Shown piece after piece: positions 1 to 64,000 of a DNA stretch of 64,000 nucleotides (the stretch's first letter is position 1; every line of letters starts with the position of its first letter). Source of the DNA: a virus; IMG/VR virus record IMGVR_UViG_3300036937_000041, positions 26,369 to 90,368 of that record; one strand, 5' to 3'. Both the position numbers and the translations under genes were made by a program. The notes beneath the pieces are model-generated. The model was not told the DNA's origin and did no database searches. It was given only the letters and a program-made list of their open reading frames with translations.

Positions 1-833
1 AGCAGCTTCGCATGCTTGGGCGTGAGCGCCACCCCACAGATGGCCACCGTATTCGTATACCCCGCTTGGTACATGCTAAGCTGATCAAAGTAGCCCTCGA
101 CAATGATCACCCCCTTACACTTAGATATTGATCTCCATGCACGGTCTAATCCATATAGGTACGCACCTTTATCGTAAATTGGGGTATCCGGGGAGTTCAT
201 GTACTTGGGGGTCGCCCCGGGCGCCGTACCGGCAAAGCCGAGCGTTCTCCCCTGCAAGTCGATCAGTGGGAACACCCACCGGGATGCCCATCGATCAAAG
301 TAACCACGATCGCCCTTGATCAGCAAACCGGAGAGTGCGATCAGCTCCGGAGACCAGTCGGACAACCGTCGGCGAAGCAGACCATCGTCGTAGCCCAGTC
401 GGTACTCGGCAACTATCTCGGGGGATAGCCCCCGCCGCCCCACGAAGTAGTCCTCGGCGTCGGCCAGCCGCTCCACAAAATATTGACCAGCAAGATCGTG
501 GACAGCCAACAGCTGGTCTGCCTGATCATCAGCTTTGTACTCAAGTTTGATCCCCAGCCTGTTCGCCAGGTAAGCGGCCGCCTGGCCAAAGGTCATCCGC
601 TGATAGTCCATCAAAAACGTGAACACGTTGCCGCCCCGTCCGCAGCCAAAGCATTTGTATATCTGCTTGGTTCGACTGACGCTAAAGCTCGGTGCCTGCT
701 CCGTGTGGTCTAAAAATGGGCATATTGCCTGATATTCGGTGCTCCCCTTGGCCTTGAGCGTAACCCACTGGGATATCAGGTCAACGATGTCCGTCTGCAC
801 ACGTATGTTGTCCAGCAGATTGCGTGGGATCAT
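1..833 (-). CDS. dnaG: DNA primase (CHC2 zinc finger + Toprim), runs off the left edge
   Basis: Not in the ORF track. Manual translation from the ATG at 833 gives MIPRNLLDNIRVQTDIVDLISQWV..CPFLDH..PSF..YKCFGCGRGGNVFTF (CHC2 finger), and near the edge VIIVEGYFDQLSMYQAGYTNTVAICGVALT (Toprim). Confidence 0.95.
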   Translation of the reverse strand, partial: MIPRNLLDNIRVQTDIVDLISQWVTLKAKGSTEYQAICPFLDHTEQAPSFSVSRTKQIYKCFGCGRGGNVFTFLMDYQRMTFGQAAAYLANRLGIKLEYKADDQADQLLAVHDLAGQYFVERLADAEDYFVGRRGLSPEIVAEYRLGYDDGLLRRRLSDWSPELIALSGLLIKGDRGYFDRWASRWVFPLIDLQGRTLGFAGTAPGATPKYMNSPDTPIYDKGAYLYGLDRAWRSISKCKGVIIVEGYFDQLSMYQAGYTNTVAICGVALTPKHAKL

Positions 834-838
834 AGTAG

Positions 839-847
839 AGTATACGC
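839..847 (-). promoter_or_regulatory. Extended -10 promoter GCGTATACT, 5 nt before the dnaG ATG (leaderless)
   Basis: Minus strand reads gcgTATACTctactATG with no SD; variant of the recurrent GCGTATAAT motif. Confidence 0.7.
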
Positions 848-881
848 CGTTCTTCCTTGACAGCCGTTTACAAAATTTCTG

Positions 882-1152
882 ATGGCCCCTGTGGTTCATT
901 CCACCCGGCAACGATCAACTTGCCGACGCTAGCGTGGGGCCATATAAGATTTGGCCGGTCTGACGCCCATAGATTAACGATGCTCACCGGGCTTCTGCTC
1001 GCACCATACTCGTCTACGATTTATCAAACCGGCCATTCTATACTTTCTCGGCGCTGCACGTCCACCGGTGGAGGCCCGCAGATGTGCACAAGCGGGTAAG
1101 CCCGGCCGTCGATCGGATGAAAGCTATTAGACCGATCAACAGCGCGCGCCGA
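882..1152 (-). ncRNA. Putative structured non-coding RNA, three domains, two candidate pseudoknots
   Basis: No minus-strand ORF of 60 aa or more. Helices 1048-1054/1146-1152, 1105-1116/1132-1143, 952-963/1024-1035 and 882-889/936-943. Mismatches become G-U pairs only on the minus strand. Loop complementarity at 987-994/1098-1105. Confidence 0.65.
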
Positions 1153-1167
1153 TTCCTTATATTCCGC

Positions 1168-1575
1168 TTATCGATTCTCTACCGGGGGTGCCGGAGGCTC
1201 TTCTACAGTCGCCGCGGGCTCGGTCGCCGTAGGTTCGGGCGCCGGAGGCTCTTCTACGGGCGCCGTAGGTTCAGGCGCCGGAGGCTCTTCCGGGGGCACT
1301 GTGGGCGCCTGTGGCGGTGCCGTGGGGGCAACAGGCGGCCGCTCGACTGCCTCCGCCTTCTCGGCCTCCAGGGTGGCGAGCGCCTGCTTGGTGATCAGCT
1401 TTCCGTCGTAGACGGTCAGGTCGAGACGGCTTTCGTTAAGCACCGAACTGGGGCCGACCAGACGATCGATAGCCTGCTCGGCAAACTTGCGGATCAACGG
1501 GCTATCCGGAACATCCAGCTCGTCCTTGAGCGCCTGCGCCAGCTCGTCGCCGACGATAATCTTAATCTCTGACAT
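1168..1575 (-). CDS. Hypothetical protein, RHH-like N-terminus, Pro/Glu-rich repeat tail (EEPPAPEPT)
   Basis: AGGAG SD and promoter motif at 1600-1608 favour the MSEIK start at 1575; repeats visible in the protein. Confidence 0.75.
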   Translation of the reverse strand: MSEIKIIVGDELAQALKDELDVPDSPLIRKFAEQAIDRLVGPSSVLNESRLDLTVYDGKLITKQALATLEAEKAEAVERPPVAPTAPPQAPTVPPEEPPAPEPTAPVEEPPAPEPTATEPAATVEEPPAPPVENR

Positions 1576-1599
1576 TCGGGTCTCCTTTCCTTTTGATAC

Positions 1600-1608
1600 A
1601 GTATACGC
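1600..1608 (-). promoter_or_regulatory. Extended -10 promoter GCGTATACT
   Basis: Motif upstream of the SD and ATG of 1168-1575. Confidence 0.6.
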
Positions 1609-1612
1609 TATT

Positions 1613-2704
1613 TTAGAGTACATGGCTAGCATTTGCAGAGTGATCTACTGGTTTTCCCTGGGCGTCCACTATACACCTGTTCGCCTTATCGAATAAAAAT
1701 GTTTTACCGCTAAAGTGCTCGCGGGGGTGCCCGTCCCATGTACATCTACGGCGGAAGAATATTTTCCTATCAGTCCTGGACTTCTTGGCCATACGCTCAA
1801 GAAAATCATTGCCATGCCGTGTGTTGGAGAACATGGTGAGCAGCCCGGGGAGCCTGCCGTTAACCGACTTCCAGGCGACAAATCGAGATTTCATACGCCC
1901 GTAGATCGCGCTGTACATTACTTCCGCCGCGTCATAATCTTGGCCCATGACCGCCTTCTTTGACCCCTCTACGACCTCCAGATAGTTTGCCTCGTCAATT
2001 CCGCCGCCCATCAGATTGTAGCCTATGGCGGACAACGCCGATCCGCTCCCGGGGAAGATCACCACATCCTTGGGAAACCGCAGCTCCGATGGATATTTTT
2101 GGCTCTCTTCAATTTTGGCAATATTACACTGGGGCGGGAAATAGGTGTTGAAAAACGGACAATCAAATGCTTTGAGCACCGAGGTAAACGTGACCTTGCG
2201 CGCCAGCTTGGCGTTGCGCGACATGCAGACAAACGAGATACCCTGACCATCGGGGTCAAGACGATAGTACTCCATTGGCTTCGCACGGGTGAGCACCTGC
2301 ATCACGTCCAGGCGGAGCAGCGATCGAAATTTGTGGGTCTTGCCCGAGCCTATGCCCTCGATGTCAATAAATGTGTCGGTGCCATACCGGTGGCGCGCAT
2401 GCCACAGGTCAATAATATCCTGCCTGTGCACCGGCCACAGCCCCTGGATCTCCCGAGTTTCGTCCTCTATCTGCTCAACGTAATAGCGCCCGCCGCCATA
2501 ATACGGGTCGTCCAACAGTGTCTCCAGCGGCACCGTATCAAACTCTGCCTGATCATGTTCGTCCCACCGCGACTTAGGCTCGTAGACTATTCCACGATCA
2601 CGATCGCGCTCGACCAGCCGAGTGGTCTCGTTTGCGAGCGCGCGGAACATCGGGGTATCAAGGGGATTGTACTGCGGATCGCCAGGTTCAATCATCTGCG
2701 TCAA
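1613..2704 (-). CDS. Terminase large subunit-like ATPase (ATPase domain only)
   Basis: Walker A GIGSGKT, Walker B GGGIDEANY, motif III FSN; 363 aa with no recognisable C-terminal RNase H nuclease domain. Confidence 0.75.
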   Translation of the reverse strand: MTQMIEPGDPQYNPLDTPMFRALANETTRLVERDRDRGIVYEPKSRWDEHDQAEFDTVPLETLLDDPYYGGGRYYVEQIEDETREIQGLWPVHRQDIIDLWHARHRYGTDTFIDIEGIGSGKTHKFRSLLRLDVMQVLTRAKPMEYYRLDPDGQGISFVCMSRNAKLARKVTFTSVLKAFDCPFFNTYFPPQCNIAKIEESQKYPSELRFPKDVVIFPGSGSALSAIGYNLMGGGIDEANYLEVVEGSKKAVMGQDYDAAEVMYSAIYGRMKSRFVAWKSVNGRLPGLLTMFSNTRHGNDFLERMAKKSRTDRKIFFRRRCTWDGHPREHFSGKTFLFDKANRCIVDAQGKPVDHSANASHVL

Positions 2705-2891
2705 AGAATCCTTCTGCTATTGGTCGGCCTTCACGGGCCGCCACGGCCGCCTCTTCCTTGGCCTGTTTATACAGCCCGTAGCACATGCCCAGACGTTCTT
2801 TACCGTTCGGCTTGGTCTTCTGCGCCTCGGCGCTGCCCATGCACCGACTGACAAAGTCGCCCACGCTTTCATTCTTTCTCGGCCGTGGCAT
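2688..2891 (-). CDS. Small conserved phage protein (P.P...E...F.SRCM...R...CY motif)
   Basis: MPRPRKNESVGDFVSRCM..ERLGMCYGLY resembles a motif common near phage head genes; GAGGAG SD. Confidence 0.6.
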   Translation of the reverse strand: MPRPRKNESVGDFVSRCMGSAEAQKTKPNGKERLGMCYGLYKQAKEEAAVAAREGRPIAEGFFDADD

Positions 2892-3162
2892 CGTCTTCTC
2901 CTCGAATGATATCAATAGAGTCTATGGATAGTATCTCGGTGACCACCCGTGTGCCGTTCGAGCCCATGACAGTCCGGGCGCGCCCACGAATTCCAAACTT
3001 CAAATCGGTGGACGGAATGCTCTGCGCACCCCCGTGAACCAGTTCGAACGGTGGCGCGCCGGAGCGCAGATGATCGGCCATCGTCTTCATCGCCGCGGCG
3101 GAGATTATTGTTCCATTTTTACCCGGTTGGCCCGCCTTGATCAACGTCCCTTTATGTTTCAT
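2869..3162 (-). CDS. Hypothetical protein
   Basis: ATGA overlap with the upstream gene; GGAGG SD. Confidence 0.6.
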   Translation of the reverse strand: MKHKGTLIKAGQPGKNGTIISAAAMKTMADHLRSGAPPFELVHGGAQSIPSTDLKFGIRGRARTVMGSNGTRVVTEILSIDSIDIIRGEDDATAEKE

Positions 3163-3755
3163 CCTATGTCCTCCAACGTAAAGGTAAGCTGTACGGTGTT
3201 CTGCTCCCCGTCGATCACCCAGCCTTTCTCCAAGATGTGTTCAAACAGCTGGCGAAGTCGCCGGACATCCTGCAGCACATATCCAAAGAGATCGGCCCAG
3301 TGACCGTCGGCGAGCATGCTGGGCGCCAGACGGCCGAGCTTCGCCGGTTTACCGTGGCCGAGGGTGGCCGCGCACACCACGTCGAGGCCCAGCGATCCGT
3401 TTAAGACCGTGGATCTGCCCAGGCGTGCAAGCGCGTCATCTATCGAGGTCGCCGAGTGCTTGGCACACACTATCAGCTCAAACACATCTATGTCGGTCCA
3501 CAGCGTTGTATCGGGGGTGTTCGACTGCTGAACAATATACGAGTCAAAAGCTTTCCCGTTGTAGGAGACCACCCTGTTCCCCCGAAGATATCCCTCAAGC
3601 TGTTCCTCCTGGCCGGGCATGAAAAAGTTGTATCGATCATGGTCATAGTTGTAGACGCAGCCGACGCCCAAGCGCATACCCGCCTTATCAACCCATCCGC
3701 CCTCAAGCTGCTCGGCCAGGTACTTCGTTTCAATATCGTAGACTAAGAGTGACAT
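3159..3755 (-). CDS. RNase H-fold DEDD 3'-5' exonuclease (RNase_H_2/YprB-like)
   Basis: ExoI YDIET, ExoII YNGKAFD, ExoIII YVLQD. Confidence 0.85.
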   Translation of the reverse strand: MSLLVYDIETKYLAEQLEGGWVDKAGMRLGVGCVYNYDHDRYNFFMPGQEEQLEGYLRGNRVVSYNGKAFDSYIVQQSNTPDTTLWTDIDVFELIVCAKHSATSIDDALARLGRSTVLNGSLGLDVVCAATLGHGKPAKLGRLAPSMLADGHWADLFGYVLQDVRRLRQLFEHILEKGWVIDGEQNTVQLTFTLEDIG

Positions 3756-4114
3756 TTATCGCCCTCCAAAGTCCAGCGCAGCAGGTGATCGAACTTGTAG
3801 AAAATGGGGTACTTGAGCTTCTGCGCCAGGTCATATTCGTCGCGCGCCCCCGGAGAGTTTATCCACCCGTCGACCATGAGCATGCAGTTACATACGTTGA
3901 TGATAATCAGTTTATCGAGCGCAATCCAATAATCGTATTCCGCTGTGGGCGCATACCGATCCATATGCTGGCTGTGCGTGTGTGGACAATAGTGGTAGAT
4001 ACTGTGCTCCGCGCAGCTGATCGCCAACGCGCGCGCCCGCCCAACATTCTCGTCGACGGCGAGCATGGTCGGCGCCGAGTATGGTCCGGCTATGTACACA
4101 AATGGGGTTACCAT
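3743..4114 (-). CDS. Nucleoside 2-deoxyribosyltransferase-like protein (DUF4406/DUF1937 type)
   Basis: VYIAGPYS..CPH..W..SPGARDEYDLA pattern. Confidence 0.75.
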   Translation of the reverse strand: MVTPFVYIAGPYSAPTMLAVDENVGRARALAISCAEHSIYHYCPHTHSQHMDRYAPTAEYDYWIALDKLIIINVCNCMLMVDGWINSPGARDEYDLAQKLKYPIFYKFDHLLRWTLEGDKCHS

Positions 4115-5007
4115 GACGGGAGCGCCTCTACAAAGCCGGGGTCAAGTTTATCGGTCTCGTCCTTAAACTCTTTGACGGCGCGCAGAAGATGCCGCAGGTT
4201 ATTGACACCCCCGGCGGTCTCGATCACCTGTTTTATCGCGGGCAACACTGTAGATAGCTGATCAAGACTATCAACCCCGAGCTCTTTTTTCAGATTGTCG
4301 ACCTCGGAGCGCCGTTGTGCGCTCTCCAAGCGCCTGACCTCGGATGACAGCATAGCTATCTCTTCGGCCATCTTAGTACCGATCTCCCGGCCGAGCAGAT
4401 GATTTCGCTTGCGATCGGCCATCCACGATCTAAAGTAATCTATTTTATTCCCGTGAAATGGCCACCTGTCCGGGTCTACTTTGTTCATCAGTATATACAT
4501 CAGAAAATTGGCATCGAGTGGTACGTTCCTATTCAGCGGTTTGACCACGGTCCTGACCGTCCCCGACTCATGCACGTAGACCAGACCGACCCCGCCGCCG
4601 ATGGTCTTCACCTCGTTCTGGTGGATCAACCCATTGGGGCAGGCGAAGGCAAACACATCACAGTATTGAAGATACTGTGGCCACTTAGTATCGGACAGAA
4701 AATCCTGCCTCGATACTTTTATCTCATAGGCGGTGACCAGCGGGTTGGCCCACGATTTGGCGATGGCCACCAGGTCCATACGACACATGTTATCGTTGAA
4801 CCAAGTGGGGCCGTTCTTGCACTCGGTGACAACAAAGTCTTTTGCATGCCTGCCCTCGGCGAGGGCGCGCGCGATCTCAGCGGCTACCATTGTAAGTATG
4901 GTCCTTTCTGCCACAAAGGCCATCTGATCCAGATGCCGAACAGCAACGGAACATACTTGTATCCCCAGGGTGGCTCTATGGAAAAGGCAGGGCGTAGCCT
5001 CCCCCAC
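4108..5007 (-). CDS. MmcB-family PD-(D/E)xK nuclease-like protein (true start probably near 4890)
   Basis: RMDLVAI..YEIKVSRQDFLSDTKWPQYLQYCDVFAFACP signature. Confidence 0.8.
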   Translation of the reverse strand: MGEATPCLFHRATLGIQVCSVAVRHLDQMAFVAERTILTMVAAEIARALAEGRHAKDFVVTECKNGPTWFNDNMCRMDLVAIAKSWANPLVTAYEIKVSRQDFLSDTKWPQYLQYCDVFAFACPNGLIHQNEVKTIGGGVGLVYVHESGTVRTVVKPLNRNVPLDANFLMYILMNKVDPDRWPFHGNKIDYFRSWMADRKRNHLLGREIGTKMAEEIAMLSSEVRRLESAQRRSEVDNLKKELGVDSLDQLSTVLPAIKQVIETAGGVNNLRHLLRAVKEFKDETDKLDPGFVEALPSW

Positions 5008-5068
5008 CGAAGATATCCGAACACCCAGAAGAATCGCATGGGAACTGTTATAAGATATTCAGCGTCGT

Positions 5069-5464
5069 TCAAGATGGACCGTCCTCTCCGGGCCACGATG
5101 GTCGTCGGTCAACCTCCAGGTCGAGCCCACGCTCATCCGCCTCCTCTTTGATCAGCACGTATACCGGGTTATCCTGCAGGTTGAGCATCGCCCAACTTAG
5201 ATAGTGATCGTCCAGATCGCAGATCAGCGTCCCCGCGTGCTTACCGAACGAGAGCGCGACCGTCTGCGGCGATAGTCTACGCTTTTTGTACTCCTGCTCG
5301 GCGGCGGTCAACCAGTATCCGGGGTCAAAGGTAGAGCATATAAATAGGATATACTCATCGGGGACCTGCGCAATGGTCTGCCCCTTGTACTTGCCAAAAG
5401 GGAGCTCGGAAACCCCGTTCTGCCGCCGGTCCAGCTCCAGGTCATCATCTCGTGTATGTCTCAA
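5069..5464 (-). CDS. DUF3820/ExoX C-terminal-like protein with two FGK(Y/H).G repeats
   Basis: LPFGKYKGQTIAQVPDEYI and LSFGKHAGTLICDLDDHYLSW. Confidence 0.7.
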   Translation of the reverse strand: MRHTRDDDLELDRRQNGVSELPFGKYKGQTIAQVPDEYILFICSTFDPGYWLTAAEQEYKKRRLSPQTVALSFGKHAGTLICDLDDHYLSWAMLNLQDNPVYVLIKEEADERGLDLEVDRRPSWPGEDGPS

Positions 5465-5543
5465 CGCCTACTCACTCCTATGATCAAGATAACTATGGGG
5501 ATCAAGATGACCAGCACGGCCATCCCGATCAATATGTAGTCTA

Positions 5544-5777
5544 TTATACGCAATTGTAGACAAACCTTCTCGTCTGCTCGTCGCTTATGGCCGGATATTC
5601 TTCGGCCAACCTGTATCCGGCGGCCCACAGTTCTCTGAACCTCGCCGACCATCCAGGTCCCCTGTACGGACAGTCAGAAAACGCATGGCCAGCCCGCTGG
5701 GCGACAAATCCTTGCCAGCATTTACCGGCCATCGATCGGTTGCCCGGGGGTCTAAAGTTTAGATCGGGCCATTTCAT
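5544..5777 (-). CDS. Rmf/CrpP-fold small protein
   Basis: WQGFVAQRAG....DCPY......FRELWAAGYRLA matches the ribosome modulation factor pattern; ATGA-coupled start at 5777. Confidence 0.55.
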   Translation of the reverse strand: MKWPDLNFRPPGNRSMAGKCWQGFVAQRAGHAFSDCPYRGPGWSARFRELWAAGYRLAEEYPAISDEQTRRFVYNCV

Positions 5778-5893
5778 ACCGCCAACCAGATCAAAAAGGC
5801 CAAACATATCAACAGGCAGATTGTCAAAGACAGGCAGCCGATCGACTTAGTATAGCCGATGCGCATACCCCGACGATTACCCCAAAACCACAT
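5774..5893 (-). CDS. 39-aa membrane peptide
   Basis: Manual translation MWFWGNRRG..CLSLTICLLICLAFLIWLAV; its stop overlaps the next ATG. Confidence 0.5.
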   Translation of the reverse strand: MWFWGNRRGMRIGYTKSIGCLSLTICLLICLAFLIWLAV

Positions 5894-5898
5894 ACCCA

Positions 5899-6663
5899 CT
5901 AGCAGATGTCCCTTCTCGACGTACGCAAGTGCTTCATAACAGAACGAAGGTTTTCAACCTTGGCCTCGAACACCTTTGAGTCCTCGAAGCCCAGCTTGTG
6001 AAAACCGAGCGCGCGGACGATCACGACCATCGGATCCGCGTAAACGGCATCCCCACCATATTTGGCGAACGCAGATCCGGCAGATCCAACGGTTGAACTT
6101 CGAAGCACCTCAAACAGTCTAGATGTGGCCAGGCGTTCTCCGATCAAATGGTCATCAACGTCCCCAAACGCACGGACAGCCACGCCGTAGTAGACTACGC
6201 TGCCGATAAGCTTGTGGCAGATGATAGCGCGCAGCCGATCATCGCAGTCTTGGACGTAGGTCAGCGTAGAGCCCTCGACCATCGCCGCCTTTTTCTTGCT
6301 ACGCATCTTCGTCGCGCTGTCCATCGCCTTCTTCTCAAGATATCCAGCGGCGACCAGCTTGTCGAACAAGATCGACAGGGCGCCAATACGACTGCTATCT
6401 TCGACCTCGATTATGCGCTTGTCAAAAAAGAGTAAAGTATATCTGGAAAATGGTTTAGACCCGCCCATGCCAACACCGAGCAAGACTTCCAGCGTAGCCC
6501 CGGCGGGAAGCTGTTTGCACAGCCATTTCTCTATGTGACTCGGCCTGGCCAACAGACTGGTAATCGGTGAACTGCCAGCCAGTATGATTTCATTGTCAGG
6601 ACCGTCGTCAAACCCCCAGTCCCGTAGTCGTCGGGCAAACTTCTCATCAGCACACGCGTTCAC
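5899..6663 (-). CDS. Hypothetical protein
   Basis: 254-aa ORF with AGGAG SD. Confidence 0.7.
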   Translation of the reverse strand: MNACADEKFARRLRDWGFDDGPDNEIILAGSSPITSLLARPSHIEKWLCKQLPAGATLEVLLGVGMGGSKPFSRYTLLFFDKRIIEVEDSSRIGALSILFDKLVAAGYLEKKAMDSATKMRSKKKAAMVEGSTLTYVQDCDDRLRAIICHKLIGSVVYYGVAVRAFGDVDDHLIGERLATSRLFEVLRSSTVGSAGSAFAKYGGDAVYADPMVVIVRALGFHKLGFEDSKVFEAKVENLRSVMKHLRTSRRDIC

Positions 6664-6694
6664 TTACAATCTCCTTCTCTAATTCGAATTTCTC

Positions 6695-6964
6695 TTAGGC
6701 CGGTTTTTTCCAATTTATTGGTACACCTAACACTGGAATATGTTCTGGTCGTAGCCGCTCTATCAGTCCACGTTTAAAGTGCAGGCGTTTGATCTCCTTG
6801 TCTATCCTGGCGATCAACGCATGCTGTGCGCCATCCAGGGTAGCCCACCTGTGGCTTGCCGGAAAATCGACCCCGACCTTGCGCGGTGCTTTATGTGGTG
6901 TATATCCAGATTTGACTATCCCACAATCATCGACGTTTCTAAAATAAGGGGTATACGAGATCAT
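6695..6964 (-). CDS. Hypothetical protein
   Basis: ATGA-coupled to the upstream ORF. Confidence 0.6.
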   Translation of the reverse strand: MISYTPYFRNVDDCGIVKSGYTPHKAPRKVGVDFPASHRWATLDGAQHALIARIDKEIKRLHFKRGLIERLRPEHIPVLGVPINWKKPA

Positions 6965-7236
6965 GTACGTTCTCCCGGGGGCAAGAATTCAAAACGATCG
7001 CCATCGTGGACGAGCACCGGGGCGTCGACCGGGGGCAAGAATTCAAAACGATCGCCATCGTGGACGAGCACCGGGGCGTCGACCAGACGCAGCCTGTCCC
7101 CGTTTTCCAGCGTCTTCCACAGCTCGTGGTCATCTGGGACGCCCGAAATCACTCGCAGTTCTTCAATCTGAATATTGTCATAGTAACATATGTGCTCGAC
7201 GCCATTCATGTAGTATTTGCGTTCAACGTCGGTCAT
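6961..7236 (-). CDS. Ubiquitin-like (multi-ubiquitin-type beta-grasp) domain protein
   Basis: YYMNG....I.IEELR.ISGVP.DHELW....GD......V.VHDGDRFEF.PP fits the Multi_ubiq-type pattern; GGAGG SD. Confidence 0.5.
   Translation of the reverse strand: MTDVERKYYMNGVEHICYYDNIQIEELRVISGVPDDHELWKTLENGDRLRLVDAPVLVHDGDRFEFLPPVDAPVLVHDGDRFEFLPPGERT
6975..7084. repeat. Perfect 54-bp tandem duplication (VDAPVLVHDGDRFEFLPP x2)
   Basis: Copies start at 6975 and 7029; identical and in frame. Confidence 0.95.
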
Positions 7237-7768
7237 CTTGTTCCTCCAACATTGCGCTGACCCACGGGTCTGCCTCCGTCCGCGCGTACAGCCAGCAAAT
7301 TATGTCCAAGCCCGATATTGTACCGCCCTCGCGGGGGATCTTGGCCACAAAATCCCACTTAAACTGCTGATGATACTTGAATGCATACTCTTTGTCGACA
7401 AACATGGCCAGTATGTTGAACGCCAGGTCGGCGGGGCCACTCCCACCATACCCCCACTCAAAGCCGGTCGGGGAATGAAACACATATCGATGGGGAACAT
7501 TAGTATGCGCATGATCGTCGCGCCACATTCGTATAACAGCGGGCAACCGCCAGAAAGAGCGCAGGCGAAATGGTCGACTGTCATCCGCTTCCGCAACGCG
7601 GGACACCCGCGCAGGACCAGCCTGACGAGCACGAGCACGCCCATGATTAGCACCGCCGCAGGCACAAGTGCACTTGGGCGAGCGCGCGTGTGCGCACCGA
7701 TCGGCCCATCCAGCGGTACACTGAGGGGCGTCATCCTGTCCGAGGTTAATGGTCTCCGGTTCTTCCAT
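7223..7768 (-). CDS. DUF6166-like protein with Cys-rich N-terminal motif; leaderless
   Basis: HSPTGFEWGYGGSGPADLA motif; C..A..PKCTCACGGANHG; TATAAT 5 nt before the ATG. Confidence 0.75.
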   Translation of the reverse strand: MEEPETINLGQDDAPQCTAGWADRCAHARSPKCTCACGGANHGRARARQAGPARVSRVAEADDSRPFRLRSFWRLPAVIRMWRDDHAHTNVPHRYVFHSPTGFEWGYGGSGPADLAFNILAMFVDKEYAFKYHQQFKWDFVAKIPREGGTISGLDIICWLYARTEADPWVSAMLEEQDDRR

Positions 7769-7773
7769 GTCTT

Positions 7774-7782
7774 ATTATACGC
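7774..7782 (-). promoter_or_regulatory. GCGTATAAT promoter (leaderless start of 7223-7768)
   Basis: gcgTATAATaagacATG. Confidence 0.8.
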
Positions 7783-7799
7783 TAATATGGATTAAAATT

Positions 7800-7871
7800 G
7801 GCCGAGGAAAAGGCGAACCGGGTAGGGGGTTTCGTTTCAAGCGAAGTAACCCGGGTCAATGTCGCTCGGCC
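7800..7871 (-). ncRNA. Short Y RNA-like RNA (no tRNA-like domain)
   Basis: Terminal stem GGCCGAG/CUCGGCC, inner stem CCGGGU/ACCCGG, shared GUUACUUC (7843-7850) and 3' UCGCCUUUUC; same scaffold as the adjacent YrlA. Confidence 0.75.
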
Positions 7872-7879
7872 TATTCGAA

Positions 7880-8021
7880 TTATGTGGGGTAAAGACGATG
7901 AGAGACCTAATGCGCTCTACCAACTGAGCTACCCCGGACATAGCTGGCCCGGGGGCCGGGGTCGAACCGGCGACCTCACGCCCCAAAAGCGAAGTAACTC
8001 TCACCTATGCCACCCACATAA
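7880..8021 (-). ncRNA. yrlA: YrlA-class Y RNA (circularly permuted tRNA mimic)
   Basis: Long terminal stem UUAUGUGGG/CCCACAUAA encloses, in order, a T arm GCCGGUUCGACCCCGGC (7955-7971), a closed acceptor stem with CCA in the loop (7932-7954) and a D arm UAGCUCAGUUGGUAGAGC (7914-7931). Lies just downstream of the Ro60 gene. Confidence 0.92.
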
Positions 8022-8030
8022 ATTTTGTGC

Positions 8031-8099
8031 AGGATGGGAAAAAGGCGAATAAGGTGTTTTTCTAAACAAAGAAGTAACCATATTCTATGCCGCCATCCT
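8031..8099 (-). ncRNA. Short Y RNA-like RNA overlapping the Ro60 stop codon
   Basis: Terminal stem AGGAUGG/CCAUCCU, GGC-AUA bulge-GAAUA/UAUUC-GCC, GUUACUUC at 8071-8078. Confidence 0.75.
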
Positions 8100-9549
8100 A
8101 CAGCTTCATGTTCTTTATCTCAGAGGTTGTCGTCGCGGCTCCGCGCTCGACCGCCAATATGTAGTCAAATATCTTGTCCGACCAGCCTGCGATGGTGTTC
8201 ACCCGCTGGCCGACAACCTGGGTCGTCCCATGCCCGGCCAAGTCCACTATGTGCAGCCAACATTCGGGGGCCACCGACGACCAATATTGGGCCATCATCT
8301 GCTGCAGTGTTGCACTGCTGCTCCACAGGTCATCCCACAGCTGAACATCGGTAAAGATTATAATCCGATCCAGCTTGATGTTGTTCCGCAGCGCGTACTC
8401 GACCACTTTATACCCGTTGGTAGACCCTCCGACATGTGTGTGCATAAACATCTCGGCGCTGGCCAGCGGATCGGCGCCGGTCGGCATGCTAACGATCGAA
8501 AACTCTGTGCCGAACACCGAGGTCAGGGCCTCGGGTGTCCGAGAGGCCACGAGCGCCATCGCCAGGTTGGCAATATCTCTGCGCAAGATCGATGACTTAG
8601 CGGATATACGATCGTTCATCGACCTGCTGTTGTCCGCCGAGCACAAGGTCGCCCCCGGAAACACCGGCAGGTTGGGCACCGAGCGCCGTATGCAGACGGT
8701 CAACGAGTCCAGGACGGTCCGCATACCGAACGCGGCCGCCTGCAGGTCCCGGATCTCCCGATATGCCGAGTAGTATCTGAAGGGGAACTGCTTGGCCTTG
8801 GCAATCTGCTGCGGGTCTTCAAGCTTGGCCAGCAACACCGGGAGCTTAGCCGCCTCGGCGAGCAAGATATTACGCAGATTGCGCAACCCCGCCATATACC
8901 CAAGTTTATCTTCCTCGATCAGCCTGTTCCACGCACCCGCCTTATCCTGCGCGGCCGAGAGCGCGACCTCCCAGGTGTCCGCGGGGGCCAGCGTGCCGTC
9001 CAGCACAGACTTCCACAGACGAGATTGTTCATCATCTTTCGGCCTGGGGTGCGCCAGCTTAATCACGTCCGCCAGCTTGATCTTCCCCCGGCCGCCATTG
9101 TACTTGGCCAGCTGATATGCGTCAAAGGCGGCCAAACACTCGGCCATGCCCTTTCGAGCACCATGGTGAACGCGGATCAGCTTCGGATCCAGCTTGTTGA
9201 CCGCGGCCACAAACTCACGCAGCTGGTCTACACGGATGATCACCCGGCGCATCGCCGGGCGCAACCACTTACTGTGCCTGCGGGCCAGCCTGGCCAACAG
9301 CGCGACCGGCAACGTCCGCAGGTGCGCGCTCTCCCGAGCGTACACGGCCGCCCGGGCGACAAATCCGTCGTCAAGCTGATCGGCAAGGTTGAGCAACCGC
9401 GCTGTCGTATTCCCGTAAAATGAGGGCTCGTTGTACAAGCAGGTGAGCACCCCGGTCACAAACTCTTCCTCCGGGTGCAGCTTATACGCCGGATGCCCCT
9501 CGTGGTTTACCATGCGGGTCGTCATCCTATCTGGATTGATCTTGGTCAT
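8098..9549 (-). CDS. rsr: Ro60/Rsr TROVE-domain RNA-binding protein with C-terminal vWA domain
   Basis: VNHEGHPAY, FYG, FDAYQLAKY, DVIKLAHPRP, TWEVALS, LGYMAGLRNLRN, KQFPFRYYSAY, MIDAS DNSRSM, IIIFTD.Q, AGWSDKIF. AGGAGG SD and own promoter support the MTKINP start at 9549. Confidence 0.95.
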   Translation of the reverse strand: MTKINPDRMTTRMVNHEGHPAYKLHPEEEFVTGVLTCLYNEPSFYGNTTARLLNLADQLDDGFVARAAVYARESAHLRTLPVALLARLARRHSKWLRPAMRRVIIRVDQLREFVAAVNKLDPKLIRVHHGARKGMAECLAAFDAYQLAKYNGGRGKIKLADVIKLAHPRPKDDEQSRLWKSVLDGTLAPADTWEVALSAAQDKAGAWNRLIEEDKLGYMAGLRNLRNILLAEAAKLPVLLAKLEDPQQIAKAKQFPFRYYSAYREIRDLQAAAFGMRTVLDSLTVCIRRSVPNLPVFPGATLCSADNSRSMNDRISAKSSILRRDIANLAMALVASRTPEALTSVFGTEFSIVSMPTGADPLASAEMFMHTHVGGSTNGYKVVEYALRNNIKLDRIIIFTDVQLWDDLWSSSATLQQMMAQYWSSVAPECWLHIVDLAGHGTTQVVGQRVNTIAGWSDKIFDYILAVERGAATTTSEIKNMKL

Positions 9550-9576
9550 CAAAACCTCCTTTACAACTTCTAGTCT

Positions 9577-9585
9577 ATTATACGC
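9577..9585 (-). promoter_or_regulatory. GCGTATAAT promoter of the Ro60-Y RNA cassette
   Basis: Exact motif 28 nt upstream of the rsr ATG. Confidence 0.8.
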
Positions 9586-9589
9586 AATA

Positions 9590-9955
9590 TCAATCCCGTT
9601 TACGATTCTTTTTTCCACGTTTTTTCCGCTTGTTCACCGGCTGCCCGGCCTCGATCAGCACCAGGCCCGCCTTCTCAGCCGGTTGAACGTCTTCCTTGGC
9701 GTACATCACGGGCGTACCCTTTTCCCGATCGAAGGCGATTATCTTCCCAATATGGCGCCGGTTGTCCACCCCCATGTAAAAGCACGGTCTGCCGATTATG
9801 TTAATCCGTTTGAGCCGCTGGTCGCGCATTTTCCTCGTCCGCTCCGAGTAGATGACCACCGGAATCGCCTCCTCCGGATCACAGGGGGTGCCGCGCAGCC
9901 CCTTGAGCTCCAAGTCAGATGAGTAGTCTACAACGTTATTCGGATCCACGCTCAC
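9590..9955 (-). CDS. Hypothetical protein with basic C-terminus
   Basis: AGGAG SD, GTG start. Confidence 0.65.
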   Translation of the reverse strand: MSVDPNNVVDYSSDLELKGLRGTPCDPEEAIPVVIYSERTRKMRDQRLKRINIIGRPCFYMGVDNRRHIGKIIAFDREKGTPVMYAKEDVQPAEKAGLVLIEAGQPVNKRKKRGKKNRKRD

Positions 9956-9989
9956 CTCCTAGTAACATATTCATATCCCATATTAATAA

Positions 9990-10261
9990 TCACAGGGGTT
10001 TCCATCGGGGCATCAACTCCTCTACGTCTATGGTACAGCGCACCACGGTCAGCCCCAGGGCCTTCAGACGGGCACACAGACACCCGGGGCAGAGCAGCCC
10101 CGCGCCCTTGACCTTCGAGGGGCGCTTATCCGCTCCCACAGGCTATCCTGGATCACCAGGTCGGCCGGGAACTTGTCGACGGGGAGCCCACAGTCATAGC
10201 ACTCCCCTCGAATATCCGTATCATACTTCTTAAGCGGATTCTGTGATGTTGGTCTGGCCAC
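9990..10261 (-). pseudogene. Frameshifted zinc-binding protein gene
   Basis: Frame 1 gives CYDCG..DLVIQDSLWERI; the expected continuation GAGLLCPGCLCARLKALG is in another frame after about 10120. Confidence 0.55.
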
Positions 10262-10559
10262 GCAGATACTCCTCTACTCGTTTACGCACCACCGGATCAG
10301 AATCGAATGCATGTATGTAGCGCAGCAGCGCATGGGCGTCGGCCATGCACACGCGTTTGCTCCAGTCAAGAGCGTCCGCGCGCGATCTGATGCCCGCCCC
10401 CTGGTGGGGGCACGAGGGGCCGACAACCGGGTGCACCCACTCCTGCGCCTTAACACTAAAGTTCAGTTTCGTGCCACAATGAGGGCAGGCGGGCAATCTC
10501 CACTCGGGTATGTTATTCGAGTATGGATCGTCTGCCTTTTTTACCTCTTCCATAGTCAA
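10230..10559 (-). CDS. Hypothetical zinc-ribbon protein
   Basis: CPHCG..H....C; AGGAG SD. Confidence 0.6.
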   Translation of the reverse strand: MTMEEVKKADDPYSNNIPEWRLPACPHCGTKLNFSVKAQEWVHPVVGPSCPHQGAGIRSRADALDWSKRVCMADAHALLRYIHAFDSDPVVRKRVEEYLRGQTNITESA

Positions 10560-10740
10560 CTCCTATTAAGGTGATCAATATAACTAAAAAGACCAGAAAG
10601 GAGATCAGGATGCCCCTGACCTCCCACGGTATATATGGGTCGAATAAGACGATCAGCCCAAGGCATGCCCAGACCACAACCAGGTAGATGATGATCGTCG
10701 CCTGGACTACCAAGCTTACCCGCGGCTTATCTATTGACAT
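10513..10740 (-). CDS. Small two-TM membrane protein
   Basis: Two hydrophobic stretches. Confidence 0.6.
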   Translation of the reverse strand: MSIDKPRVSLVVQATIIIYLVVVWACLGLIVLFDPYIPWEVRGILISFLVFLVILITLIGVDYGRGKKGRRSILE

Positions 10741-11282
10741 TTTACCCTACTCCACACGGTTCTCCGCAGGCAACGCGGGCAGTCTGCGATCGTCAGGGCC
10801 TCGTTGTTAACCAGTCTAAAATATACATTGAGATTATGCTGACAGTTAGAACATTTCGAGTTGACCAGCAGCTCAGCGGGTCCAACCTCTTCGGGGGTGA
10901 TGTGCGTCCACGATCTGTGCTCTTCAGCGGGAGTGTGGTCAAGTTGTGTGGGTAGAAGTACCCCAGGCGTATACGGACCATATTCGCCCAGCCATTCGTC
11001 GACCGCCCGTGGGAAGTTGTCTTTCAATATTTTTTTATCCACATAAATTCTTTTCCCACATTTCACACATTCGAGTAGCGAATCACCACGCCACACGCTG
11101 CTGGACAAGCTAATAATCTTCCACTGCTTATGACGGCAAAAGATATTTTTTAGGAAGGGGAGCAACCGCCGTAGCGCACTCGGTGCATATCGTTTCAGGT
11201 CAGCGTTGTCTATGCTGATCATACGCCATCCAATGTGGCCAGGCATTTCAGAGCGCAGCACCGCAGGTCGACGTCGGTCCAC
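10731..11282 (-). CDS. Hypothetical Cys-rich protein
   Basis: FCRHK..ECVKCGK and CSNC..CPRC motifs; true start probably near 11222. Confidence 0.6.
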   Translation of the reverse strand: MDRRRPAVLRSEMPGHIGWRMISIDNADLKRYAPSALRRLLPFLKNIFCRHKQWKIISLSSSVWRGDSLLECVKCGKRIYVDKKILKDNFPRAVDEWLGEYGPYTPGVLLPTQLDHTPAEEHRSWTHITPEEVGPAELLVNSKCSNCQHNLNVYFRLVNNEALTIADCPRCLRRTVWSRVKCQ

Positions 11283-11551
11283 CGATGCTCATCGAGCTCA
11301 ATCACATAATTGAGATCCTGCTTGGACAACCGCAGGCCCTGGTCGGCCGTCAGACCGGCCAGCACCGCGGCAAACACTTTATCGACCTCGGGGATGGCCA
11401 CCGCCGCACCCTTGGGGTACGCGGCGCCAGCGGACAGGACCAGCACATCCCCATCACGATCGGCCACAAAGTAAGTGGGTGCCTCCTGATCGTAGCCGCG
11501 GCTCCTCCACCCAGCACACAGGTCATACAATTTCTTTTGATCTTCGGTCAT
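11219..11551 (-). CDS. Hypothetical protein (paralogue family with 14236-14712)
   Basis: AGGAG SD before MTEDQ; LYDLC..G..Q and IPEVDKV motifs; promoter at 11577-11585. Confidence 0.65.
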   Translation of the reverse strand: MTEDQKKLYDLCAGWRSRGYDQEAPTYFVADRDGDVLVLSAGAAYPKGAAVAIPEVDKVFAAVLAGLTADQGLRLSKQDLNYVIELDEHRWTDVDLRCCALKCLATLDGV

Positions 11552-11590
11552 CTGCTCTCCTTTGCACACGTAAATCATTATACGCGATAA

Positions 11591-11767
11591 TTAACGCCCG
11601 GGGATCCGCACATTTGATCTGTTGATTATCTTTTCCAAACGATCCTGATAACATTCCCGACAGAGTAACTTTGCGTTTCTGTAATTGACCAGGTCAGCCG
11701 GGTAGTTCCAGCAATGGCAGTCGTCGCAGCGTAGACGGCCAGCCCCGTCCTTTGCCCGCTCGGTCAT
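11591..11767 (-). CDS. 58-aa zinc-finger peptide
   Basis: Manual translation MTERAKDGAGRLRCDDC..LLCRECY; ATGA-coupled. Confidence 0.55.
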   Translation of the reverse strand: MTERAKDGAGRLRCDDCHCWNYPADLVNYRNAKLLCRECYQDRLEKIINRSNVRIPGR

Positions 11768-12033
11768 TCTAACTCCCGATCCGATAAGAGTTTGTTGGTA
11801 CGGACAATCTCCTCCGTGCTGATCTCGCCCATTACCGATATGTTCATCTTAAATGCGTGATTGCGAACACCGCAAACGGGACATATCCAATGCGTTGGGA
11901 CTATTTTCTGTAATGATTCCATTTTGAATAACCTCTTTATCGTCCGGTGACACTCTGCACATTCAAAATCAACTTCAAGGGGTCTCTCCAACGCCAAGAT
12001 CGGGAGCCCAGCCATGTCTTCTCGCTCGGTCAT
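11764..12033 (-). CDS. Zinc-ribbon protein
   Basis: CAEC..CPVC; GGAGG SD. Confidence 0.65.
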   Translation of the reverse strand: MTEREDMAGLPILALERPLEVDFECAECHRTIKRLFKMESLQKIVPTHWICPVCGVRNHAFKMNISVMGEISTEEIVRTNKLLSDRELE

Positions 12034-12261
12034 TTCCCCTCCTTGCGAATCTTCTTGAGTGCTTTACACGCAGCATAATACGACCAATATACCTCAGAAA
12101 TCGAAGTAGGAAACGGATTCGGATAGGAATGGCCGCCCAAATTGAACACAAGCCATCCACGTCCGTCACTGGTTATACCCCGAACCCAAGCCTTTGCCAC
12201 TCGCGTGGTCACTCGGTTGATAACCCAACAAGGATTACCGATGTCGTAATCAATAAACTTC

Positions 12262-12552
12262 TCAGCCATTGCTCCCCTCCTCAACGGTTCCGGTGTCAAT
12301 GAATTCATCTTCCCATTCATAATAAACGTTCGGATTGTGATCGCTCCAGATCGAGACAGCGGCGGCCTGAGCGCATACGGGAATTGGTTTGCCACACTGG
12401 TCACAGCAGTAGCTTCCCTTCGTTTCCCCTCGAACGTATTTGAGGTGCTCGCCCGGATAAGGATCGGCGAGCACACCGCTTTCCAGCCGAATTAGCCCCA
12501 GCGTTTTCTTCCACCGCTCAAGGCAATCAAGGCAAACGATTTCACGCTTCAT
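12262..12552 (-). CDS. Zinc-binding hypothetical protein
   Basis: CLDC..CDQCG; GGAGGGG SD. Confidence 0.65.
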   Translation of the reverse strand: MKREIVCLDCLERWKKTLGLIRLESGVLADPYPGEHLKYVRGETKGSYCCDQCGKPIPVCAQAAAVSIWSDHNPNVYYEWEDEFIDTGTVEEGSNG

Positions 12553-12841
12553 TGCTCCCCTCCTTCACCTTGTCGACCTCAGGGAGATCATAGAACAGAT
12601 AATCACATTCCGCGCGGTATCCCTTTCGTGTCTGTTCGGTCCAATAGACATCGAACTTGGCTGCCAGTACAAGGGCATGGAGACGCCCGGCCAGAATCAT
12701 CGCCTCCCGATAATGCCCGTCAGGATACTTTTCCCGGTGCTCTGAGATGAGCTGCTCAACTCGTTTCGACAGCCCTTCCCGGTCAAGCTCGGCTCCGGCT
12801 TTTCGCAGCTTCTTAGATTCTTCAAGTGCTTGTATGCTCAT
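12542..12841 (-). CDS. Hypothetical protein
   Basis: MSIQALEES start, GGAG SD. Confidence 0.6.
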   Translation of the reverse strand: MSIQALEESKKLRKAGAELDREGLSKRVEQLISEHREKYPDGHYREAMILAGRLHALVLAAKFDVYWTEQTRKGYRAECDYLFYDLPEVDKVKEGSNEA

Positions 12842-13075
12842 TTCTTCTCTCCAATCTTGTTTACGACCTGCCGGACGAGGTCGAGAAGGGCGGCTTCGCG
12901 GGAGTCGCCAGATGCTTGCCCCCAGATAGGCCACGCCCCACAACTACCGTCTGAAGCATAGACGATATATTCGTGTCCTCCCGGTGAAAAGTGGGACCAC
13001 TGGAGACTCAAATCCTTACCGCTTGAGTTCCTGCGCTGTCTCGCGTTCTACATGGTCTGGTTTTATGTCACTCAT
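12838..13075 (-). pseudogene. Decayed small gene (in-frame TAA plus frameshift/deletion)
   Basis: MSDIKPDHVERETAQELKR*GFESP has a TAA at 13016-13018; C-terminal SGDSREAALLDL lies in another frame ending at the next ATGA. Confidence 0.5.
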
Positions 13076-13374
13076 CTTCCTTCTCCTCTCGGTCGTCCGA
13101 GTTCTGTCTCCTTCAATCGGTTGAGAAAAGCCTCTATTCGGTTATTCATCTGCGATTCTTTGTAGCTCGGTGAGTCGCGATAAACTTCCGTTATTTGTCC
13201 AAGCAACTCGACAGCCTCATCGAAGTTGTTTGTGGCGAAGGCCGCAATATCAAGATTGTATATAGGATCGCCATTGGAATCCTGTAGCGCCGTATAGCTA
13301 ATATCGTCATCACAAGCCTCCATACACTCCCAGCCGACGCTGACCGGCAGTTTATATTCATCTCCGATCTTCAT
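13072..13374 (-). CDS. Hypothetical protein (paralogue of 13649-13903)
   Basis: Shared NNFDEAV.LL and FLNRLKE. Confidence 0.7.
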   Translation of the reverse strand: MKIGDEYKLPVSVGWECMEACDDDISYTALQDSNGDPIYNLDIAAFATNNFDEAVELLGQITEVYRDSPSYKESQMNNRIEAFLNRLKETELGRPRGEGR

Positions 13375-13652
13375 TCCTCATCCTTGAACCACGAGTTAGC
13401 TGTTGAATCCCACCACAAGCTGTCGTGGGCGTCTGGCTGTGCGCGTTTTAACTCAAGCCAGTGCTGAACCAGGTCGATCTTATCCGATGTCAAAGCCCCC
13501 GGCCGCCATTGAATCTCCACCCCGTTCCACGATGCTGATTCCCAGTACGTTGAAGGCTTTTGATGGTGTTTCTGCCACGCCTGATATGAAATGTTACCAA
13601 TAAGCGACGCGAGTACAAAACAGATCAACCAAACAAGAATCATCTTTTTCAT
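13371..13652 (-). CDS. Exported or membrane-anchored small protein
   Basis: MKK plus hydrophobic N-terminus. Confidence 0.65.
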   Translation of the reverse strand: MKKMILVWLICFVLASLIGNISYQAWQKHHQKPSTYWESASWNGVEIQWRPGALTSDKIDLVQHWLELKRAQPDAHDSLWWDSTANSWFKDEE

Positions 13653-13903
13653 TGCCCCTCCTCCTTCAATCGGTTGAGGAAATCATATACCGCGTTACAG
13701 CAGTCTATGGAATCAATCTTATCCTTGATCGCATCCAACAACCCCACAGCCTCGTCGAAGTTGTTGATGGCGCGACAAATAGCATTGCCATCTTGAGGAT
13801 CAATGTCAGCAATGAATCGCCCCTGAGCATCAAGAAGCTTAAACGATCCATCGGGATACTCCAAAGTAGACAAGGGAAGTCTGGTGTCCCATTTGATACT
13901 CAT
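13649..13903 (-). CDS. Hypothetical protein (paralogue of 13072-13374)
   Basis: Shared NNFDEAV.LL and FLNRLKE; GGAGG SD. Confidence 0.7.
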   Translation of the reverse strand: MSIKWDTRLPLSTLEYPDGSFKLLDAQGRFIADIDPQDGNAICRAINNFDEAVGLLDAIKDKIDSIDCCNAVYDFLNRLKEEGQ

Positions 13904-14055
13904 TTCTCCTCCTTGCCAATGGCGCGATTATAGCAATACATACAGACATAGAAACCGCCGTCCCCTTCGCATCCTGCACAGCAAGACCATCCTGTCCCAT
14001 CACAGTCTTCACACGGGACCCAATCCATTTCTCCCCCGCACTTAGGACAGTTCAT
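13900..14055 (-). CDS. 51-aa DnaJ-type CxxCxGxG zinc-finger peptide
   Basis: Manual translation MNCPKCGGEMDWVPCEDCDGTGWSCCAGCEGDGGFYVCMYC. Confidence 0.6.
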   Translation of the reverse strand: MNCPKCGGEMDWVPCEDCDGTGWSCCAGCEGDGGFYVCMYCYNRAIGKEEK

Positions 14056-14239
14056 CGGGAGCCTCCTCGCAGCTCGCCTCAGATATTTTTTGCCTGACGG
14101 CCTTGAGTGTTTGAACCCTTGCCCCGTTCATCAAACGCCGCACCTCGTCATCAACTCGGTGTGATCTGATAAACTCGATCTCGTCATTGATAATCTGAAT
14201 CGCCTTGGTCTTTGTAATGATATTTGTCTTTACGTTCAT
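14042..14239 (-). CDS. Hypothetical protein
   Basis: GGAGG SD, ATGA coupling. Confidence 0.6.
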   Translation of the reverse strand: MNVKTNIITKTKAIQIINDEIEFIRSHRVDDEVRRLMNGARVQTLKAVRQKISEASCEEAPDELS

Positions 14240-14712
14240 TTCGCCTCCAGTATGGCGATAAGTGCCTTCAAGGCGGCCTTGAGACGGCTATCGGCGTGAA
14301 TGTGAGTTGTAACCGAACTGCCGATCTTCTTGACTGTCATGCGATACAGACCGTCATATTCCTTTGATCCGCCCAGTTGAGATTCGTACCCCCGTTCCTC
14401 GATCTCGTTGAGGACGGTGTCCAAGTCGGGGATACCGACAAAATTGTAATCAATATCCCGCATTTCAGCACTCATGTTTTTCATGATTTGGCGAAATGTT
14501 CGGCCCCAATAACCACGGCCGGGACCCAACATTGGTTCTATTTTCATGATATCAATTTCTCTAAGGTGCACAATAGTTCCGGGCATTAAAACATTTGCGG
14601 TTCCACTCTCGAAATCCGGGGCAGTAAAGTATCCTTCTCGACAGATATCTTGCAGCCAGCCGGCCTCTTTCCGCTTGAGGCAGAGGTCATAGAGTTCTCG
14701 GTCAATGTTCAT
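14236..14712 (-). CDS. Hypothetical protein (paralogue family with 11219-11551)
   Basis: LYDLC..AGW.Q, IPDLDTV, SRLKAALKAL. Confidence 0.7.
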   Translation of the reverse strand: MNIDRELYDLCLKRKEAGWLQDICREGYFTAPDFESGTANVLMPGTIVHLREIDIMKIEPMLGPGRGYWGRTFRQIMKNMSAEMRDIDYNFVGIPDLDTVLNEIEERGYESQLGGSKEYDGLYRMTVKKIGSSVTTHIHADSRLKAALKALIAILEAK

Positions 14713-14884
14713 CGGTATCCTCTTTCTGCACGCCTTTTAGAATCACTATGTTGGGTTCCGTCTGGCCGGGGGTGGCGATAGCGGCGGCTACCCCGTCCGG
14801 CATATCCATAACCATGAGCCTTATCGTCTGGCCACATACTGTGATGGTCTCGATGTTCATCTTAGTCTATTATACGCATAGAAG

Positions 14885-15217
14885 TTAGTCGCCCTTCTTC
14901 ATTTCCTCGGCCGCCCGCTGGCCCGCCATTGCCATTAGTATTTCGCTCTGCCGTGTCTGCCAAGCTTGTGCCCGCGCAAGCTCATCGGCGAACAGCTGCT
15001 CATCCTCGTCGAGCACCCGACCTTCTTGGGCCATCCGACACGATGGCCCCGGCGGAAGATCACCGGCAAGCTGTGACAGTACCTTATTTTGAATCCGAAG
15101 ATAGCGGATGATCAACGCCGTCCGTTTTATGGCCCGGCGCTCACGTCTCTTCGAATCGTAGAACATTATAGACGCAAAAACAAGCAGCAGCGCTATGGTA
15201 ATAAACTTCTCGATCAT
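14885..15217 (-). CDS. Membrane-anchored hypothetical protein
   Basis: N-terminal TM segment. Confidence 0.6.
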   Translation of the reverse strand: MIEKFITIALLLVFASIMFYDSKRRERRAIKRTALIIRYLRIQNKVLSQLAGDLPPGPSCRMAQEGRVLDEDEQLFADELARAQAWQTRQSEILMAMAGQRAAEEMKKGD

Positions 15218-15695
15218 TGATGTCCACCTCTCTTTAACTCGGTTCGTATTTGTCCGAGCAGCGGGGCCACAAACTCGTCAACGGCGGGCTTAAGCCGCAG
15301 GGCAAACTCCTTATCGACGGTAAACACCTGACATACTCGGAGCATGCTCTTCTTGTCGAGAGGACACACGTGCCCAACACGCGGACCAGGATCGTCCACC
15401 CGACTACTGCTCATCTTTTTCCTCAAAACCGTCGCAAGACTGAAGCCATACTGGGTCGAAGTTGACCGGCCAGATAAACCAACCACGTTTGACCCCAGTA
15501 GGATGGCCAACGATATTCAGCTTCTTTGCATTCTCAGATAAGCCGAGCCCGATCCTCCCCACACCGGCCAGAATACCGAACACCTGGGCCATTGGATTGT
15601 CGAGCAGGTCGGCGTTTATCGGGTGCTTACATTGACTGTGGGCATTGCCCGGCAGCGTACCACGATATTTACAGTTATAGCAGTTCGGCCGACTA

Positions 15696-16268
15696 CTATC
15701 GTCCACGATCTTCCCCTCGATCATACGCCGACAGGTCAAACGTGTGTCCGTTCCCCTGACGGTCATGCCAGCAGAGGAGGATAGTCGTGTCACACCCACG
15801 GGCTGGCCGGGCGCCGGGGAGCAGCGTGTCCACGGAAAAGCTTACCCGACTGTACTTCCAAAGTTCGAGCGGGCTGCCGTCCAATATGTATTTAAGATCG
15901 TCGTAGTCCAACTTTCTGGAAAGCATGTCGGCAAATATGAGGGCCGTACTATCGGACACGCGATTCTGCTCTGTAGAAATGGAGTTGAACGCCAGGGCGG
16001 CCGCGTGATCGTCAACCAGATAATGCCGTTCATCCTCATGCAAGTAATAGAAGTCGTTGAAGCTCGTAGTCGCCCAGAACTTGACGGTATAGCAGATGTT
16101 CGCGGTCGCCAGCTCGTTGGGCACCGTCCACGAACAGTTGTAAAAGATGTCGATGGTCGACAGCGTATCGGCCGCCGCGTCCGACTGCGCTACTCTAATC
16201 GGATCTTGCTCGGCACATGAGATCATGGCCAAGCAGAACAGCCCGACGATTATCAACCGCAGTCGCAT
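15696..16268 (-). CDS. Putative lipoprotein
   Basis: MRLR, hydrophobic core, lipobox-like MISC at residue 18. Confidence 0.6.
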   Translation of the reverse strand: MRLRLIIVGLFCLAMISCAEQDPIRVAQSDAAADTLSTIDIFYNCSWTVPNELATANICYTVKFWATTSFNDFYYLHEDERHYLVDDHAAALAFNSISTEQNRVSDSTALIFADMLSRKLDYDDLKYILDGSPLELWKYSRVSFSVDTLLPGARPARGCDTTILLCWHDRQGNGHTFDLSAYDRGEDRGR

Positions 16269-16402
16269 ACCCTACTCTCCTTTCGGAACACCCGGGTAGG
16301 TGCTCCAATGATAATGGTGAACGACAGGGGTCGTCGGCCGCTCGTGCCGAACTATATGGCCGAAGAATATCGACCAGAAAAACAGGCCGCAAAGCAAGTA
16401 CC

Positions 16403-16816
16403 TCATACTCTGATCTCCTTTACTCTGTTAAGATATGTCTCTATTTGTCTGCACAAAACGGCGCCCGCGGTCGCGCGCGCACGCTCAAGCAACTCCGTGG
16501 TCACCTTTGAGTGGTACCCGATCATCAGGGTAAATATCATATCGGCGGTCATGCTGGTCAGCAGCTCCAGGGTAAGCTCCACGTCCAGCTTCCGCCTGTT
16601 CATATCCCGTTTAAACTCATATGCGAGGAAAATATTGCGCAACAACTCGATAGCCCACTGATGATCACTGTGCCGAGCAAGATCTTCGCACACCACCCCA
16701 TAGTCCCCACGAATATGCAGCTTAACATCTGTGCCCAAAACATGTAGGCATACCCTGCCCTCATCTTCGAGGGGAAGGATCTCGATGGTGATCTCCGGAG
16801 TCCAGGATATTCTCAT
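16403..16816 (-). CDS. Hypothetical protein
   Basis: AGGAGG SD before MRISWTP. Confidence 0.6.
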   Translation of the reverse strand: MRISWTPEITIEILPLEDEGRVCLHVLGTDVKLHIRGDYGVVCEDLARHSDHQWAIELLRNIFLAYEFKRDMNRRKLDVELTLELLTSMTADMIFTLMIGYHSKVTTELLERARATAGAVLCRQIETYLNRVKEIRV

Positions 16817-17392
16817 CTTACCTCCTGGACGGTCTTGCACACAGCACACCGGTGAACGCGCATCCGCGGCTGGCCGACCAGACGGCGAGTGCACTCGTGT
16901 ACCTCTCCCCACATATGGCGACCGCGGGCGCACAACCGCTTGCGGCTGCGCCGACGACACTTGGAGGCCCCCGGTTTTCTCATCGCCGGGCGCCCATGAT
17001 CAAGTTCACGCATCAGCTTGGTCAGCTTGTCCACTATCTGCCTCCTTTAGAAAAACATCATCCGGTACTTCATAAACACATCCGACATTGGCTGCCCGTG
17101 CCTCAACAAACTCAACATCAAAATCTGTATAAAATTCAACAGATTTAATCGAATCACAATCTATTTTCAGCGCATGAGCACACCAACAGCGGACAATCCT
17201 CTCCAGTGATACACTGCCGAGCCTAATCTTCATCGTCTGCTCCACTCTATAAAGTTGTCCACCTGGTCGGTCTCGGCCAAATATTGTACAGCCAATCTCC
17301 CTGAAGTCCTGCGGGCCAGCCAGCGCATCCGCCGCTTAGTCTGCGCATCCGGCTGGGGAAGCTTGGCCAACAGCTTGCGGTACTCCCGCACA

Positions 17393-17746
17393 TCATCTAT
17401 CAACGTCAAGATAAGCCGAATAATAGGCATTTGTACACGCTTCCTTTATCTTCTCAAAGTTAGGCCACAGGCGCTCGAACTCGATCTTACGCTCTCTGAC
17501 GTCCTCGGCGGCAAGCTGGGTAAACCCGGGAAAAGGATGATCCTGGGAGATGATCAGGCGCGGCCGCTTGCGCTTGCCCATGCTGCCCAACAGATCATGC
17601 CGCTCATACTCTACGGTGATCGCCACCGGCTTGCCCGCCCGATCGTCAACGATATCGATTATCTCGACCATCAACTCCGGTCTATCATCTGTACCGCGGC
17701 GTAGCCACCCGGTGAACAACAGCCGTTCTCTTACTTGATTATCCAT
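17393..17746 (-). CDS. Hypothetical protein, leaderless
   Basis: gcgTATAATaagatATG (motif at 17752-17760). Confidence 0.7.
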   Translation of the reverse strand: MDNQVRERLLFTGWLRRGTDDRPELMVEIIDIVDDRAGKPVAITVEYERHDLLGSMGKRKRPRLIISQDHPFPGFTQLAAEDVRERKIEFERLWPNFEKIKEACTNAYYSAYLDVDR

Positions 17747-17762
17747 ATCTTATTATACGCTA

Positions 17763-17969
17763 TTAGTCGACGATTATTTGATCGACCGGCGGATCTTGTT
17801 GGATGATCACCCGTAATATCGCCCCACAGTACCAACAAGGGCGATCGTGGGCCTCCGCGTCGGTCACCAGATGGTCCAGTGATATCTCCTGGCCCCGATG
17901 GCAATCAGGACATTCAAACGAGTAGAGAAAGCGCAGCTGGGCGGCCGATACGGTTATCTTGGCCATCAT
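17763..17969 (-). CDS. Zinc-ribbon protein
   Basis: CPDC..CWYCG. Confidence 0.65.
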   Translation of the reverse strand: MMAKITVSAAQLRFLYSFECPDCHRGQEISLDHLVTDAEAHDRPCWYCGAILRVIIQQDPPVDQIIVD

Positions 17970-18355
17970 CGTTCTCCTTTTAGTTTGTTGGTCAGCGTGT
18001 TTCTGGATATATGAAGCCAGCGGGAGGCCGCCGACCTGCTCTTGAAATAGTCGACGGTGCGCACGATCATCCGATAGCCCACCAGGGACAGAAGTTGATT
18101 GTACTTGATGCCCTGGGCCATCGCCTGCTCAACCAGCTCATCGGCAAGCTGCTCCACGGTCTTGTCCACCCGGGGCCGCCGAGCCGGAGTGTAGGCCAGC
18201 GACTTATGGTGCCCGCGCCCACGATCATCGTCGGTCCGACGCCCATGGGCGGCCAGCGAATGGCGCTCCAGATCGTACTCGGTGGTAAACCCGTCAAGGT
18301 CACAAATAGGGCACTTATATGCTTGTAATTTCGATACCATTGAAATATTTCGCAA
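17966..18355 (-). CDS. C2H2-like zinc finger fused to a Fis-type HTH
   Basis: YKCPIC....F.....L..H....H and RSAASRWLHISRNTLTNKLK. Confidence 0.7.
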   Translation of the reverse strand: MRNISMVSKLQAYKCPICDLDGFTTEYDLERHSLAAHGRRTDDDRGRGHHKSLAYTPARRPRVDKTVEQLADELVEQAMAQGIKYNQLLSLVGYRMIVRTVDYFKSRSAASRWLHISRNTLTNKLKGER

Positions 18356-18368
18356 TTTAATGACCGGG

Positions 18369-18950
18369 TTAAACGTTTCCCCGCAGAACAGCGGTCCACT
18401 GGTCTGCCATTGCCCGTGCTATACCGGGAAAGGTCTTTGACCTCAGTAATGATCTTTCTGGCGATGGAGCCATTTTAAACACTCTTTGCTCTCTGCCCGG
18501 GACAACGTTTGTCGGAATCAGCTTAGGAAGACCGCGCAGCCACAGACAGGTCGCCTTGGTCTCCCCGTGGCCGAACATCCATGGTTGAACAATCTGATTG
18601 GGCTTGCGCCATTTTGTTGACATAATACTGATAGGATTTTCAATCGCCACCCTCTCACACTTACAGTCGGCAAAGCACATAAAGAAGTCAATCGCATCCT
18701 GCTGTCGACCATCCGCCCGCTTTTCAGCAAACCAACGAGCACCACTAACACTCAAGTGTGTGCAGGGCGGAAACGCGATAATCATATCCCAGTGTTGATC
18801 CAATAGCGGTAGTACATCTTGCTGTAGATGCCACTCCGGGTGTCCGCCCGAACAGGGAAGTATATCACAACTATATGCTTCGATTCCCAAACGCCGAAAC
18901 TCAATGGTTACCGCCTGCGATTCCTCACAAGCGACTAATATCTTTTCCAC
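18369..18950 (-). CDS. Phage C5-cytosine DNA methyltransferase-like protein
   Basis: ILVACEES, catalytic FPPC, IENP, QPWMFG..K.T.LW; probable GTG start at 18950. Confidence 0.8.
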   Translation of the reverse strand: MEKILVACEESQAVTIEFRRLGIEAYSCDILPCSGGHPEWHLQQDVLPLLDQHWDMIIAFPPCTHLSVSGARWFAEKRADGRQQDAIDFFMCFADCKCERVAIENPISIMSTKWRKPNQIVQPWMFGHGETKATCLWLRGLPKLIPTNVVPGREQRVFKMAPSPERSLLRSKTFPGIARAMADQWTAVLRGNV

Positions 18951-19173
18951 AGCGAATCTGTATCTCCGTCTTGAACAACAAATCAAATCCATCTTCCATA
19001 TGTCTGCCGAACACGCTGGCAACCTTCCACAACTGCCATCTCGACCACCCATCAACCTCCTCTACCGTGCACCCTTGTGCGCGGGCCAACCGACGCCCCC
19101 TGGCGGTCAGTCTAATCCACACATCATGGTTGACGTTGAACGTCCAATCAGCAGCAGAATCTTCTAATCTCAT
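18925..19173 (-). CDS. Hypothetical protein, near-leaderless
   Basis: FNVNHDVWIRLT.RG..WQLW.V..VFG; promoter motif at 19181-19189. Confidence 0.6.
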   Translation of the reverse strand: MRLEDSAADWTFNVNHDVWIRLTARGRRLARAQGCTVEEVDGWSRWQLWKVASVFGRHMEDGFDLLFKTEIQIRCGKDISRL

Positions 19174-19189
19174 ACTACCCATTATACGC

Positions 19190-19915
19190 CTAAAGCAATC
19201 CTTTTACCGAGGTGCGGCGTCTGATCAGCTGTAGATAATCTGGATTAAGCTCGATAAGAACCCATCGTCTGCGCAGCTGCTCGGCCACCCGCCCGGTCGT
19301 CCCGCTCCCACCAAACGGGTCGAGAACAATGTGGCCCGCAGATGATGATTTCTCAATCGGGATGGCCGCGCTCGCTATCGGTTTTCTCGTCAGATGCACA
19401 TCGGTGTTTTCTCTTACAATATCCCAACAATTTGTAATCCTCTTCCCGTTCAGCAAATGTCTTCCCTTCGTCGCCCAGGCGATAAACTCCGTAATATTTC
19501 CATAGTCCCCTTCCAGATCACCAGATGTATGATTGTTCTTCCGAAGAACGATAAGCCTTTTTGGCGTAAATCCTACCGATTGATATTCTTTCCTAAAATC
19601 AGAAGCCCCATAGTCGTTACAACAAGAGTAGATGGCACCACCATCGGCGAGCACCCGAAATGACTGGACAAGAAATGGGGCCAGCCACTCAAACCCTGCG
19701 TCCCCGGCAATATAGTCATGGGAAACGGATCGCATATTAGACTTGTACATCATTCCATACGGCGGATCCGTGCACACCAGGTCGATCGAGCTGTCGGGGA
19801 TACCGCGCATGATCTCCAGACAATCCCCGTGGTAGATGACCCCCGAGTCATCTTGATAATATGGTTCAGGCAAGTTGCCCCGCGACATACCGATAGTCCT
19901 CTCTGTGCTGCACAA
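19190..19915 (-). CDS. N6-adenine/N4-cytosine DNA methyltransferase (beta class), orphan
   Basis: TDPPY precedes DPFGGSGTT. Confidence 0.92.
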   Translation of the reverse strand: MCSTERTIGMSRGNLPEPYYQDDSGVIYHGDCLEIMRGIPDSSIDLVCTDPPYGMMYKSNMRSVSHDYIAGDAGFEWLAPFLVQSFRVLADGGAIYSCCNDYGASDFRKEYQSVGFTPKRLIVLRKNNHTSGDLEGDYGNITEFIAWATKGRHLLNGKRITNCWDIVRENTDVHLTRKPIASAAIPIEKSSSAGHIVLDPFGGSGTTGRVAEQLRRRWVLIELNPDYLQLIRRRTSVKGLL

Positions 19916-20282
19916 GCCAGGTCAGCACATCCATATCCTGATATTCTTTACACTTCTGTTCTACTTTAGAGTAATCCCATAGGTCTACGCCCCATGTTTT
20001 ATACTGGACGAGCGTCCGCCGCACATTATCCGGGATCTCCAGCGTGGGGCCGAGCACATGCGCGTCCAGCTTGGCCAGCTCGATAGTATGCGCATCTACC
20101 TCGGCCAACCTGGCGGCCAAGCTGGCCACCAAATCGGATGATATTAGTACATAATCGGGAAGCCCCTCGATAACCTGGACCAGCTGTGGGTCCACCACCG
20201 CGGCCGCGGCGGCCCGCAGCGCCCGGTCAAGCTCTTGTCTGGTCTTCAACCCGAGATCCCGGCAGCTTCGGCTGCCTGACAA
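19866..20282 (-). CDS. Hypothetical protein
   Basis: ORF fills the gap between flanking genes. Confidence 0.55.
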   Translation of the reverse strand: MSGSRSCRDLGLKTRQELDRALRAAAAAVVDPQLVQVIEGLPDYVLISSDLVASLAARLAEVDAHTIELAKLDAHVLGPTLEIPDNVRRTLVQYKTWGVDLWDYSKVEQKCKEYQDMDVLTWLVQHREDYRYVAGQLA

Positions 20283-21135
20283 TCGTTCCCCGCTGATCTA
20301 CAGGCGCATCATCCTGGATGAGCATCTGCATACTCTTATTAATAGGGAAGTACACCCGGCGATGAAATTCGGCGACAACCTTGCTATACTGCGAGCGCGA
20401 TAGGGTTTCGCCCAACAGCTTGAACAATGAGCTGACAAACAGCTTGAGGCTCTGCGTGTCCAGCAACAGCCGCTCGGTCATAATCTGCTGCCGCGCGCGC
20501 TTCACCCGGGCGAGCGCCACCGTCGTATCCCGGATCTCCGCGGCCGCCACGTACTCCAGGTTGAGCAGATGCTTGAGCACCAGGTTAAGCGAATGAATCT
20601 CGATCTCCACGTCGCCCAACCGCGGGTCGTCGAGCACGTACGGCGCGATGTCAAACAGCTCCTTCATCTCCAGCGCGAGACCCTGAGCCGAATATCCGGC
20701 GAGCACGTTCAACGGGCTCCGCTGAGAGCGTATTTGCTCATGATATCTACAATACCCATAGCCCACATGGTTGGTCGCCCGACCGGCGGGCGCCAGACAC
20801 CTGAGCTTCAACCCCTGTTTGCTGCGCAACATCCCGCATATCCGTCGATCCCGTAGGTAAGGACGAGACCCGGGGATCAGCGGATCAAAGTCAGGGTTTT
20901 CCCGCAACGAATATATCTCGTGCTCGGACACTATCTCGCACAAGGTCGATAGATGGTCATGCTCATACGCGTTGATCGGCCTGTCCGACTGACTCAGCTC
21001 GTCCATAACCGTGTCCAGCAGCCGCGCCCTATCCGGGGGGCTCAGCATCGACCGACCGCGCTCCAGATCTCGCGCACGCTTTTGCTTTATCTGCGCGATC
21101 AACCGGTCCAGCTTAGTCTTGCGCTTGCTCATCAA
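20227..21135 (-). CDS. Terminase small subunit-like protein (CG..C..G..H.G.G.C..H zinc motif)
   Basis: ICG...RCLAPAGRATNHVGYGYCRYH followed by a helical region, as in HGGxSTG-type TerS candidates. Confidence 0.55.
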   Translation of the reverse strand: MMSKRKTKLDRLIAQIKQKRARDLERGRSMLSPPDRARLLDTVMDELSQSDRPINAYEHDHLSTLCEIVSEHEIYSLRENPDFDPLIPGSRPYLRDRRICGMLRSKQGLKLRCLAPAGRATNHVGYGYCRYHEQIRSQRSPLNVLAGYSAQGLALEMKELFDIAPYVLDDPRLGDVEIEIHSLNLVLKHLLNLEYVAAAEIRDTTVALARVKRARQQIMTERLLLDTQSLKLFVSSLFKLLGETLSRSQYSKVVAEFHRRVYFPINKSMQMLIQDDAPVDQRGTIVRQPKLPGSRVEDQTRA

Positions 21136-21235
21136 AGTAGTCCAGTAGTTCTCTCACCGTTGAAAAAGATTTGTATCGTCCTTCCGCTATCTCCGCATCG
21201 GCCTCACGCTCCCCGGCCATCCAACGATCATCCAC
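21113..21235 (-). CDS. 40-aa antitoxin-tail-like peptide
   Basis: Manual translation from GTG: MDDRWMAGEREADAEIAEGRYKSFSTVRELLDYFDEQAQD. Confidence 0.5.
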   Translation of the reverse strand: MDDRWMAGEREADAEIAEGRYKSFSTVRELLDYFDEQAQD

Positions 21236-21303
21236 CCACCCACGCTGGATCCTCTACATCAGTCGCATGATACACGAACAGCTGTTGAGTTAGATCAGCA
21301 TCG

Positions 21304-21493
21304 GGTACCGGGGCTATCACGTAGGTTAACACCGATCGCCTCCCCTCCACCGGGTAACCGTCGCATCCGCTTCATATCGAAGCAGATCACCCTTCCGGAT
21401 CGTATCCGCCTTCGAGCATGGAAGTATACATATATTTTTAGTCCGGCGGATCCTCGCAAATCTAGTGAAGGCTTGACCCGCCGCACCGGCACC
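21304..21493 (-). ncRNA. Putative structured non-coding RNA (closing stem plus three hairpins)
   Basis: Stems 21304-21311/21486-21493, 21444-21452/21475-21483, 21377-21387/21404-21415 (GGAA tetraloop inside) and 21324-21336/21349-21359. Each has G-U pairs only on the minus strand. Confidence 0.5.
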
Positions 21494-21528
21494 TACTTCT
21501 TTGGACACGTATTATCTTCCGCCATCAG

Positions 21529-21858
21529 TCATTTATTACCCTTCGGATCCTGCGCCTCGGCGACCACCTGCTCCAGCACCGTCCGAAGCTTCTGCAGCTC
21601 GTCAATCCTGGTCTCAGCATCATGCAGTGCTTCGTCGTCCACACTCGACCTGGCCATGATCTTCAGGCCGATAATCCTGCTGCTGATCGCGGCCATGATA
21701 TACTCCCTGTCCGTAATTTCCATATCTTGCTCCTTCTCCGCAGGTGGAAAATAAATGTTTTCGATTGCCTGTAGGTCAGCATCTGCCTTGCGAGCGGATT
21801 CTACTGCTATTGGTCGCATCATCGACAGGCATAAAATACATATAATTGATATTATCAT
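21529..21858 (-). CDS. Hypothetical protein
   Basis: ATGA-coupled ORF. Confidence 0.55.
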   Translation of the reverse strand: MIISIICILCLSMMRPIAVESARKADADLQAIENIYFPPAEKEQDMEITDREYIMAAISSRIIGLKIMARSSVDDEALHDAETRIDELQKLRTVLEQVVAEAQDPKGNK

Positions 21859-22199
21859 TTCTTATCCCTGATCAGTAGATCGGCCTCATATTCACGCATT
21901 ATAGAAAGAAGTTCCTCCCCCTTCAGTGTAAGCCAGGAACAACGAATTGAAGAACCATGCTCAATAGCATCTGTACGATCTAATGTTGTGGCAAGCAAGT
22001 AAAATACCGCATCACCACCAAGACCCTCGTGCTTGCCCCAGTTCTCCTGTTTTTCAAAATGTTCAAGACCAGCCTTTAACAGCGGAAAAATAGAACACGG
22101 ATCTCCACATCCGCATACACCAATTTCCTCAAAAAACCATATCCTAAACTTCTCACGTGCAGCCTGTAAACTATATTTATAATCTGAATTGGTCATCAT
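21855..22199 (-). CDS. Hypothetical phage protein
   Basis: CGCGDP..IEHGSSIRCSWLT.KG motif; start coupled to the GroES stop. Confidence 0.65.
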   Translation of the reverse strand: MMTNSDYKYSLQAAREKFRIWFFEEIGVCGCGDPCSIFPLLKAGLEHFEKQENWGKHEGLGGDAVFYLLATTLDRTDAIEHGSSIRCSWLTLKGEELLSIMREYEADLLIRDKK

Positions 22200-22873
22200 C
22201 CACCCTGTTCGATCATCACACACTCCGCCTCGTGGGTCAGCCAGTATATCTGGCGCTCGGTCCCCACATACCACGATATACGCACACCCGACTGCGGTGC
22301 GGCCCACACGATGTCGCCAGGCCGCGCCTCGGTGGGCACCCGATTCTCGTAGTCGATGTCGGTCTTGGTCTTGCGCGGCTCCCCGGGACCGACGGCCACC
22401 ACCTCCCAGCGACGATAGTCGTCGACGGCCAGCCGCTCGTCGAGCAAGATGACCCCCGTGTCCGTTTTGTGCTCGCCGACCTTGATCTCACGAAGTAGCA
22501 GCCGGTCATACCGGGGGCGGACCCGCGAGATATTACCCTGCCCATCCAGATCTACGTAGGCGATTACCCCTCGATCTCGAGTAAACACGTATGTTCGATC
22601 ATCAGCGCCCTCAAACGTCTCCTTGCCATACCGAGTGTAGTAGGCGAGCTCCCCGATGTCCAGCGGTGGACGCCTGTACCGTCCTTTACCGTCGGTCAGC
22701 CCCGGACCCGCCGAGATGATTCGCCCGATCTTGGACTCCATAATATTCGTATTGGTCGTCTGCGGAACATAGATGTTTCCGATCTTCTGCGCCCCGTCAA
22801 ACGCCTCCTCTTTCTCCAGGCAAACCCAATCCCCGTACATGCGGGCCAGCTTAGCCTTCTCGATGCTAAACAT
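22196..22873 (-). CDS. groES: Co-chaperonin with two tandem GroES (Cpn10) domains
   Basis: Domain 1: GDWVCL..GNIYVP..GRIISAGPG..IGE...TRYG. Domain 2: RPRYDRLLLR..TDTGVIL..EVVAVGPG..PGDIV. Confidence 0.85.
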   Translation of the reverse strand: MFSIEKAKLARMYGDWVCLEKEEAFDGAQKIGNIYVPQTTNTNIMESKIGRIISAGPGLTDGKGRYRRPPLDIGELAYYTRYGKETFEGADDRTYVFTRDRGVIAYVDLDGQGNISRVRPRYDRLLLREIKVGEHKTDTGVILLDERLAVDDYRRWEVVAVGPGEPRKTKTDIDYENRVPTEARPGDIVWAAPQSGVRISWYVGTERQIYWLTHEAECVMIEQGG

Positions 22874-22874
22874 A

Positions 22875-23102
22875 TTAGACGACCTTCCGTGCCGAGCCGA
22901 CGAAGAACTTTTTTCGCTGCTCGGCGGTCATCGAGCCCATCCGCCCCTCAAAGTTCTTGATCGTCTCCCGCACTTCATGCAGGTTGAGACCGCGCATGAG
23001 CAACATCTTCACCGTGGGGGCCACCCACAACGGTGGGTTCTCGGGCAGCTGCAACAGCTCTCGCCCCTCACAGGATATCCCGGTCAAATCACAGCGTTGC
23101 AT
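22875..23102 (-). CDS. Hypothetical protein
   Basis: AGGAG SD. Confidence 0.6.
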   Translation of the reverse strand: MQRCDLTGISCEGRELLQLPENPPLWVAPTVKMLLMRGLNLHEVRETIKNFEGRMGSMTAEQRKKFFVGSARKVV

Positions 23103-23595
23103 CGTACTCTCCTGTGATCAACGAGTACTGCCTGAAATACCGATATAGTGGATGATCCTCATCCGTGGACTTGAGGTTCAGGATGCTGCGCAACAGCGAT
23201 CGGCGGACAAACGTGCACCCGGTCGTGCGCAACCACGCCCAGACCACACTCTTCTGCCCCTGGTAGACCAGGACGGCCCCCGGACGCTGCTCCTCGAACG
23301 TCAGGTTAAGCGGTTTGATCATCGGGTGCACCGCCGCATACTCCCGGAAGTCGGCGACCATCCGGTCAAACGGGTTGCCCATCCGAAAACGCTGATCCGC
23401 CGGTGTGTCGGAGGCCAGTTGATCGGCCAGGCTCACACCGTCATCGGCAGGCGGAGGATCGGGCGGCCGCGGAGGATCAACCTTCGGCGGCGACGGCTGT
23501 ACATTTTTTTGATCGGCGTTCTGCTTCGGCGGTCGGCCTCGCTTTTTTGACTGCTGCGCCTGCATTATCTTGTCCAATCCTGTGGGCGTCATCAT
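23089..23595 (-). CDS. Hypothetical protein with AT-hook-like KRGRPPK
   Basis: GGAGG SD before MMTPTG. Confidence 0.6.
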   Translation of the reverse strand: MMTPTGLDKIMQAQQSKKRGRPPKQNADQKNVQPSPPKVDPPRPPDPPPADDGVSLADQLASDTPADQRFRMGNPFDRMVADFREYAAVHPMIKPLNLTFEEQRPGAVLVYQGQKSVVWAWLRTTGCTFVRRSLLRSILNLKSTDEDHPLYRYFRQYSLITGEYDATL

Positions 23596-24193
23596 CGGCC
23601 TCCATAGCTGTATGTTCGACCAATCTGGCCAGCGCATACGCGTCGGCCAAATCATTTATATTAGTATCATATCCCCATCGTTTGTAAACCTCTTTGATCA
23701 CCACCTCTTTTTTGATATTCCCCTTACCGATATACTTTTTGATCTGCGATGGGACGTACTCAAGATAGGATGTGAGGCGCAGGGTGTCCATGGCGCGCGC
23801 GCGCGCAAACATTGTCAGCACAAACACGGTGAACGCCCGATCTACCTTGGCCCCCGCACCCACATGCGATCCCATTGGAATCTCAATCCCAAGATAAATA
23901 TTTGGAGTGCCGTCGGCCCCCGTGGCGAACAACATGCTTCGATATAGCTCTTCGACTGCGTGCCCGACCGCATGCGCGTAGCCCATGACCTCCCATATAT
24001 TCATACTCAAATCATATCCAACTTTTGAGCTAGAATGAACATCCCCAGGGATGTAGATGAAGTTAGACGTGTACACCCCGTCTTCCTTGGACTTCGATCT
24101 GACTATGTTCACCGACGCATATAAATCTTGTTCTTTGAGAACGATAATCCCCGTGCTACTCAAACTGGGGTCAACGCCTATGTAAAAGTTCAT
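23477..24193 (-). CDS. RuvC-like Holliday junction resolvase
   Basis: IGVDPSLSSTG, IE, PSQIKKY.GKGN..K, DLADAYALA; promoter at 24217-24225. Confidence 0.88.
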   Translation of the reverse strand: MNFYIGVDPSLSSTGIIVLKEQDLYASVNIVRSKSKEDGVYTSNFIYIPGDVHSSSKVGYDLSMNIWEVMGYAHAVGHAVEELYRSMLFATGADGTPNIYLGIEIPMGSHVGAGAKVDRAFTVFVLTMFARARAMDTLRLTSYLEYVPSQIKKYIGKGNIKKEVVIKEVYKRWGYDTNINDLADAYALARLVEHTAMEADDDAHRIGQDNAGAAVKKARPTAEAERRSKKCTAVAAEG

Positions 24194-24262
24194 GACACTC
24201 CTTGTCTTATATGTTCATTATACGCCAGAAGGTCAGATCGTCCAAGATAAAAGTTTAACATT

Positions 24263-26470
24263 CTACTCGCCGATGGCCACCGATGACCTACCATTTTCCT
24301 TGGAGACGATAAGTCGGTAATCGGTGTCGATCACTATGTCGTCTATTTTTGTATGGGTGATCAAAAACTTCTGCCCCTCTATCTTGTTCAGCAGGGCGAA
24401 AAAGTAGGTCATACCCGTCGAGTCTATGTTGTCCAGCAGTTCGTCGACCAGCAAGTAGCCCAGGGTGGTGCCCGCCGCCCGTTGGAGCGCCAGTCTCCGG
24501 AGCCCAAATCCGACGGCGACCATGATCCTCGACTTCTCACCCCCCGAGTAGGAGCTGTAGTTCGCCCAGTGCTGGCCGTCAAACACCTCGATGGCAAACC
24601 CGATCTTGGTCCCATCCCCCGAGCGCTTATCCACCTCGGTGACAAACCGAATGCGCTCCGCGATCTCCAGCTCTGATAGATATTCGTTTACCTGGCTCTC
24701 GAACAGGGGGACAAACGAGTCTATGATCTTCCGCTTGATCTCTGGGTATATCTTAGACCAGTAGACAAGCTGGGCCGCCCGCTCTCGCTTGGCCGCCACC
24801 GCGGACTCACTCGCGCCCAGCTGCTGCCCCAGCTCGGACAGCCGTGCCAACGAGGTCTCGGTCGCACCCTTCTGCTCGGTCATGTGCAGGATCATCCGCT
24901 GTAGACCATTAATTTCATCATCGGTGTCCGCCACAGCGGTGTTCAGCGCCGACATAAGATCGGTATGGTGCTCGCCCAGCAGCATATTAATCTTGCGGAC
25001 AAGTTGAACAGTGTCAAGATCATGCTTTTCGGTGGCCGAATGCATGTCTGCCTTCGCCTGGTCATATGCGGCCTGCATCTGATTAACCTTGACGATCAGC
25101 TGATCGTACCCGGATAGGTCAAGAGCGTCAACCTGCGCCTTCAAGTCGATCATCTTCTTCATCGCAAACTGCTGTGCCGATAACTTTGATCTGCTTTGCA
25201 GTAGATCGGCAACTTTTATCTCATGCGCATTCTCAAGCTGTTCGAGCTTCGCCTGCGCGGACGCCCGGGCGGCCTGCGCGTCGGCCAACCGTTGTTCGGC
25301 GATCTGCATGTCAAACTTTGCCACCTTGTTGTGGCTGACCATCAGGCTCTGCGAACAATAGGGGCATGCCTGCGCGTGGTCTACCTGTGATCGCAGATCG
25401 GCCTCCAGGTCGATCGCGGTCTGCAGCTCGGACCGGGTGGCCATCATCTCCGCATGCGCCGCGGCTTTGTCACGTTCCAGGCCGACAATCTGATCCTTAA
25501 CCTCATCTACCTTGACGCGCAGCCCCTCGTACTCCGGGGCCGTCCGCTCCCACTGGGCGCGCAGCTCCAGCCCCCGCTGATTATCGACGGTCGCCCGCTC
25601 ATACTGGGCGGCGAGCCGCCGCGCCTCATCCACAACTTTTTGATATCTATCTTTTGCTGAGGAGTAGGTGCTCGCTATCTCTCTGCTTTGCCGAACATAC
25701 TCGTCCAGCTGTGTGCGCGCGCTCTTCTTGGCCTCCAAGTTGGTGCGCGCCAACCCCAGGCTCTCCAGTATGTCCTTCAGCTTGGCATCCAGCGCCGCAG
25801 GATCACCATATGCGGCTATCTGCTCGTGCATCGACGCTATCGTGGCCTCCGCGTACGCCAGTGCCTCTCTATCGGCCTTTAGATCGTCTTTGACCAGCTG
25901 AGCGGCAACGTCAAGGCTGCCCAGGCCCATAAATCGTTCGAGCACCTGCTGACGCTCAGCCGGTGTCGCCTCGGCGGACAGAAATCCTCGGCCGCTCATC
26001 GCCGAAAAGTATATCTGCGATAGATAGTCGTCAAATCCCTTGCGCTCATCGTATCCCAAGTATCTACATATAGCTTTTTGGGTCAGGGTGGCCGTACGCA
26101 ACGTCAGGTCAGTCTGGGCGGCGCCGCGCACGACCGTCGCCTTCAACACCGATTTCTTTCCGCGCTCCCGGGTGATCACCAGTTCATCGTCGCCGCGCAT
26201 CAACGTCAAGGATGCTGTCGCATGGTCGGCGCCCCGGCGCAGTATATCTCCGGTAAAGTCATCTCCGCGGGGAACCTTGCCCCAGATAGCCCAGCTTATC
26301 ACGTCGAACAGACTCGACTTGCCCGCCCCATTCGAATCGGCGCCCGAATCATCCAGGTTTTGCCCGAGCACCAGCGCCGTTTTATCGGCGGGGAGCTCTA
26401 TGTTCAACGATTCATATGAAAATAGATTAGACGCGCTGATCCGTAGAATCTGCCAGCCACTAACTGTCAT
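24263..26470 (-). CDS. sbcC: SbcC/Rad50-like SMC ATPase
   Basis: NGAGKSS, coiled coil with CPYC hook, SYSGGE signature, LLVDE, ITH. Confidence 0.93.
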   Translation of the reverse strand: MTVSGWQILRISASNLFSYESLNIELPADKTALVLGQNLDDSGADSNGAGKSSLFDVISWAIWGKVPRGDDFTGDILRRGADHATASLTLMRGDDELVITRERGKKSVLKATVVRGAAQTDLTLRTATLTQKAICRYLGYDERKGFDDYLSQIYFSAMSGRGFLSAEATPAERQQVLERFMGLGSLDVAAQLVKDDLKADREALAYAEATIASMHEQIAAYGDPAALDAKLKDILESLGLARTNLEAKKSARTQLDEYVRQSREIASTYSSAKDRYQKVVDEARRLAAQYERATVDNQRGLELRAQWERTAPEYEGLRVKVDEVKDQIVGLERDKAAAHAEMMATRSELQTAIDLEADLRSQVDHAQACPYCSQSLMVSHNKVAKFDMQIAEQRLADAQAARASAQAKLEQLENAHEIKVADLLQSRSKLSAQQFAMKKMIDLKAQVDALDLSGYDQLIVKVNQMQAAYDQAKADMHSATEKHDLDTVQLVRKINMLLGEHHTDLMSALNTAVADTDDEINGLQRMILHMTEQKGATETSLARLSELGQQLGASESAVAAKRERAAQLVYWSKIYPEIKRKIIDSFVPLFESQVNEYLSELEIAERIRFVTEVDKRSGDGTKIGFAIEVFDGQHWANYSSYSGGEKSRIMVAVGFGLRRLALQRAAGTTLGYLLVDELLDNIDSTGMTYFFALLNKIEGQKFLITHTKIDDIVIDTDYRLIVSKENGRSSVAIGE

Positions 26471-27053
26471 AGGTAAATCTTTCCATTTTAGCCGTCAACG
26501 ATACATAAAGTGGATGCTTTGGATGCCCATCTTTTGACCGGCCAACAGAGTAGACGGCGACCCCCTGCGCGGCCAACCATGCCGACCAATATCTTCCTTG
26601 ACCTCGGTGAGCGCCGTGCACACCCCAGGCGGCCACCACACTCCTGTCCACCAGATCGGTGGAGTTGGGGAACATAAACCTCATATCGGCAACGTAGGTC
26701 GGGATGCACTCTAAATATGCAAGGTTATGCTCGCCAACAGGATCATCTTCTCCGTAGAGCTGGCGGGGATCCGTAGACCGCAGGGCAAACAGATTATAGA
26801 CCTCAAACCCCCCGTAGCCCATGGCCTTCGCATATGAGCCACATTTTTTAACCGTAGGGTCAAGATACTGCTCGTCGGCCGTCGACGGGTTGAGCATAAT
26901 CCAGATCATCGACGGATGCTGCAGCGACCACATGCGCCAAAAACGATATCGATATCGTGTATCACCGCTGAACACCGCCCCGGCGTACGCGTTTCCGCGA
27001 ACAAGATCGTCGTCAAACTTAGTGCCCGGATGCATCTTGGCCCTCCAGTGCAC
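26460..27053 (-). CDS. DUF1643 family protein
   Basis: YRY..R.W, MLNPSTAD...DPT, NLFALRSTDP, AAWG, GHPKHPLY. Confidence 0.88.
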   Translation of the reverse strand: MHWRAKMHPGTKFDDDLVRGNAYAGAVFSGDTRYRYRFWRMWSLQHPSMIWIMLNPSTADEQYLDPTVKKCGSYAKAMGYGGFEVYNLFALRSTDPRQLYGEDDPVGEHNLAYLECIPTYVADMRFMFPNSTDLVDRSVVAAWGVHGAHRGQGRYWSAWLAAQGVAVYSVGRSKDGHPKHPLYVSLTAKMERFTYDS

Positions 27054-28122
27054 GATGATAGTATTCGGCGCCCGGCGCAGGATCCTGGCCGTCGGCGCGC
27101 GCCTGATCGACGAGCATCTGCACTATGTTCAGCTTGTCCGTTCCCTCATATTTTGGGAGTTCGGCGGTCGCCCGACGGCCCACCGGTTTGAAATTCCAGA
27201 TCACCTTTGACGCGCCGAGCTTGGTCAACAACTTAGCATATCGACCGGGGTTGCACGTGGCAAACCAATCATGAGATCCCTCATACACAAGTTTAATCAC
27301 ATCCCCCTCGCCGATCTCCACATCAAGAGGCCGATCAATTTCGTCTTTCCGTCCCTCAACAAATTTGATCTCGGTCAGTCCTATATCATCCAGGGGATAG
27401 AATTTGTGAGTGGTGTCCAGAATAGCATGGCTATGCTGATCGTACTCGATGGTAACCAAACAGCATCGAGGTTCAATATGCATATCCCCAAAGTTTGCGC
27501 GCGCCATCGCACCCACGTAGACCACTTTGTCGACGAGCACCTGTCCCCTGTGGATGTGACCCAGATACGTGGGCCACAGACGAGAAGTAAAGTACGCTTG
27601 ATCTACCCCGGACAACTCTTGCTCTCCCGATGGGTAGACCGCACCCCGAACACCAAAGTGCCCGAGCACCATATGCTGCGGATGATCGGCCAACGCGGCG
27701 ACAATCTGATCATAATTGATCTCCGGAACGTAGATCAAATCGGACAGCACAGGATGATCCTCGACGCCGGTCACCAGGTGATAGCCGGAGGCCAGCAACG
27801 ATGCATCAAGACCATCGGCTTCTCGGCCATCCGTTTCATGGTTTCCGCACACGCGGACCACCCGTATGTGCGCGTCGAGCGCGCGGGAGATAACCCGAGC
27901 ATAGGCGTTGCGCAACCGCGACGCCGGGTTTATCGAGTCAAATAGATCTCCGAGGTCAACCAGCTCGTCAACGGACTCACGGACCGCCAGCTCGATAACC
28001 GATTCGAGCAAGAATAGTTTTCGGTCGATCCGGGTGGTCAACCGGCCGCCCGGCAACGGGGTGCCCAGCGGATCGTTAATCCGCAGATGCAGATCAGAGT
28101 GGAGTAGTATTTTGTACGTCAT
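27019..28122 (-). CDS. sbcD: SbcD/Mre11-like metallophosphoesterase nuclease; leaderless
   Basis: SDLH, GDLFD, GNHE, GHIH; gcgTAGAATagactATG. Confidence 0.92.
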   Translation of the reverse strand: MTYKILLHSDLHLRINDPLGTPLPGGRLTTRIDRKLFLLESVIELAVRESVDELVDLGDLFDSINPASRLRNAYARVISRALDAHIRVVRVCGNHETDGREADGLDASLLASGYHLVTGVEDHPVLSDLIYVPEINYDQIVAALADHPQHMVLGHFGVRGAVYPSGEQELSGVDQAYFTSRLWPTYLGHIHRGQVLVDKVVYVGAMARANFGDMHIEPRCCLVTIEYDQHSHAILDTTHKFYPLDDIGLTEIKFVEGRKDEIDRPLDVEIGEGDVIKLVYEGSHDWFATCNPGRYAKLLTKLGASKVIWNFKPVGRRATAELPKYEGTDKLNIVQMLVDQARADGQDPAPGAEYYHRALEGQDASGH

Positions 28123-28125
28123 AGT

Positions 28126-28338
28126 CTATTCTACGCTAAGCAGCTGCAGCAGCGATTTAAGCTGCGCCACAATAGCCTTCGCCTTAGGTTTGGTTACCTG
28201 CTTACCGGTCATCAACTCCGAGCAGGTAAACGCATGATCAACAATGTGCAACATATGGTATATTGCCCGCTCATCCGCTTCCGGAAAGTCACTCTTGATC
28301 GTCTGAATCAGTATCTGTTTTTCTTGTTCGTTGAGCAT
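28126..28338 (-). CDS. Hypothetical protein
   Basis: Fills the gap between recA and sbcD. Confidence 0.55.
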   Translation of the reverse strand: MLNEQEKQILIQTIKSDFPEADERAIYHMLHIVDHAFTCSELMTGKQVTKPKAKAIVAQLKSLLQLLSVE

Positions 28339-29479
28339 TTGAGAACCTTAAAATATAGTCGTACAAAGGTTTGCACTCTGGCTGCTTACAGAAGGATACA
28401 AACGTGTCGGCGCCATGCCACTTCATGTCAATGTCCATGATCGGAAATTCATCGACCATGACAGGATTTGGATAATACCACGACCCCGACTTGGTGATCA
28501 CCTTCTTTCTGATCGCCAGGTCTACGATAGCCTTGCTATCGGTGGTGAACACCCCCGTCCGATTATCCAGATAGAGCTCGATAAACCGACCGCCGGGGCT
28601 CAGCTTGGTCTTCTGACACGTTATCTTGACCCGCGTGTATATTGGGTTACCACTCTCATCCAGATCCTCATAGGACATGCCCCTGCGGGTCAACCACAGG
28701 CGTTGTGAGTAGATAAACTGAATGTCGCGGCTTCCACTCACATCATTCCCATAGCCGTCAAACGCGTGTTTCAGGTGGTTGATGGTGATCAACGTCACCC
28801 CCGAGTCCGTGCCCTTGACCACCTTACGCCCTTTGTTCTTGGGCGTCAGCGGAGCCCACCCGTTCTTCCACAGCTTGGCGAACATGGCGACCAGTTGGGC
28901 GCCCGCCATCTTGGTGTTCATCTTGGCCCCGACCAGCCGCGCGTCAGATGTTGATTCACCCTCTATGCCAAACAGCGAGTCGATGACAATCAGATTATAT
29001 CCAAGCTCTGCCAAGCGGAATATCTCTTCTAAAAACTGGGGGCCGCTCAAGAACGTGCGCGTGCGCACGCCCTTGACCATACGGTCCTCATACCCTTTGA
29101 ACACATGGTATGTACCGGGGGGCATGCCGATCCGCGCCGCATAATCTTCGGTGAACGTCCCCTCGTTCTCGGCGATCACACACGTTAACCCGGCGGCTAT
29201 CGCCTCTCTGACTATATTGAGCGCCAGCGTGGTCTTCCCCGCACTGGTCTCCCCCGCCAGCTCTATCGCGCGCCCGAGCGCAATACCTCCGATGGACAGC
29301 ACATCGTAGTCGAGCTGGGCTATTCCAGTGGGCAACACCTCGGGCGGGGTAAACTCGGAGGATACGGCGATGGTCCCCCGCCCTTTGGCCTGCTTGTGCG
29401 CGACCGCCAGCTGATCAAGTTTGCTGACCACCCGGTTGGTCTGCTTGCCCTTGCCCATCAGATCGTCGAGCTGGCCCAT
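28289..29479 (-). CDS. recA: RecA/UvsX-like recombinase
   Basis: TGIAQLD..GGIALGR..GETSAGKTT, IVIDS, INH, YSQRL, GSWY. Confidence 0.9.
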   Translation of the reverse strand: MGQLDDLMGKGKQTNRVVSKLDQLAVAHKQAKGRGTIAVSSEFTPPEVLPTGIAQLDYDVLSIGGIALGRAIELAGETSAGKTTLALNIVREAIAAGLTCVIAENEGTFTEDYAARIGMPPGTYHVFKGYEDRMVKGVRTRTFLSGPQFLEEIFRLAELGYNLIVIDSLFGIEGESTSDARLVGAKMNTKMAGAQLVAMFAKLWKNGWAPLTPKNKGRKVVKGTDSGVTLITINHLKHAFDGYGNDVSGSRDIQFIYSQRLWLTRRGMSYEDLDESGNPIYTRVKITCQKTKLSPGGRFIELYLDNRTGVFTTDSKAIVDLAIRKKVITKSGSWYYPNPVMVDEFPIMDIDMKWHGADTFVSFCKQPECKPLYDYILRFSNAQRTRKTDTDSDDQE

Positions 29480-29482
29480 CGG

Positions 29483-30712
29483 CTACTCATCCCCCTCGCT
29501 GGCAAAATCCTCGACGAAGGCCGGACGACTGCCCGCCGGAGCAGGTTTTGCCGAGGCCGGAGCGGGCTTGGCCGCCGGAGTGGGCTTGGCCGCGGCCGCC
29601 TGCTTTTTGCCGCCCATCAAACCGGCCAACTTGGACCCGGGCGCGGGCTGTGTGGGCGCAGTAGTAGGGGCACTCGTAGCCGCTGCGGCCGCCGGGGGCG
29701 CCACAGTGGCCGCCTGTGCGGGCGGGGGCGCCACATTTGGGGCAGGCTGTGACGGCGGTGTGGCCTCGGCCGCGATCCGACCACTCTGAATCTGAACCAG
29801 GCCACCGGCAATCGAACCGTGAGATATCTGCTGTCGATTTAGCGCGTCCGCAAACTCTTGGGGATCGGGGAAGATCATTACATGATCGTTGTTCAGCGCA
29901 TCCAGGCAAAGCGGCGCCCTTATCGCTAACTGCTCGGCAATGTCCTCCGGGGACTGCGGCTGGTAGAGCGGAAACATCTCCGCCTCTTCGGAGAACATCT
30001 GGAGCACACCGTACTCAACGTCGGTGAATATCCCGAGCTCTACCGAGTTTTTCTCCAGCTCATCAAGATTATGTGGCTCCAGAATCGCCTTGTCGAACTG
30101 TCCGGCAAACGGGTTATTTTTTGCCCCGTGAACCGTGTACGTGGTTTTGAACTTTTCCCGCTGGTTGCCCTCTTTCTTGATCTTTCGAATAACGATATCG
30201 TGCACCCAGTGGGGGCCGAACGCCAGCTTTTGCGGATCATCTTCATCCGGCTGGTTGCGCAGCAACCTGATCGCGTTGGTAATCGTCCACCCCGCTTCTA
30301 AAAACTTGATCTGCGGTTCGCTGTCCCGCCGGTCAAATACGGGGATCACCCAGAGCTTCTGGGGGTCAAAAAACGATTTGATCTCCTCGGTCACGCCCAC
30401 CGGTCGATTTTGCTTGCGGATCTCCAGGTCAATCTGGCGCAGCATGTCGACGACCGTCGGCTGCTTCTGCCAACCCAGAGGTTTGTACGTGAGGGGCAGC
30501 CGGATCGACCGCCAACTCTGTCGCAGCTGGCCGGGGTTCTTATCGTCGGGGACCAGACATGGGTACACTACTTTGTGCACCGGAAGTATGGGCTCCAGCG
30601 CTCGGAACTTATATGAAATATCGTACTCCAGACTTTTCATCTGGATCACGTTCCCCGGCTCATATCCACCGGCCTTTACCGCGTCGTCTACTGTGCTATC
30701 GTGTCTCATCAC
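29483..30712 (-). CDS. Single-stranded DNA-binding protein (gp32-like), Pro/Ala linker, acidic tail
   Basis: Position in the recombination operon; VFDR..IKFLE, HDIVI.K, TTYTV; acidic C-terminus. Confidence 0.6.
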   Translation of the reverse strand: MMRHDSTVDDAVKAGGYEPGNVIQMKSLEYDISYKFRALEPILPVHKVVYPCLVPDDKNPGQLRQSWRSIRLPLTYKPLGWQKQPTVVDMLRQIDLEIRKQNRPVGVTEEIKSFFDPQKLWVIPVFDRRDSEPQIKFLEAGWTITNAIRLLRNQPDEDDPQKLAFGPHWVHDIVIRKIKKEGNQREKFKTTYTVHGAKNNPFAGQFDKAILEPHNLDELEKNSVELGIFTDVEYGVLQMFSEEAEMFPLYQPQSPEDIAEQLAIRAPLCLDALNNDHVMIFPDPQEFADALNRQQISHGSIAGGLVQIQSGRIAAEATPPSQPAPNVAPPPAQAATVAPPAAAAATSAPTTAPTQPAPGSKLAGLMGGKKQAAAAKPTPAAKPAPASAKPAPAGSRPAFVEDFASEGDE

Positions 30713-30721
30713 CTAACTCCT

Positions 30722-31285
30722 TTATTGTTTATAGCGCAAGTTCATTAGAATTTTAGCCCTCGAATCAATATCGTCAGCAATAGCCTTCACCAAGTTCATC
30801 CCCCGCTTGATCTTCTCCATATAGTCGTGCCACGCTCGATTTTCTTGTTCATAGTCGATTAGAAATTGGTTCTGTACATCATCTTTTGTCACCGTAATGG
30901 CCGTCTTGCTCAGCGCACCCGCTTTGAACAATGCTATTTTATCATCGATTAACTTCCGTTGACACTTCATATACCGGGGGGCGGTCCACGCCCGATATTC
31001 TCGCTCCGCCTTCGCCAAGTACAGATCTAGGTCGGCCTCCATCTCCCGAAAGGTAAACCGATGCTGAGAGCAGACGGTCAGCTGCTCTTCGCGTTCATCG
31101 TCGGTCAACCTGGTGACCAGCGTCTCGGACGCTATGGAAACAAAGTTCATCACCTCCAAAAATTGACCTCCGAACACCCGGCGCTCTATGATCTCCGTCA
31201 GCTCCTCCGCCCAGCTGGAAAACCTATCCAGCATGTCCTCGCGCGCGACATCGGTCGCCATATATCGAAAATCAGTATGTTGCAT
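30722..31285 (-). CDS. UvsY-like recombination mediator (helical)
   Basis: Coiled-coil character, T..DV motif, position next to SSB/RecA; promoter at 31294-31302. Confidence 0.45.
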   Translation of the reverse strand: MQHTDFRYMATDVAREDMLDRFSSWAEELTEIIERRVFGGQFLEVMNFVSIASETLVTRLTDDEREEQLTVCSQHRFTFREMEADLDLYLAKAEREYRAWTAPRYMKCQRKLIDDKIALFKAGALSKTAITVTKDDVQNQFLIDYEQENRAWHDYMEKIKRGMNLVKAIADDIDSRAKILMNLRYKQ

Positions 31286-31308
31286 ACACTCTCATTATAC
31301 GCTAATTT

Positions 31309-33297
31309 TCACACTTGATCAAGACTGTGCCCCGACGATGGTTCGAGTAACATCGGAATAGTGATATGCGCCTCGTCCTCCCGGGTCCCCAGATCGGGGA
31401 TCTCGTGCATAACCAGATCAACCTTGTCCTCGGGGACGAACATCACCTGCTGATCGTGGACGGCCAGCGCGGGCTCAACCCCCCAGGACCGTCGATCGAA
31501 CTCAGCGATCTCGTCCATAAAGTGAAACGTTTGATACAGGCTCCCGGTCGACTGCGGGTTGAAGTTGACCGCCTGACGCTCCGCGTGCTCGCGCTGTCGA
31601 TCATCCGCACTGTTTATCTCCGGCAGATATCGAATCGATCCATATTCGGATACCACATACCCGTCGGCGCGCGCCCGCTTGATCACCCGCTGAGTCCAGG
31701 GGAGTAGGCCCGCATACATCTCCATATACTTTCTACGGATCTCCTGTGCGCGGGCGAGCAGCACCTGCTTATCGATCTTGACCTTCTTAATCTGGTCAAA
31801 GGGGATGCCCAGGCGCTCGGCATACTCCGGTCCCATAATCTCGTTGCCGATCCCCTTCGGCCCCCAGACGAGCACCCCGGCGGCCCCCAGATAACACAGG
31901 GCGAAGTTCGCCGGTTTTCCGATCTTCCGCTGAAAACCGGTAACCTGATCGAATGGTATGCCAAAAATACCACTGGCGGTCAGTCGATGCAGATCCAGGT
32001 TCTCTCGATATGCCTTGAGCATCATCGGATCCTGTGACAAGTAGGCGATCAACCGCAGTTCCATCTGCGAGTAATCGGCGCCGACCAGCACATACCCCTC
32101 GGGGGCGACGAACATCTGTTTGACAATCCTGGAGCTGGCTTTCAGCGTCGGCAAATTCTGTAGATTGGGCTCGCTCGAACTCCAGCGCAGGGTCTCGGTC
32201 CCGTGCGCTTTTATATCCGAGTGAACGCGGCCGGTCACCGGGTTTATCTTGGACTCTACGCCATCAAAGTAGGTGCTGATCAGCTTGGTCAGCCGCCTGT
32301 ACTCCAAGATATCCCGCGCAATATCACACCCATGCTGTTCCGCGTAGGCGCTGAGCACCGGCTCGTCAAATACGTGTTTGACCACCGTACGTTTGCTCCG
32401 CTGATCATACACCTGGTTCTCCACCGGGGGCAGCCGCAGACTCTTGATCAGCAGCTGCTCCAGATAAGATTCAGCATTGGGGTTGAACTGCTTATTGTGC
32501 GCCCCCTCCCTAATCTGCTCCAGCAACCCGGACTGCTGGGCGCGCAACCGCTCTCGGGTACGCTGTAGATAATCTATATCGACGGGAAACCCATTGTGGA
32601 CCATCCGGGCAACAAAATGTATTTCCGGCATATACCGAGTGTGCCACAACGGAGCATACGGCTTGCCCCGCATGTCCTCAAGATCCGCATGATATTCTCT
32701 GAGCGCCACATCACAGTCACCGCAGCAGTATTCTCCGATCTGCTGGGTTGTTCGATATAGGGAAAGATCTTTATCCCCATGCTCATCCTCCCGAATTCCC
32801 TGCCAGATGCTTTTCAGATATGATAAATCTGGGTACTTCTCGTGAACAATGTGGTCCAAGCCGAGTCGCCGCTCATACCCCTTGGACGTATCTGGATAGC
32901 GGATGAACCGATACCAAAAGGTGCAAAATGTGTTGACCAACTCGGTCTGCCAATGGTGGCCAATCCACTTGATCTCAAACTCAGCATTGTGGGCGATCTT
33001 GATCATCGCAGAGCAGGTCATCACCTGGCGAAGAAGATCGATCAGCCGCTCATTCTGCTCGGCCGTCCACCTCGGACGTAGATCGGAGACCATCAACCCT
33101 AGGTCGCGGACCATCAGCGGAATATATATCCCGGTGTGGACCTTCCACGATATTCCTATGCCAAGTATTTGCCCCCGGTACTCATTTCGAGAAGTTGTCT
33201 CGATGTCTATGCTGATCGCCGACGGTCGGCGGGCCAGCAGCTGGGCGAGCAGCCGCTCGGCCATACTAATATCCTCAATAACATAGTACTCGTTCAT
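31309..33297 (-). CDS. polA: Family A DNA polymerase with 3'-5' exonuclease
   Basis: DIET, HNAEFE, YCCGD; T.RWSSSEPNLQN; motif A DYSQMELR; motif B RKIGKPANF..Y; motif C VHD. Confidence 0.96.
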   Translation of the reverse strand: MNEYYVIEDISMAERLLAQLLARRPSAISIDIETTSRNEYRGQILGIGISWKVHTGIYIPLMVRDLGLMVSDLRPRWTAEQNERLIDLLRQVMTCSAMIKIAHNAEFEIKWIGHHWQTELVNTFCTFWYRFIRYPDTSKGYERRLGLDHIVHEKYPDLSYLKSIWQGIREDEHGDKDLSLYRTTQQIGEYCCGDCDVALREYHADLEDMRGKPYAPLWHTRYMPEIHFVARMVHNGFPVDIDYLQRTRERLRAQQSGLLEQIREGAHNKQFNPNAESYLEQLLIKSLRLPPVENQVYDQRSKRTVVKHVFDEPVLSAYAEQHGCDIARDILEYRRLTKLISTYFDGVESKINPVTGRVHSDIKAHGTETLRWSSSEPNLQNLPTLKASSRIVKQMFVAPEGYVLVGADYSQMELRLIAYLSQDPMMLKAYRENLDLHRLTASGIFGIPFDQVTGFQRKIGKPANFALCYLGAAGVLVWGPKGIGNEIMGPEYAERLGIPFDQIKKVKIDKQVLLARAQEIRRKYMEMYAGLLPWTQRVIKRARADGYVVSEYGSIRYLPEINSADDRQREHAERQAVNFNPQSTGSLYQTFHFMDEIAEFDRRSWGVEPALAVHDQQVMFVPEDKVDLVMHEIPDLGTREDEAHITIPMLLEPSSGHSLDQV

Positions 33298-34079
33298 AGC
33301 AGCGGATCCAACGAGCAGGTGAGCCTGCGCTTGGCCATCAGACAGTATTTCTCCTCGATCTCTATCCCGATGTACCGGCGTCCGAGTTCTCGGGCGGCCA
33401 CCAGGGTCGTCCCACTACCCATAAACGGATCGAACACAATGTCCCCCGGGTCAGAGCTGTTCAATATCATTCTACGCATTACATCCAATGGCTTCTGCGT
33501 CGGGTGGGCAATATTTTTCGACTCTCGTGGCATCCACCAAAGCGCAGGCTGCTTACTACCCCCTCGCCATTTCGTGGGAGGACGGGTAAGCCACACAAAC
33601 GGCTCAAAATTATGCTTATATCTGGCGTTTAGCGCCGGATATTTAACATTGGACTTCCCCCAGATGAGCATTTGATAGTGAGTAAAAGGAATCGGTGGGT
33701 ACACCCAGTGCGATCGACTTTCCGAGTAAAAAACATATGCTCCCCCAGAGCACAAGATCAGCAACCGGTGTAATTCACTGAATAATCGAGTATATAGATT
33801 GTTACTATCCCCAAAAATCTTTTCCCGCCATTGATGCTTGTTAACCTCATTGACAATCAGTTTATCACTCACAGGACGATGTTGTCCTCCAGCATAGTCA
33901 ACCCCGTACGGCGGATCCGTGACCACCAGGTCAATAGATTTGTCGGGCAGTCTTTTCATGATCTCAAAACAATCCCCGCAATATATTGTCCCCGAATCAT
34001 CTTGATGATAAGGATGAACACCGACTTGAGCAACAATGTCATCAAATGTCATATAACAAAAGCGAGGCATGCGATACAT
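33294..34079 (-). CDS. N6/N4 DNA methyltransferase (beta class), orphan
   Basis: TDPPY, HPTQKP, DPFMGSGTT. Confidence 0.93.
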   Translation of the reverse strand: MYRMPRFCYMTFDDIVAQVGVHPYHQDDSGTIYCGDCFEIMKRLPDKSIDLVVTDPPYGVDYAGGQHRPVSDKLIVNEVNKHQWREKIFGDSNNLYTRLFSELHRLLILCSGGAYVFYSESRSHWVYPPIPFTHYQMLIWGKSNVKYPALNARYKHNFEPFVWLTRPPTKWRGGSKQPALWWMPRESKNIAHPTQKPLDVMRRMILNSSDPGDIVFDPFMGSGTTLVAARELGRRYIGIEIEEKYCLMAKRRLTCSLDPLL

Positions 34080-34109
34080 GCTCTCGCTTTTCCAGTAGAA
34101 AGGGGTTGT

Positions 34110-34886
34110 CTATTCTGCCGGTATGGCGGGGGCCACATTCGGTGTGAGGGGAAGCTTGGTCATGGTCACCCGACCATCAAGCTCATCGACCTGCCAACCA
34201 CGCTTTTTCGCATCGCGTATGACGATGTAGACCAGTGTGGGAACCCACTGTGTTTTGGTCTCAAACTTGCGTTCGGCCAGCACCTTCTCGATATGCGAAT
34301 AGAAATCAACTTTGGTTCCCGACCAGCGTTGGAGCTCCTCGAAGATCACCGCGGCCTTCGAACCTTCGGTAAACGGAACGGCTTTGTCCGCCCACCGATC
34401 TACGTGTGCGCGCGCAGCCCGGGGCTTCCGCTTCTTCTGTTCGGGCGCACTCTGGGCGTCCGTGGTCGTGATCGGAGGAGCAGCGGCTGCACTGACCTCT
34501 GCGGGCGCCGATGGGGCTACAGTGGCCTCCGTTGGCGGCGCCACAGGCTCTGTCGGGGGCGCAGGAGCAGCCGCTTTCTTGGCCTTCGGTCGTGGTTGTT
34601 CGTCTTCGGTGAAGTTCGTGTAGATAAAAAAGCAGGTCTCGGCCATAGGCTGAGGACCGACCACACCGGCTTCGAGCACGCGGGTCACATGCCCATCATT
34701 AGCCGGATCGAATGCCTCACCGATCAGCTTGGTGAAGTACGGTCCACACTTGTCCGGGGCCTCGGCAAACATTTCGCCAACCCCTTCCTCGGTAAACCGC
34801 AGTTCCTCGCGGAGAATCTTCTTCGTCTCCTCCGGCTTATTCTTAGCCAGTTCGAGGAAATCGTTTACAGTGTAGGTCTCACTCAT
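34110..34886 (-). CDS. Hypothetical two-domain protein with Pro/Ala linker
   Basis: AAGGA SD; own promoter at 34933-34941. Confidence 0.75.
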   Translation of the reverse strand: MSETYTVNDFLELAKNKPEETKKILREELRFTEEGVGEMFAEAPDKCGPYFTKLIGEAFDPANDGHVTRVLEAGVVGPQPMAETCFFIYTNFTEDEQPRPKAKKAAAPAPPTEPVAPPTEATVAPSAPAEVSAAAAPPITTTDAQSAPEQKKRKPRAARAHVDRWADKAVPFTEGSKAAVIFEELQRWSGTKVDFYSHIEKVLAERKFETKTQWVPTLVYIVIRDAKKRGWQVDELDGRVTMTKLPLTPNVAPAIPAE

Positions 34887-34960
34887 GATAAATTCCTTTC
34901 CTATCGTATTTTCATTCTATTCCGCTTACTCTATTATACGCACTTTTCACAGAAAATCAA

Positions 34961-36130
34961 TCAAATTGGGCGAACTATTTGAGTATAGTATATGAAAGAT
35001 GAGCCCTTTTGGGAGACAAATATGGGCTTATTTGGGGCGATTACGGTGATCATCATCGGCGCCCCGGCCTTCGCATCGTACAGCTTGGTCAGCGCATCAA
35101 CCGAGGGCACGCTCAACCGCAGCTCCAACGGGGGGACATCCTTTTCCTCTGCCCCATCGGGAAGCTGCAGATCATCAATGGCAATCGTCTCGGCCGAGCT
35201 AGCGGTGCCGAGCGCGCTCTTACACGATAACACCAGCGACCGACCAGCGAACTGCAGGCCAAGCTGGGCGAACTTATCGGTGTCCAAGATGAGCACCCGG
35301 CGCACCGCCGACTGGAACGCCACGCTGTCGATCATCGCCTTGAACATAAAGTTATTCCGCAGGTCGAGCACCTGGTTGAGCGCCTCCCACGGAAACTCGG
35401 CCTCGGCCAGCACACAGCTGTAGGTAAAGCTGTCGCTCTCGATTATAAACGTTGCCCGATCAGTCCCGTACTTCACATCGCCGATCTTCGAGCGGTTAAT
35501 CGAGTTCAAAAACTTGATCGCGTACGGCCCTATGGTAATCCGCTCAAATACATCCTCCTGGCGTTTGTGGATCGCCCCGTGGGTGCCGACCGTGCTCACA
35601 TACACCTCGTCGGACACGCTGACGCCCGCCAGTTCGGGGCGCGCCAGCTCCTTGGCGGCCAGGGGGATCATGCGGTCGAGTGTGTCCAGAAATTGAAGAT
35701 CGCCCAGGCTCCTCATCTCACAGGTCGGCCGACGGTGTACCGGAAACGCATCGGCGTCGATGCCCGGAAGTTTATATCGACTTTCGGTGTAGATAGTGAA
35801 CCCCTGCCGCTCGTAATCCCATTCGAACTTGACCCGGTCCTTGCCACTGTTGAGCAAGATCTTCTGCAGGGTGTCAAATGATACCGCGGTTGAAAAATCC
35901 GGGCCGATCTGCCCATCGAAGGCAAGACCGCGAATATGCGCGTACGACACGCCGTCCGCCACCTCCAGGTCAAGCCGGGGCGCCTCCAATTCCGATTGGC
36001 GGACCATCCTGATCACCACACACTTAAAGATCTCGTGCAGCTGGCCGCTGAATGTGAATGATTTTCCTATCGCGGCCATCCAGTCGACAAGCTGACCGCG
36101 GTCAACCGAGAACACGGCTGATGTCTGCAT
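34961..36130 (-). CDS. dnaN: DNA polymerase III beta-type sliding clamp
   Basis: About 389 aa; YKLPGIDADAFP, RPELAGV, EFP; located in the replisome cluster. Confidence 0.8.
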   Translation of the reverse strand: MQTSAVFSVDRGQLVDWMAAIGKSFTFSGQLHEIFKCVVIRMVRQSELEAPRLDLEVADGVSYAHIRGLAFDGQIGPDFSTAVSFDTLQKILLNSGKDRVKFEWDYERQGFTIYTESRYKLPGIDADAFPVHRRPTCEMRSLGDLQFLDTLDRMIPLAAKELARPELAGVSVSDEVYVSTVGTHGAIHKRQEDVFERITIGPYAIKFLNSINRSKIGDVKYGTDRATFIIESDSFTYSCVLAEAEFPWEALNQVLDLRNNFMFKAMIDSVAFQSAVRRVLILDTDKFAQLGLQFAGRSLVLSCKSALGTASSAETIAIDDLQLPDGAEEKDVPPLELRLSVPSVDALTKLYDAKAGAPMMITVIAPNKPIFVSQKGSSFIYYTQIVRPI

Positions 36131-36773
36131 AACGCATAGTCCTTTCCCGCTGTCCAAAGGCAATCGCCTCTTCTCGTATGCACCTGAGCGCCTGCCGAAC
36201 GTGGACCACCGATTGGTGGGCCAACCTCGATAGCGAACGTACACCGATGTCCGACGCCCAGAGCTTAAGATCGTAGATGCTCAGCACCTCGGGGGCAACC
36301 CGGGTCTGCAGATGATCTCTGAACCTGGCGAGCAAACTGGTGACCATCAGCTCATCAGAGTAGGCGGCGAACTCCTGGACCAGCAAATTGTTTATGTTTT
36401 CAACCTGACTTTCATTGACTATCTGACTGCCGATACGCCGCTTATTCGTGTTCAGCGACCGTATCTCGCTTATGAACTGGTTGGCGATCACCCGGCAACT
36501 CCAGGTGCTCCACCTGATCCCAAACTTGGGGTCGAAACTCTTCCATTTTTCAGCAAACCTAAGAGCCGCCACCTGCTGCCAATCCGCTTCGGTGAGCAGC
36601 CCCGTTCGATCAACCGGAATGAACTTCAACCACAGACGCCAACTGCGCTCATACAGCAGGTCGAGCGCACGACGATCCCCACGAAAAGCTAATTCCCACA
36701 GGCGTTCGTGGGATAACCTGCCGAGCCGGAGACCATCCAGCCGAAGGTTAATCTTCTCCCTGTTCAGCATCAT
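36102..36773 (-). CDS. Phage sigma70-family sigma factor (probable late sigma)
   Basis: GDRRALDLL, D..Q.A, FDPKFGIRWSTW..RVI.N (region 2), C-terminal HTH. Confidence 0.75.
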   Translation of the reverse strand: MMLNREKINLRLDGLRLGRLSHERLWELAFRGDRRALDLLYERSWRLWLKFIPVDRTGLLTEADWQQVAALRFAEKWKSFDPKFGIRWSTWSCRVIANQFISEIRSLNTNKRRIGSQIVNESQVENINNLLVQEFAAYSDELMVTSLLARFRDHLQTRVAPEVLSIYDLKLWASDIGVRSLSRLAHQSVVHVRQALRCIREEAIAFGQRERTMRYADISRVLG

Positions 36774-36786
36774 CTCTGTTCTCCCA

Positions 36787-38178
36787 TCAAAATCCGCCAC
36801 CGAGTTCATCCTCCTCCGCGGCCGAAGGAGGCGCTTCATCCGATATTCGCATGCACTCCGGTTCCCACAGCAGCTTGACCGTCCGGGCGGCCGTGCCCAT
36901 GCGTTGTTTGCCTATATATATCTCAATGGAATTGTCTACCAGCTCGTCCGGTTTGTATTTGGCCGGGCGCTCAACCTGGAACATCAGGTCGCACCGCTGC
37001 TCGTATGCGCCGGATTCCGCATACAATTCTTGGCGGTCGATCTTCCCCCGATCCTTGCCCATTCGCTTGAGCTGGACCACACAACAAATATGTGTCTGGA
37101 TCCGACGCGCCATGTTTCCAACCTCAACCATTTTCTGTGCGATCAATCCTGCCTTCTTCCCCGGATCATATATACCAGTAAAATCGTCTAATTGGTTGAA
37201 TAAGTCAACAAAAATAATCTTCGGATCGGTACCTTGCTTGCGCGCCTGTTCCACGTACTTTGGGATATCCTTCAGGTAAAAGGCGCCACGCGGCTCCAGA
37301 TAGATATGGGGTCTTTTCGGGCTAGACAGGTAATCTACCGCTTTTTCGAACATTTCATGGTTAAACTGCTCGTGTGTTTTGCCCTGAGCGGCGGCGCGCA
37401 GCCCCCTGACCATGTCGGGCACGCTCATGCCCGTCCGGATTGATATTTGTCTGAAATACTCGTCCAACAGTGATTGTTCTCGGGCGATCGTTATCGTCTG
37501 GTGGCCAACCGAGGAGAGCAATCGCTGGACATTGGCCCTGAACGTCGATTTGCCCATGCTCGGACGACCGGCCACCGCACTCACCCCGGGAACAAAGCCA
37601 AATGTTAGATACCTGTCTATGCGTTCGTATCCGGTGCCCAGCAGGCTGGTGCGCATGATCTGCTCAATACCGGGGGAAATGGTGTTCCAAAATGTTTCCG
37701 GTTCACCGACGACCACGCCCGAAATTTCAAGCTGATTAAAACAATCTATTATCTTGTGCGCCGCGTGATACAACTCCTCTACAGGGCTCGCCGGATCAGC
37801 GACAAGCTGTTTGAACTTCTCAGCGGCGTCGACGGCCAACAGCTTAGATCTTTTCTCCAGGAGCAAACGGGCGAAAAATTCATATTGATCAGCCTCTGGT
37901 GCCCCGACTACCAACCCCGCCAGATATGCAGAAGGAACATCCAGGTCGACCGGGCGCTGATCAACATGCTGCAAAATTGGAGCCAAGCTTTCCCAGCGAT
38001 ACTGTTTGCCCGCCGCAGTCAGATCAACACATGTTTGAAAAACAAGAGACAACGCCTGATCTCCAATTTCGGCCGGGGTTAAAATTTTCCCCACACGGTC
38101 AACCATTTCCGGATACTTCACGACCATGGCCACCAAAGCCCGTTCGGCCGTTAACTCCTCAATCGACTTGTTGGCCAT
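36787..38178 (-). CDS. dnaB: Replicative helicase DnaB
   Basis: AERALV, GRPSMGKST, IFVD, VQLKR, ESGAYEQ.CD, GKQRMG. Confidence 0.93.
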   Translation of the reverse strand: MANKSIEELTAERALVAMVVKYPEMVDRVGKILTPAEIGDQALSLVFQTCVDLTAAGKQYRWESLAPILQHVDQRPVDLDVPSAYLAGLVVGAPEADQYEFFARLLLEKRSKLLAVDAAEKFKQLVADPASPVEELYHAAHKIIDCFNQLEISGVVVGEPETFWNTISPGIEQIMRTSLLGTGYERIDRYLTFGFVPGVSAVAGRPSMGKSTFRANVQRLLSSVGHQTITIAREQSLLDEYFRQISIRTGMSVPDMVRGLRAAAQGKTHEQFNHEMFEKAVDYLSSPKRPHIYLEPRGAFYLKDIPKYVEQARKQGTDPKIIFVDLFNQLDDFTGIYDPGKKAGLIAQKMVEVGNMARRIQTHICCVVQLKRMGKDRGKIDRQELYAESGAYEQRCDLMFQVERPAKYKPDELVDNSIEIYIGKQRMGTAARTVKLLWEPECMRISDEAPPSAAEEDELGGGF

Positions 38179-38866
38179 CTGGAAACCTGTAGTCTATTCT
38201 GTTCTTAATCTCATACTCGATGCACGTTCCCGATAATCTGGAGCCAATGGATTCCATTATGTTGATTTTAATCATCTCCTGCCTGCTAGGCTGATCACCT
38301 GTTTGTCTTAACCGCCGCCAATCCTCTTCGGTGTTCACAAATTCTCCGAGGGTGATCTTCGAGGTGAAGATCGCCCGTTTACGCCTCAACCACAGTTGTT
38401 CGAACAACAGAATATATCTATCGGTCACACTATCGGTCGGCCGTTCCAGCCCTATGTCATCAAAAATAGTCACCGAAGATCCTAATATCTTGGTCATCAA
38501 CATGTTATCCAAATAACAATCATCACGATTTTGCTTCATTGTCTCCATCAGATATCGAAAAGACACAAAAAGAGGTATGCTATCGAGCTTCCCCGTCCTG
38601 ATCAAATCCAGGACGATACAGACGGCCACCGCCGTTTTTCCCGTGCCCGACCTACTGCTGGACAACCAAATTGATTCCCCTGTGTTGTTCTTCGCCCACC
38701 CAGAGTTGTCCGGCCAGCTATCAACAAACTGGCGAGCAAAATCTCGATCCTCCTGGGTCAGATACTTCAGAGCGTCCCAACAGATAAGTGGTTTACCGTA
38801 CCTCTCTGGCAGATGAAATTTTTCAAGCTGAAATTGAATTTTTTTACCCAGTGCACCGTCGTTCAT
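38159..38866 (-). CDS. DnaC/IstB-like helicase loader ATPase
   Basis: SGTGKT, IFDDIG.E, IFTS, SRL. Confidence 0.88.
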   Translation of the reverse strand: MNDGALGKKIQFQLEKFHLPERYGKPLICWDALKYLTQEDRDFARQFVDSWPDNSGWAKNNTGESIWLSSSRSGTGKTAVAVCIVLDLIRTGKLDSIPLFVSFRYLMETMKQNRDDCYLDNMLMTKILGSSVTIFDDIGLERPTDSVTDRYILLFEQLWLRRKRAIFTSKITLGEFVNTEEDWRRLRQTGDQPSRQEMIKINIMESIGSRLSGTCIEYEIKNRIDYRFPDGQQVD

Positions 38867-39285
38867 AGTCTTCCATACTTTGCACGCTGTTTAACCGACC
38901 GGTCACCCTCTTTCTTGTTGGTAGCGCGCCATCGGTTAAAATCATTATACGCGGATACGCAGGTCTTGAACGAGGTGAAGGTCACCTTCGACCAAAATTG
39001 ATTAGCCTTGCACGCGGCGGAAAAGCACCAATCAATACAGGCCAGCCAATCTTCGATACTCACATGCGAATAGTCATCGTCGGTCTGCACCCGCTGTGCC
39101 CACTCCATGGTGCGCTCCCACTGCGCCCGGCGAAGCAGATATCCATCTTGCTTATGCCGCAGTCGAAAGTGATTGGCAATGCGCGCAGCCGGAGATATCG
39201 AAAAAGCAATATCGGCATTAATCTGCTTTCTAAGCTGTTCAACAGATTTATGCACTTTCAAACGTAGTCTCGCTTTGTAATTCAT
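38863..39285 (-). CDS. Replication initiator C-terminal-like protein
   Basis: IDWCF....QFWSKV.FTS resembles the C-terminal module of lambda-O-type initiators; lies directly upstream of the loader. Confidence 0.45.
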   Translation of the reverse strand: MNYKARLRLKVHKSVEQLRKQINADIAFSISPAARIANHFRLRHKQDGYLLRRAQWERTMEWAQRVQTDDDYSHVSIEDWLACIDWCFSAACKANQFWSKVTFTSFKTCVSAYNDFNRWRATNKKEGDRSVKQRAKYGRL

Positions 39286-39289
39286 AATT

Positions 39290-39750
39290 CTTATCTTATT
39301 CTTCTTTCTTTCTTATAAAGAATTAAGATTAATATAAGAGAGAGAACTTTTTTCATCTGACCAACCGATATCCCATATCCTTTTGAACAGCAAAAAGTTA
39401 ATCGTGTTATATTGGTTTTTTCCAAAAACCTATTTACTTGTATAATCGAGTAACTTTTTAGCGATTTATCTTGCCATTGCACCCCAAAATAGCCAATTTT
39501 CAACCGATGAAAGTAATTTCTTCCAAAACACACGGCTTGTTTGGTATTTTTTGGCAGATAATCGTCTGCGTTTTTAACCAAATTTTGCAAAAAGATAATG
39601 GTATTTTTTTTGAGAGATTGAAAAAAGTTCGGTATTTTACCAAAAATTCGGAAACCAAAAGGCATATTGTATATTTTGGTAGCAGCAAAAAAGCCATAAA
39701 TAGACTTTTTGTTGCGCAATTTTGTGATATTCATAGATGAAATAATTTGC
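39290..39750. other. Candidate replication origin (very AT-rich, many A/T tracts)
   Basis: Abrupt GC drop relative to the flanks; repeated CCAAAA and GGTATTTT-like words; lies between an RHH gene and the initiator/loader/helicase genes. Confidence 0.55.
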
Positions 39751-39755
39751 ACACT

Positions 39756-40190
39756 CTACCCCTCAGGAGGATAATAGGCTCTTGGTCGCGCAAAATATAG
39801 GTAGACAAGACATGCCATTTGCTGCCGGGTGGCCCCCCATTTATCGGCGATGTCCAGTAGATCTTCGGAATTTTTTAGCTCCCAGATCAGAATGTCATCG
39901 AAGGTCTTGAACAACCGGGGGCCGACCAGCTCCCCGGCCGCGTACTTTTCGAGCAGAACGGCGCGCACCAGATTCAGGTCAGAGATCCCAAATTTCAGGC
40001 GCAGGGCGTCGACCACGGTCTCGCTCACCGGCAACCCATCTTGTTCAAGAATGCGCTGCAGCTGTTCGAGCACCTGCACGTCCTCCCGTTTAAACGACAC
40101 GGCGATCGTCTTGGCCGTGCGCCTCCGCTGGCCGTCGAGCTTGTACTTACGGCCGGAGGTCGGCCGTGGCAAATGTTTTCTTTGCGGCAT
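39756..40190 (-). CDS. Ribbon-helix-helix-like DNA-binding protein
   Basis: TIAVSFKREDVQVLEQL....GLPVSETVVDALR pattern. Confidence 0.55.
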   Translation of the reverse strand: MPQRKHLPRPTSGRKYKLDGQRRRTAKTIAVSFKREDVQVLEQLQRILEQDGLPVSETVVDALRLKFGISDLNLVRAVLLEKYAAGELVGPRLFKTFDDILIWELKNSEDLLDIADKWGATRQQMACLVYLYFARPRAYYPPEG

Positions 40191-42000
40191 TATATTCCTT
40201 TTCGTCTACAATCTTCAACTCATATTTGGGCTCACCCGCGTAGATCTGTCTGCGGATCTCCGAGTGCTTGGTGCACATAGAGCCCTGGTCATCATCATAA
40301 AAATCGTAAAGTGTAGCGTAATCTTTGTCCTTGGATACTCTGAGCACCCGCCCGAGCTTTTGGATCGTCGCCTTCATGCTCTTGCCCCCACCGGCGATGA
40401 TCAGCGTGTCGATGGCGGGCATGTCAAATCCTTCTTTGAATATCGTTCCGATCAATATTTTGCCATTGGATTTCACGTCCGATATTCCTCGATCGCGCTC
40501 CTGCTTGGTGTGCCCGCCGGTCAGAAACACACACCGATCTTCCCCTATCTCGTGGGCGAGCTTCCACCCCTGATCTTTTATTCGCTCGACGATGATCAGC
40601 ACGTGGGCTCCCCGAGCCTGGCAGTCCAGGGCGAGGTCGACGATTATCTGGTTGCGCCGCTCGTTGTTCAATATGTTGTACTCATAGGCGCCCGGTTCCT
40701 TGACGCCGGTGCGCACCAGCTTTCCCTCAACTTTTTCGTATATGTACTTTGTGGCCCAGACGGTGCGCGCCGGAGAGCATATGCGGATCATCGTGGCCCG
40801 TACCGGGCACAGCACATTGCGATCGATCAGATCGGATACGCCAATGCTGGAGATCACGCGGCCGCACACCGATTCGAGGACAAACTGATTATTCGGCGAA
40901 TCAGCGGTGTTCAGCGTGGCGCTCATCCCAAATCGATAATAGGCGGGGATGGCCATCGCCACCTCCCACCAAGTGTTTGACAAGTTTTCCTTCTGAACCC
41001 ACTTCCCGGTGTACTTATCTCGAACATTTTGAGCCCCGCTGCACGCCGTATGATGACATTCGTCGATGAACATCAGCTTAAACCTGTTCACCAGGTCGCC
41101 AAACCTCGGCCACGAACGCACTAGGTCGAGCGCAATACCGGGGTCGATTACCGTCGGGATCTTCAGCTCATGCCGTTGGCGCTCCGGAGCAGCCTCATAC
41201 AGCTCTTGGTTGCACCTCGACCACTCCCGGCCGTCCTTCACATAGTACTCAGATGTATATTCGACTACGCACTCGGGAACCTGGGTGGCAAAGTAGGTGA
41301 AGCACCTTCTGTACTCACCGTCGGAGGTCATCAGCGGAGCACACTCTTCGACGACCCGCCGGATCTCCGAGCGTTTGAACACGCTGTACAACGTCTGCTG
41401 GGTGGCGATTATTATCGGCGCCCCCGGGTTCAACCGCTTTCCCTCGCCGAGCATGCCCACCGCATGCTCCCCAAAGTAGTCTTGAAATTTGGTGTACGTC
41501 TGGTTGACCAGGGTAAGGTTGGGGACGATCACCAGCGAATCGACTTTGAGCCGGTCGATAACCCTGGCCATGATCACGGTCTTGCCCGCGCCAGTAGGAT
41601 AGTGGAGGAGACCGCGCCCGACCTTAATCGCATCATCTACGGCGAGCTCCTGGAAGGAATAGTCAGCTTGACTGGTGGGCAACGAGGGTAGGCTCAGCCG
41701 AAGATCCGGGTGGTCGTCCGCTCCCGGTTTTTCACGCCGGTCGTCAAACGATACTTGGGCTCCAGCTGTTTTAGCAGCCGCATAAACTCGGGGCAGCAGA
41801 CCCGTCGGAAAGTCCCGGCTTTCCGATCGATAATAATGTACATCTCGCTCTTTCCACTCACCGTGGGCCGCGCCTTTCCTCTTTGAGTAGTAGCGGATGA
41901 CAATTTTTGTCGCCCGCACAATCGTATCCAAATCCTGACCGCCGGTTTCACCCGTGATCTCCACCCGAGTATACAGATTGTCAATCAGTAAGTTTATCAT
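40147..42000 (-). CDS. Superfamily 2 helicase (UvsW/XPB-like) with insertions
   Basis: PTGAGKT, DECH, SAT, EGFD.P, QKLGRVLR. Confidence 0.92.
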   Translation of the reverse strand: MINLLIDNLYTRVEITGETGGQDLDTIVRATKIVIRYYSKRKGAAHGEWKERDVHYYRSESRDFPTGLLPRVYAAAKTAGAQVSFDDRREKPGADDHPDLRLSLPSLPTSQADYSFQELAVDDAIKVGRGLLHYPTGAGKTVIMARVIDRLKVDSLVIVPNLTLVNQTYTKFQDYFGEHAVGMLGEGKRLNPGAPIIIATQQTLYSVFKRSEIRRVVEECAPLMTSDGEYRRCFTYFATQVPECVVEYTSEYYVKDGREWSRCNQELYEAAPERQRHELKIPTVIDPGIALDLVRSWPRFGDLVNRFKLMFIDECHHTACSGAQNVRDKYTGKWVQKENLSNTWWEVAMAIPAYYRFGMSATLNTADSPNNQFVLESVCGRVISSIGVSDLIDRNVLCPVRATMIRICSPARTVWATKYIYEKVEGKLVRTGVKEPGAYEYNILNNERRNQIIVDLALDCQARGAHVLIIVERIKDQGWKLAHEIGEDRCVFLTGGHTKQERDRGISDVKSNGKILIGTIFKEGFDMPAIDTLIIAGGGKSMKATIQKLGRVLRVSKDKDYATLYDFYDDDQGSMCTKHSEIRRQIYAGEPKYELKIVDEKEYNAAKKTFATADLRP

Positions 42001-42018
42001 ATCACACGCTTTGCCTTT

Positions 42019-42048
42019 AATATACGCTCATAATTTTGATTTTGTCAA
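42019..42048 (-). promoter_or_regulatory. sigma70-type promoter TTGACA-N18-TATATT for the replication operon
   Basis: -35 at 42043-42048; -10 at 42019-42024, preceded by GCG. Confidence 0.75.
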
Positions 42049-42205
42049 GCCAAATCGCAAAAAAGAGCACGCTATTTTACCAAGGTAATGGTCAGGGTGA
42101 GCAGCGCCCACCCGCCGAGCAGCATGGCCACCCCGATGGCGATCATCTTGGCCATCGTGCGGCCGTTCATTCGCGTTCCAAGCACATACATTTGTGTGTC
42201 TCCTT

Positions 42206-43117
42206 TCAGAATGGAAGGTCGTCGTCGGCGGTCAGGCTTGCGTGTGTGGCCGCCTGCGGCGGCTCGTGTTCAACGTACTCGGCGAAGCCGTCCTGTGGGC
42301 GCCTGCCCTCGACAGCCAGCATAAAGTACTCCTCTGCCCGCAGCTTCTTGCCCTGCGAAGTCGAGTACGGGCGGCAGACTATCTCGCACATCACCTCGCG
42401 CTGGCGCTCGCTGAACATCGTCAGCGGACGCCCGTTATCTAAATGATATAGCATATCCGAGATAAATCCGCTTGTCCGCCGTGGGTCCGCGGCGGACAGC
42501 AGGTCGGCAAGCCATATGTTTTCGGTCTTTGCCCGCCGATATGCTTCATGTCGTTGGTGGACAAACCCACGGAGATCGACCTCCGAGTATGCTCCGTCAA
42601 GTGCTCGGCGGATCTTCTGCGCCCCCTCCTCATACCACTTGATTTGTGATCGTATTCGCACATACTTGTTCCGCTTTTGTGGACAGTGGCCACCCCGGGC
42701 AGCCCACCAGAGATCTGACGGCATTCGAAGATCGGCCTCCACATACAGATCGGCGATCAAGCTCATCCTCAACCACAGGCGAGCATACTCGGTCTCTACC
42801 TCGGTATATCGTTTGTCCAGCACGGCCTGGGCCGCTCGTTTTTTCTCCTCTTTGGCCTGCGCTACCAGCTCGGCCGCCCGGGCTCTCATCTTCCGCGCAT
42901 CCTCTGGTCGATATTCTTCATAGTGCATAATACAATGACTACCGAGCATCCGGCGTTCGCCAGTGCGATCGTGCTTCACCTCGTACTCGAATCGAATCGG
43001 GTGCCCGCAAACGCAGACGCCCGTCGCGGCCTCAAGGTCATAGATATGGCCCGTCCAGGTCCACGCCTGTGGTTCCCCGTCCAAGCCGGAGATCAGTCGT
43101 TGTCTATGGGTGGACAT
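42206..43117 (-). CDS. Hypothetical zinc-binding early protein
   Basis: CVCGHPI..LGSHCI motif; SSB-like DDDLPF tail; start MSTHRQ inferred. Confidence 0.65.
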   Translation of the reverse strand: MSTHRQRLISGLDGEPQAWTWTGHIYDLEAATGVCVCGHPIRFEYEVKHDRTGERRMLGSHCIMHYEEYRPEDARKMRARAAELVAQAKEEKKRAAQAVLDKRYTEVETEYARLWLRMSLIADLYVEADLRMPSDLWWAARGGHCPQKRNKYVRIRSQIKWYEEGAQKIRRALDGAYSEVDLRGFVHQRHEAYRRAKTENIWLADLLSAADPRRTSGFISDMLYHLDNGRPLTMFSERQREVMCEIVCRPYSTSQGKKLRAEEYFMLAVEGRRPQDGFAEYVEHEPPQAATHASLTADDDLPF

Positions 43118-43811
43118 TGTGGCGCCCCCTATACCTTCTCCTATTATCATCGTTGATTTTCTGCGCAGCACATTTGAGGCATCGTTTCCTTCGATAGGTG
43201 ATAACCACACCGCAGTCAAGACAATGATTGTCGGGGCGATTTGCTTTGATTCTGATTTTTCTCTCCAGTGTTTTTCTATACTGTTCTTTCTTTGCACAAG
43301 CAGGACATCGCTTTCTGTGATAAGGAAAACCGATAAGCACATTACAGTCAACGCAGCGTTTTGGGTTCTCCGCTCTTCTGCGCTGTCGGCGCTCCCGTGC
43401 TTTGGCGTATCTCCGTGCAGCCCACTCAGGATCGTTTTTCAGCCGTTGCTGCACATAATTATGGATATAATCCTTACAACGATCATTGGTTACCTTCTTG
43501 CGACATTTCAAAGAGCAATATTTACTCTTATGCTTGCCCAGAGGTGCTCCGCAGTTTGCACACTTTCCCGGTTCTTTTTGTTCGTTCACCACCGACGGTC
43601 TGCGTCTACTCGGGATGGTGAACATGATATCCCCCGGCGCAATCCATATCTGTTGCGCGAGATCTTCTGGGCAACTAGTTATATTGGTCCAGTGTCTTGC
43701 GATGATCTCCGCATCTACACGGCGTAGCCCACGCTTTTCCAGCAATCGGGCAAACTCAGTCTCATTATATCCCGCCTTTTTGAACAGCTTGGTCAAGTTC
43801 AAGTTTTTCAT
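43104..43811 (-). CDS. HTH plus multiple zinc-ribbon protein
   Basis: N-terminal HTH-like segment; CANC, CSLKC, CVDC, CPAC, CLDC, CLKC. Confidence 0.7.
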   Translation of the reverse strand: MKNLNLTKLFKKAGYNETEFARLLEKRGLRRVDAEIIARHWTNITSCPEDLAQQIWIAPGDIMFTIPSRRRPSVVNEQKEPGKCANCGAPLGKHKSKYCSLKCRKKVTNDRCKDYIHNYVQQRLKNDPEWAARRYAKARERRQRRRAENPKRCVDCNVLIGFPYHRKRCPACAKKEQYRKTLERKIRIKANRPDNHCLDCGVVITYRRKRCLKCAAQKINDDNRRRYRGRHNVHP

Positions 43812-44001
43812 CTTTTGTCCGCTCTCCAGTAGTCACGCCGTTCGCCGTCGATAATTCCGTTGACAAGCGCGTCAAATTTATCATCTGGAACGCTCGGGCA
43901 GCACCGCGCAATCTCCCTGTTGGTACTCTGGCTGCCCAACCGTCCGGCCAGTCCGAGTCTAAACCCAGTCTGAAATGCTTCGCCTGTTGTCATGGGCACA
44001 C

Positions 44002-44272
44002 CTACTCGGTAAAGATTTGAAATGAGCATGGCGGGTCGTTGGGGCGAACCCGATGTGACTCGGCGCCCAGCTGCGCGCACTGCCACCAACCAGCGAGTGA
44101 TGAGTTTCGCCGCAGTTTCTCCCCGCAGAGCGGACACTCGCCGGTGGCGACGATCTTCCGCGCCTCGGCGAGCCTGATCTCACGTTCTGCCTTGGCGCAG
44201 GGGCTGCACTTCGTCGCATACTTAGATATACGCTTTCCACAAGTGCATCGGTTAATCTTTTTGGGTTCCATG
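44002..44272 (-). CDS. Cys-rich early protein
   Basis: CTCG, CSPC, CPLCG motifs; start MEPKK. Confidence 0.6.
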
Positions 44273-44584
44273 CTAAATCGCTTTCTGTACGGTTTCTGGG
44301 TCCTGCGTGTAACATTGAAAACGAAGAATGTCGATGAAGTCATTCATGCTCTTCTCGCTGTCGCTAGTCGGCGCGGAATCGCCGCCGGTCACCCTGTAGG
44401 TTATCCAAACAGATGTGTTGATTTCGTCAAATCGGACCCTAATGCTGGTCACCGTGATAATGGTTCCGCGTCCCAGGGAGTAGAAGTTGCTTCCAACCCG
44501 AACATCGAAAGAGTCTTTGTGGTAGCGGTTCGAAAGCCTGTACTCGATCGTGCGCATTCTCTCTTTTGCGGTTAGCTTTTTCAT
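44273..44584 (-). CDS. First gene of the early operon, hypothetical
   Basis: Directly downstream of the consensus promoter. Confidence 0.6.
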   Translation of the reverse strand: MKKLTAKERMRTIEYRLSNRYHKDSFDVRVGSNFYSLGRGTIITVTSIRVRFDEINTSVWITYRVTGGDSAPTSDSEKSMNDFIDILRFQCYTQDPETVQKAI

Positions 44585-44615
44585 TCTCAAAACCCTTTCA
44601 TTTTTAATCTACCAT

Positions 44616-44644
44616 ATGATACGCCATTTATTCCAATTTGTCAA
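44616..44644 (-). promoter_or_regulatory. Strong sigma70-type early promoter TTGACA-N17-TATCAT
   Basis: -35 at 44639-44644 and -10 at 44616-44621 with GCG extension; AT-rich upstream sequence. Confidence 0.85.
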
Positions 44645-44709
44645 GCACTTTTTGTAAATAAGTGACAAATAAATACAGAGGACAACCATTTGAATGGTAA
44701 AGACTTAGC

Positions 44710-47700
44710 CTAATATGCGGAGATACCGCTTAAGGTCAGGGTAGTTGTGTTGCCCTTAATATCGTGGGATATGGCCTGAATCCGAAAGCTTTCGCGCAGG
44801 CCCGCCGATGAGTCGAAGATCAGGGGGAGAACCACGTCGATCTGGGTCAGATCTCCGTCGTCGTTGACTATGTCGACATAGGGGGTAAGTGGTAAGCTTA
44901 TGGTGAGCAAAAACTTAGGGTTCGAATAGTAGTAGATTACCCGGTTGGCCAGCTCTTTGGCGATCTCCCTGGAGATAAACGGGTTATCTATATCAAATTC
45001 GCTGCGACCGTACCGCTGACCGCTGTCCCCGGCCATCACGACCTGCAGGCTTCCCGCGTCCTCGGCCAGCGTCTGCCCCGGGCAGTCGACGATAATCCGA
45101 TCCCCCGGTATGAACTCCTGGGTGTAGTTGACCTCGGCCGTCCCCGTTCCGGCCTCAAATTTCATGAACACATGTGTGTCCCCTATTTCGCCCGAATAGT
45201 CGAAGTTTGGCGACCAATATGCGTAGACGACCTCCCCGCCCGCCGGGGTCGAGTGCCAGGCGGCCGTGCCCGAATTTTCAAGCTGCTCGACCGTGAACGT
45301 ACGATCGTTGTCCCACGCGGTCACCCGATATTCATGGTAGTCGTTTGACAGCCTGACTATGTGCCCGGGGCGCAGCGGCGTGGCCAACCCGGAGGCCAGG
45401 GTAAACGACGTACTGTCCGCGCTGGCCACGTAGCCGATGCCCTCGTCGCTCCAGTTGGTACGCGCGTACGCGCTGTCAATCTGGTACGATCTGCCGACGG
45501 TCAACGTCGTCGCATCAGCGATGGCGACCCCAAAAGCCGAGTCGATATCAATCTCCGCCGGATCTTGGGACACGCTGGTGATCGTCCGGGTCAGCACCTC
45601 GCCCGTGCTCTCATCGATCATGCTCACAAAATCGTGCGCGTGCACCCCCTCGTCGGCCACCCCCGAGGTGCCCAGGGTTCCCCCGCCGAACACCGAGTTG
45701 AGGGGGATCGTCGTCGCCGAGGCCAGTACGGCGCCACGGACAGTCACCTCAATCTCCTGGTTGATCACACTATATTTCCATTTGCTCAACCCATTGTCTG
45801 GGTTGCCGCCCGCCACGCAGTAGACGAGTATCTTTTTCTTCGCCGTATCCCGCTGCTCCACCGAGTAGGGAATGAAGTCGAGTGTCTGCGCATTTTTATT
45901 CTGAGAGTTCTTGTCCGTGCGCTCAATGGTGGTCAACACGCTGGGGTCCGGCCCCACGAACTTGGTCGTGTACACGTGGACCTTGACAATGTTGTACACT
46001 CTGCCATACCCGTTGTCCAGCGATATTCCTTTGAACACCGATCTATCATACCCATCTTGATACCCGCCAATCGTGTAGTCGGCGGTACTCGACGTGTATA
46101 TTCGTGGCGTGTACCTGAAGTTCCCCTCACGGTCAAAGAACGACAGGCCATCCCGAGACTGTGATAGGTCTTTGATGATATCCCATTTTGTCTTATCTTG
46201 GAAATATGCGTATTCAACTATGTCGGAAATGCTATCATCAACCTTGAACAGCACATATTTTCCGGGCGCGTACGTGTAGTTGATCTCCAGCGGACCGATC
46301 GGGCTCGTCACCCCATACAGCTCGGGGACGGTCGTGTACGCCTGGTTGAGCGCCAGCCCGGAGAGCAGCCCCGATTCATTGGCGACAATCGAAGACTCTG
46401 TCAACGCATCACACGTACCATCACTTCCGGTAGACGCGGCGGTCAACTTATATATCTTTCCCTCACCTACGGCGTAGCAATATAGCACATCGGTATCCTG
46501 TTCATCGGCGACAAAACCAGTGAAAGGCATAGACGAAAACCGCAGCTTCTTCGCCGCCGTGTACTGGGTATGACTCGCTCCGTACAGATCATATATGCTT
46601 ATGATGACCAATGCGTATACACCTGTTTTTCGATTAAACAGAGAAAGAGCAACGTGATTATTCTGTGATTGAAATGTGGTCAGGCTGCCCGGCCATGAGG
46701 TCAACGAGTCTGTATTGTGCTCAAATGCGCAGCCGTTAATCACAGTCCAGTACTGATCATCTCCGGTCTCATCGGTAAACATAGCCTCATAACTTGTGTA
46801 AAACGGAGAAGATGAAAATGAAAAGTTATTAAGATCAATCAGATTGATGTACGTTGGGAGTACTCCGTTGTCGTTATCAAGATAGATATCATTTCTGATA
46901 CTAAACCAAAAAGCTGTTCGGGTTGCTGATCCTCCATGAAAAAGGGCGAGCGGATAGCGCCGCTCCGACCCGGTGGCCGCGGGCGCCGACGTGTATCTAT
47001 GGGTTGATGTTCCGGAAACCGTGTCAGTACATAGGTATGTTGCCTGTTCATCCGAGGACAGGTTCCCCGCCGAGTCGAGCGGGTAAATGTATCCATTACC
47101 CGACAGAGCATACTGAAAATAGTAGAGCAGCTTCGTCCCCGATGCATAGTACGGGGAGAGCATAACGCACGGATGTTGCCCGGCGAAGTAGCGCAAGCCC
47201 ACAGCAAGATTATTATCTGAGCTTACTGCCAAATGGGTTATCATCCCCGCAGAGCAAAAATTAAAATCAGCTTTTCCAGATACAGAAATATCATCCTGCT
47301 CTACGGCCCCAGATGTTTGTTGGGCAAGTATCTCCGAGGTGTCGAGTGCCTGATAGTATACTTTCTTTGTCGAAGGCGTTGTCGGACCCTGACATATTCC
47401 AACATGCTGCGGGAACGGGATAAACACGTTCTCATGCTCTCTAGTAGCGTAACTAGATTCATATCCAATGAAGTTTGTGGCCGGAGTTCCTCCGAGCGTG
47501 TAGGCCGTCCGAACAATGTAGTTAAAAGGTTCTACTGCTGATGTGGCTTTTGCTGTCAGCGTGGTTCCCGTCCCAGGCCAAGTATATGATGAAGCTCCAA
47601 GACCCGTTCGAGTTCTATTAGATGAAAACGTTTCCCAATATGCATCTTCATACGCGACGATCACCAGCTGATCGTTATCATCATCGTAAAAGATATGTCT

Positions 47701-48588
47701 AATATTTTGCGAAGAACTAATCGTGGAATCGTTTATCAGTCCATAAACACCTGTACTCGGATCATATGACCAGAGTTGATTGTCACACCCAAGGTAGAGC
47801 TTGCCCCCGGTGCTCGCCACATTGGCGAAGCAGATGGCGCGGGCGTACAACCCCAGGCTATTCCACTTGGTGCCATCCCACAGGGGTGGGCGCCCCAGAT
47901 TGGATACGGCGAGCACGTTGTTCAACGTCGGTATCGATGGTGACTTGTCTATGTCGTACGTGCTGGGCAGACTGCCCTCGACCCCATACTCGGATAGCAG
48001 TATCTGCTCGATCAAAAACGATACCGATCTGTATGAATACCAGTCGTACCCGTTTCTAATCCCACCCGCATCCTTTTTCTGCAGACGACCATCCTGTGAT
48101 ATGAGCTTTAGAGATATTGATTCTCCAAGTATATCGGGTATGACATCGTCGATGAAAAAATGGCCAATCGATTCTTCTTGAATGGTGTCCCGTGGTCCGT
48201 CCTGCGCATCGGTTATTAACGTGTTTACGGGGATGCGAACCTGTACGCATATCTTGCACTCTCGGCCTTTGAGCACCGGTCGTTTATACCCGATAGAGAC
48301 CTCAAAGGATGCCGCGGCCCCCTGGACGGTCCGCAGCGCGGTGGGCAGCGGACGATTGAAATACCCATCTCCGTTGCGCAACGTTACGTTCTGAATGGTG
48401 GTCACCAACGTGCCCAGCCCGATCTCAACCTTGTTCGATATCACGCCCACGGAGGACAGACGATCGGCCCCGTTGCCCGTTTTATCCGAGAAGTCGACCC
48501 ACGCTCCATTAAGATCTTTGACGTAGAGTTTAGGATCATACCGGATGTTCCTAGAGTTTACAAGAGTTTGCATCAGGTCGACGGCCAT
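44710..48588 (-). CDS. Large tail-tip/hub (Tal-like) protein
   Basis: 1292 aa, last gene of the tail module; FFDREGNFRY..YNIVKV..YG...IDNPFI..LA hub-like motifs. Confidence 0.75.
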   Translation of the reverse strand: MAVDLMQTLVNSRNIRYDPKLYVKDLNGAWVDFSDKTGNGADRLSSVGVISNKVEIGLGTLVTTIQNVTLRNGDGYFNRPLPTALRTVQGAAASFEVSIGYKRPVLKGRECKICVQVRIPVNTLITDAQDGPRDTIQEESIGHFFIDDVIPDILGESISLKLISQDGRLQKKDAGGIRNGYDWYSYRSVSFLIEQILLSEYGVEGSLPSTYDIDKSPSIPTLNNVLAVSNLGRPPLWDGTKWNSLGLYARAICFANVASTGGKLYLGCDNQLWSYDPSTGVYGLINDSTISSSQNIRHIFYDDDNDQLVIVAYEDAYWETFSSNRTRTGLGASSYTWPGTGTTLTAKATSAVEPFNYIVRTAYTLGGTPATNFIGYESSYATREHENVFIPFPQHVGICQGPTTPSTKKVYYQALDTSEILAQQTSGAVEQDDISVSGKADFNFCSAGMITHLAVSSDNNLAVGLRYFAGQHPCVMLSPYYASGTKLLYYFQYALSGNGYIYPLDSAGNLSSDEQATYLCTDTVSGTSTHRYTSAPAATGSERRYPLALFHGGSATRTAFWFSIRNDIYLDNDNGVLPTYINLIDLNNFSFSSSPFYTSYEAMFTDETGDDQYWTVINGCAFEHNTDSLTSWPGSLTTFQSQNNHVALSLFNRKTGVYALVIISIYDLYGASHTQYTAAKKLRFSSMPFTGFVADEQDTDVLYCYAVGEGKIYKLTAASTGSDGTCDALTESSIVANESGLLSGLALNQAYTTVPELYGVTSPIGPLEINYTYAPGKYVLFKVDDSISDIVEYAYFQDKTKWDIIKDLSQSRDGLSFFDREGNFRYTPRIYTSSTADYTIGGYQDGYDRSVFKGISLDNGYGRVYNIVKVHVYTTKFVGPDPSVLTTIERTDKNSQNKNAQTLDFIPYSVEQRDTAKKKILVYCVAGGNPDNGLSKWKYSVINQEIEVTVRGAVLASATTIPLNSVFGGGTLGTSGVADEGVHAHDFVSMIDESTGEVLTRTITSVSQDPAEIDIDSAFGVAIADATTLTVGRSYQIDSAYARTNWSDEGIGYVASADSTSFTLASGLATPLRPGHIVRLSNDYHEYRVTAWDNDRTFTVEQLENSGTAAWHSTPAGGEVVYAYWSPNFDYSGEIGDTHVFMKFEAGTGTAEVNYTQEFIPGDRIIVDCPGQTLAEDAGSLQVVMAGDSGQRYGRSEFDIDNPFISREIAKELANRVIYYYSNPKFLLTISLPLTPYVDIVNDDGDLTQIDVVLPLIFDSSAGLRESFRIQAISHDIKGNTTTLTLSGISAY

Positions 48589-48589
48589 C

Positions 48590-49720
48590 CTACTGCACTC
48601 CTTTGAAGTTTATCGATATTGATATTCGAGATGTGTCCCAGTGGACAAAGCTGGGCACAAACGTCATATAGCCAAAGCATGGGCGCATGTCCAGGTCATC
48701 CGTTTCGAGCATTAGCATACTGCCCTGCCGTTGCCACCAGTCAAGCTGCGCCAGGTTGCGGAGCATCTGCGCGTCCCCGGCGTCGAACACCAGGTTAAAC
48801 CCCCGGGGGCGCAGTACATCGAGCGATCCGCTGATGATCATCTGATTATGATACCCACGATCCACCGTGTCGTACTCATCATCATCCCCCGACACTTGAA
48901 CTGGATTGCAGGGGAGTGTGTATGCCCCGGCCGCCTCCGCAGTGGCGTCCAGCGAGCTAGCGTGCGTTAAATATATGCAGTCAACGCCAAAAGTTATCGA
49001 TGATTCAAGGTCAAAGAGGGCAACCCGGGCGTTAGCCGACGGCGCCTGATATACTCGCCCCACCGCCTCAAACTTTGTCCACGTACTCGTACTGGACATG
49101 ATTATCGGCCAGCTCCCGTGGCTGAAAGAACTATCATATACATTTGCGTAAAAAGAAGTACCGCTGGGAAGCGCAGCATACAATCCAAGTCGATAGACAG
49201 CTTGGTATAAAAGCTTTCTCTGTGTATCATGGTACAAGATCGCCGCGTCTGACCCAGAAGGGCAGGCAAGCGCCCCCCAGAACCCAGTAGTCGTCTTATA
49301 CCCGTCGAAAGGAGCTCCGGTGGTACTCGATCCGAATTTAGTATTTATCCCTATGGGGGTAAATATGTTAGACGCATCTCCTGAGTCATAAAAATCCCAA
49401 CCCTGGGGGGTACCGTGCCCCGTACCATCGACATGATCTCCAGAGGCGTATGAGTAGGCGAGCGCCGAGCTCAATAAAATGTGCCCGCCGGACGGGGCGG
49501 CGGCCAGCCGAGCGTACTCAAATTTTCCACCGTTGCCCGCCGACGACGACAGACCGAGCTTGATAATGTCGCCGGGCAAAAATGTACGGTCAACAAGATC
49601 GTCGTCAACGACATCGATAGCGGTCGCCCCCGCACTCACCGGGTCGACCAGTGATGTCCGCACATAGTTTCCACGACTAAAATTTGATGCCCACTCGACA
49701 ACCGATAGTTTCCAGCTCAT
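48590..49720 (-). CDS. Distal-tail-like protein with probable carbohydrate-binding insert
   Basis: Position after the tape measure; paralogous to 49717-50946. Confidence 0.6.
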   Translation of the reverse strand: MSWKLSVVEWASNFSRGNYVRTSLVDPVSAGATAIDVVDDDLVDRTFLPGDIIKLGLSSSAGNGGKFEYARLAAAPSGGHILLSSALAYSYASGDHVDGTGHGTPQGWDFYDSGDASNIFTPIGINTKFGSSTTGAPFDGYKTTTGFWGALACPSGSDAAILYHDTQRKLLYQAVYRLGLYAALPSGTSFYANVYDSSFSHGSWPIIMSSTSTWTKFEAVGRVYQAPSANARVALFDLESSITFGVDCIYLTHASSLDATAEAAGAYTLPCNPVQVSGDDDEYDTVDRGYHNQMIISGSLDVLRPRGFNLVFDAGDAQMLRNLAQLDWWQRQGSMLMLETDDLDMRPCFGYMTFVPSFVHWDTSRISISINFKGVQ

Positions 49721-50946
49721 GTAGGCACCTCGATGAACGTGATCAAAAACTTACGCAGGCCAAAGTTGGTCTGCAGATACTGCTCAGATATATCGACCGA
49801 TAGTCTGCCGACCATCGCATAGGGAAGCCCGGGTACGTCGGGCAGATGGGTCACAAAATATCCACGAGAACAATAGCTGGCCAGCGTGCGGAAAAAATCA
49901 TAGGTGTCCGCCGAAGCGTCAACCACCTCGTAGGTTACCTGATATCGAGTAAATGAAAATATTTGGCTGTTCAGTATCGAGTCAATGCGGGCCTTACCGT
50001 CGATGCCGACCACGGGAGAACCCCCTTCCATAAATCTACCAATGCGTACACCGCCCACAGCCGGGTTATCACCAATGGTCTTAAAATCAGCGGAAGTATA
50101 CTCGGATATACTGCCTATATTATACTCTTCAGTTGTGCCCAGGGCCAGCCCAGCGATGCGTAGCTTGGGCATCACATCAGACCCAGCGTAGAGAAGAATG
50201 TAGTATGGATTTGCATCGGAAGTTAGCTGAAAAGACACACTATACTCATGCCAGTCTGTGGCCGTGGCCGCCACGTTAACGGTCGTCTGCGCGACAACCC
50301 CATTGACATTATTTCTGATCCCGAGGGTGGCCGTCCCCGTGTTGGTCCACGTACCATCTACTTTAAGCTTGGCCAGCAGAGTGTAGTACGTGTAGGGGGC
50401 GAGTTTGGGCAGCCGTATGTACACCTGAGCATCCGCAGAGAAGTTGGTCAGCAGATACATATTTGGATCCGCAGAATATGAATCTACAGCGTCGGCCAGC
50501 ATCGATCCGCCGTAAAATGTATGCAACCCCCCGCCCGGAAATGAGATGGTCCACCCGTCGGGCAGACCGAGCCCGATGATCGTCACCGGATCGCCCGCCG
50601 AGTAGAGGTATGCGATGGTCTTCGCCGGGTCGACGGTGACCACCAGCCCGGAAGCGTTGGCAACATAATGGATTTCGATCGCTCCCGGGTTGCTCGCGTG
50701 GGTTGAGGGGCCGAGAACAATCTTGTTCAGATATCCAAATCTGGTTATCCCCTTTTGAGCATAAGATCCGCTGGCGTACGCGGCGGCAAACAAATTATAC
50801 AACTCGGAGGGCATCCCCTCTTGGGCGACGACGGTGACCGTCGTAGTAGTATGAGAAGCTATGGTTGTCTCATACTTTTTTGCACTGCGCGGGCGGCTAT
50901 TCGGGATGGAGACCGCGGGTGCCCAGCGTCCGAGACTAATCGACAC
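49717..50946 (-). CDS. Distal-tail-like protein with probable carbohydrate-binding insert
   Basis: Immediately after the tape measure; YTL.AKLK..W.EYSVSF CBM-like segment; ITFIEV C-terminus. Confidence 0.6.
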   Translation of the reverse strand: MSISLGRWAPAVSIPNSRPRSAKKYETTIASHTTTTVTVVAQEGMPSELYNLFAAAYASGSYAQKGITRFGYLNKIVLGPSTHASNPGAIEIHYVANASGLVVTVDPAKTIAYLYSAGDPVTIIGLGLPDGWTISFPGGGLHTFYGGSMLADAVDSYSADPNMYLLTNFSADAQVYIRLPKLAPYTYYTLLAKLKVDGTWTNTGTATLGIRNNVNGVVAQTTVNVAATATDWHEYSVSFQLTSDANPYYILLYAGSDVMPKLRIAGLALGTTEEYNIGSISEYTSADFKTIGDNPAVGGVRIGRFMEGGSPVVGIDGKARIDSILNSQIFSFTRYQVTYEVVDASADTYDFFRTLASYCSRGYFVTHLPDVPGLPYAMVGRLSVDISEQYLQTNFGLRKFLITFIEVPT

Positions 50947-50949
50947 CGA

Positions 50950-53775
50950 TCAACCTCCTGCGCCCGCTAATGATATTTCGCCGGTTTCAATCGCGTCCTT
51001 TATCGCCTTGACCGCGATATTGCCGATCGTAGTGGACGCTGTTTGGAGATCGGTATCGCCGACTATGACCGTGTTCCCCGAGATGGCAACGCTGGGCTGC
51101 ACGTACATATTTTGGATCCCCCGGGTGGTCGTGCCCCCACGAGTTTGGGCGGCCAGACTGGCGCTGTCCAGCGCCTCGTTGCCCGTCGGAACAGCGGTCT
51201 CCTTGGTAATCTTGTCGATGGTACGCTGCGCCGATGCTTCGACAAACGATGCGGCGGCGCCCGCGGCTATGGCGGCCGCGGTCAGCCCCGCGGCCTTGCC
51301 CCATTGTCCTTCTGCGGCGGCGGCTATGGCCTTGGCAGACCATTCTTTAGCCTTAAACTGAAGGATGCCCGCCACCTCATCGGCGGCCAGCTGAATGCCC
51401 ACGGTTTTCAGATATTTTTGTGTACTGATCTCCGCGGCCGCCCACTTGTTGGCCAGCGTCGACAGCGTGTTGTACGCGGTGCTGGCGACGATCACCCGAC
51501 GTTGCATCGCCTTGACAGACTCATTAACAGCGTTTTTATCATGATCTTTTTGAAGATTGGCAATGAGATCAAGTTTTTGCTGCGTGGTCAGCACCTCGTC
51601 GTTCAAAATCCCATTTTTAAGATCTTGATACTGTTGATCAAGCTGAATGCGCTGATTGATATAGTCCTCGGCGTTGGTCAGCCGTAGCCGCTGCCCGGCC
51701 TCATCGGTCTGGTTCTCAAGCTTGTTGATATTGACCTCAATATCATGCGCTTGCTGCCCGTAGTCGGCGATCTGGTTCAGACGGGTGTTCTGCACATCCT
51801 TTTCCATCGCGGCAACATTCTGGTCGATCAGGGCTATCTTGCCCGCAATATTTAGATCGCTGCGGTCAGCAATTTTGTCTATCTTCTGCTGCCAGCTTTT
51901 TCGGATGCCCGCGATCTCCCCATGAAATGCTGTCTCCATGTTGACCTGCGCCTGATCGGTCTGGCTGATCGTGTCCAGGCGGATCTTCTGCAGTTCGGCA
52001 AGATGCTCGGTATCCTGCTCATATTGGGAGAGCTCGCCGATGGCCGCCAGCGCTTTAACCTTCTCCTGTTTGGTCATCACCTCATCTTTGTCTATCTCAG
52101 CTTTCTTTGCCGCGTACTTGGCCATAATCTGGGTGATCTTCTGCTCGGTGTCAGACACTTCGTATACTTGTTGCCTATCGATCTCAGCCGATTGTTTGAC
52201 CATCGCAAGCTTCTCCAGCAGGGCTTTACCCACATCGCTTTCTGTCGGGGCCTTAAACTGGGATTTTTCTTCCGGAGATACTGGGGTGGGCAGCAGAGGA
52301 TTTGCCCCAAATTTCAATCCAAACAGTCCACTGCTAGTAAGAGCGGCCGGGGTCATCCCCGCTGGGGTTACAGACTTACCGGACATTTGAAGCACTGATT
52401 GGATAAGCGCAGCTCGATTAAGATCTTCTAGTTGTTTAGTGCGTATACGCGGGTCAACACCTAACTGGGATACGCCACCATATGATACTTTAGTGTTAAA
52501 CCCTGGGCCGGATGTTACAGGCGTGTACGGCTTCGGCTCATCAACAATATTATGGTACAAGCGATATGCTGCCCAACCAACTGCGGCGGCCGCTAGTACG
52601 CCGACGACTATGGGGATAATGGCCGCCACGCCACCGGCGGCCGCGGCGCCGCCTGCTGTGCCCCCCGCGGTAGCGGCCGTAGAGGAACCTAGGCCGACAG
52701 CGGCGCCGATCTTGGCCAGACTCAGCGCGGCGGTCAGCTTGCCAATTCCTGACATAACAATATAAAGATCACGAGCGAGCAGCAATGCCTTGGTCAGCAC
52801 CACGACTATCAACGCCGTTTTGACCGCCCCAGGATGTTCGACTAAAAACGTGGCGACTTTTTCAAACACGTTCCAGAGCTCGATGGCCACCTGTTTGGCC
52901 GTCTCCCATATTTTGGGCAGCCACTCTTTTGCCTTGTCATATGCCTGCTTAAACGCATCGGCAAACTGCCTGGCCCACTGCCTGAGCTTCCCAGAGTCAA
53001 TCAAGTTAGTCAGATAATCCTGTATCTTGGCCAGATCTGGTTGGATTATCGGAAACAATGCCTTGGCAAACTCGGCTTTGATCTGCGTCCACAAATCAGA
53101 TATGTTGGAGAGCAGTTGGGTGACCGACCCCAAGGTCTCGGCCATCATCCCCTGGAAATGTTTATCGGCGATGACCTTCTGCACCGCGCGGATCATCTGC
53201 AGATTGTTGGAGATAACCTGGCCCTGTTTGCTGAACACCACCCCATATTTTTCAAGATCTTGGTTGGTGATCAGCAACTGCCTGAGCTGCCGCATTCCCA
53301 GCCCGGTGAGCCCCGAGGCTATGCTCTGGATCGCCTGGACAACCTGCTCCAGTGGTTTCTGCGTCGCCGACGCTAGATCGCCCAGGTCGCGCAGCAGATT
53401 ATCTTTTGTGGGCGCCATGCCCACGGCCTTGAGCTTAATAAACGCGTTTGTAATCTCATCTATCTCGAACGGGGTATCCACGGCAAACTTTTTGATCCAC
53501 GCGAACGCACGTTCCCCCGCGGCCGCACTACCGTACAGCACTTTCAGCTGTATTCGAAATCGCTCAAACTGCATACCGGTGTCCAGTACCTGTTTTGCCA
53601 CATAGACAAGTCCGGCGCCCACCGCCGCGGCTCCGATCGACAAGTATTTAAACGCCTTGACCGCGGTACCGCGCAGGCGCCCAAACGCACTCTCGATATC
53701 CGAGACTGTTTTGCCCACCATTTTGGCGTCCATATCGACTATGATCGCGATCTTGCGCTTAAGCGTCTCGTTCAT
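50950..53775 (-). CDS. Tape measure protein
   Basis: 941 aa, helical and Ala-rich; FA.DTPFEI..I..A...L tape-measure motif; hydrophobic central segments. Confidence 0.92.
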   Translation of the reverse strand: MNETLKRKIAIIVDMDAKMVGKTVSDIESAFGRLRGTAVKAFKYLSIGAAAVGAGLVYVAKQVLDTGMQFERFRIQLKVLYGSAAAGERAFAWIKKFAVDTPFEIDEITNAFIKLKAVGMAPTKDNLLRDLGDLASATQKPLEQVVQAIQSIASGLTGLGMRQLRQLLITNQDLEKYGVVFSKQGQVISNNLQMIRAVQKVIADKHFQGMMAETLGSVTQLLSNISDLWTQIKAEFAKALFPIIQPDLAKIQDYLTNLIDSGKLRQWARQFADAFKQAYDKAKEWLPKIWETAKQVAIELWNVFEKVATFLVEHPGAVKTALIVVVLTKALLLARDLYIVMSGIGKLTAALSLAKIGAAVGLGSSTAATAGGTAGGAAAAGGVAAIIPIVVGVLAAAAVGWAAYRLYHNIVDEPKPYTPVTSGPGFNTKVSYGGVSQLGVDPRIRTKQLEDLNRAALIQSVLQMSGKSVTPAGMTPAALTSSGLFGLKFGANPLLPTPVSPEEKSQFKAPTESDVGKALLEKLAMVKQSAEIDRQQVYEVSDTEQKITQIMAKYAAKKAEIDKDEVMTKQEKVKALAAIGELSQYEQDTEHLAELQKIRLDTISQTDQAQVNMETAFHGEIAGIRKSWQQKIDKIADRSDLNIAGKIALIDQNVAAMEKDVQNTRLNQIADYGQQAHDIEVNINKLENQTDEAGQRLRLTNAEDYINQRIQLDQQYQDLKNGILNDEVLTTQQKLDLIANLQKDHDKNAVNESVKAMQRRVIVASTAYNTLSTLANKWAAAEISTQKYLKTVGIQLAADEVAGILQFKAKEWSAKAIAAAAEGQWGKAAGLTAAAIAAGAAASFVEASAQRTIDKITKETAVPTGNEALDSASLAAQTRGGTTTRGIQNMYVQPSVAISGNTVIVGDTDLQTASTTIGNIAVKAIKDAIETGEISLAGAGG

Positions 53776-54257
53776 TTTTTGGCCTTAGACTTCATTTCCG
53801 CGATTTCACGGGAGCGCACGCGCTCGCGCGCGATCCCTATGGTTCCAAATATGTCGATGATCTGTATGGGGTAGTCCAAGTATCCTCGTTCGGCACCTAA
53901 TGGGGGCACATGGTACTCTCGACAGAACGATTCCATGGTTAGCATCTCATTTATCTCCGCGGTTATAAGAGACTTCGGACATACACCGGGAAAGATATAT
54001 TTTAGCACCTCCAGCGCGGACCACTTGACCTCCACGTCCATGATCTCCGATACCATATCGAGCAACTGTTCGTCATCAACTTCAAACCGTTGGCCATCCG
54101 CGTACGAAACCCCGTGCTCTGGGGCGACCACCGGCTGACCGACCGTTACCGTGTGAACCTCTCCGCCAAACTTGTAACAACATCGTCGTTCCATATCTCC
54201 CTTGGATATGCAGAGTCGGCAGTCATATGTTTTTTGCCTTACCGACTCTGCGTTCAT
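53772..54257 (-). CDS. Tail assembly chaperone, GT (frameshift) portion
   Basis: Open in the -1 frame from the slippery site at 54290-54296. Confidence 0.8.
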   Translation of the reverse strand: MNAESVRQKTYDCRLCISKGDMERRCCYKFGGEVHTVTVGQPVVAPEHGVSYADGQRFEVDDEQLLDMVSEIMDVEVKWSALEVLKYIFPGVCPKSLITAEINEMLTMESFCREYHVPPLGAERGYLDYPIQIIDIFGTIGIARERVRSREIAEMKSKAKK

Positions 54258-54283
54258 CCAGAGAATAAACTCAACGGAGAGGT

Positions 54284-54778
54284 CTAGACGTTTTTTAGAC
54301 TCTCCTTTAGCACATTAATATCCGCATGGGCTCTCATGATCTCCTCCTGATCAGTGGGGGAGATGCTCCACCAAATGTACTTCAGGTCATCGGGATCCTT
54401 GGTATCCTTGACCAGGATCGCCCCATCTTCCTGCTTGGCGTACGCCGCGGGTTCGGTATCCGACTTGAGCAGAAAATGATCATACCCGGATGTATCCTCG
54501 GTCGGCCCCGGACAGTTGGGCAACACCAGATAGTTTTTTACCCGGCGTACCGCGTTTATCCAATCATGACTATCGGAGTTGAGCATGGCGTCAACGTTGA
54601 TCTCCCGCTGTCCGCCCCGACGTTTGTCGATGATCGCCTTCGACACATTGGCCGCCTGCACCGCAACATCGCGGGTGCTCTTCGGCACAATGTAAAAGAT
54701 TGACTGCTGATCGGTCGGATTACCCCGATCGGCCTCTAACACGTACGGATACGTGTCGCGTGTGAGTGATGAAATCAT
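54284..54778 (-). CDS. Tail assembly chaperone G
   Basis: Between the tail tube and tape measure genes; ends in A AAA AAC GTC TAG. Confidence 0.8.
   Translation of the reverse strand: MISSLTRDTYPYVLEADRGNPTDQQSIFYIVPKSTRDVAVQAANVSKAIIDKRRGGQREINVDAMLNSDSHDWINAVRRVKNYLVLPNCPGPTEDTSGYDHFLLKSDTEPAAYAKQEDGAILVKDTKDPDDLKYIWWSISPTDQEEIMRAHADINVLKESLKNV
54290..54296 (-). other. Programmed -1 ribosomal frameshift heptamer A-AAA-AAC
   Basis: X XXY YYZ in the 0 frame; the -1 frame reads RLDLSVEFILW directly into MNAESV of 53772-54257. Confidence 0.85.
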
Positions 54779-54793
54779 GTTAGGCTCCTAGTC

Positions 54794-55834
54794 TTATGCC
54801 GGTATGCTGAGTTCATTCGCGGAGACAACCGTAATATTCAGTACGTGGTTGGTTCCGTCCGACGCTCCTTCAAACGGCAGGTTTAGCAGATGTTCGGTTT
54901 CGGCCGCATCGACCTCCGCCCCGGTATAGTGGGTGTTGAACGAGAAGATGATCGCCGAGCCACTGTGAGTTCCGGTCAGCAGCAGATCGGCGCCCGACAC
55001 CCAGTTGTCAATCTGTGCGTTGTCACCCAGGGTGGTCGTGCTCATCGCCAACGAGAATGTTCCGGTGACCGACAGTCGGTGGAGGGTAAACCCGGTGGGC
55101 ACCAGACTGTTGTAGAACAGCGGGGTGGCCCCGTTGGTGATCGTGAAGTCAAAGGACTGCAGACGAGCGGTCGTGCCCCCCAGAGTCCACGCGTAGTCCA
55201 AGAATACGTGATCGGCGGTGTCCTCCGGGGTGAACACCGACGCGGCATGCACATAGTTGGTCCGGAACGACCGGCCGGTCAGCTCCGCCTTGGCGATCAG
55301 CCGTTCCCCCTGAGATCCCGATACTCCGAAGCTGGTGCAGATAGCGCCGGTGAGCACATGCCCGTAGCCGGTGACGCTCGCCGGATCACCGATGCTCCTC
55401 GAAACGTCTATCCACATCTCAGGATCGGGTTGCCCCTGGACATATGGAACATATACCTTTGTATATGAGGTGGTTCCCGACTCAGATGCTCCCTTTTGCA
55501 GCAAGCTCCACAAGAATATCTCCGCCTTTTCGGGGGTGAGCCCGAACGACCCCAGGGAGAGCATCGGCTGCTTTTTGGTCAGCGTCAGTTCTTGGCCGAT
55601 GGCCGCCGAGCCGGTGCGCACCTCCGACAGACCGGTCGTCTTCTCCGTGGTAACGATCTCGATCCCCGCGCTGATATTCGGATGATCGTCGAGGATCAGC
55701 CCACACTTTCCCGCACCCCCAGGGCCGTCGTTGGTCGCCGCGAACAGCCCGGTGGTCGCCGAATCTGGTGTGTCGATCGCGGTGGTTCGAAACGACATGG
55801 CATATGCATCTTCCCATTTTACTCTAGTGGGCAT
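54794..55834 (-). CDS. Major tail tube protein
   Basis: 346 aa, beta-rich; GA..TSF..SG, SFDFTITN, VTGTFS; position before the chaperones. Confidence 0.8.
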   Translation of the reverse strand: MPTRVKWEDAYAMSFRTTAIDTPDSATTGLFAATNDGPGGAGKCGLILDDHPNISAGIEIVTTEKTTGLSEVRTGSAAIGQELTLTKKQPMLSLGSFGLTPEKAEIFLWSLLQKGASESGTTSYTKVYVPYVQGQPDPEMWIDVSRSIGDPASVTGYGHVLTGAICTSFGVSGSQGERLIAKAELTGRSFRTNYVHAASVFTPEDTADHVFLDYAWTLGGTTARLQSFDFTITNGATPLFYNSLVPTGFTLHRLSVTGTFSLAMSTTTLGDNAQIDNWVSGADLLLTGTHSGSAIIFSFNTHYTGAEVDAAETEHLLNLPFEGASDGTNHVLNITVVSANELSIPA

Positions 55835-56054
55835 TCTGGTCTCCTTTTCCCTCGGGCTCTATATCCCTTGTGGCCTTTTGTTTGACTAGCTGAATCGTAT
55901 CCGTATACACTTGTTGCAGTGTATTAATTTGATCATCCGGAACATCAATGGTCTCCCCATTGCGCAGCCGCGTCCACAGATCTTTATGCTGGGCAAAAAA
56001 GGGATGTGCTCCGGCGACCACCAGTCGTCTGTCCGTGCGTTTAATCTTCATCAC
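55824..56054 (-). CDS. Small neck/tail-region protein
   Basis: AGGAG SD, operon position. Confidence 0.6.
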   Translation of the reverse strand: MMKIKRTDRRLVVAGAHPFFAQHKDLWTRLRNGETIDVPDDQINTLQQVYTDTIQLVKQKATRDIEPEGKGDQNAH

Positions 56055-56060
56055 AGCTCC

Positions 56061-57101
56061 TCATCTATAATTTGTTTCCAATTTAACTCTAGATCGATAC
56101 TCCACGTTGATCGTCGACGCGAACAACATCCCACCCTCGTACGGAGCATACTCGATGGAATTGAGCGCAAATTCCTGGGCCATGCCGTCAACCATGTAGT
56201 TGGCTTCCAGCACGCTGACCAACCTGTCGGCGATCGCCAGGTTTTCTCTGATCAACGCTGCCTTTGGGTATCCGCGGGACACCACTTGGAAGATCATGGG
56301 CCGGGCGAGCACCGCGTATCCGTTTGATCGTTCTTCGACAACATGCTCATTCTGGGGGAGAATGGTTATCGCCGGGTATAAGATTTTAGTCTTGGCCGTC
56401 TTGACAATCCAGTCCTTGGCACCGATGTACTGAGCATCCTGCTCGACAAGGGTGAGCAACCGGTCGAAAAATTCATTATACCCGGCGTCTACTATCTTCG
56501 GACAATATGTGTGATCGGCCATCTGATGATATGAGGTGATGCTCACCTCCAGCGACGCACTGGAGTTAAACCCCTTGGATCGTCCGTCAACTGTTTCGTA
56601 TATATCCTCGGAGTCTATACGGGTCGCAAACGATTGAAGAGTGTTGTCCGCCGCATACAACTGTAGGTCGTATTTGGCCACCTGCTTTACATCATCCACT
56701 ATATCCAGGCAGAAAGATTTTGCTGTATTCAGATCAGTGTGCTTCGCCGAATATACATCGATGGACAGCCTGTAGGACACCCACTGAGTACCGTCGGATA
56801 GCCGGGCTAAAAATGTTTTGCTGAGCGGGAAGATCGTCAGCGCGGGCAACACCGACTCGGGGAAGACAAAGCCGATCGGCCAGCTTTTGATCCGGCGGAG
56901 CGCCCGGCTGCTGTTCTGTCGCGCGTAGTCGATCAGCGCTTTTTTGAGCGCGCGCATCAACCCCCAGGTCTCGGTTGAGGCAAGATCTCCGGGCAGGCGC
57001 ACGCGCTGCCCCGTACCGGTATATCCACCGGCGCCCAGTCCTTGCACCCGAGGTTCAATATGGCCAACGCCAGAATGTCGTCCGCGATCTAGCGGGGCCA
57101 T
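56061..57101 (-). CDS. Tail terminator-like protein with two tandem domains
   Basis: LPALTIFP and YPAITILP halves; position before the tail tube gene. Confidence 0.55.
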   Translation of the reverse strand: MAPLDRGRHSGVGHIEPRVQGLGAGGYTGTGQRVRLPGDLASTETWGLMRALKKALIDYARQNSSRALRRIKSWPIGFVFPESVLPALTIFPLSKTFLARLSDGTQWVSYRLSIDVYSAKHTDLNTAKSFCLDIVDDVKQVAKYDLQLYAADNTLQSFATRIDSEDIYETVDGRSKGFNSSASLEVSITSYHQMADHTYCPKIVDAGYNEFFDRLLTLVEQDAQYIGAKDWIVKTAKTKILYPAITILPQNEHVVEERSNGYAVLARPMIFQVVSRGYPKAALIRENLAIADRLVSVLEANYMVDGMAQEFALNSIEYAPYEGGMLFASTINVEYRSRVKLETNYR

Positions 57102-59758
57102 CAGCTTCCTCCTTGGGTAACCGTAGAATCAGGGGAGCTGCCCGCCGTTCCCCCAATATGTCGGTAGATAACCTGTCTGATCAACGTCGCTCCATTATAG
57201 ATCTTGAGCGTGTCAACATCTCCGCTGTAGGTGGTAACCGATCGGGCACCCACGGGCACGCCCAGGAAGATGCCCAGCGAGTCGAGTTCGCGCATGATCC
57301 CCGTCGTATCCGCTTTGAACACATTCTCATTGGTTCCGCTTATGAAGTAGGCATAGACTCCGGCGGGCAACGACCGCACTGAGTCGAGAACGATGTTCAG
57401 GCTATCCTGGGAGGCCAGCCCACTCACATCGGCCATAAAATTGTGCTTATTCACGTCGGCGATCGCCTGGACAACAGAATCGAGTTCGGCCTGATATTGG
57501 CCGAGAGAATCGGCGCACAGACCAATATTCGTATACAATTCGGATAAGAAGGACCCGCCTATTAGATCGCCGGATGTTCTGGCCAGCAGATAGTCGACTA
57601 TCTGGGTGGCGGTCGGCCGCTGGGCCAGCGTTGAATCTTTTACGCGAAACAGCGTGTCGCCCGCGCTGTTGGCCGGGTTGACGGTCACCGTCTCGGTCAA
57701 ACCCCTGGTCACCGGCTTAGCCCACGTTTTGGCCGCCACAGCCGCGTCCTCAAGGGCGGCCAACACCGAATCGCGTTGTCCTGCCGACCAGGTGGCGGTC
57801 GCCCCACCAGCGAGGTTGTTGCGCAACCACTGGCCCAGGCCGGAGGTGTCAACCCCCGATGTATCGATGTTCATCCACACGTTCGCTATATCGGCCCAGA
57901 AAGATGAATCGGCCGAGATGGATAGCAGTTCAGCGAACGTGCCCCCGCCTATGTTACCGGCGGTATCTCGGCCGATTGTTTTAGAGTATATCGATGCGGT
58001 GGCCGCCGCGGCCAGCAGCGAGTCAAACCGAGTATCGTAGACGTTTATAGAGTCGAGTACCCGCTGGAGATTGTGGTAGATGGTCGAAAAATATGTAGCG
58101 GTTCCACCCGTGTCCGACACTAGACGGCCAAACAGCGAGTCAAGGATATCGGGGATGGTCAGCCCGGAGGCCGCACCCTGGAATGAAAGGCTGTCCTTCT
58201 GCCGGGCTAGGGTGTCCCCCGCGCTATTGGCCGGGCTGGCGATCACCGGGTCGACAGTCGGATCCCATCCGTCAAGGTTGACCACCTCGCTCTGGAGGGC
58301 GAGCAGTGAGGTGCTGGCCCTGAACGTCGCTGAATCTTTTACGCGCGCTAGCGTATCACCATCTGAATTTATGGGCAGGATGGTCACCGGGGTCGCCATC
58401 GGGTCAAAGTTATTCATCGCGTCCAATGTTTGTAGGGTTCCCGCGATGGTAAACCCATCTTTATCGGTCAGGGCCTTGACCGAACTGCTACCCCACGCCT
58501 TTGTTCGAATAGCCGCGTCGGCCAGGGCGGCCAGCACCGAGTCACGCTGTCCCGAGGTCCACGTCGCAGTGGCACCGCCAGACAGGTTGTTGATCAGCCA
58601 CTGACCCAACCCCGAGCTGTCAACCCCACTGGTGTCTATGTTCATCCAAACATTTGCTATATCGGCCCAAAATGAACTGTCGGCCGCTATCGATAACAAG
58701 TCTGCGAATGTGCCGGGGCTCACACTCCCCGACGTATCGGCGCCCAACGTTTTGCTGAACACCGATGCAGCAGTAGCGGCGGCCAACAAAGAGTCAAAAC
58801 GAGGACCATACACATCTATCGAGTCAAGTACATGCCGTAGATTGTGATACAATTCCGCTAAATAGGTTCCGCTCACAGTATCCGAGGACAGCCGGTTAAA
58901 GAATGTATCGATGATAGCGGTCGCAGACTCTCCGGTACCGCCCACAGATGCATAGCGGAGTAGCTGTGCAAAATAAGAATCGGCGGTGGTATCCCCCGGC
59001 TGTACGTTCATCAACGAGTCGATCAACGCTTGAACATCGACCGTCGAATCGGCGAGCAGGACGGCCAGCGTGTCGTACACCTGGGCCAAGGTCAGCCCAG
59101 ATGCGGCCCCCTGATAGTGCAGAGAATCTTGGAGCACGGAATCGCGGGCCAGCCCGGCTATCTGTGCCTTCGCCGCGTCCGATACCGCTCTTTGTATAGA
59201 GTCGAGTACCGTTTGATACGCATATAGAGAGTCGAGGACTCGACTTAAAGAGTCTCTGAGTCCAGCATATTTCTCATCAACTGTATACATCGAATCCCGG
59301 CTCTCGATAATACTCGCCATATATACATTAAAATCGGCGCCGGTGAGCAGCTGAAACTCGCCGCTGAACGGCGTGGCCAACCGGTGTCCGCGGCTGTCCA
59401 CAGCTGTGTCGAGGACGATCAACGAGTAGGAGTAGACTCCCTGCACCCCGGATCCATCTATGTCGGCCACCGCAGATCGCCAAACATACTGGGAATCAGC
59501 CGAATAAGCCTGGACGATGATCTGCGAACCATCGTAGGCCGAGCTGTCTGTGTACGCGATTGTTCCCGATGGGTAGAACACGATCAGAAAAATCGAATCG
59601 ACGTCGGCCAGCGGCTCGACATTACCGGCCACGTTCAGCTTGTAGAAGGGGATACTCAGACTGTCGGCGGGCAGACTGCCGCTGTTGTTCACCACCCCGT
59701 AGGCGCCAGCGGACGTGGCCAGCAGTAGTATGCTGATCAGCAAAATAATGTATTTCAT
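57101..59758 (-). CDS. 885-aa Sec-signal protein with long internal repeats
   Basis: MKYIILLISILLLATSAGA signal; near-identical blocks of about 100 aa (FDSLLAAAT..ADSSFWADIANVWMNIDTSGVD..GQRDSVLAAL) roughly 257 aa apart. Confidence 0.85.
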   Translation of the reverse strand: MKYIILLISILLLATSAGAYGVVNNSGSLPADSLSIPFYKLNVAGNVEPLADVDSIFLIVFYPSGTIAYTDSSAYDGSQIIVQAYSADSQYVWRSAVADIDGSGVQGVYSYSLIVLDTAVDSRGHRLATPFSGEFQLLTGADFNVYMASIIESRDSMYTVDEKYAGLRDSLSRVLDSLYAYQTVLDSIQRAVSDAAKAQIAGLARDSVLQDSLHYQGAASGLTLAQVYDTLAVLLADSTVDVQALIDSLMNVQPGDTTADSYFAQLLRYASVGGTGESATAIIDTFFNRLSSDTVSGTYLAELYHNLRHVLDSIDVYGPRFDSLLAAATAASVFSKTLGADTSGSVSPGTFADLLSIAADSSFWADIANVWMNIDTSGVDSSGLGQWLINNLSGGATATWTSGQRDSVLAALADAAIRTKAWGSSSVKALTDKDGFTIAGTLQTLDAMNNFDPMATPVTILPINSDGDTLARVKDSATFRASTSLLALQSEVVNLDGWDPTVDPVIASPANSAGDTLARQKDSLSFQGAASGLTIPDILDSLFGRLVSDTGGTATYFSTIYHNLQRVLDSINVYDTRFDSLLAAAATASIYSKTIGRDTAGNIGGGTFAELLSISADSSFWADIANVWMNIDTSGVDTSGLGQWLRNNLAGGATATWSAGQRDSVLAALEDAAVAAKTWAKPVTRGLTETVTVNPANSAGDTLFRVKDSTLAQRPTATQIVDYLLARTSGDLIGGSFLSELYTNIGLCADSLGQYQAELDSVVQAIADVNKHNFMADVSGLASQDSLNIVLDSVRSLPAGVYAYFISGTNENVFKADTTGIMRELDSLGIFLGVPVGARSVTTYSGDVDTLKIYNGATLIRQVIYRHIGGTAGSSPDSTVTQGGS

Positions 59759-61845
59759 TTCTTTATCCCTTTCAATTTATGTCGCTGAGGCCCGGGCGCC
59801 GCGGTAGCCTGGGTAGTAAACTCAAGCACAGTATTGGCCGTGTCGGTCATCGTACTGTCTTCAAATATCGTCCGTAGATAGTATGTGGTCGAGGGGAGAA
59901 GACCGGACAGGGTGTGCGTCTGGGGATCCCCGGGGCTGGCCACCGAATCATATCGGACCGTAGGGGGATTGTCGGTGTCCAACAGGTACCAAACGTAGAC
60001 GAGTGGGCCTTCCGCGTAGCTGATCGAGCTGCTGACCGCCGCTGTATCCTGGCCGACGGCCAGCGTGTCATCGACTGGGTCAAGCGAATCGTATGCGGTG
60101 AACGATACGACAGCACTCGTGTCATAGGTTGGGTATTGATCGATTGCGATAGTCTGAATGTAATAGGTGTAGCCGGGGACGAGCCCGGAGAATGCGCTCG
60201 CCTGCGGGTTAGCCGGATCGTATATGGTGTCCACCGGGGTGACCGGCGGGTTTGAACCGTCAATGTGAAAAATCAGGCTGTCGACCGCTGTATAGATATT
60301 TGAGAACGAAGAGGATAGATCGACGGTGTATCGTGTGTGACTGACAATGCTTGTAACATGAGAAAAAGTCGTATCCGGTTCACCGATAGCCCCGATATAT
60401 GACGATCCGAGTCCGTCTACTGTTGTCCCGCCCGTCCTAATGAACGCGGGGGTCGAGTCGGTCCAGCTAAAATCTCCATTGGCCGGATCGGTCAAGTTGG
60501 GATCGATATACTGAGAATTGGCATCCTGCGACGACGCACTTTGCCAAGCGGCCAGATTTTTCAACCCCGACCAGTTCCCAACATGACTTGATGATCCATA
60601 AAAGCAGTTGTTGTCTAAAACACTATTGGACGTGTTGAAATACGAAGTGTTCCCGATGTCCATATAGGCTCCGGATGGCGTTCCCATCCAGATGTTGTTG
60701 AAAATGTACTGATTGTCGGACACGTTATCGGCGGCGGGTGGGTCTGGCGTGCCACCAGAGTTCATCGCGGCTGTCGAAATGACATAGCCACGATTCCCGA
60801 TGTCGTAGACCGTGTTGTTGAAGAAGTAGATCGTATCGACATTCCACGTATAGGAATATCCCTCCCCGGATTCTACTATCCCCTCATTTGGGTTGATAAA
60901 TATGTTGCCGTAGATAATATATTGGCCGCAGGTTACAAAACCTGAGTAATTGTAAGTCCCGCCGGTCGAATAAGTCCCTGTCCTGATGGCCCAAGCAGAA
61001 TGGCCGGTCACGGTGTCCTTAAACGTACAGTTTCGCAACGTGTCTTGATAGTTTAATGTTTTCCAACCGATCCAAGCGTACATTCCCCTGTCGTCATTGA
61101 TAAAGCAACTGTCCCAGCATGACTGCTGTGTTACATAGGAGTGCCACCCATCGAGATTATTCCCAGAGCCAACGGACATGGCCGTCCATGCGGAACCGCC
61201 CGAACTTGATTTCATTGGCCCAGCCGCCTCACAACTGACAAAGCGAATGTATCTTTGACCGCCGGAAAACATACCGAGGGTATAAGCTCCGGCGTTTGAA
61301 TCGCCACTTGTAGCGCAGGCCGATGACGATTTACAGTCGTGGAAGGTGATGTGCTGTGCGCGAGAGATCAACACTCCCTTATAACTATACGCAAATTCCA
61401 GATTATCGAAGGTGACGTAAGATAGGTCATAACCACAGAAGCAGGCGCATCGTAGGGTAGTCCCGGCGGTCAATACTACCGTACTGTCAAATCCGAGAAT
61501 AAGCGGGCGGCTACGACCGTTTGCGGGTAAGCCGATATAATATACGCGGTGGGACTCGTCAGCTCCGCTTGTCTGTGGAGCGAGTACGGCATAGGTGTGC
61601 GGTGTGTTCCCGTAATTACACATGAAATTGTCATTAGCATCTTCGCCCGTCAACCCGTACACCCCACCGTATATGTAGCAGGTGTCACCAGAACTAAGGC
61701 CCGTGCTCGCCTTATACATAGTCGCCCAAGCATTTGCAGAATCCTCTCCTGAATTACCATCGTTTCCTCCATTACGGACATAGTAGGTTGTCGCATTGGC
61801 GGTTACCGCAGATAGCAGAACGAGCATAAACAGGAGTTTCTTCAT
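59755..61845 (-). CDS. Sec-signal parallel beta-helix (pectin-lyase-like) protein with two FN3-like domains
   Basis: MKKLLFMLVLLSAVTANA then TTYYVRNGGNDGNSG..AWAT; YGNIF, FNNT, FNNI, DP.LTDPANGDF; SGLVPGYTYY and SGLLPSTTYY. Confidence 0.85.
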   Translation of the reverse strand: MKKLLFMLVLLSAVTANATTYYVRNGGNDGNSGEDSANAWATMYKASTGLSSGDTCYIYGGVYGLTGEDANDNFMCNYGNTPHTYAVLAPQTSGADESHRVYYIGLPANGRSRPLILGFDSTVVLTAGTTLRCACFCGYDLSYVTFDNLEFAYSYKGVLISRAQHITFHDCKSSSACATSGDSNAGAYTLGMFSGGQRYIRFVSCEAAGPMKSSSGGSAWTAMSVGSGNNLDGWHSYVTQQSCWDSCFINDDRGMYAWIGWKTLNYQDTLRNCTFKDTVTGHSAWAIRTGTYSTGGTYNYSGFVTCGQYIIYGNIFINPNEGIVESGEGYSYTWNVDTIYFFNNTVYDIGNRGYVISTAAMNSGGTPDPPAADNVSDNQYIFNNIWMGTPSGAYMDIGNTSYFNTSNSVLDNNCFYGSSSHVGNWSGLKNLAAWQSASSQDANSQYIDPNLTDPANGDFSWTDSTPAFIRTGGTTVDGLGSSYIGAIGEPDTTFSHVTSIVSHTRYTVDLSSSFSNIYTAVDSLIFHIDGSNPPVTPVDTIYDPANPQASAFSGLVPGYTYYIQTIAIDQYPTYDTSAVVSFTAYDSLDPVDDTLAVGQDTAAVSSSISYAEGPLVYVWYLLDTDNPPTVRYDSVASPGDPQTHTLSGLLPSTTYYLRTIFEDSTMTDTANTVLEFTTQATAAPGPQRHKLKGIKK

Positions 61846-61849
61846 CGGA

Positions 61850-62449
61850 TTACCTCTTCCGCAATATGACCTTCCGTCGCGCTCCCGAACCACCGAGCGA
61901 AGCCGCGTACACAAGATAACCTCGTGGCGTGTCGGCTACGCCATCTTTGGCAACCGGAGCAGGGGCAACGGCTTCCAATTCGCCAGCATCGGTGAACGTG
62001 CAGCGATAGGTATCGTTTGAAGTCAGCACTCCCAAATATCCCCCGGCCCCTGACGCAGCTCTAAGCTGAACGGCAAAATAATATGTAGTACCGCCAGTGA
62101 GCGTTAATGTCCCTCCGGCGGCGGCTTGCATTGCCACAAGTCGTAAGCTGGTGGAGCTTCCGCTTATCGCTACCATGCTTGAATATCCGAGGAGCGTTCC
62201 CACGGTGTCAAGCGTCGTCACCGTGTAAATCGCATAGTAGAACGTGTCCGTGGTGTAATTCGGATTGATGTAAAGGCCCATGCTGTCAATATCCTGATTC
62301 CCGGTCCCAGCCATCGTGAACTGCCAAGCAAACACCTGGTCTACGGACATGCTTCTCGAATTGTCTGCCGATGTCGAGAAGTCAAGATGATCCGCAAGGG
62401 CTGTCGAGGCGATCATCGCCAAGCCAACGCATATAAGCAATCGCTTCAT
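61850..62449 (-). CDS. Sec-signal beta-sandwich protein
   Basis: MKRLLICVGLAMIASTALA signal; LTGGTTYYFAV; basic C-terminus. Confidence 0.8.
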   Translation of the reverse strand: MKRLLICVGLAMIASTALADHLDFSTSADNSRSMSVDQVFAWQFTMAGTGNQDIDSMGLYINPNYTTDTFYYAIYTVTTLDTVGTLLGYSSMVAISGSSTSLRLVAMQAAAGGTLTLTGGTTYYFAVQLRAASGAGGYLGVLTSNDTYRCTFTDAGELEAVAPAPVAKDGVADTPRGYLVYAASLGGSGARRKVILRKR

Positions 62450-62868
62450 GGCCGGACCCCCGTTCCATATAGTTTGTCCAGTTGTTTGACCAGCTGTTCG
62501 AGCACCTGCGTGTTTTTTATCTGATTGGTATATATTAGATCGAGTTTCTCATCCCGCTTTTCCGCTTTTGATTCCTGTTCTGCCTGCTTTTCCTTGACCT
62601 GCCGGATGGTCGAGGCCGTAACCGCGACCTGCGTTTTGAGCTCCTTGCCCTCAGAGGTAGGGAAATACTTATTATCGCTGATCTGCCGTTCGTTGAGCAC
62701 CGCCGCATGAAGGTTGTCGTCCACCGCTTTGAGCACCGCCGCCTTGTCGCTGAAAAGAAGACTGGCCAACGCGAGTAAAAAACTAAGCCCGGTGAGCACC
62801 AGCATACCGATGCCGATCACTTTTGAGAACTCTATGCCGCCCCGTTCGGTTGTCCTGATGTGGTCCAT
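62446..62868 (-). CDS. Single-TM coiled-coil protein (holin-like or membrane anchor)
   Basis: One hydrophobic helix followed by a coiled coil. Confidence 0.6.
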   Translation of the reverse strand: MDHIRTTERGGIEFSKVIGIGMLVLTGLSFLLALASLLFSDKAAVLKAVDDNLHAAVLNERQISDNKYFPTSEGKELKTQVAVTASTIRQVKEKQAEQESKAEKRDEKLDLIYTNQIKNTQVLEQLVKQLDKLYGTGVRP

Positions 62869-62883
62869 GGTCGTTAACCCCTT

Positions 62884-63531
62884 CTAGTCTTTCATTCCTA
62901 AATTTTTCAAAAAGTAGTCACCGGCCATCTGGGCCATGCGATCTATGGTGCTCTTGGTCACGGTCATATGCGGTCGCGCGGGCAACTTCACCTGCTTTTT
63001 CAAGAAAAACAGAGGTTCAAGCTCACCATCCTTTTTACGGTAGAGAGATCCGCCGATAAAAAATGCATCCTCATAATCGCGGGGCCGACCGCGCACCCCC
63101 GGGTAGGGGAGGGCCAGAAACTGACCGTGCTTGGGCTTGATCGTGACCCCAAAATGATGTGCGGCAGATATTGCGGACGGCGTTCCGTAGGTCATGCTAA
63201 ACGGAGTGATCTCCCTGACCTTGCCCATCGAGGCGCGGAGCGCCCCGGTCTCCTGCAAGATGGCGCCCACCCGCTTGGTCGACGGCCGACCGGCCAACCG
63301 CGCTGCCGCGGTATAGTCCGATATGGGATGCCAGGCCGTCCGCATGTCCCCCGGAGCGGCGGTAAATATGTCGGGGGGCGCCGACTGTAGCCTGAAGTTC
63401 AACATCACATCCTGGTTGACCACCCCGTAGTACCGGGTCATCAACGTCGAACAGTTGATCCCCCGCTGACGCATTTCCTTCAGCGTGTTCATCAGCTCCC
63501 GGTCGTCTACTCTTACACTAGCGGCCGCCAT
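62884..63531 (-). CDS. Virion morphogenesis/tail completion protein (Mu gpG/P2 gpS-like)
   Basis: NF..Q..P..W.P.S..T, ILQETGALRAS, AAHHFG, LPARP. Confidence 0.85.
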   Translation of the reverse strand: MAAASVRVDDRELMNTLKEMRQRGINCSTLMTRYYGVVNQDVMLNFRLQSAPPDIFTAAPGDMRTAWHPISDYTAAARLAGRPSTKRVGAILQETGALRASMGKVREITPFSMTYGTPSAISAAHHFGVTIKPKHGQFLALPYPGVRGRPRDYEDAFFIGGSLYRKKDGELEPLFFLKKQVKLPARPHMTVTKSTIDRMAQMAGDYFLKNLGMKD

Positions 63532-64000
63532 TATATGTCCATCGGATTAGAGTCATCTGGATAGTCTCCATATACAGTTACATCCCGACCATGACGATCT
63601 ACCGAGTACTCAACCGCCTCATACGGATCATCATCTTCTGCATCGGGCAGGCTGGTCAACGACACCTGCGATTTCGGGTCGACTAGCTTGGCCAGCAGGT
63701 CCATCGCCTGTTTGCGCAACGACCGTGCCCACCCCGCCTCATCCGACTCCGAGTTAGTGTACAGCGAGTTGATTAACGTCGAGGCGGCGAGCTGGGCGCT
63801 GATCACCCTGAGCTGTCGGCGAACAATATAGGTCCCGAAATACACTTCGTCGCCAATGGACGCACCGGCCCCAGGAAGATCCCAGTCCTCTGCTTTTATC
63901 TGGATGTCGCTGTTTGTCGACGTAAAATCAGCGGCGGTGCTCCCGCTCCCCTGTGCCCCGCTAATCTGCGCAACAACATCGTAGGCGGTCGCGCTCGTAA
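63531..64000 (-). CDS. Head-tail adaptor-like protein, 5' part outside the window
   Basis: Frame open to the window edge; LR.ISAQLAA..L..A..LL..L helical motif; upstream of the tail completion gene. Confidence 0.6.
   Translation of the reverse strand, partial: TSATAYDVVAQISGAQGSGSTAADFTSTNSDIQIKAEDWDLPGAGASIGDEVYFGTYIVRRQLRVISAQLAASTLINSLYTNSESDEAGWARSLRKQAMDLLAKLVDPKSQVSLTSLPDAEDDDPYEAVEYSVDRHGRDVTVYGDYPDDSNPMDI

What the first reader, a model, noticed from the sequence alone, without database searches (positions are those of the whole stretch)
882..1152. Unrecognised ~270-nt pseudoknotted RNA between the terminase ATPase region and primase
Seen: a gap with no minus-strand ORF folds into three domains. 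Domain I is closed by 1048-1054/1146-1152 and holds a 12-bp hairpin and a UGCAC/GUGCA arm. Domain II is a long arm closed by 12 bp. Domain III is a four-way junction (882-943). Several helix mismatches resolve as G-U only on the minus strand, which points to selection at the RNA level. The domain II loop (987-994) is exactly complementary over 8 nt to a single-stranded linker of domain I (1098-1105), and CCCGC/GCGGG (1092-1096/1075-1079) offers a second pseudoknot. dnaG has its own leaderless promoter downstream (839-847), so the RNA need not be a dnaG leader. I do not recognise it as tmRNA, RNase P, SRP, 6S or a riboswitch. Speculation: beside a nuclease-less packaging ATPase, an RNA with interlocking loops recalls phi29 pRNA/gp16; it could also be a ribozyme or protein scaffold.
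Basis: partly seen in the sequence, partly recalled or inferred. Interest (0 to 1): 0.82.

Follow-up and report, generated by a model that had tools for sequence, protein, structure and literature searches.

The report
Orphan structured RNA before phage primase
An uncultured salt-marsh phage carries a roughly 270-base non-coding stretch that folds unusually well as RNA, in a spot where related phages keep tRNA genes, but no relative of it could be found, so its fold is unconfirmed and its job is unknown.

Summary
Window 882-1152 is a non-coding gap. On the gene (minus) strand it folds into three well-defined domains (MFE -124.2 kcal/mol, z -5.36, 0 of 200 shuffles as good; plus strand z -2.88). 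Each domain is significant on its own. It is the most structured of 19 non-coding gaps in the 90-kb phage genome. No Rfam family, tRNA or tmRNA matches.

The 8-nt "pseudoknot" complement exists but is not beyond chance (11.7% of shuffles). The neighbouring ATPase is not nuclease-less. It is the N-terminal half of a split large terminase, and the C-terminal half lies just after dnaG, so the phi29 pRNA/gp16 analogy loses its premise.

No homologue of the RNA was found: about 1.36 Mb of related loci, the closest relative's whole 96-kb record, the phage and plasmid collections, and sequencing runs. Covariation therefore could not be tested.

The RNA sits in a variable cargo slot between the terminase halves. 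Three of the five closest relatives carry a tRNA there, one of them with an 87-nt hairpin.

Best reading (0.38): a lineage-specific, co-transcribed RNA cassette that host RNases cut out, punctuating the operon and leaving a stable RNA. Interest is moderate to low until relatives or RNA data exist.

The parts
1048..1152 (-). Domain I: cloverleaf-like four-way junction. It has a 7-bp closing stem, a 12-bp hairpin with a 15-nt loop, a 4-bp hairpin, and an extended UGCAC/GUGCA arm.
   Evidence: Folds identically alone and in context. -52.9 kcal/mol, z -3.49, 0 of 200 shuffles. Helix probabilities 0.76-1.00.
944..1043 (-). Domain II: long interrupted hairpin of 13 + 7 + 7 bp with an open apical loop of about 17 nt. 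It contains 7 G-U pairs.
   Evidence: -40.8 kcal/mol, z -4.90 on the minus strand, against -29.0, z -3.24 on the plus strand. G-U list.
882..943 (-). Domain III: compact four-way junction with an 8-bp closing stem and arms of 3, 6 and 4 bp. It ends 48 nt before the dnaG ATG.
   Evidence: -29.2 kcal/mol, z -3.21, 2 of 200 shuffles. The plus strand folds about equally well. ARAGORN does not call it a tRNA, even with relaxed settings.
987..994 (-). AAGCCCGG in the domain II apical loop. One arm of the proposed 8-nt pseudoknot or kissing contact.
   Evidence: Exact complement of 1098-1105 (I9). Mostly unpaired in the ensemble. Not beyond chance.
1098..1105 (-). CCGGGCUU in domain I. The other arm of the proposed contact. 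It overlaps the 4-bp hairpin and the last pair of the 12-bp helix.
   Evidence: Largely paired in the MFE ensemble, so the contact competes with local structure.
839..844 (-). TATACT hexamer five bases upstream of the dnaG ATG. Possible -10 box for a leaderless dnaG mRNA.
   Evidence: Sequence read. GTATACT is enriched in the window: 9 found, 3.35 expected, 0 of 100 shuffles reach 9. The promoter scan did not call it. No Shine-Dalgarno sequence precedes the ATG.
3..833 (-). dnaG-type DNA primase. The N-terminal 277 aa lie in the window. The gene runs on beyond the window start.
   Evidence: Pfam Zn_ribbon_DnaG 7.7e-31, DNAG_N 4.3e-19, Toprim. PHROG 6444 1.2e-76.
1168..1575 (-). 135-aa ORF with a Pro/Glu/Ala-rich repeat tail and a strong GGAG ribosome-binding site. 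Its stop codon lies 16 nt before the RNA.
   Evidence: No Pfam or PHROG family.
1613..2647 (-). N-terminal ATPase half of a split large terminase (PF27249 MJ0330_N family).
   Evidence: Precomputed PF27249 on all close relatives. The Atlas neighbours are terminase-large-subunit N-domain clusters. 63% identical to the L002 homologue.

Best explanation
This is a lineage-specific non-coding RNA cassette. It is transcribed on the minus strand together with its neighbours, since every gene of this 90-kb phage lies on that strand. No intrinsic terminator separates the RNA from the 135-aa ORF upstream or from dnaG downstream.

It occupies the variable cargo slot between the two halves of a split large-terminase gene. 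This is the position where the closest relatives carry a tRNA gene, in one case preceded by an 87-nt hairpin.

Inferred mechanism: like those tRNAs, the folded domains are recognised and cut out of the polycistronic transcript by host RNases. The long interrupted hairpin of domain II would be an RNase III-type substrate. The two closed four-way junctions would be compact, nuclease-resistant ends. This would uncouple the upstream message from the dnaG-terminase-portal message and leave a stable structured RNA in the cell.

Shown: the fold, its strand specificity, its non-coding nature, the slot and its contents in relatives.
Inferred: co-transcription, processing, stability, and any trans function.
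For: - Fold far better than shuffles and strand-specific.
- Each domain folds the same alone and in a 386-nt context.
- Most structured of 19 gaps in the genome.
- No ORF longer than 39 aa on the minus strand.
- All long ORFs lie on the minus strand, with a monotonic GC skew.
- No terminator-like site in 600-2000.
- The same slot holds tRNA-Met in L118/L002, tRNA-Gln in L084 and tRNA-Thr in L086. That is 3 of the 5 closest relatives by ATPase identity, and 3 of 13 relatives examined.
- L002 has a promoter-like TTGACT-16-TATACT (spacer counted's sequence), an 87-nt hairpin and then the tRNA directly before dnaG. L084 has a structured stretch around and after its tRNA, z -2.89.
- The slot content is not homologous between relatives although the flanking genes are.
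- Structured phage RNAs of unknown function are known to lie near tRNA islands (GOLLD and ROOL; bioRxiv 10.1101/2024.12.08.627333, passages read).
Against: - No homologue exists in the data reached, so no base pair is supported by covariation.
- No RNA data were obtained, so transcription, ends and stability are unobserved.
- Neither four-way junction scores as a tRNA or has a T-loop consensus, so recognition by tRNA-processing enzymes is conjecture.
- One relative, L085, has no intergenic RNA at all between the small ORF and dnaG. Punctuation at this spot is therefore dispensable.
- A single hairpin would suffice for processing. Three elaborate domains suggest an additional or different function.
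Confidence: 0.38

Rival explanations
1. A trans-acting stable RNA whose fold is itself the function: a protein scaffold, decoy or self-assembling RNA. The domain II apical loop AAGCCCGG would pair with CCGGGCUU of another copy, hand in hand, as in phi29 pRNA or the ROOL and GOLLD cages.
For: - Three elaborate, well-defined domains exceed what processing needs.
- An exact 8-nt complement joins an open apical loop and domain I.
- The loop is unpaired in the ensemble.
- The setting matches that of GOLLD and ROOL: a phage, in a tRNA slot.
- It lies between the terminase halves.
Against: - The complement is not beyond chance, 11.7% of shuffles. Its domain I arm is mostly paired locally.
- No match to any Rfam model, pRNA, GOLLD and ROOL included.
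- The motor is an ordinary two-domain terminase that is merely split, not a phi29-type ATPase.
- Relatives with the same split terminase lack this RNA.
Confidence: 0.22
2. A cis-regulatory 5' leader of dnaG, such as a riboswitch, a thermosensor or a protein-binding operator, that controls primase translation or transcript read-through.
For: - It lies directly upstream of dnaG, which has no Shine-Dalgarno sequence.
- A 15-nt, 80% complement joins the domain II inner strand (1006-1020) and the dnaG start region (829-843) (I2).
Against: - Pairing between the RNA and the dnaG start region is no better than shuffles (16.4% of 1000 shuffles as good) or than other genome segments (10.8% of 333).
- No terminator or sequestering helix reaches the ATG in the MFE of the extended region.
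- By a crude ORF criterion, 0 of 26 phage primase loci have a gap of 120 nt or more before dnaG. In L002 and L084 that criterion was blunted by spurious ORFs over the tRNA region.
- A TATACT five bases before the ATG would start a leaderless mRNA that excludes the RNA.
- No riboswitch family matched at E up to 10.
Confidence: 0.15
3. A DNA-level signal read on one strand: a single-strand initiation or primase-loading site, as in the G4-type complementary-strand origins (recalled, not looked up), or another origin or packaging signal made of hairpins next to the primase gene.
For: - The same strand also folds significantly as single-stranded DNA: z -3.30, 1 of 200 shuffles.
- It lies next to dnaG and between the terminase halves.
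Against: - The signal is weaker as DNA than as RNA, z -3.30 against -5.36. The inner helices of domain II, which rely on G-U pairs, are lost in the DNA fold.
- The repeat scan showed no iterons.
- GC skew does not turn anywhere near it.
Confidence: 0.07
4. No selected function. The region is a decayed remnant of former slot cargo (tRNA genes, hairpins, small ORFs) that happens to fold well.
For: - The slot turns over quickly and its content is unrelated between relatives.
- No homologue or covariation is available.
- Some coding windows of the same genome also fold well: 4591-4860 is the top window of the sliding scan.
Against: - Three adjacent domains are each significant on their own, 0, 0 and 2 of 200 shuffles.
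- Helix probabilities are high.
- G-U pairs are concentrated on the transcribed strand.
- It is the lowest-z gap in the genome.
- A 334-nt gap persists in an otherwise tightly packed phage genome.
Confidence: 0.15

Closest known systems
GOLLD and ROOL RNAs (large ornate phage and prophage RNAs of unknown function)
   Same: Phage-encoded, highly structured and non-coding, with no known protein partner. They typically lie beside tRNA genes. One GOLLD example sits downstream of a Met-tRNA (bioRxiv 10.1101/2024.12.08.627333, passages read).
   Different: They are much longer, many GOLLD members exceeding 800 nt, and are conserved families with covariation. Here the RNA is 271 nt, matches neither Rfam model, has no relatives, and has no tRNA beside it in this phage.
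phi29 pRNA with the gp16 packaging ATPase
   Same: A structured phage RNA near a packaging ATPase gene, with complementary loop sequences that could link copies.
   Different: No Rfam model matched, and the phage pRNA model is recalled to be among them. The ATPase belongs to a terminase family, and its C-terminal half is encoded after dnaG. The loop complement is not beyond chance. Relatives with the same motor lack the RNA.
tRNA genes and tRNA-like punctuation elements in polycistronic transcripts (mitochondrial tRNA punctuation, plant mitochondrial t-elements; recalled, and named in earlier scan note e1-5323598)
   Same: It takes the position that true tRNAs take in relatives. Domains I and III are closed four-way junctions. 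Domain I has a 7-bp closing stem followed by a 2-nt linker, and a 5-bp arm continuous with the 3' strand of that stem (read).
   Different: No tRNA model, ARAGORN call or T-loop consensus. Arm lengths are unlike those of a tRNA. There is no CCA or tRNA-like 3' end.
Phage T7 RNase III processing hairpins and phage T4 stable 'species 1 and 2' RNAs of the tRNA cluster (both recalled; my search for the T4 RNAs found no paper)
   Same: Intercistronic, co-transcribed structured elements that host RNases cut, leaving stable ends or stable small RNAs.
   Different: No sequence or model relationship was tested or testable here. Those elements are single hairpins or tRNA-sized RNAs, not a three-domain 270-nt unit.
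Bacterial Y RNAs (YrlA) bound by Ro60/Rsr
   Same: The same phage encodes a Ro60/TROVE protein. Y-RNA-like sequences with a tRNA-like module lie 7 kb away.
   Different: The RNA lacks the GUUACUUC and UCG(C/U)CUUU motifs that the 7790-8110 stretch carries, even allowing one mismatch. It is not adjacent to the Ro60 gene.

Membership tests
Any Rfam 15 family (4227 models, including tRNA, tmRNA, RNase P, SRP, 6S, riboswitches, ribozymes, pRNA, GOLLD, ROOL) | Covariance-model match at the gathering score, or any match at E up to 10 | tested here: not met
   0 matches in the whole window at gathering. 0 matches at E up to 10 in 700-1700.
tRNA / tmRNA | Cloverleaf with canonical arm lengths, anticodon loop and T-loop, as detected by ARAGORN | tested here: not met
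   0 genes in the window. Relaxed thresholds gave only implausible calls on the opposite strand.
phi29-type pRNA | Works with a stand-alone phi29 gp16-type packaging ATPase in a phage that has no terminase nuclease | tested here: not met
   The ATPase belongs to a terminase-N family. A C-terminal half homologous to fused family members lies after dnaG.
phi29-type pRNA | Complementary loops that link copies into a ring | tested here: inconclusive
   An 8-nt exact complement is present but occurs in 11.7% of shuffles. No covariation data.
GOLLD / ROOL | Family-specific conserved core detected by the Rfam model | tested here: not met
   Only the genomic setting (a phage, in a tRNA slot) is shared.
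Y RNA (YrlA-like) | Adjacent to rsr, with the conserved Ro-binding stem motifs shared by this phage's own Y RNAs | tested here: not met
   About 7 kb from the TROVE gene at 8098-9618. The motifs are absent even with one mismatch allowed.
cis-regulatory leader / riboswitch of dnaG | Conserved structured leader before the regulated gene in relatives, with an expression platform touching the start site or a terminator | tested here: not met
   0 of 26 primase loci have a gap of 120 nt or more. No terminator. Pairing with the start region is not better than chance.
Structured RNA in general | Compensatory base changes among homologues | not testable with these tools
   No homologue was found.
RNase III / RNase P processing site | Specific cleavage by the host enzyme | not testable with these tools
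   Needs RNA end mapping or in vitro cleavage. No RNA run is listed for this sequence.

The most novel reading that the evidence does not exclude
The 271-nt RNA founds a new class of self-assembling phage RNA. The open domain II loop would pair with the domain I linker of a neighbouring copy to build a closed ring or cage. That assembly would work with the split terminase it is embedded in, for example by bridging or timing the separately made ATPase and nuclease halves on the portal. It would be a pRNA-like solution evolved independently in a terminase-using tailed phage.
Probability: 0.05. Interest if true: 0.85.

Novelty: new member of a known kind. Interest (0 to 1): 0.35.

Why it matters
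If real, it adds a compact, three-domain example to the poorly understood set of phage-encoded structured RNAs that live in tRNA slots. The function of that set is a standing puzzle. It would also link such an RNA to an unusual genomic setting, a cargo slot inside a split terminase operon. As it stands it is a single sequence from one metagenome, with thermodynamic support only. It therefore cannot yet make any open question testable. Its value is as a flagged candidate to revisit when closer relatives or metatranscriptomes can be read.

Tried and rejected
Homologue searches, all negative:
- blastn of 860-1170 against phage records and plasmids.
- blastn and nhmmer against 196 fetched loci.
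- A single-sequence covariance model R1 against 195 loci, 1.36 Mb.
- R1 against the phage's own genome, which found only itself.
- R1 against the whole records behind L118 (96 kb) and L119. L084, L085 and L086 were not held, so they were not searched as whole records.
- A single-sequence model is weak for distant relatives, so these blanks do not prove absence.

A 19-nt loop pattern in IMG/VR hit two contigs, L202 and L203. The model matched only about 21 nt there, three times within roughly 115 nt of each contig, with nothing of the rest of the RNA. I rejected these as chance matches to a local repeat.

Related-locus scans:
- Single proteins found nothing.
- Alignments found the 96-kb relative and more distant ones.
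- The first metagenome scan was empty.
- The genome scan gave one distant locus.

Sequencing runs: only the probable source run was listed, a salt marsh metagenome kept as contigs, and no RNA holder was listed. Laying it showed the source contig and no variants.

Ideas rejected:
- An anti-start-codon pairing.
- A MITE-like repeat family for the domain II arms. Only scattered single matches were found, the exact one (11348) lying in coding sequence.
- Trans targets in the phage genome. The best were two 14-nt complements at E 0.085.
- Relation to this phage's Y RNAs.

Sequence search of the ATPase and of the C-half against solved structures gave nothing meaningful.

Literature: a search for the T4 stable RNAs and one for split terminases returned nothing on point. 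One search listed only general RNase P papers, seen as listings and not read. Supplementary files were not consulted.

Full report
**What the window is.** The 64-kb window is the right-hand 64 kb of a 90,368-bp IMG/VR virus record, G000:C1:26369-90368. All long ORFs lie on the minus strand and the GC skew is monotonic. The only sequencing run that holds the DNA is a salt marsh metagenome, probably the source. Around the finding, in the direction of transcription, lie:
- a P-loop ATPase at 1613-2647;
- a 135-aa Pro/Glu-rich ORF at 1168-1575 with a strong ribosome-binding site;
- the 334-nt gap;
- a DnaG-type primase starting at 833 (Pfam Zn_ribbon_DnaG 7.7e-31, DNAG_N, Toprim; PHROG 6444 1.2e-76).

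**Checking the observation.**
- The MFE is -124.2 kcal/mol. Shuffles average -98.1 with SD 4.9, giving z -5.36. 0 of 200 dinucleotide shuffles fold as well.
- The plus strand gives -104.1, z -2.88, 3 of 200.
- The three domains fold the same way in isolation and inside a 386-nt context. Each is significant on its own: domain I z -3.49, domain II z -4.90, domain III z -3.21.
- The strand asymmetry comes mainly from domain II (-40.8 against -29.0 kcal/mol). 12 of 92 pairs are G-U and seven of them are in domain II.
- Most helices have ensemble pair probabilities of 0.9 or more.
- No minus-strand ORF longer than 39 aa crosses the gap.
- Alignment with six relatives fixes the primase start at 833 rather than at the upstream TTG.

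**Genome-wide controls.** I folded all 19 minus-strand gaps of 110 nt or more in the 90-kb genome. This gap had the lowest z, -3.17, although the crude gap call cut off half of domain III. In a 270-nt sliding scan regressed on GC content, the unaligned window 901-1170 ranked 4th on the minus strand. Putting the exact interval's energy into that regression gives, by my own arithmetic, about 4.5 residual SDs. That figure benefits from boundaries chosen to fit the structure. The structure is therefore real as a thermodynamic signal and fits RNA better than DNA: folded as single-stranded DNA, the same strand gives z -3.30 and loses the inner helices of domain II.

**What does not hold up.**
- The 8-nt complement between the domain II apical loop (987-994) and domain I (1098-1105) is exact. 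A complement of that length between a relaxed hairpin-loop region and elsewhere arose in 11.7% of 300 shuffles.
- Forming it yields -14.1 kcal/mol, against 11.3 kcal/mol to free the two arms.
- The 5-nt second pseudoknot is trivial.
- The promoter scan did not call the proposed leaderless promoter. There is nevertheless a TATACT at 839-844, five bases from the ATG. GTATACT is over-represented in the window: 9 found against 3.35 expected, 0 of 100 shuffles reaching 9.

**Known families.**
- Rfam 15 gave nothing at gathering thresholds over the whole window, and nothing at E up to 10 over 700-1700.
- ARAGORN found no tRNA or tmRNA. Relaxed settings gave only implausible opposite-strand calls.
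- The RNA lacks the motifs shared by this phage's own Y-RNA-like sequences next to its Ro60/TROVE gene, and it has no T-loop consensus.

**Search for relatives.**
- Direct DNA searches found nothing: phage records, plasmids, and all fetched loci by blastn and nhmmer.
- Protein searches showed that the ATPase belongs to a small family. 44 proteins matched at E of 1e-5 or better, and all but one of them carry PF27249.
- Scans of IMG/VR, JGI metagenomes and GTDB genomes with protein alignments gave about 200 loci. The nearest is a 96-kb virus record (L002 = L082 = L118) with ATPase 63-64% and primase 36% identical.
- A covariance model built from the single sequence and its centroid fold matched nothing at E up to 10 in 195 loci totalling 1.36 Mb. 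It matched only itself in its own genome. It matched nothing in the full records behind L118 and L119.
- A 19-nt loop pattern hit two IMG/VR contigs, but only a reiterated 21-nt piece matched there.

**Context that changes the interpretation.**
- The ATPase is the N-terminal half of a large terminase. The Atlas neighbours are terminase-large-subunit N-domain clusters, and fused family members of 527-556 aa exist.
- The 398-aa protein immediately after dnaG (genome 24148-25344, outside the window) aligns with residues 286-440 of the fused 551-aa member P0160 (25% identity, E 2e-11). It is 48% identical to the gene after dnaG in L002.
- In 11 of 13 relatives examined, both halves are present on one strand as separate matches, with 0.35-2.9 kb of unrelated cargo between them. 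dnaG is part of that cargo in L118, L084 and L085, as it is in the window.
- After the C-half come a sigma-like protein, the portal and head genes.
- So the motor is not nuclease-less, and the premise of the phi29 gp16/pRNA analogy fails.

**What relatives keep in the same slot.**
- L118/L002 has a promoter-like TTGACT-16-TATACT (spacer counted's sequence), an 87-nt hairpin, then tRNA-Met(CAU) ending 27 nt before dnaG.
- L084 has tRNA-Gln followed by a structured stretch. The tRNA and that stretch folded together give z -2.89.
- L086 has tRNA-Thr.
- L085 has no intergenic RNA at all.
- Rfam confirmed the three tRNAs and nothing else in eight relatives.
- A long gap before dnaG is not a general feature of phage primase genes. 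By a crude ORF criterion, 0 of 26 loci had 120 nt or more. In L002 and L084, spurious ORFs over the tRNA region hid the real gaps.
- The slot is thus a fast-evolving place for RNA genes, not a conserved dnaG leader.

**Most likely mechanism.** The region is surely transcribed with its neighbours: one strand, no terminator-like site in 600-2000. In relatives, excision of the tRNA necessarily cuts the polycistronic RNA at this point. I infer that the window's three folded domains serve the same punctuating role and survive as a stable RNA. Domain II resembles an RNase III-type substrate, and the two closed junctions would make protected ends. This is inference. Nothing here shows cleavage or accumulation, and three elaborate domains are more than punctuation needs.

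**Rivals.**
- A cis-regulatory leader is disfavoured. There is no significant pairing with the start region, no expression platform, and no such leader in relatives.
- A DNA-level primase or origin signal is disfavoured by the weaker DNA fold and the absence of iterons or a skew change.
- Chance or decay cannot be excluded without homologues.

**Comparison with known systems.**
- The nearest known kind is the set of phage-encoded structured RNAs of unknown function that sit by tRNA genes, GOLLD and ROOL (bioRxiv 10.1101/2024.12.08.627333, passages read). This RNA is far smaller and matches neither model.
- It works-like, at best, tRNA punctuation elements and phage RNase III sites. Those comparisons are recalled, and no paper was found for the T4 stable RNAs.
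- It is not a member of the pRNA, tRNA, tmRNA or Y RNA families, nor of any Rfam family, by the tests run.

**Verdict.** This is an orphan, thermodynamically strong, strand-specific structured RNA candidate in the cargo slot of a split terminase operon. It is a new member of a known kind. Interest is 0.35 until closer relatives or RNA data allow the fold and any processing to be tested.

Noticed in passing
window 1613-2647 (-) and genome C1:24148-25344 (-), outside the window; L118, L084, L085, L086, L089, L120, L122, L093, L098, L100, L201: The large terminase of this phage group is split into separate N-half (ATPase, PF27249) and C-half genes. Between them lie 0.35-2.9 kb of variable cargo: dnaG, tRNAs and small ORFs. 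Both halves were found in 11 of 13 relatives checked. One literature search found no description of this.
   Followed up: partly
window 7790-8110 and 8098-9618 (-): A Ro60/TROVE gene (Pfam 1.3e-21, PHROG 850 3.2e-43). It is followed by sequences carrying GUUACUUC three times and a tRNA-like module (GGTTCGA T-loop, GTAGCTCAGTTGGTAGAGC D-arm). Window 7912-7981 is 81.7% identical to an unannotated stretch of Mycobacterium phage Rey. This is the subject of another first-stage note.
   Followed up: partly
L002:3770-3973 (= L118:5300-5505): In the closest relative, a promoter-like TTGACT-16-TATACT (spacer counted's sequence) is followed by an 87-nt perfect-stem hairpin and then tRNA-Met(CAU), 27 nt before dnaG. 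The hairpin has no Rfam match.
   Followed up: partly
window 839-845, 1600-1606, 21423-21429, 41968-41974 and others: GTATACT occurs 9 times against 3.35 expected, with 0 of 100 shuffles reaching 9. Several copies on the minus strand sit just upstream of gene starts. This is possibly the phage's or host's -10 element.
   Followed up: partly
window 4591-4860 (-): The best GC-adjusted folding energy in the 270-nt sliding scan (-110.6 kcal/mol, 3.2 residual SD) lies inside the coding region of the MmcB-like gene at 4108-5007.
   Followed up: no
window 62785-62798 and 11348-11361: Two 14-nt perfect complements to the RNA lie in the phage's own minus-strand transcripts. One matches the domain II apical loop and the other its 3' basal arm. 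BLAST E is 0.085 each. Probably chance.
   Followed up: partly
genome C1:23298-24137 (-), outside the window: A 279-aa protein with weak sigma-70 region 4 matches (Pfam 8.5e-5, below cutoff; PHROG 351 4e-6) sits between the terminase C-half and the portal gene.
   Followed up: no
L201 (DATDSF010000038.1): A 121-kb contig binned in a MAG labelled Candidatus Nanoarchaeia carries a split-terminase relative at the same locus coordinates and identities as the JGI contig L100. It is probably a phage contig mis-binned into the MAG, or the same sequence filed twice.
   Followed up: no
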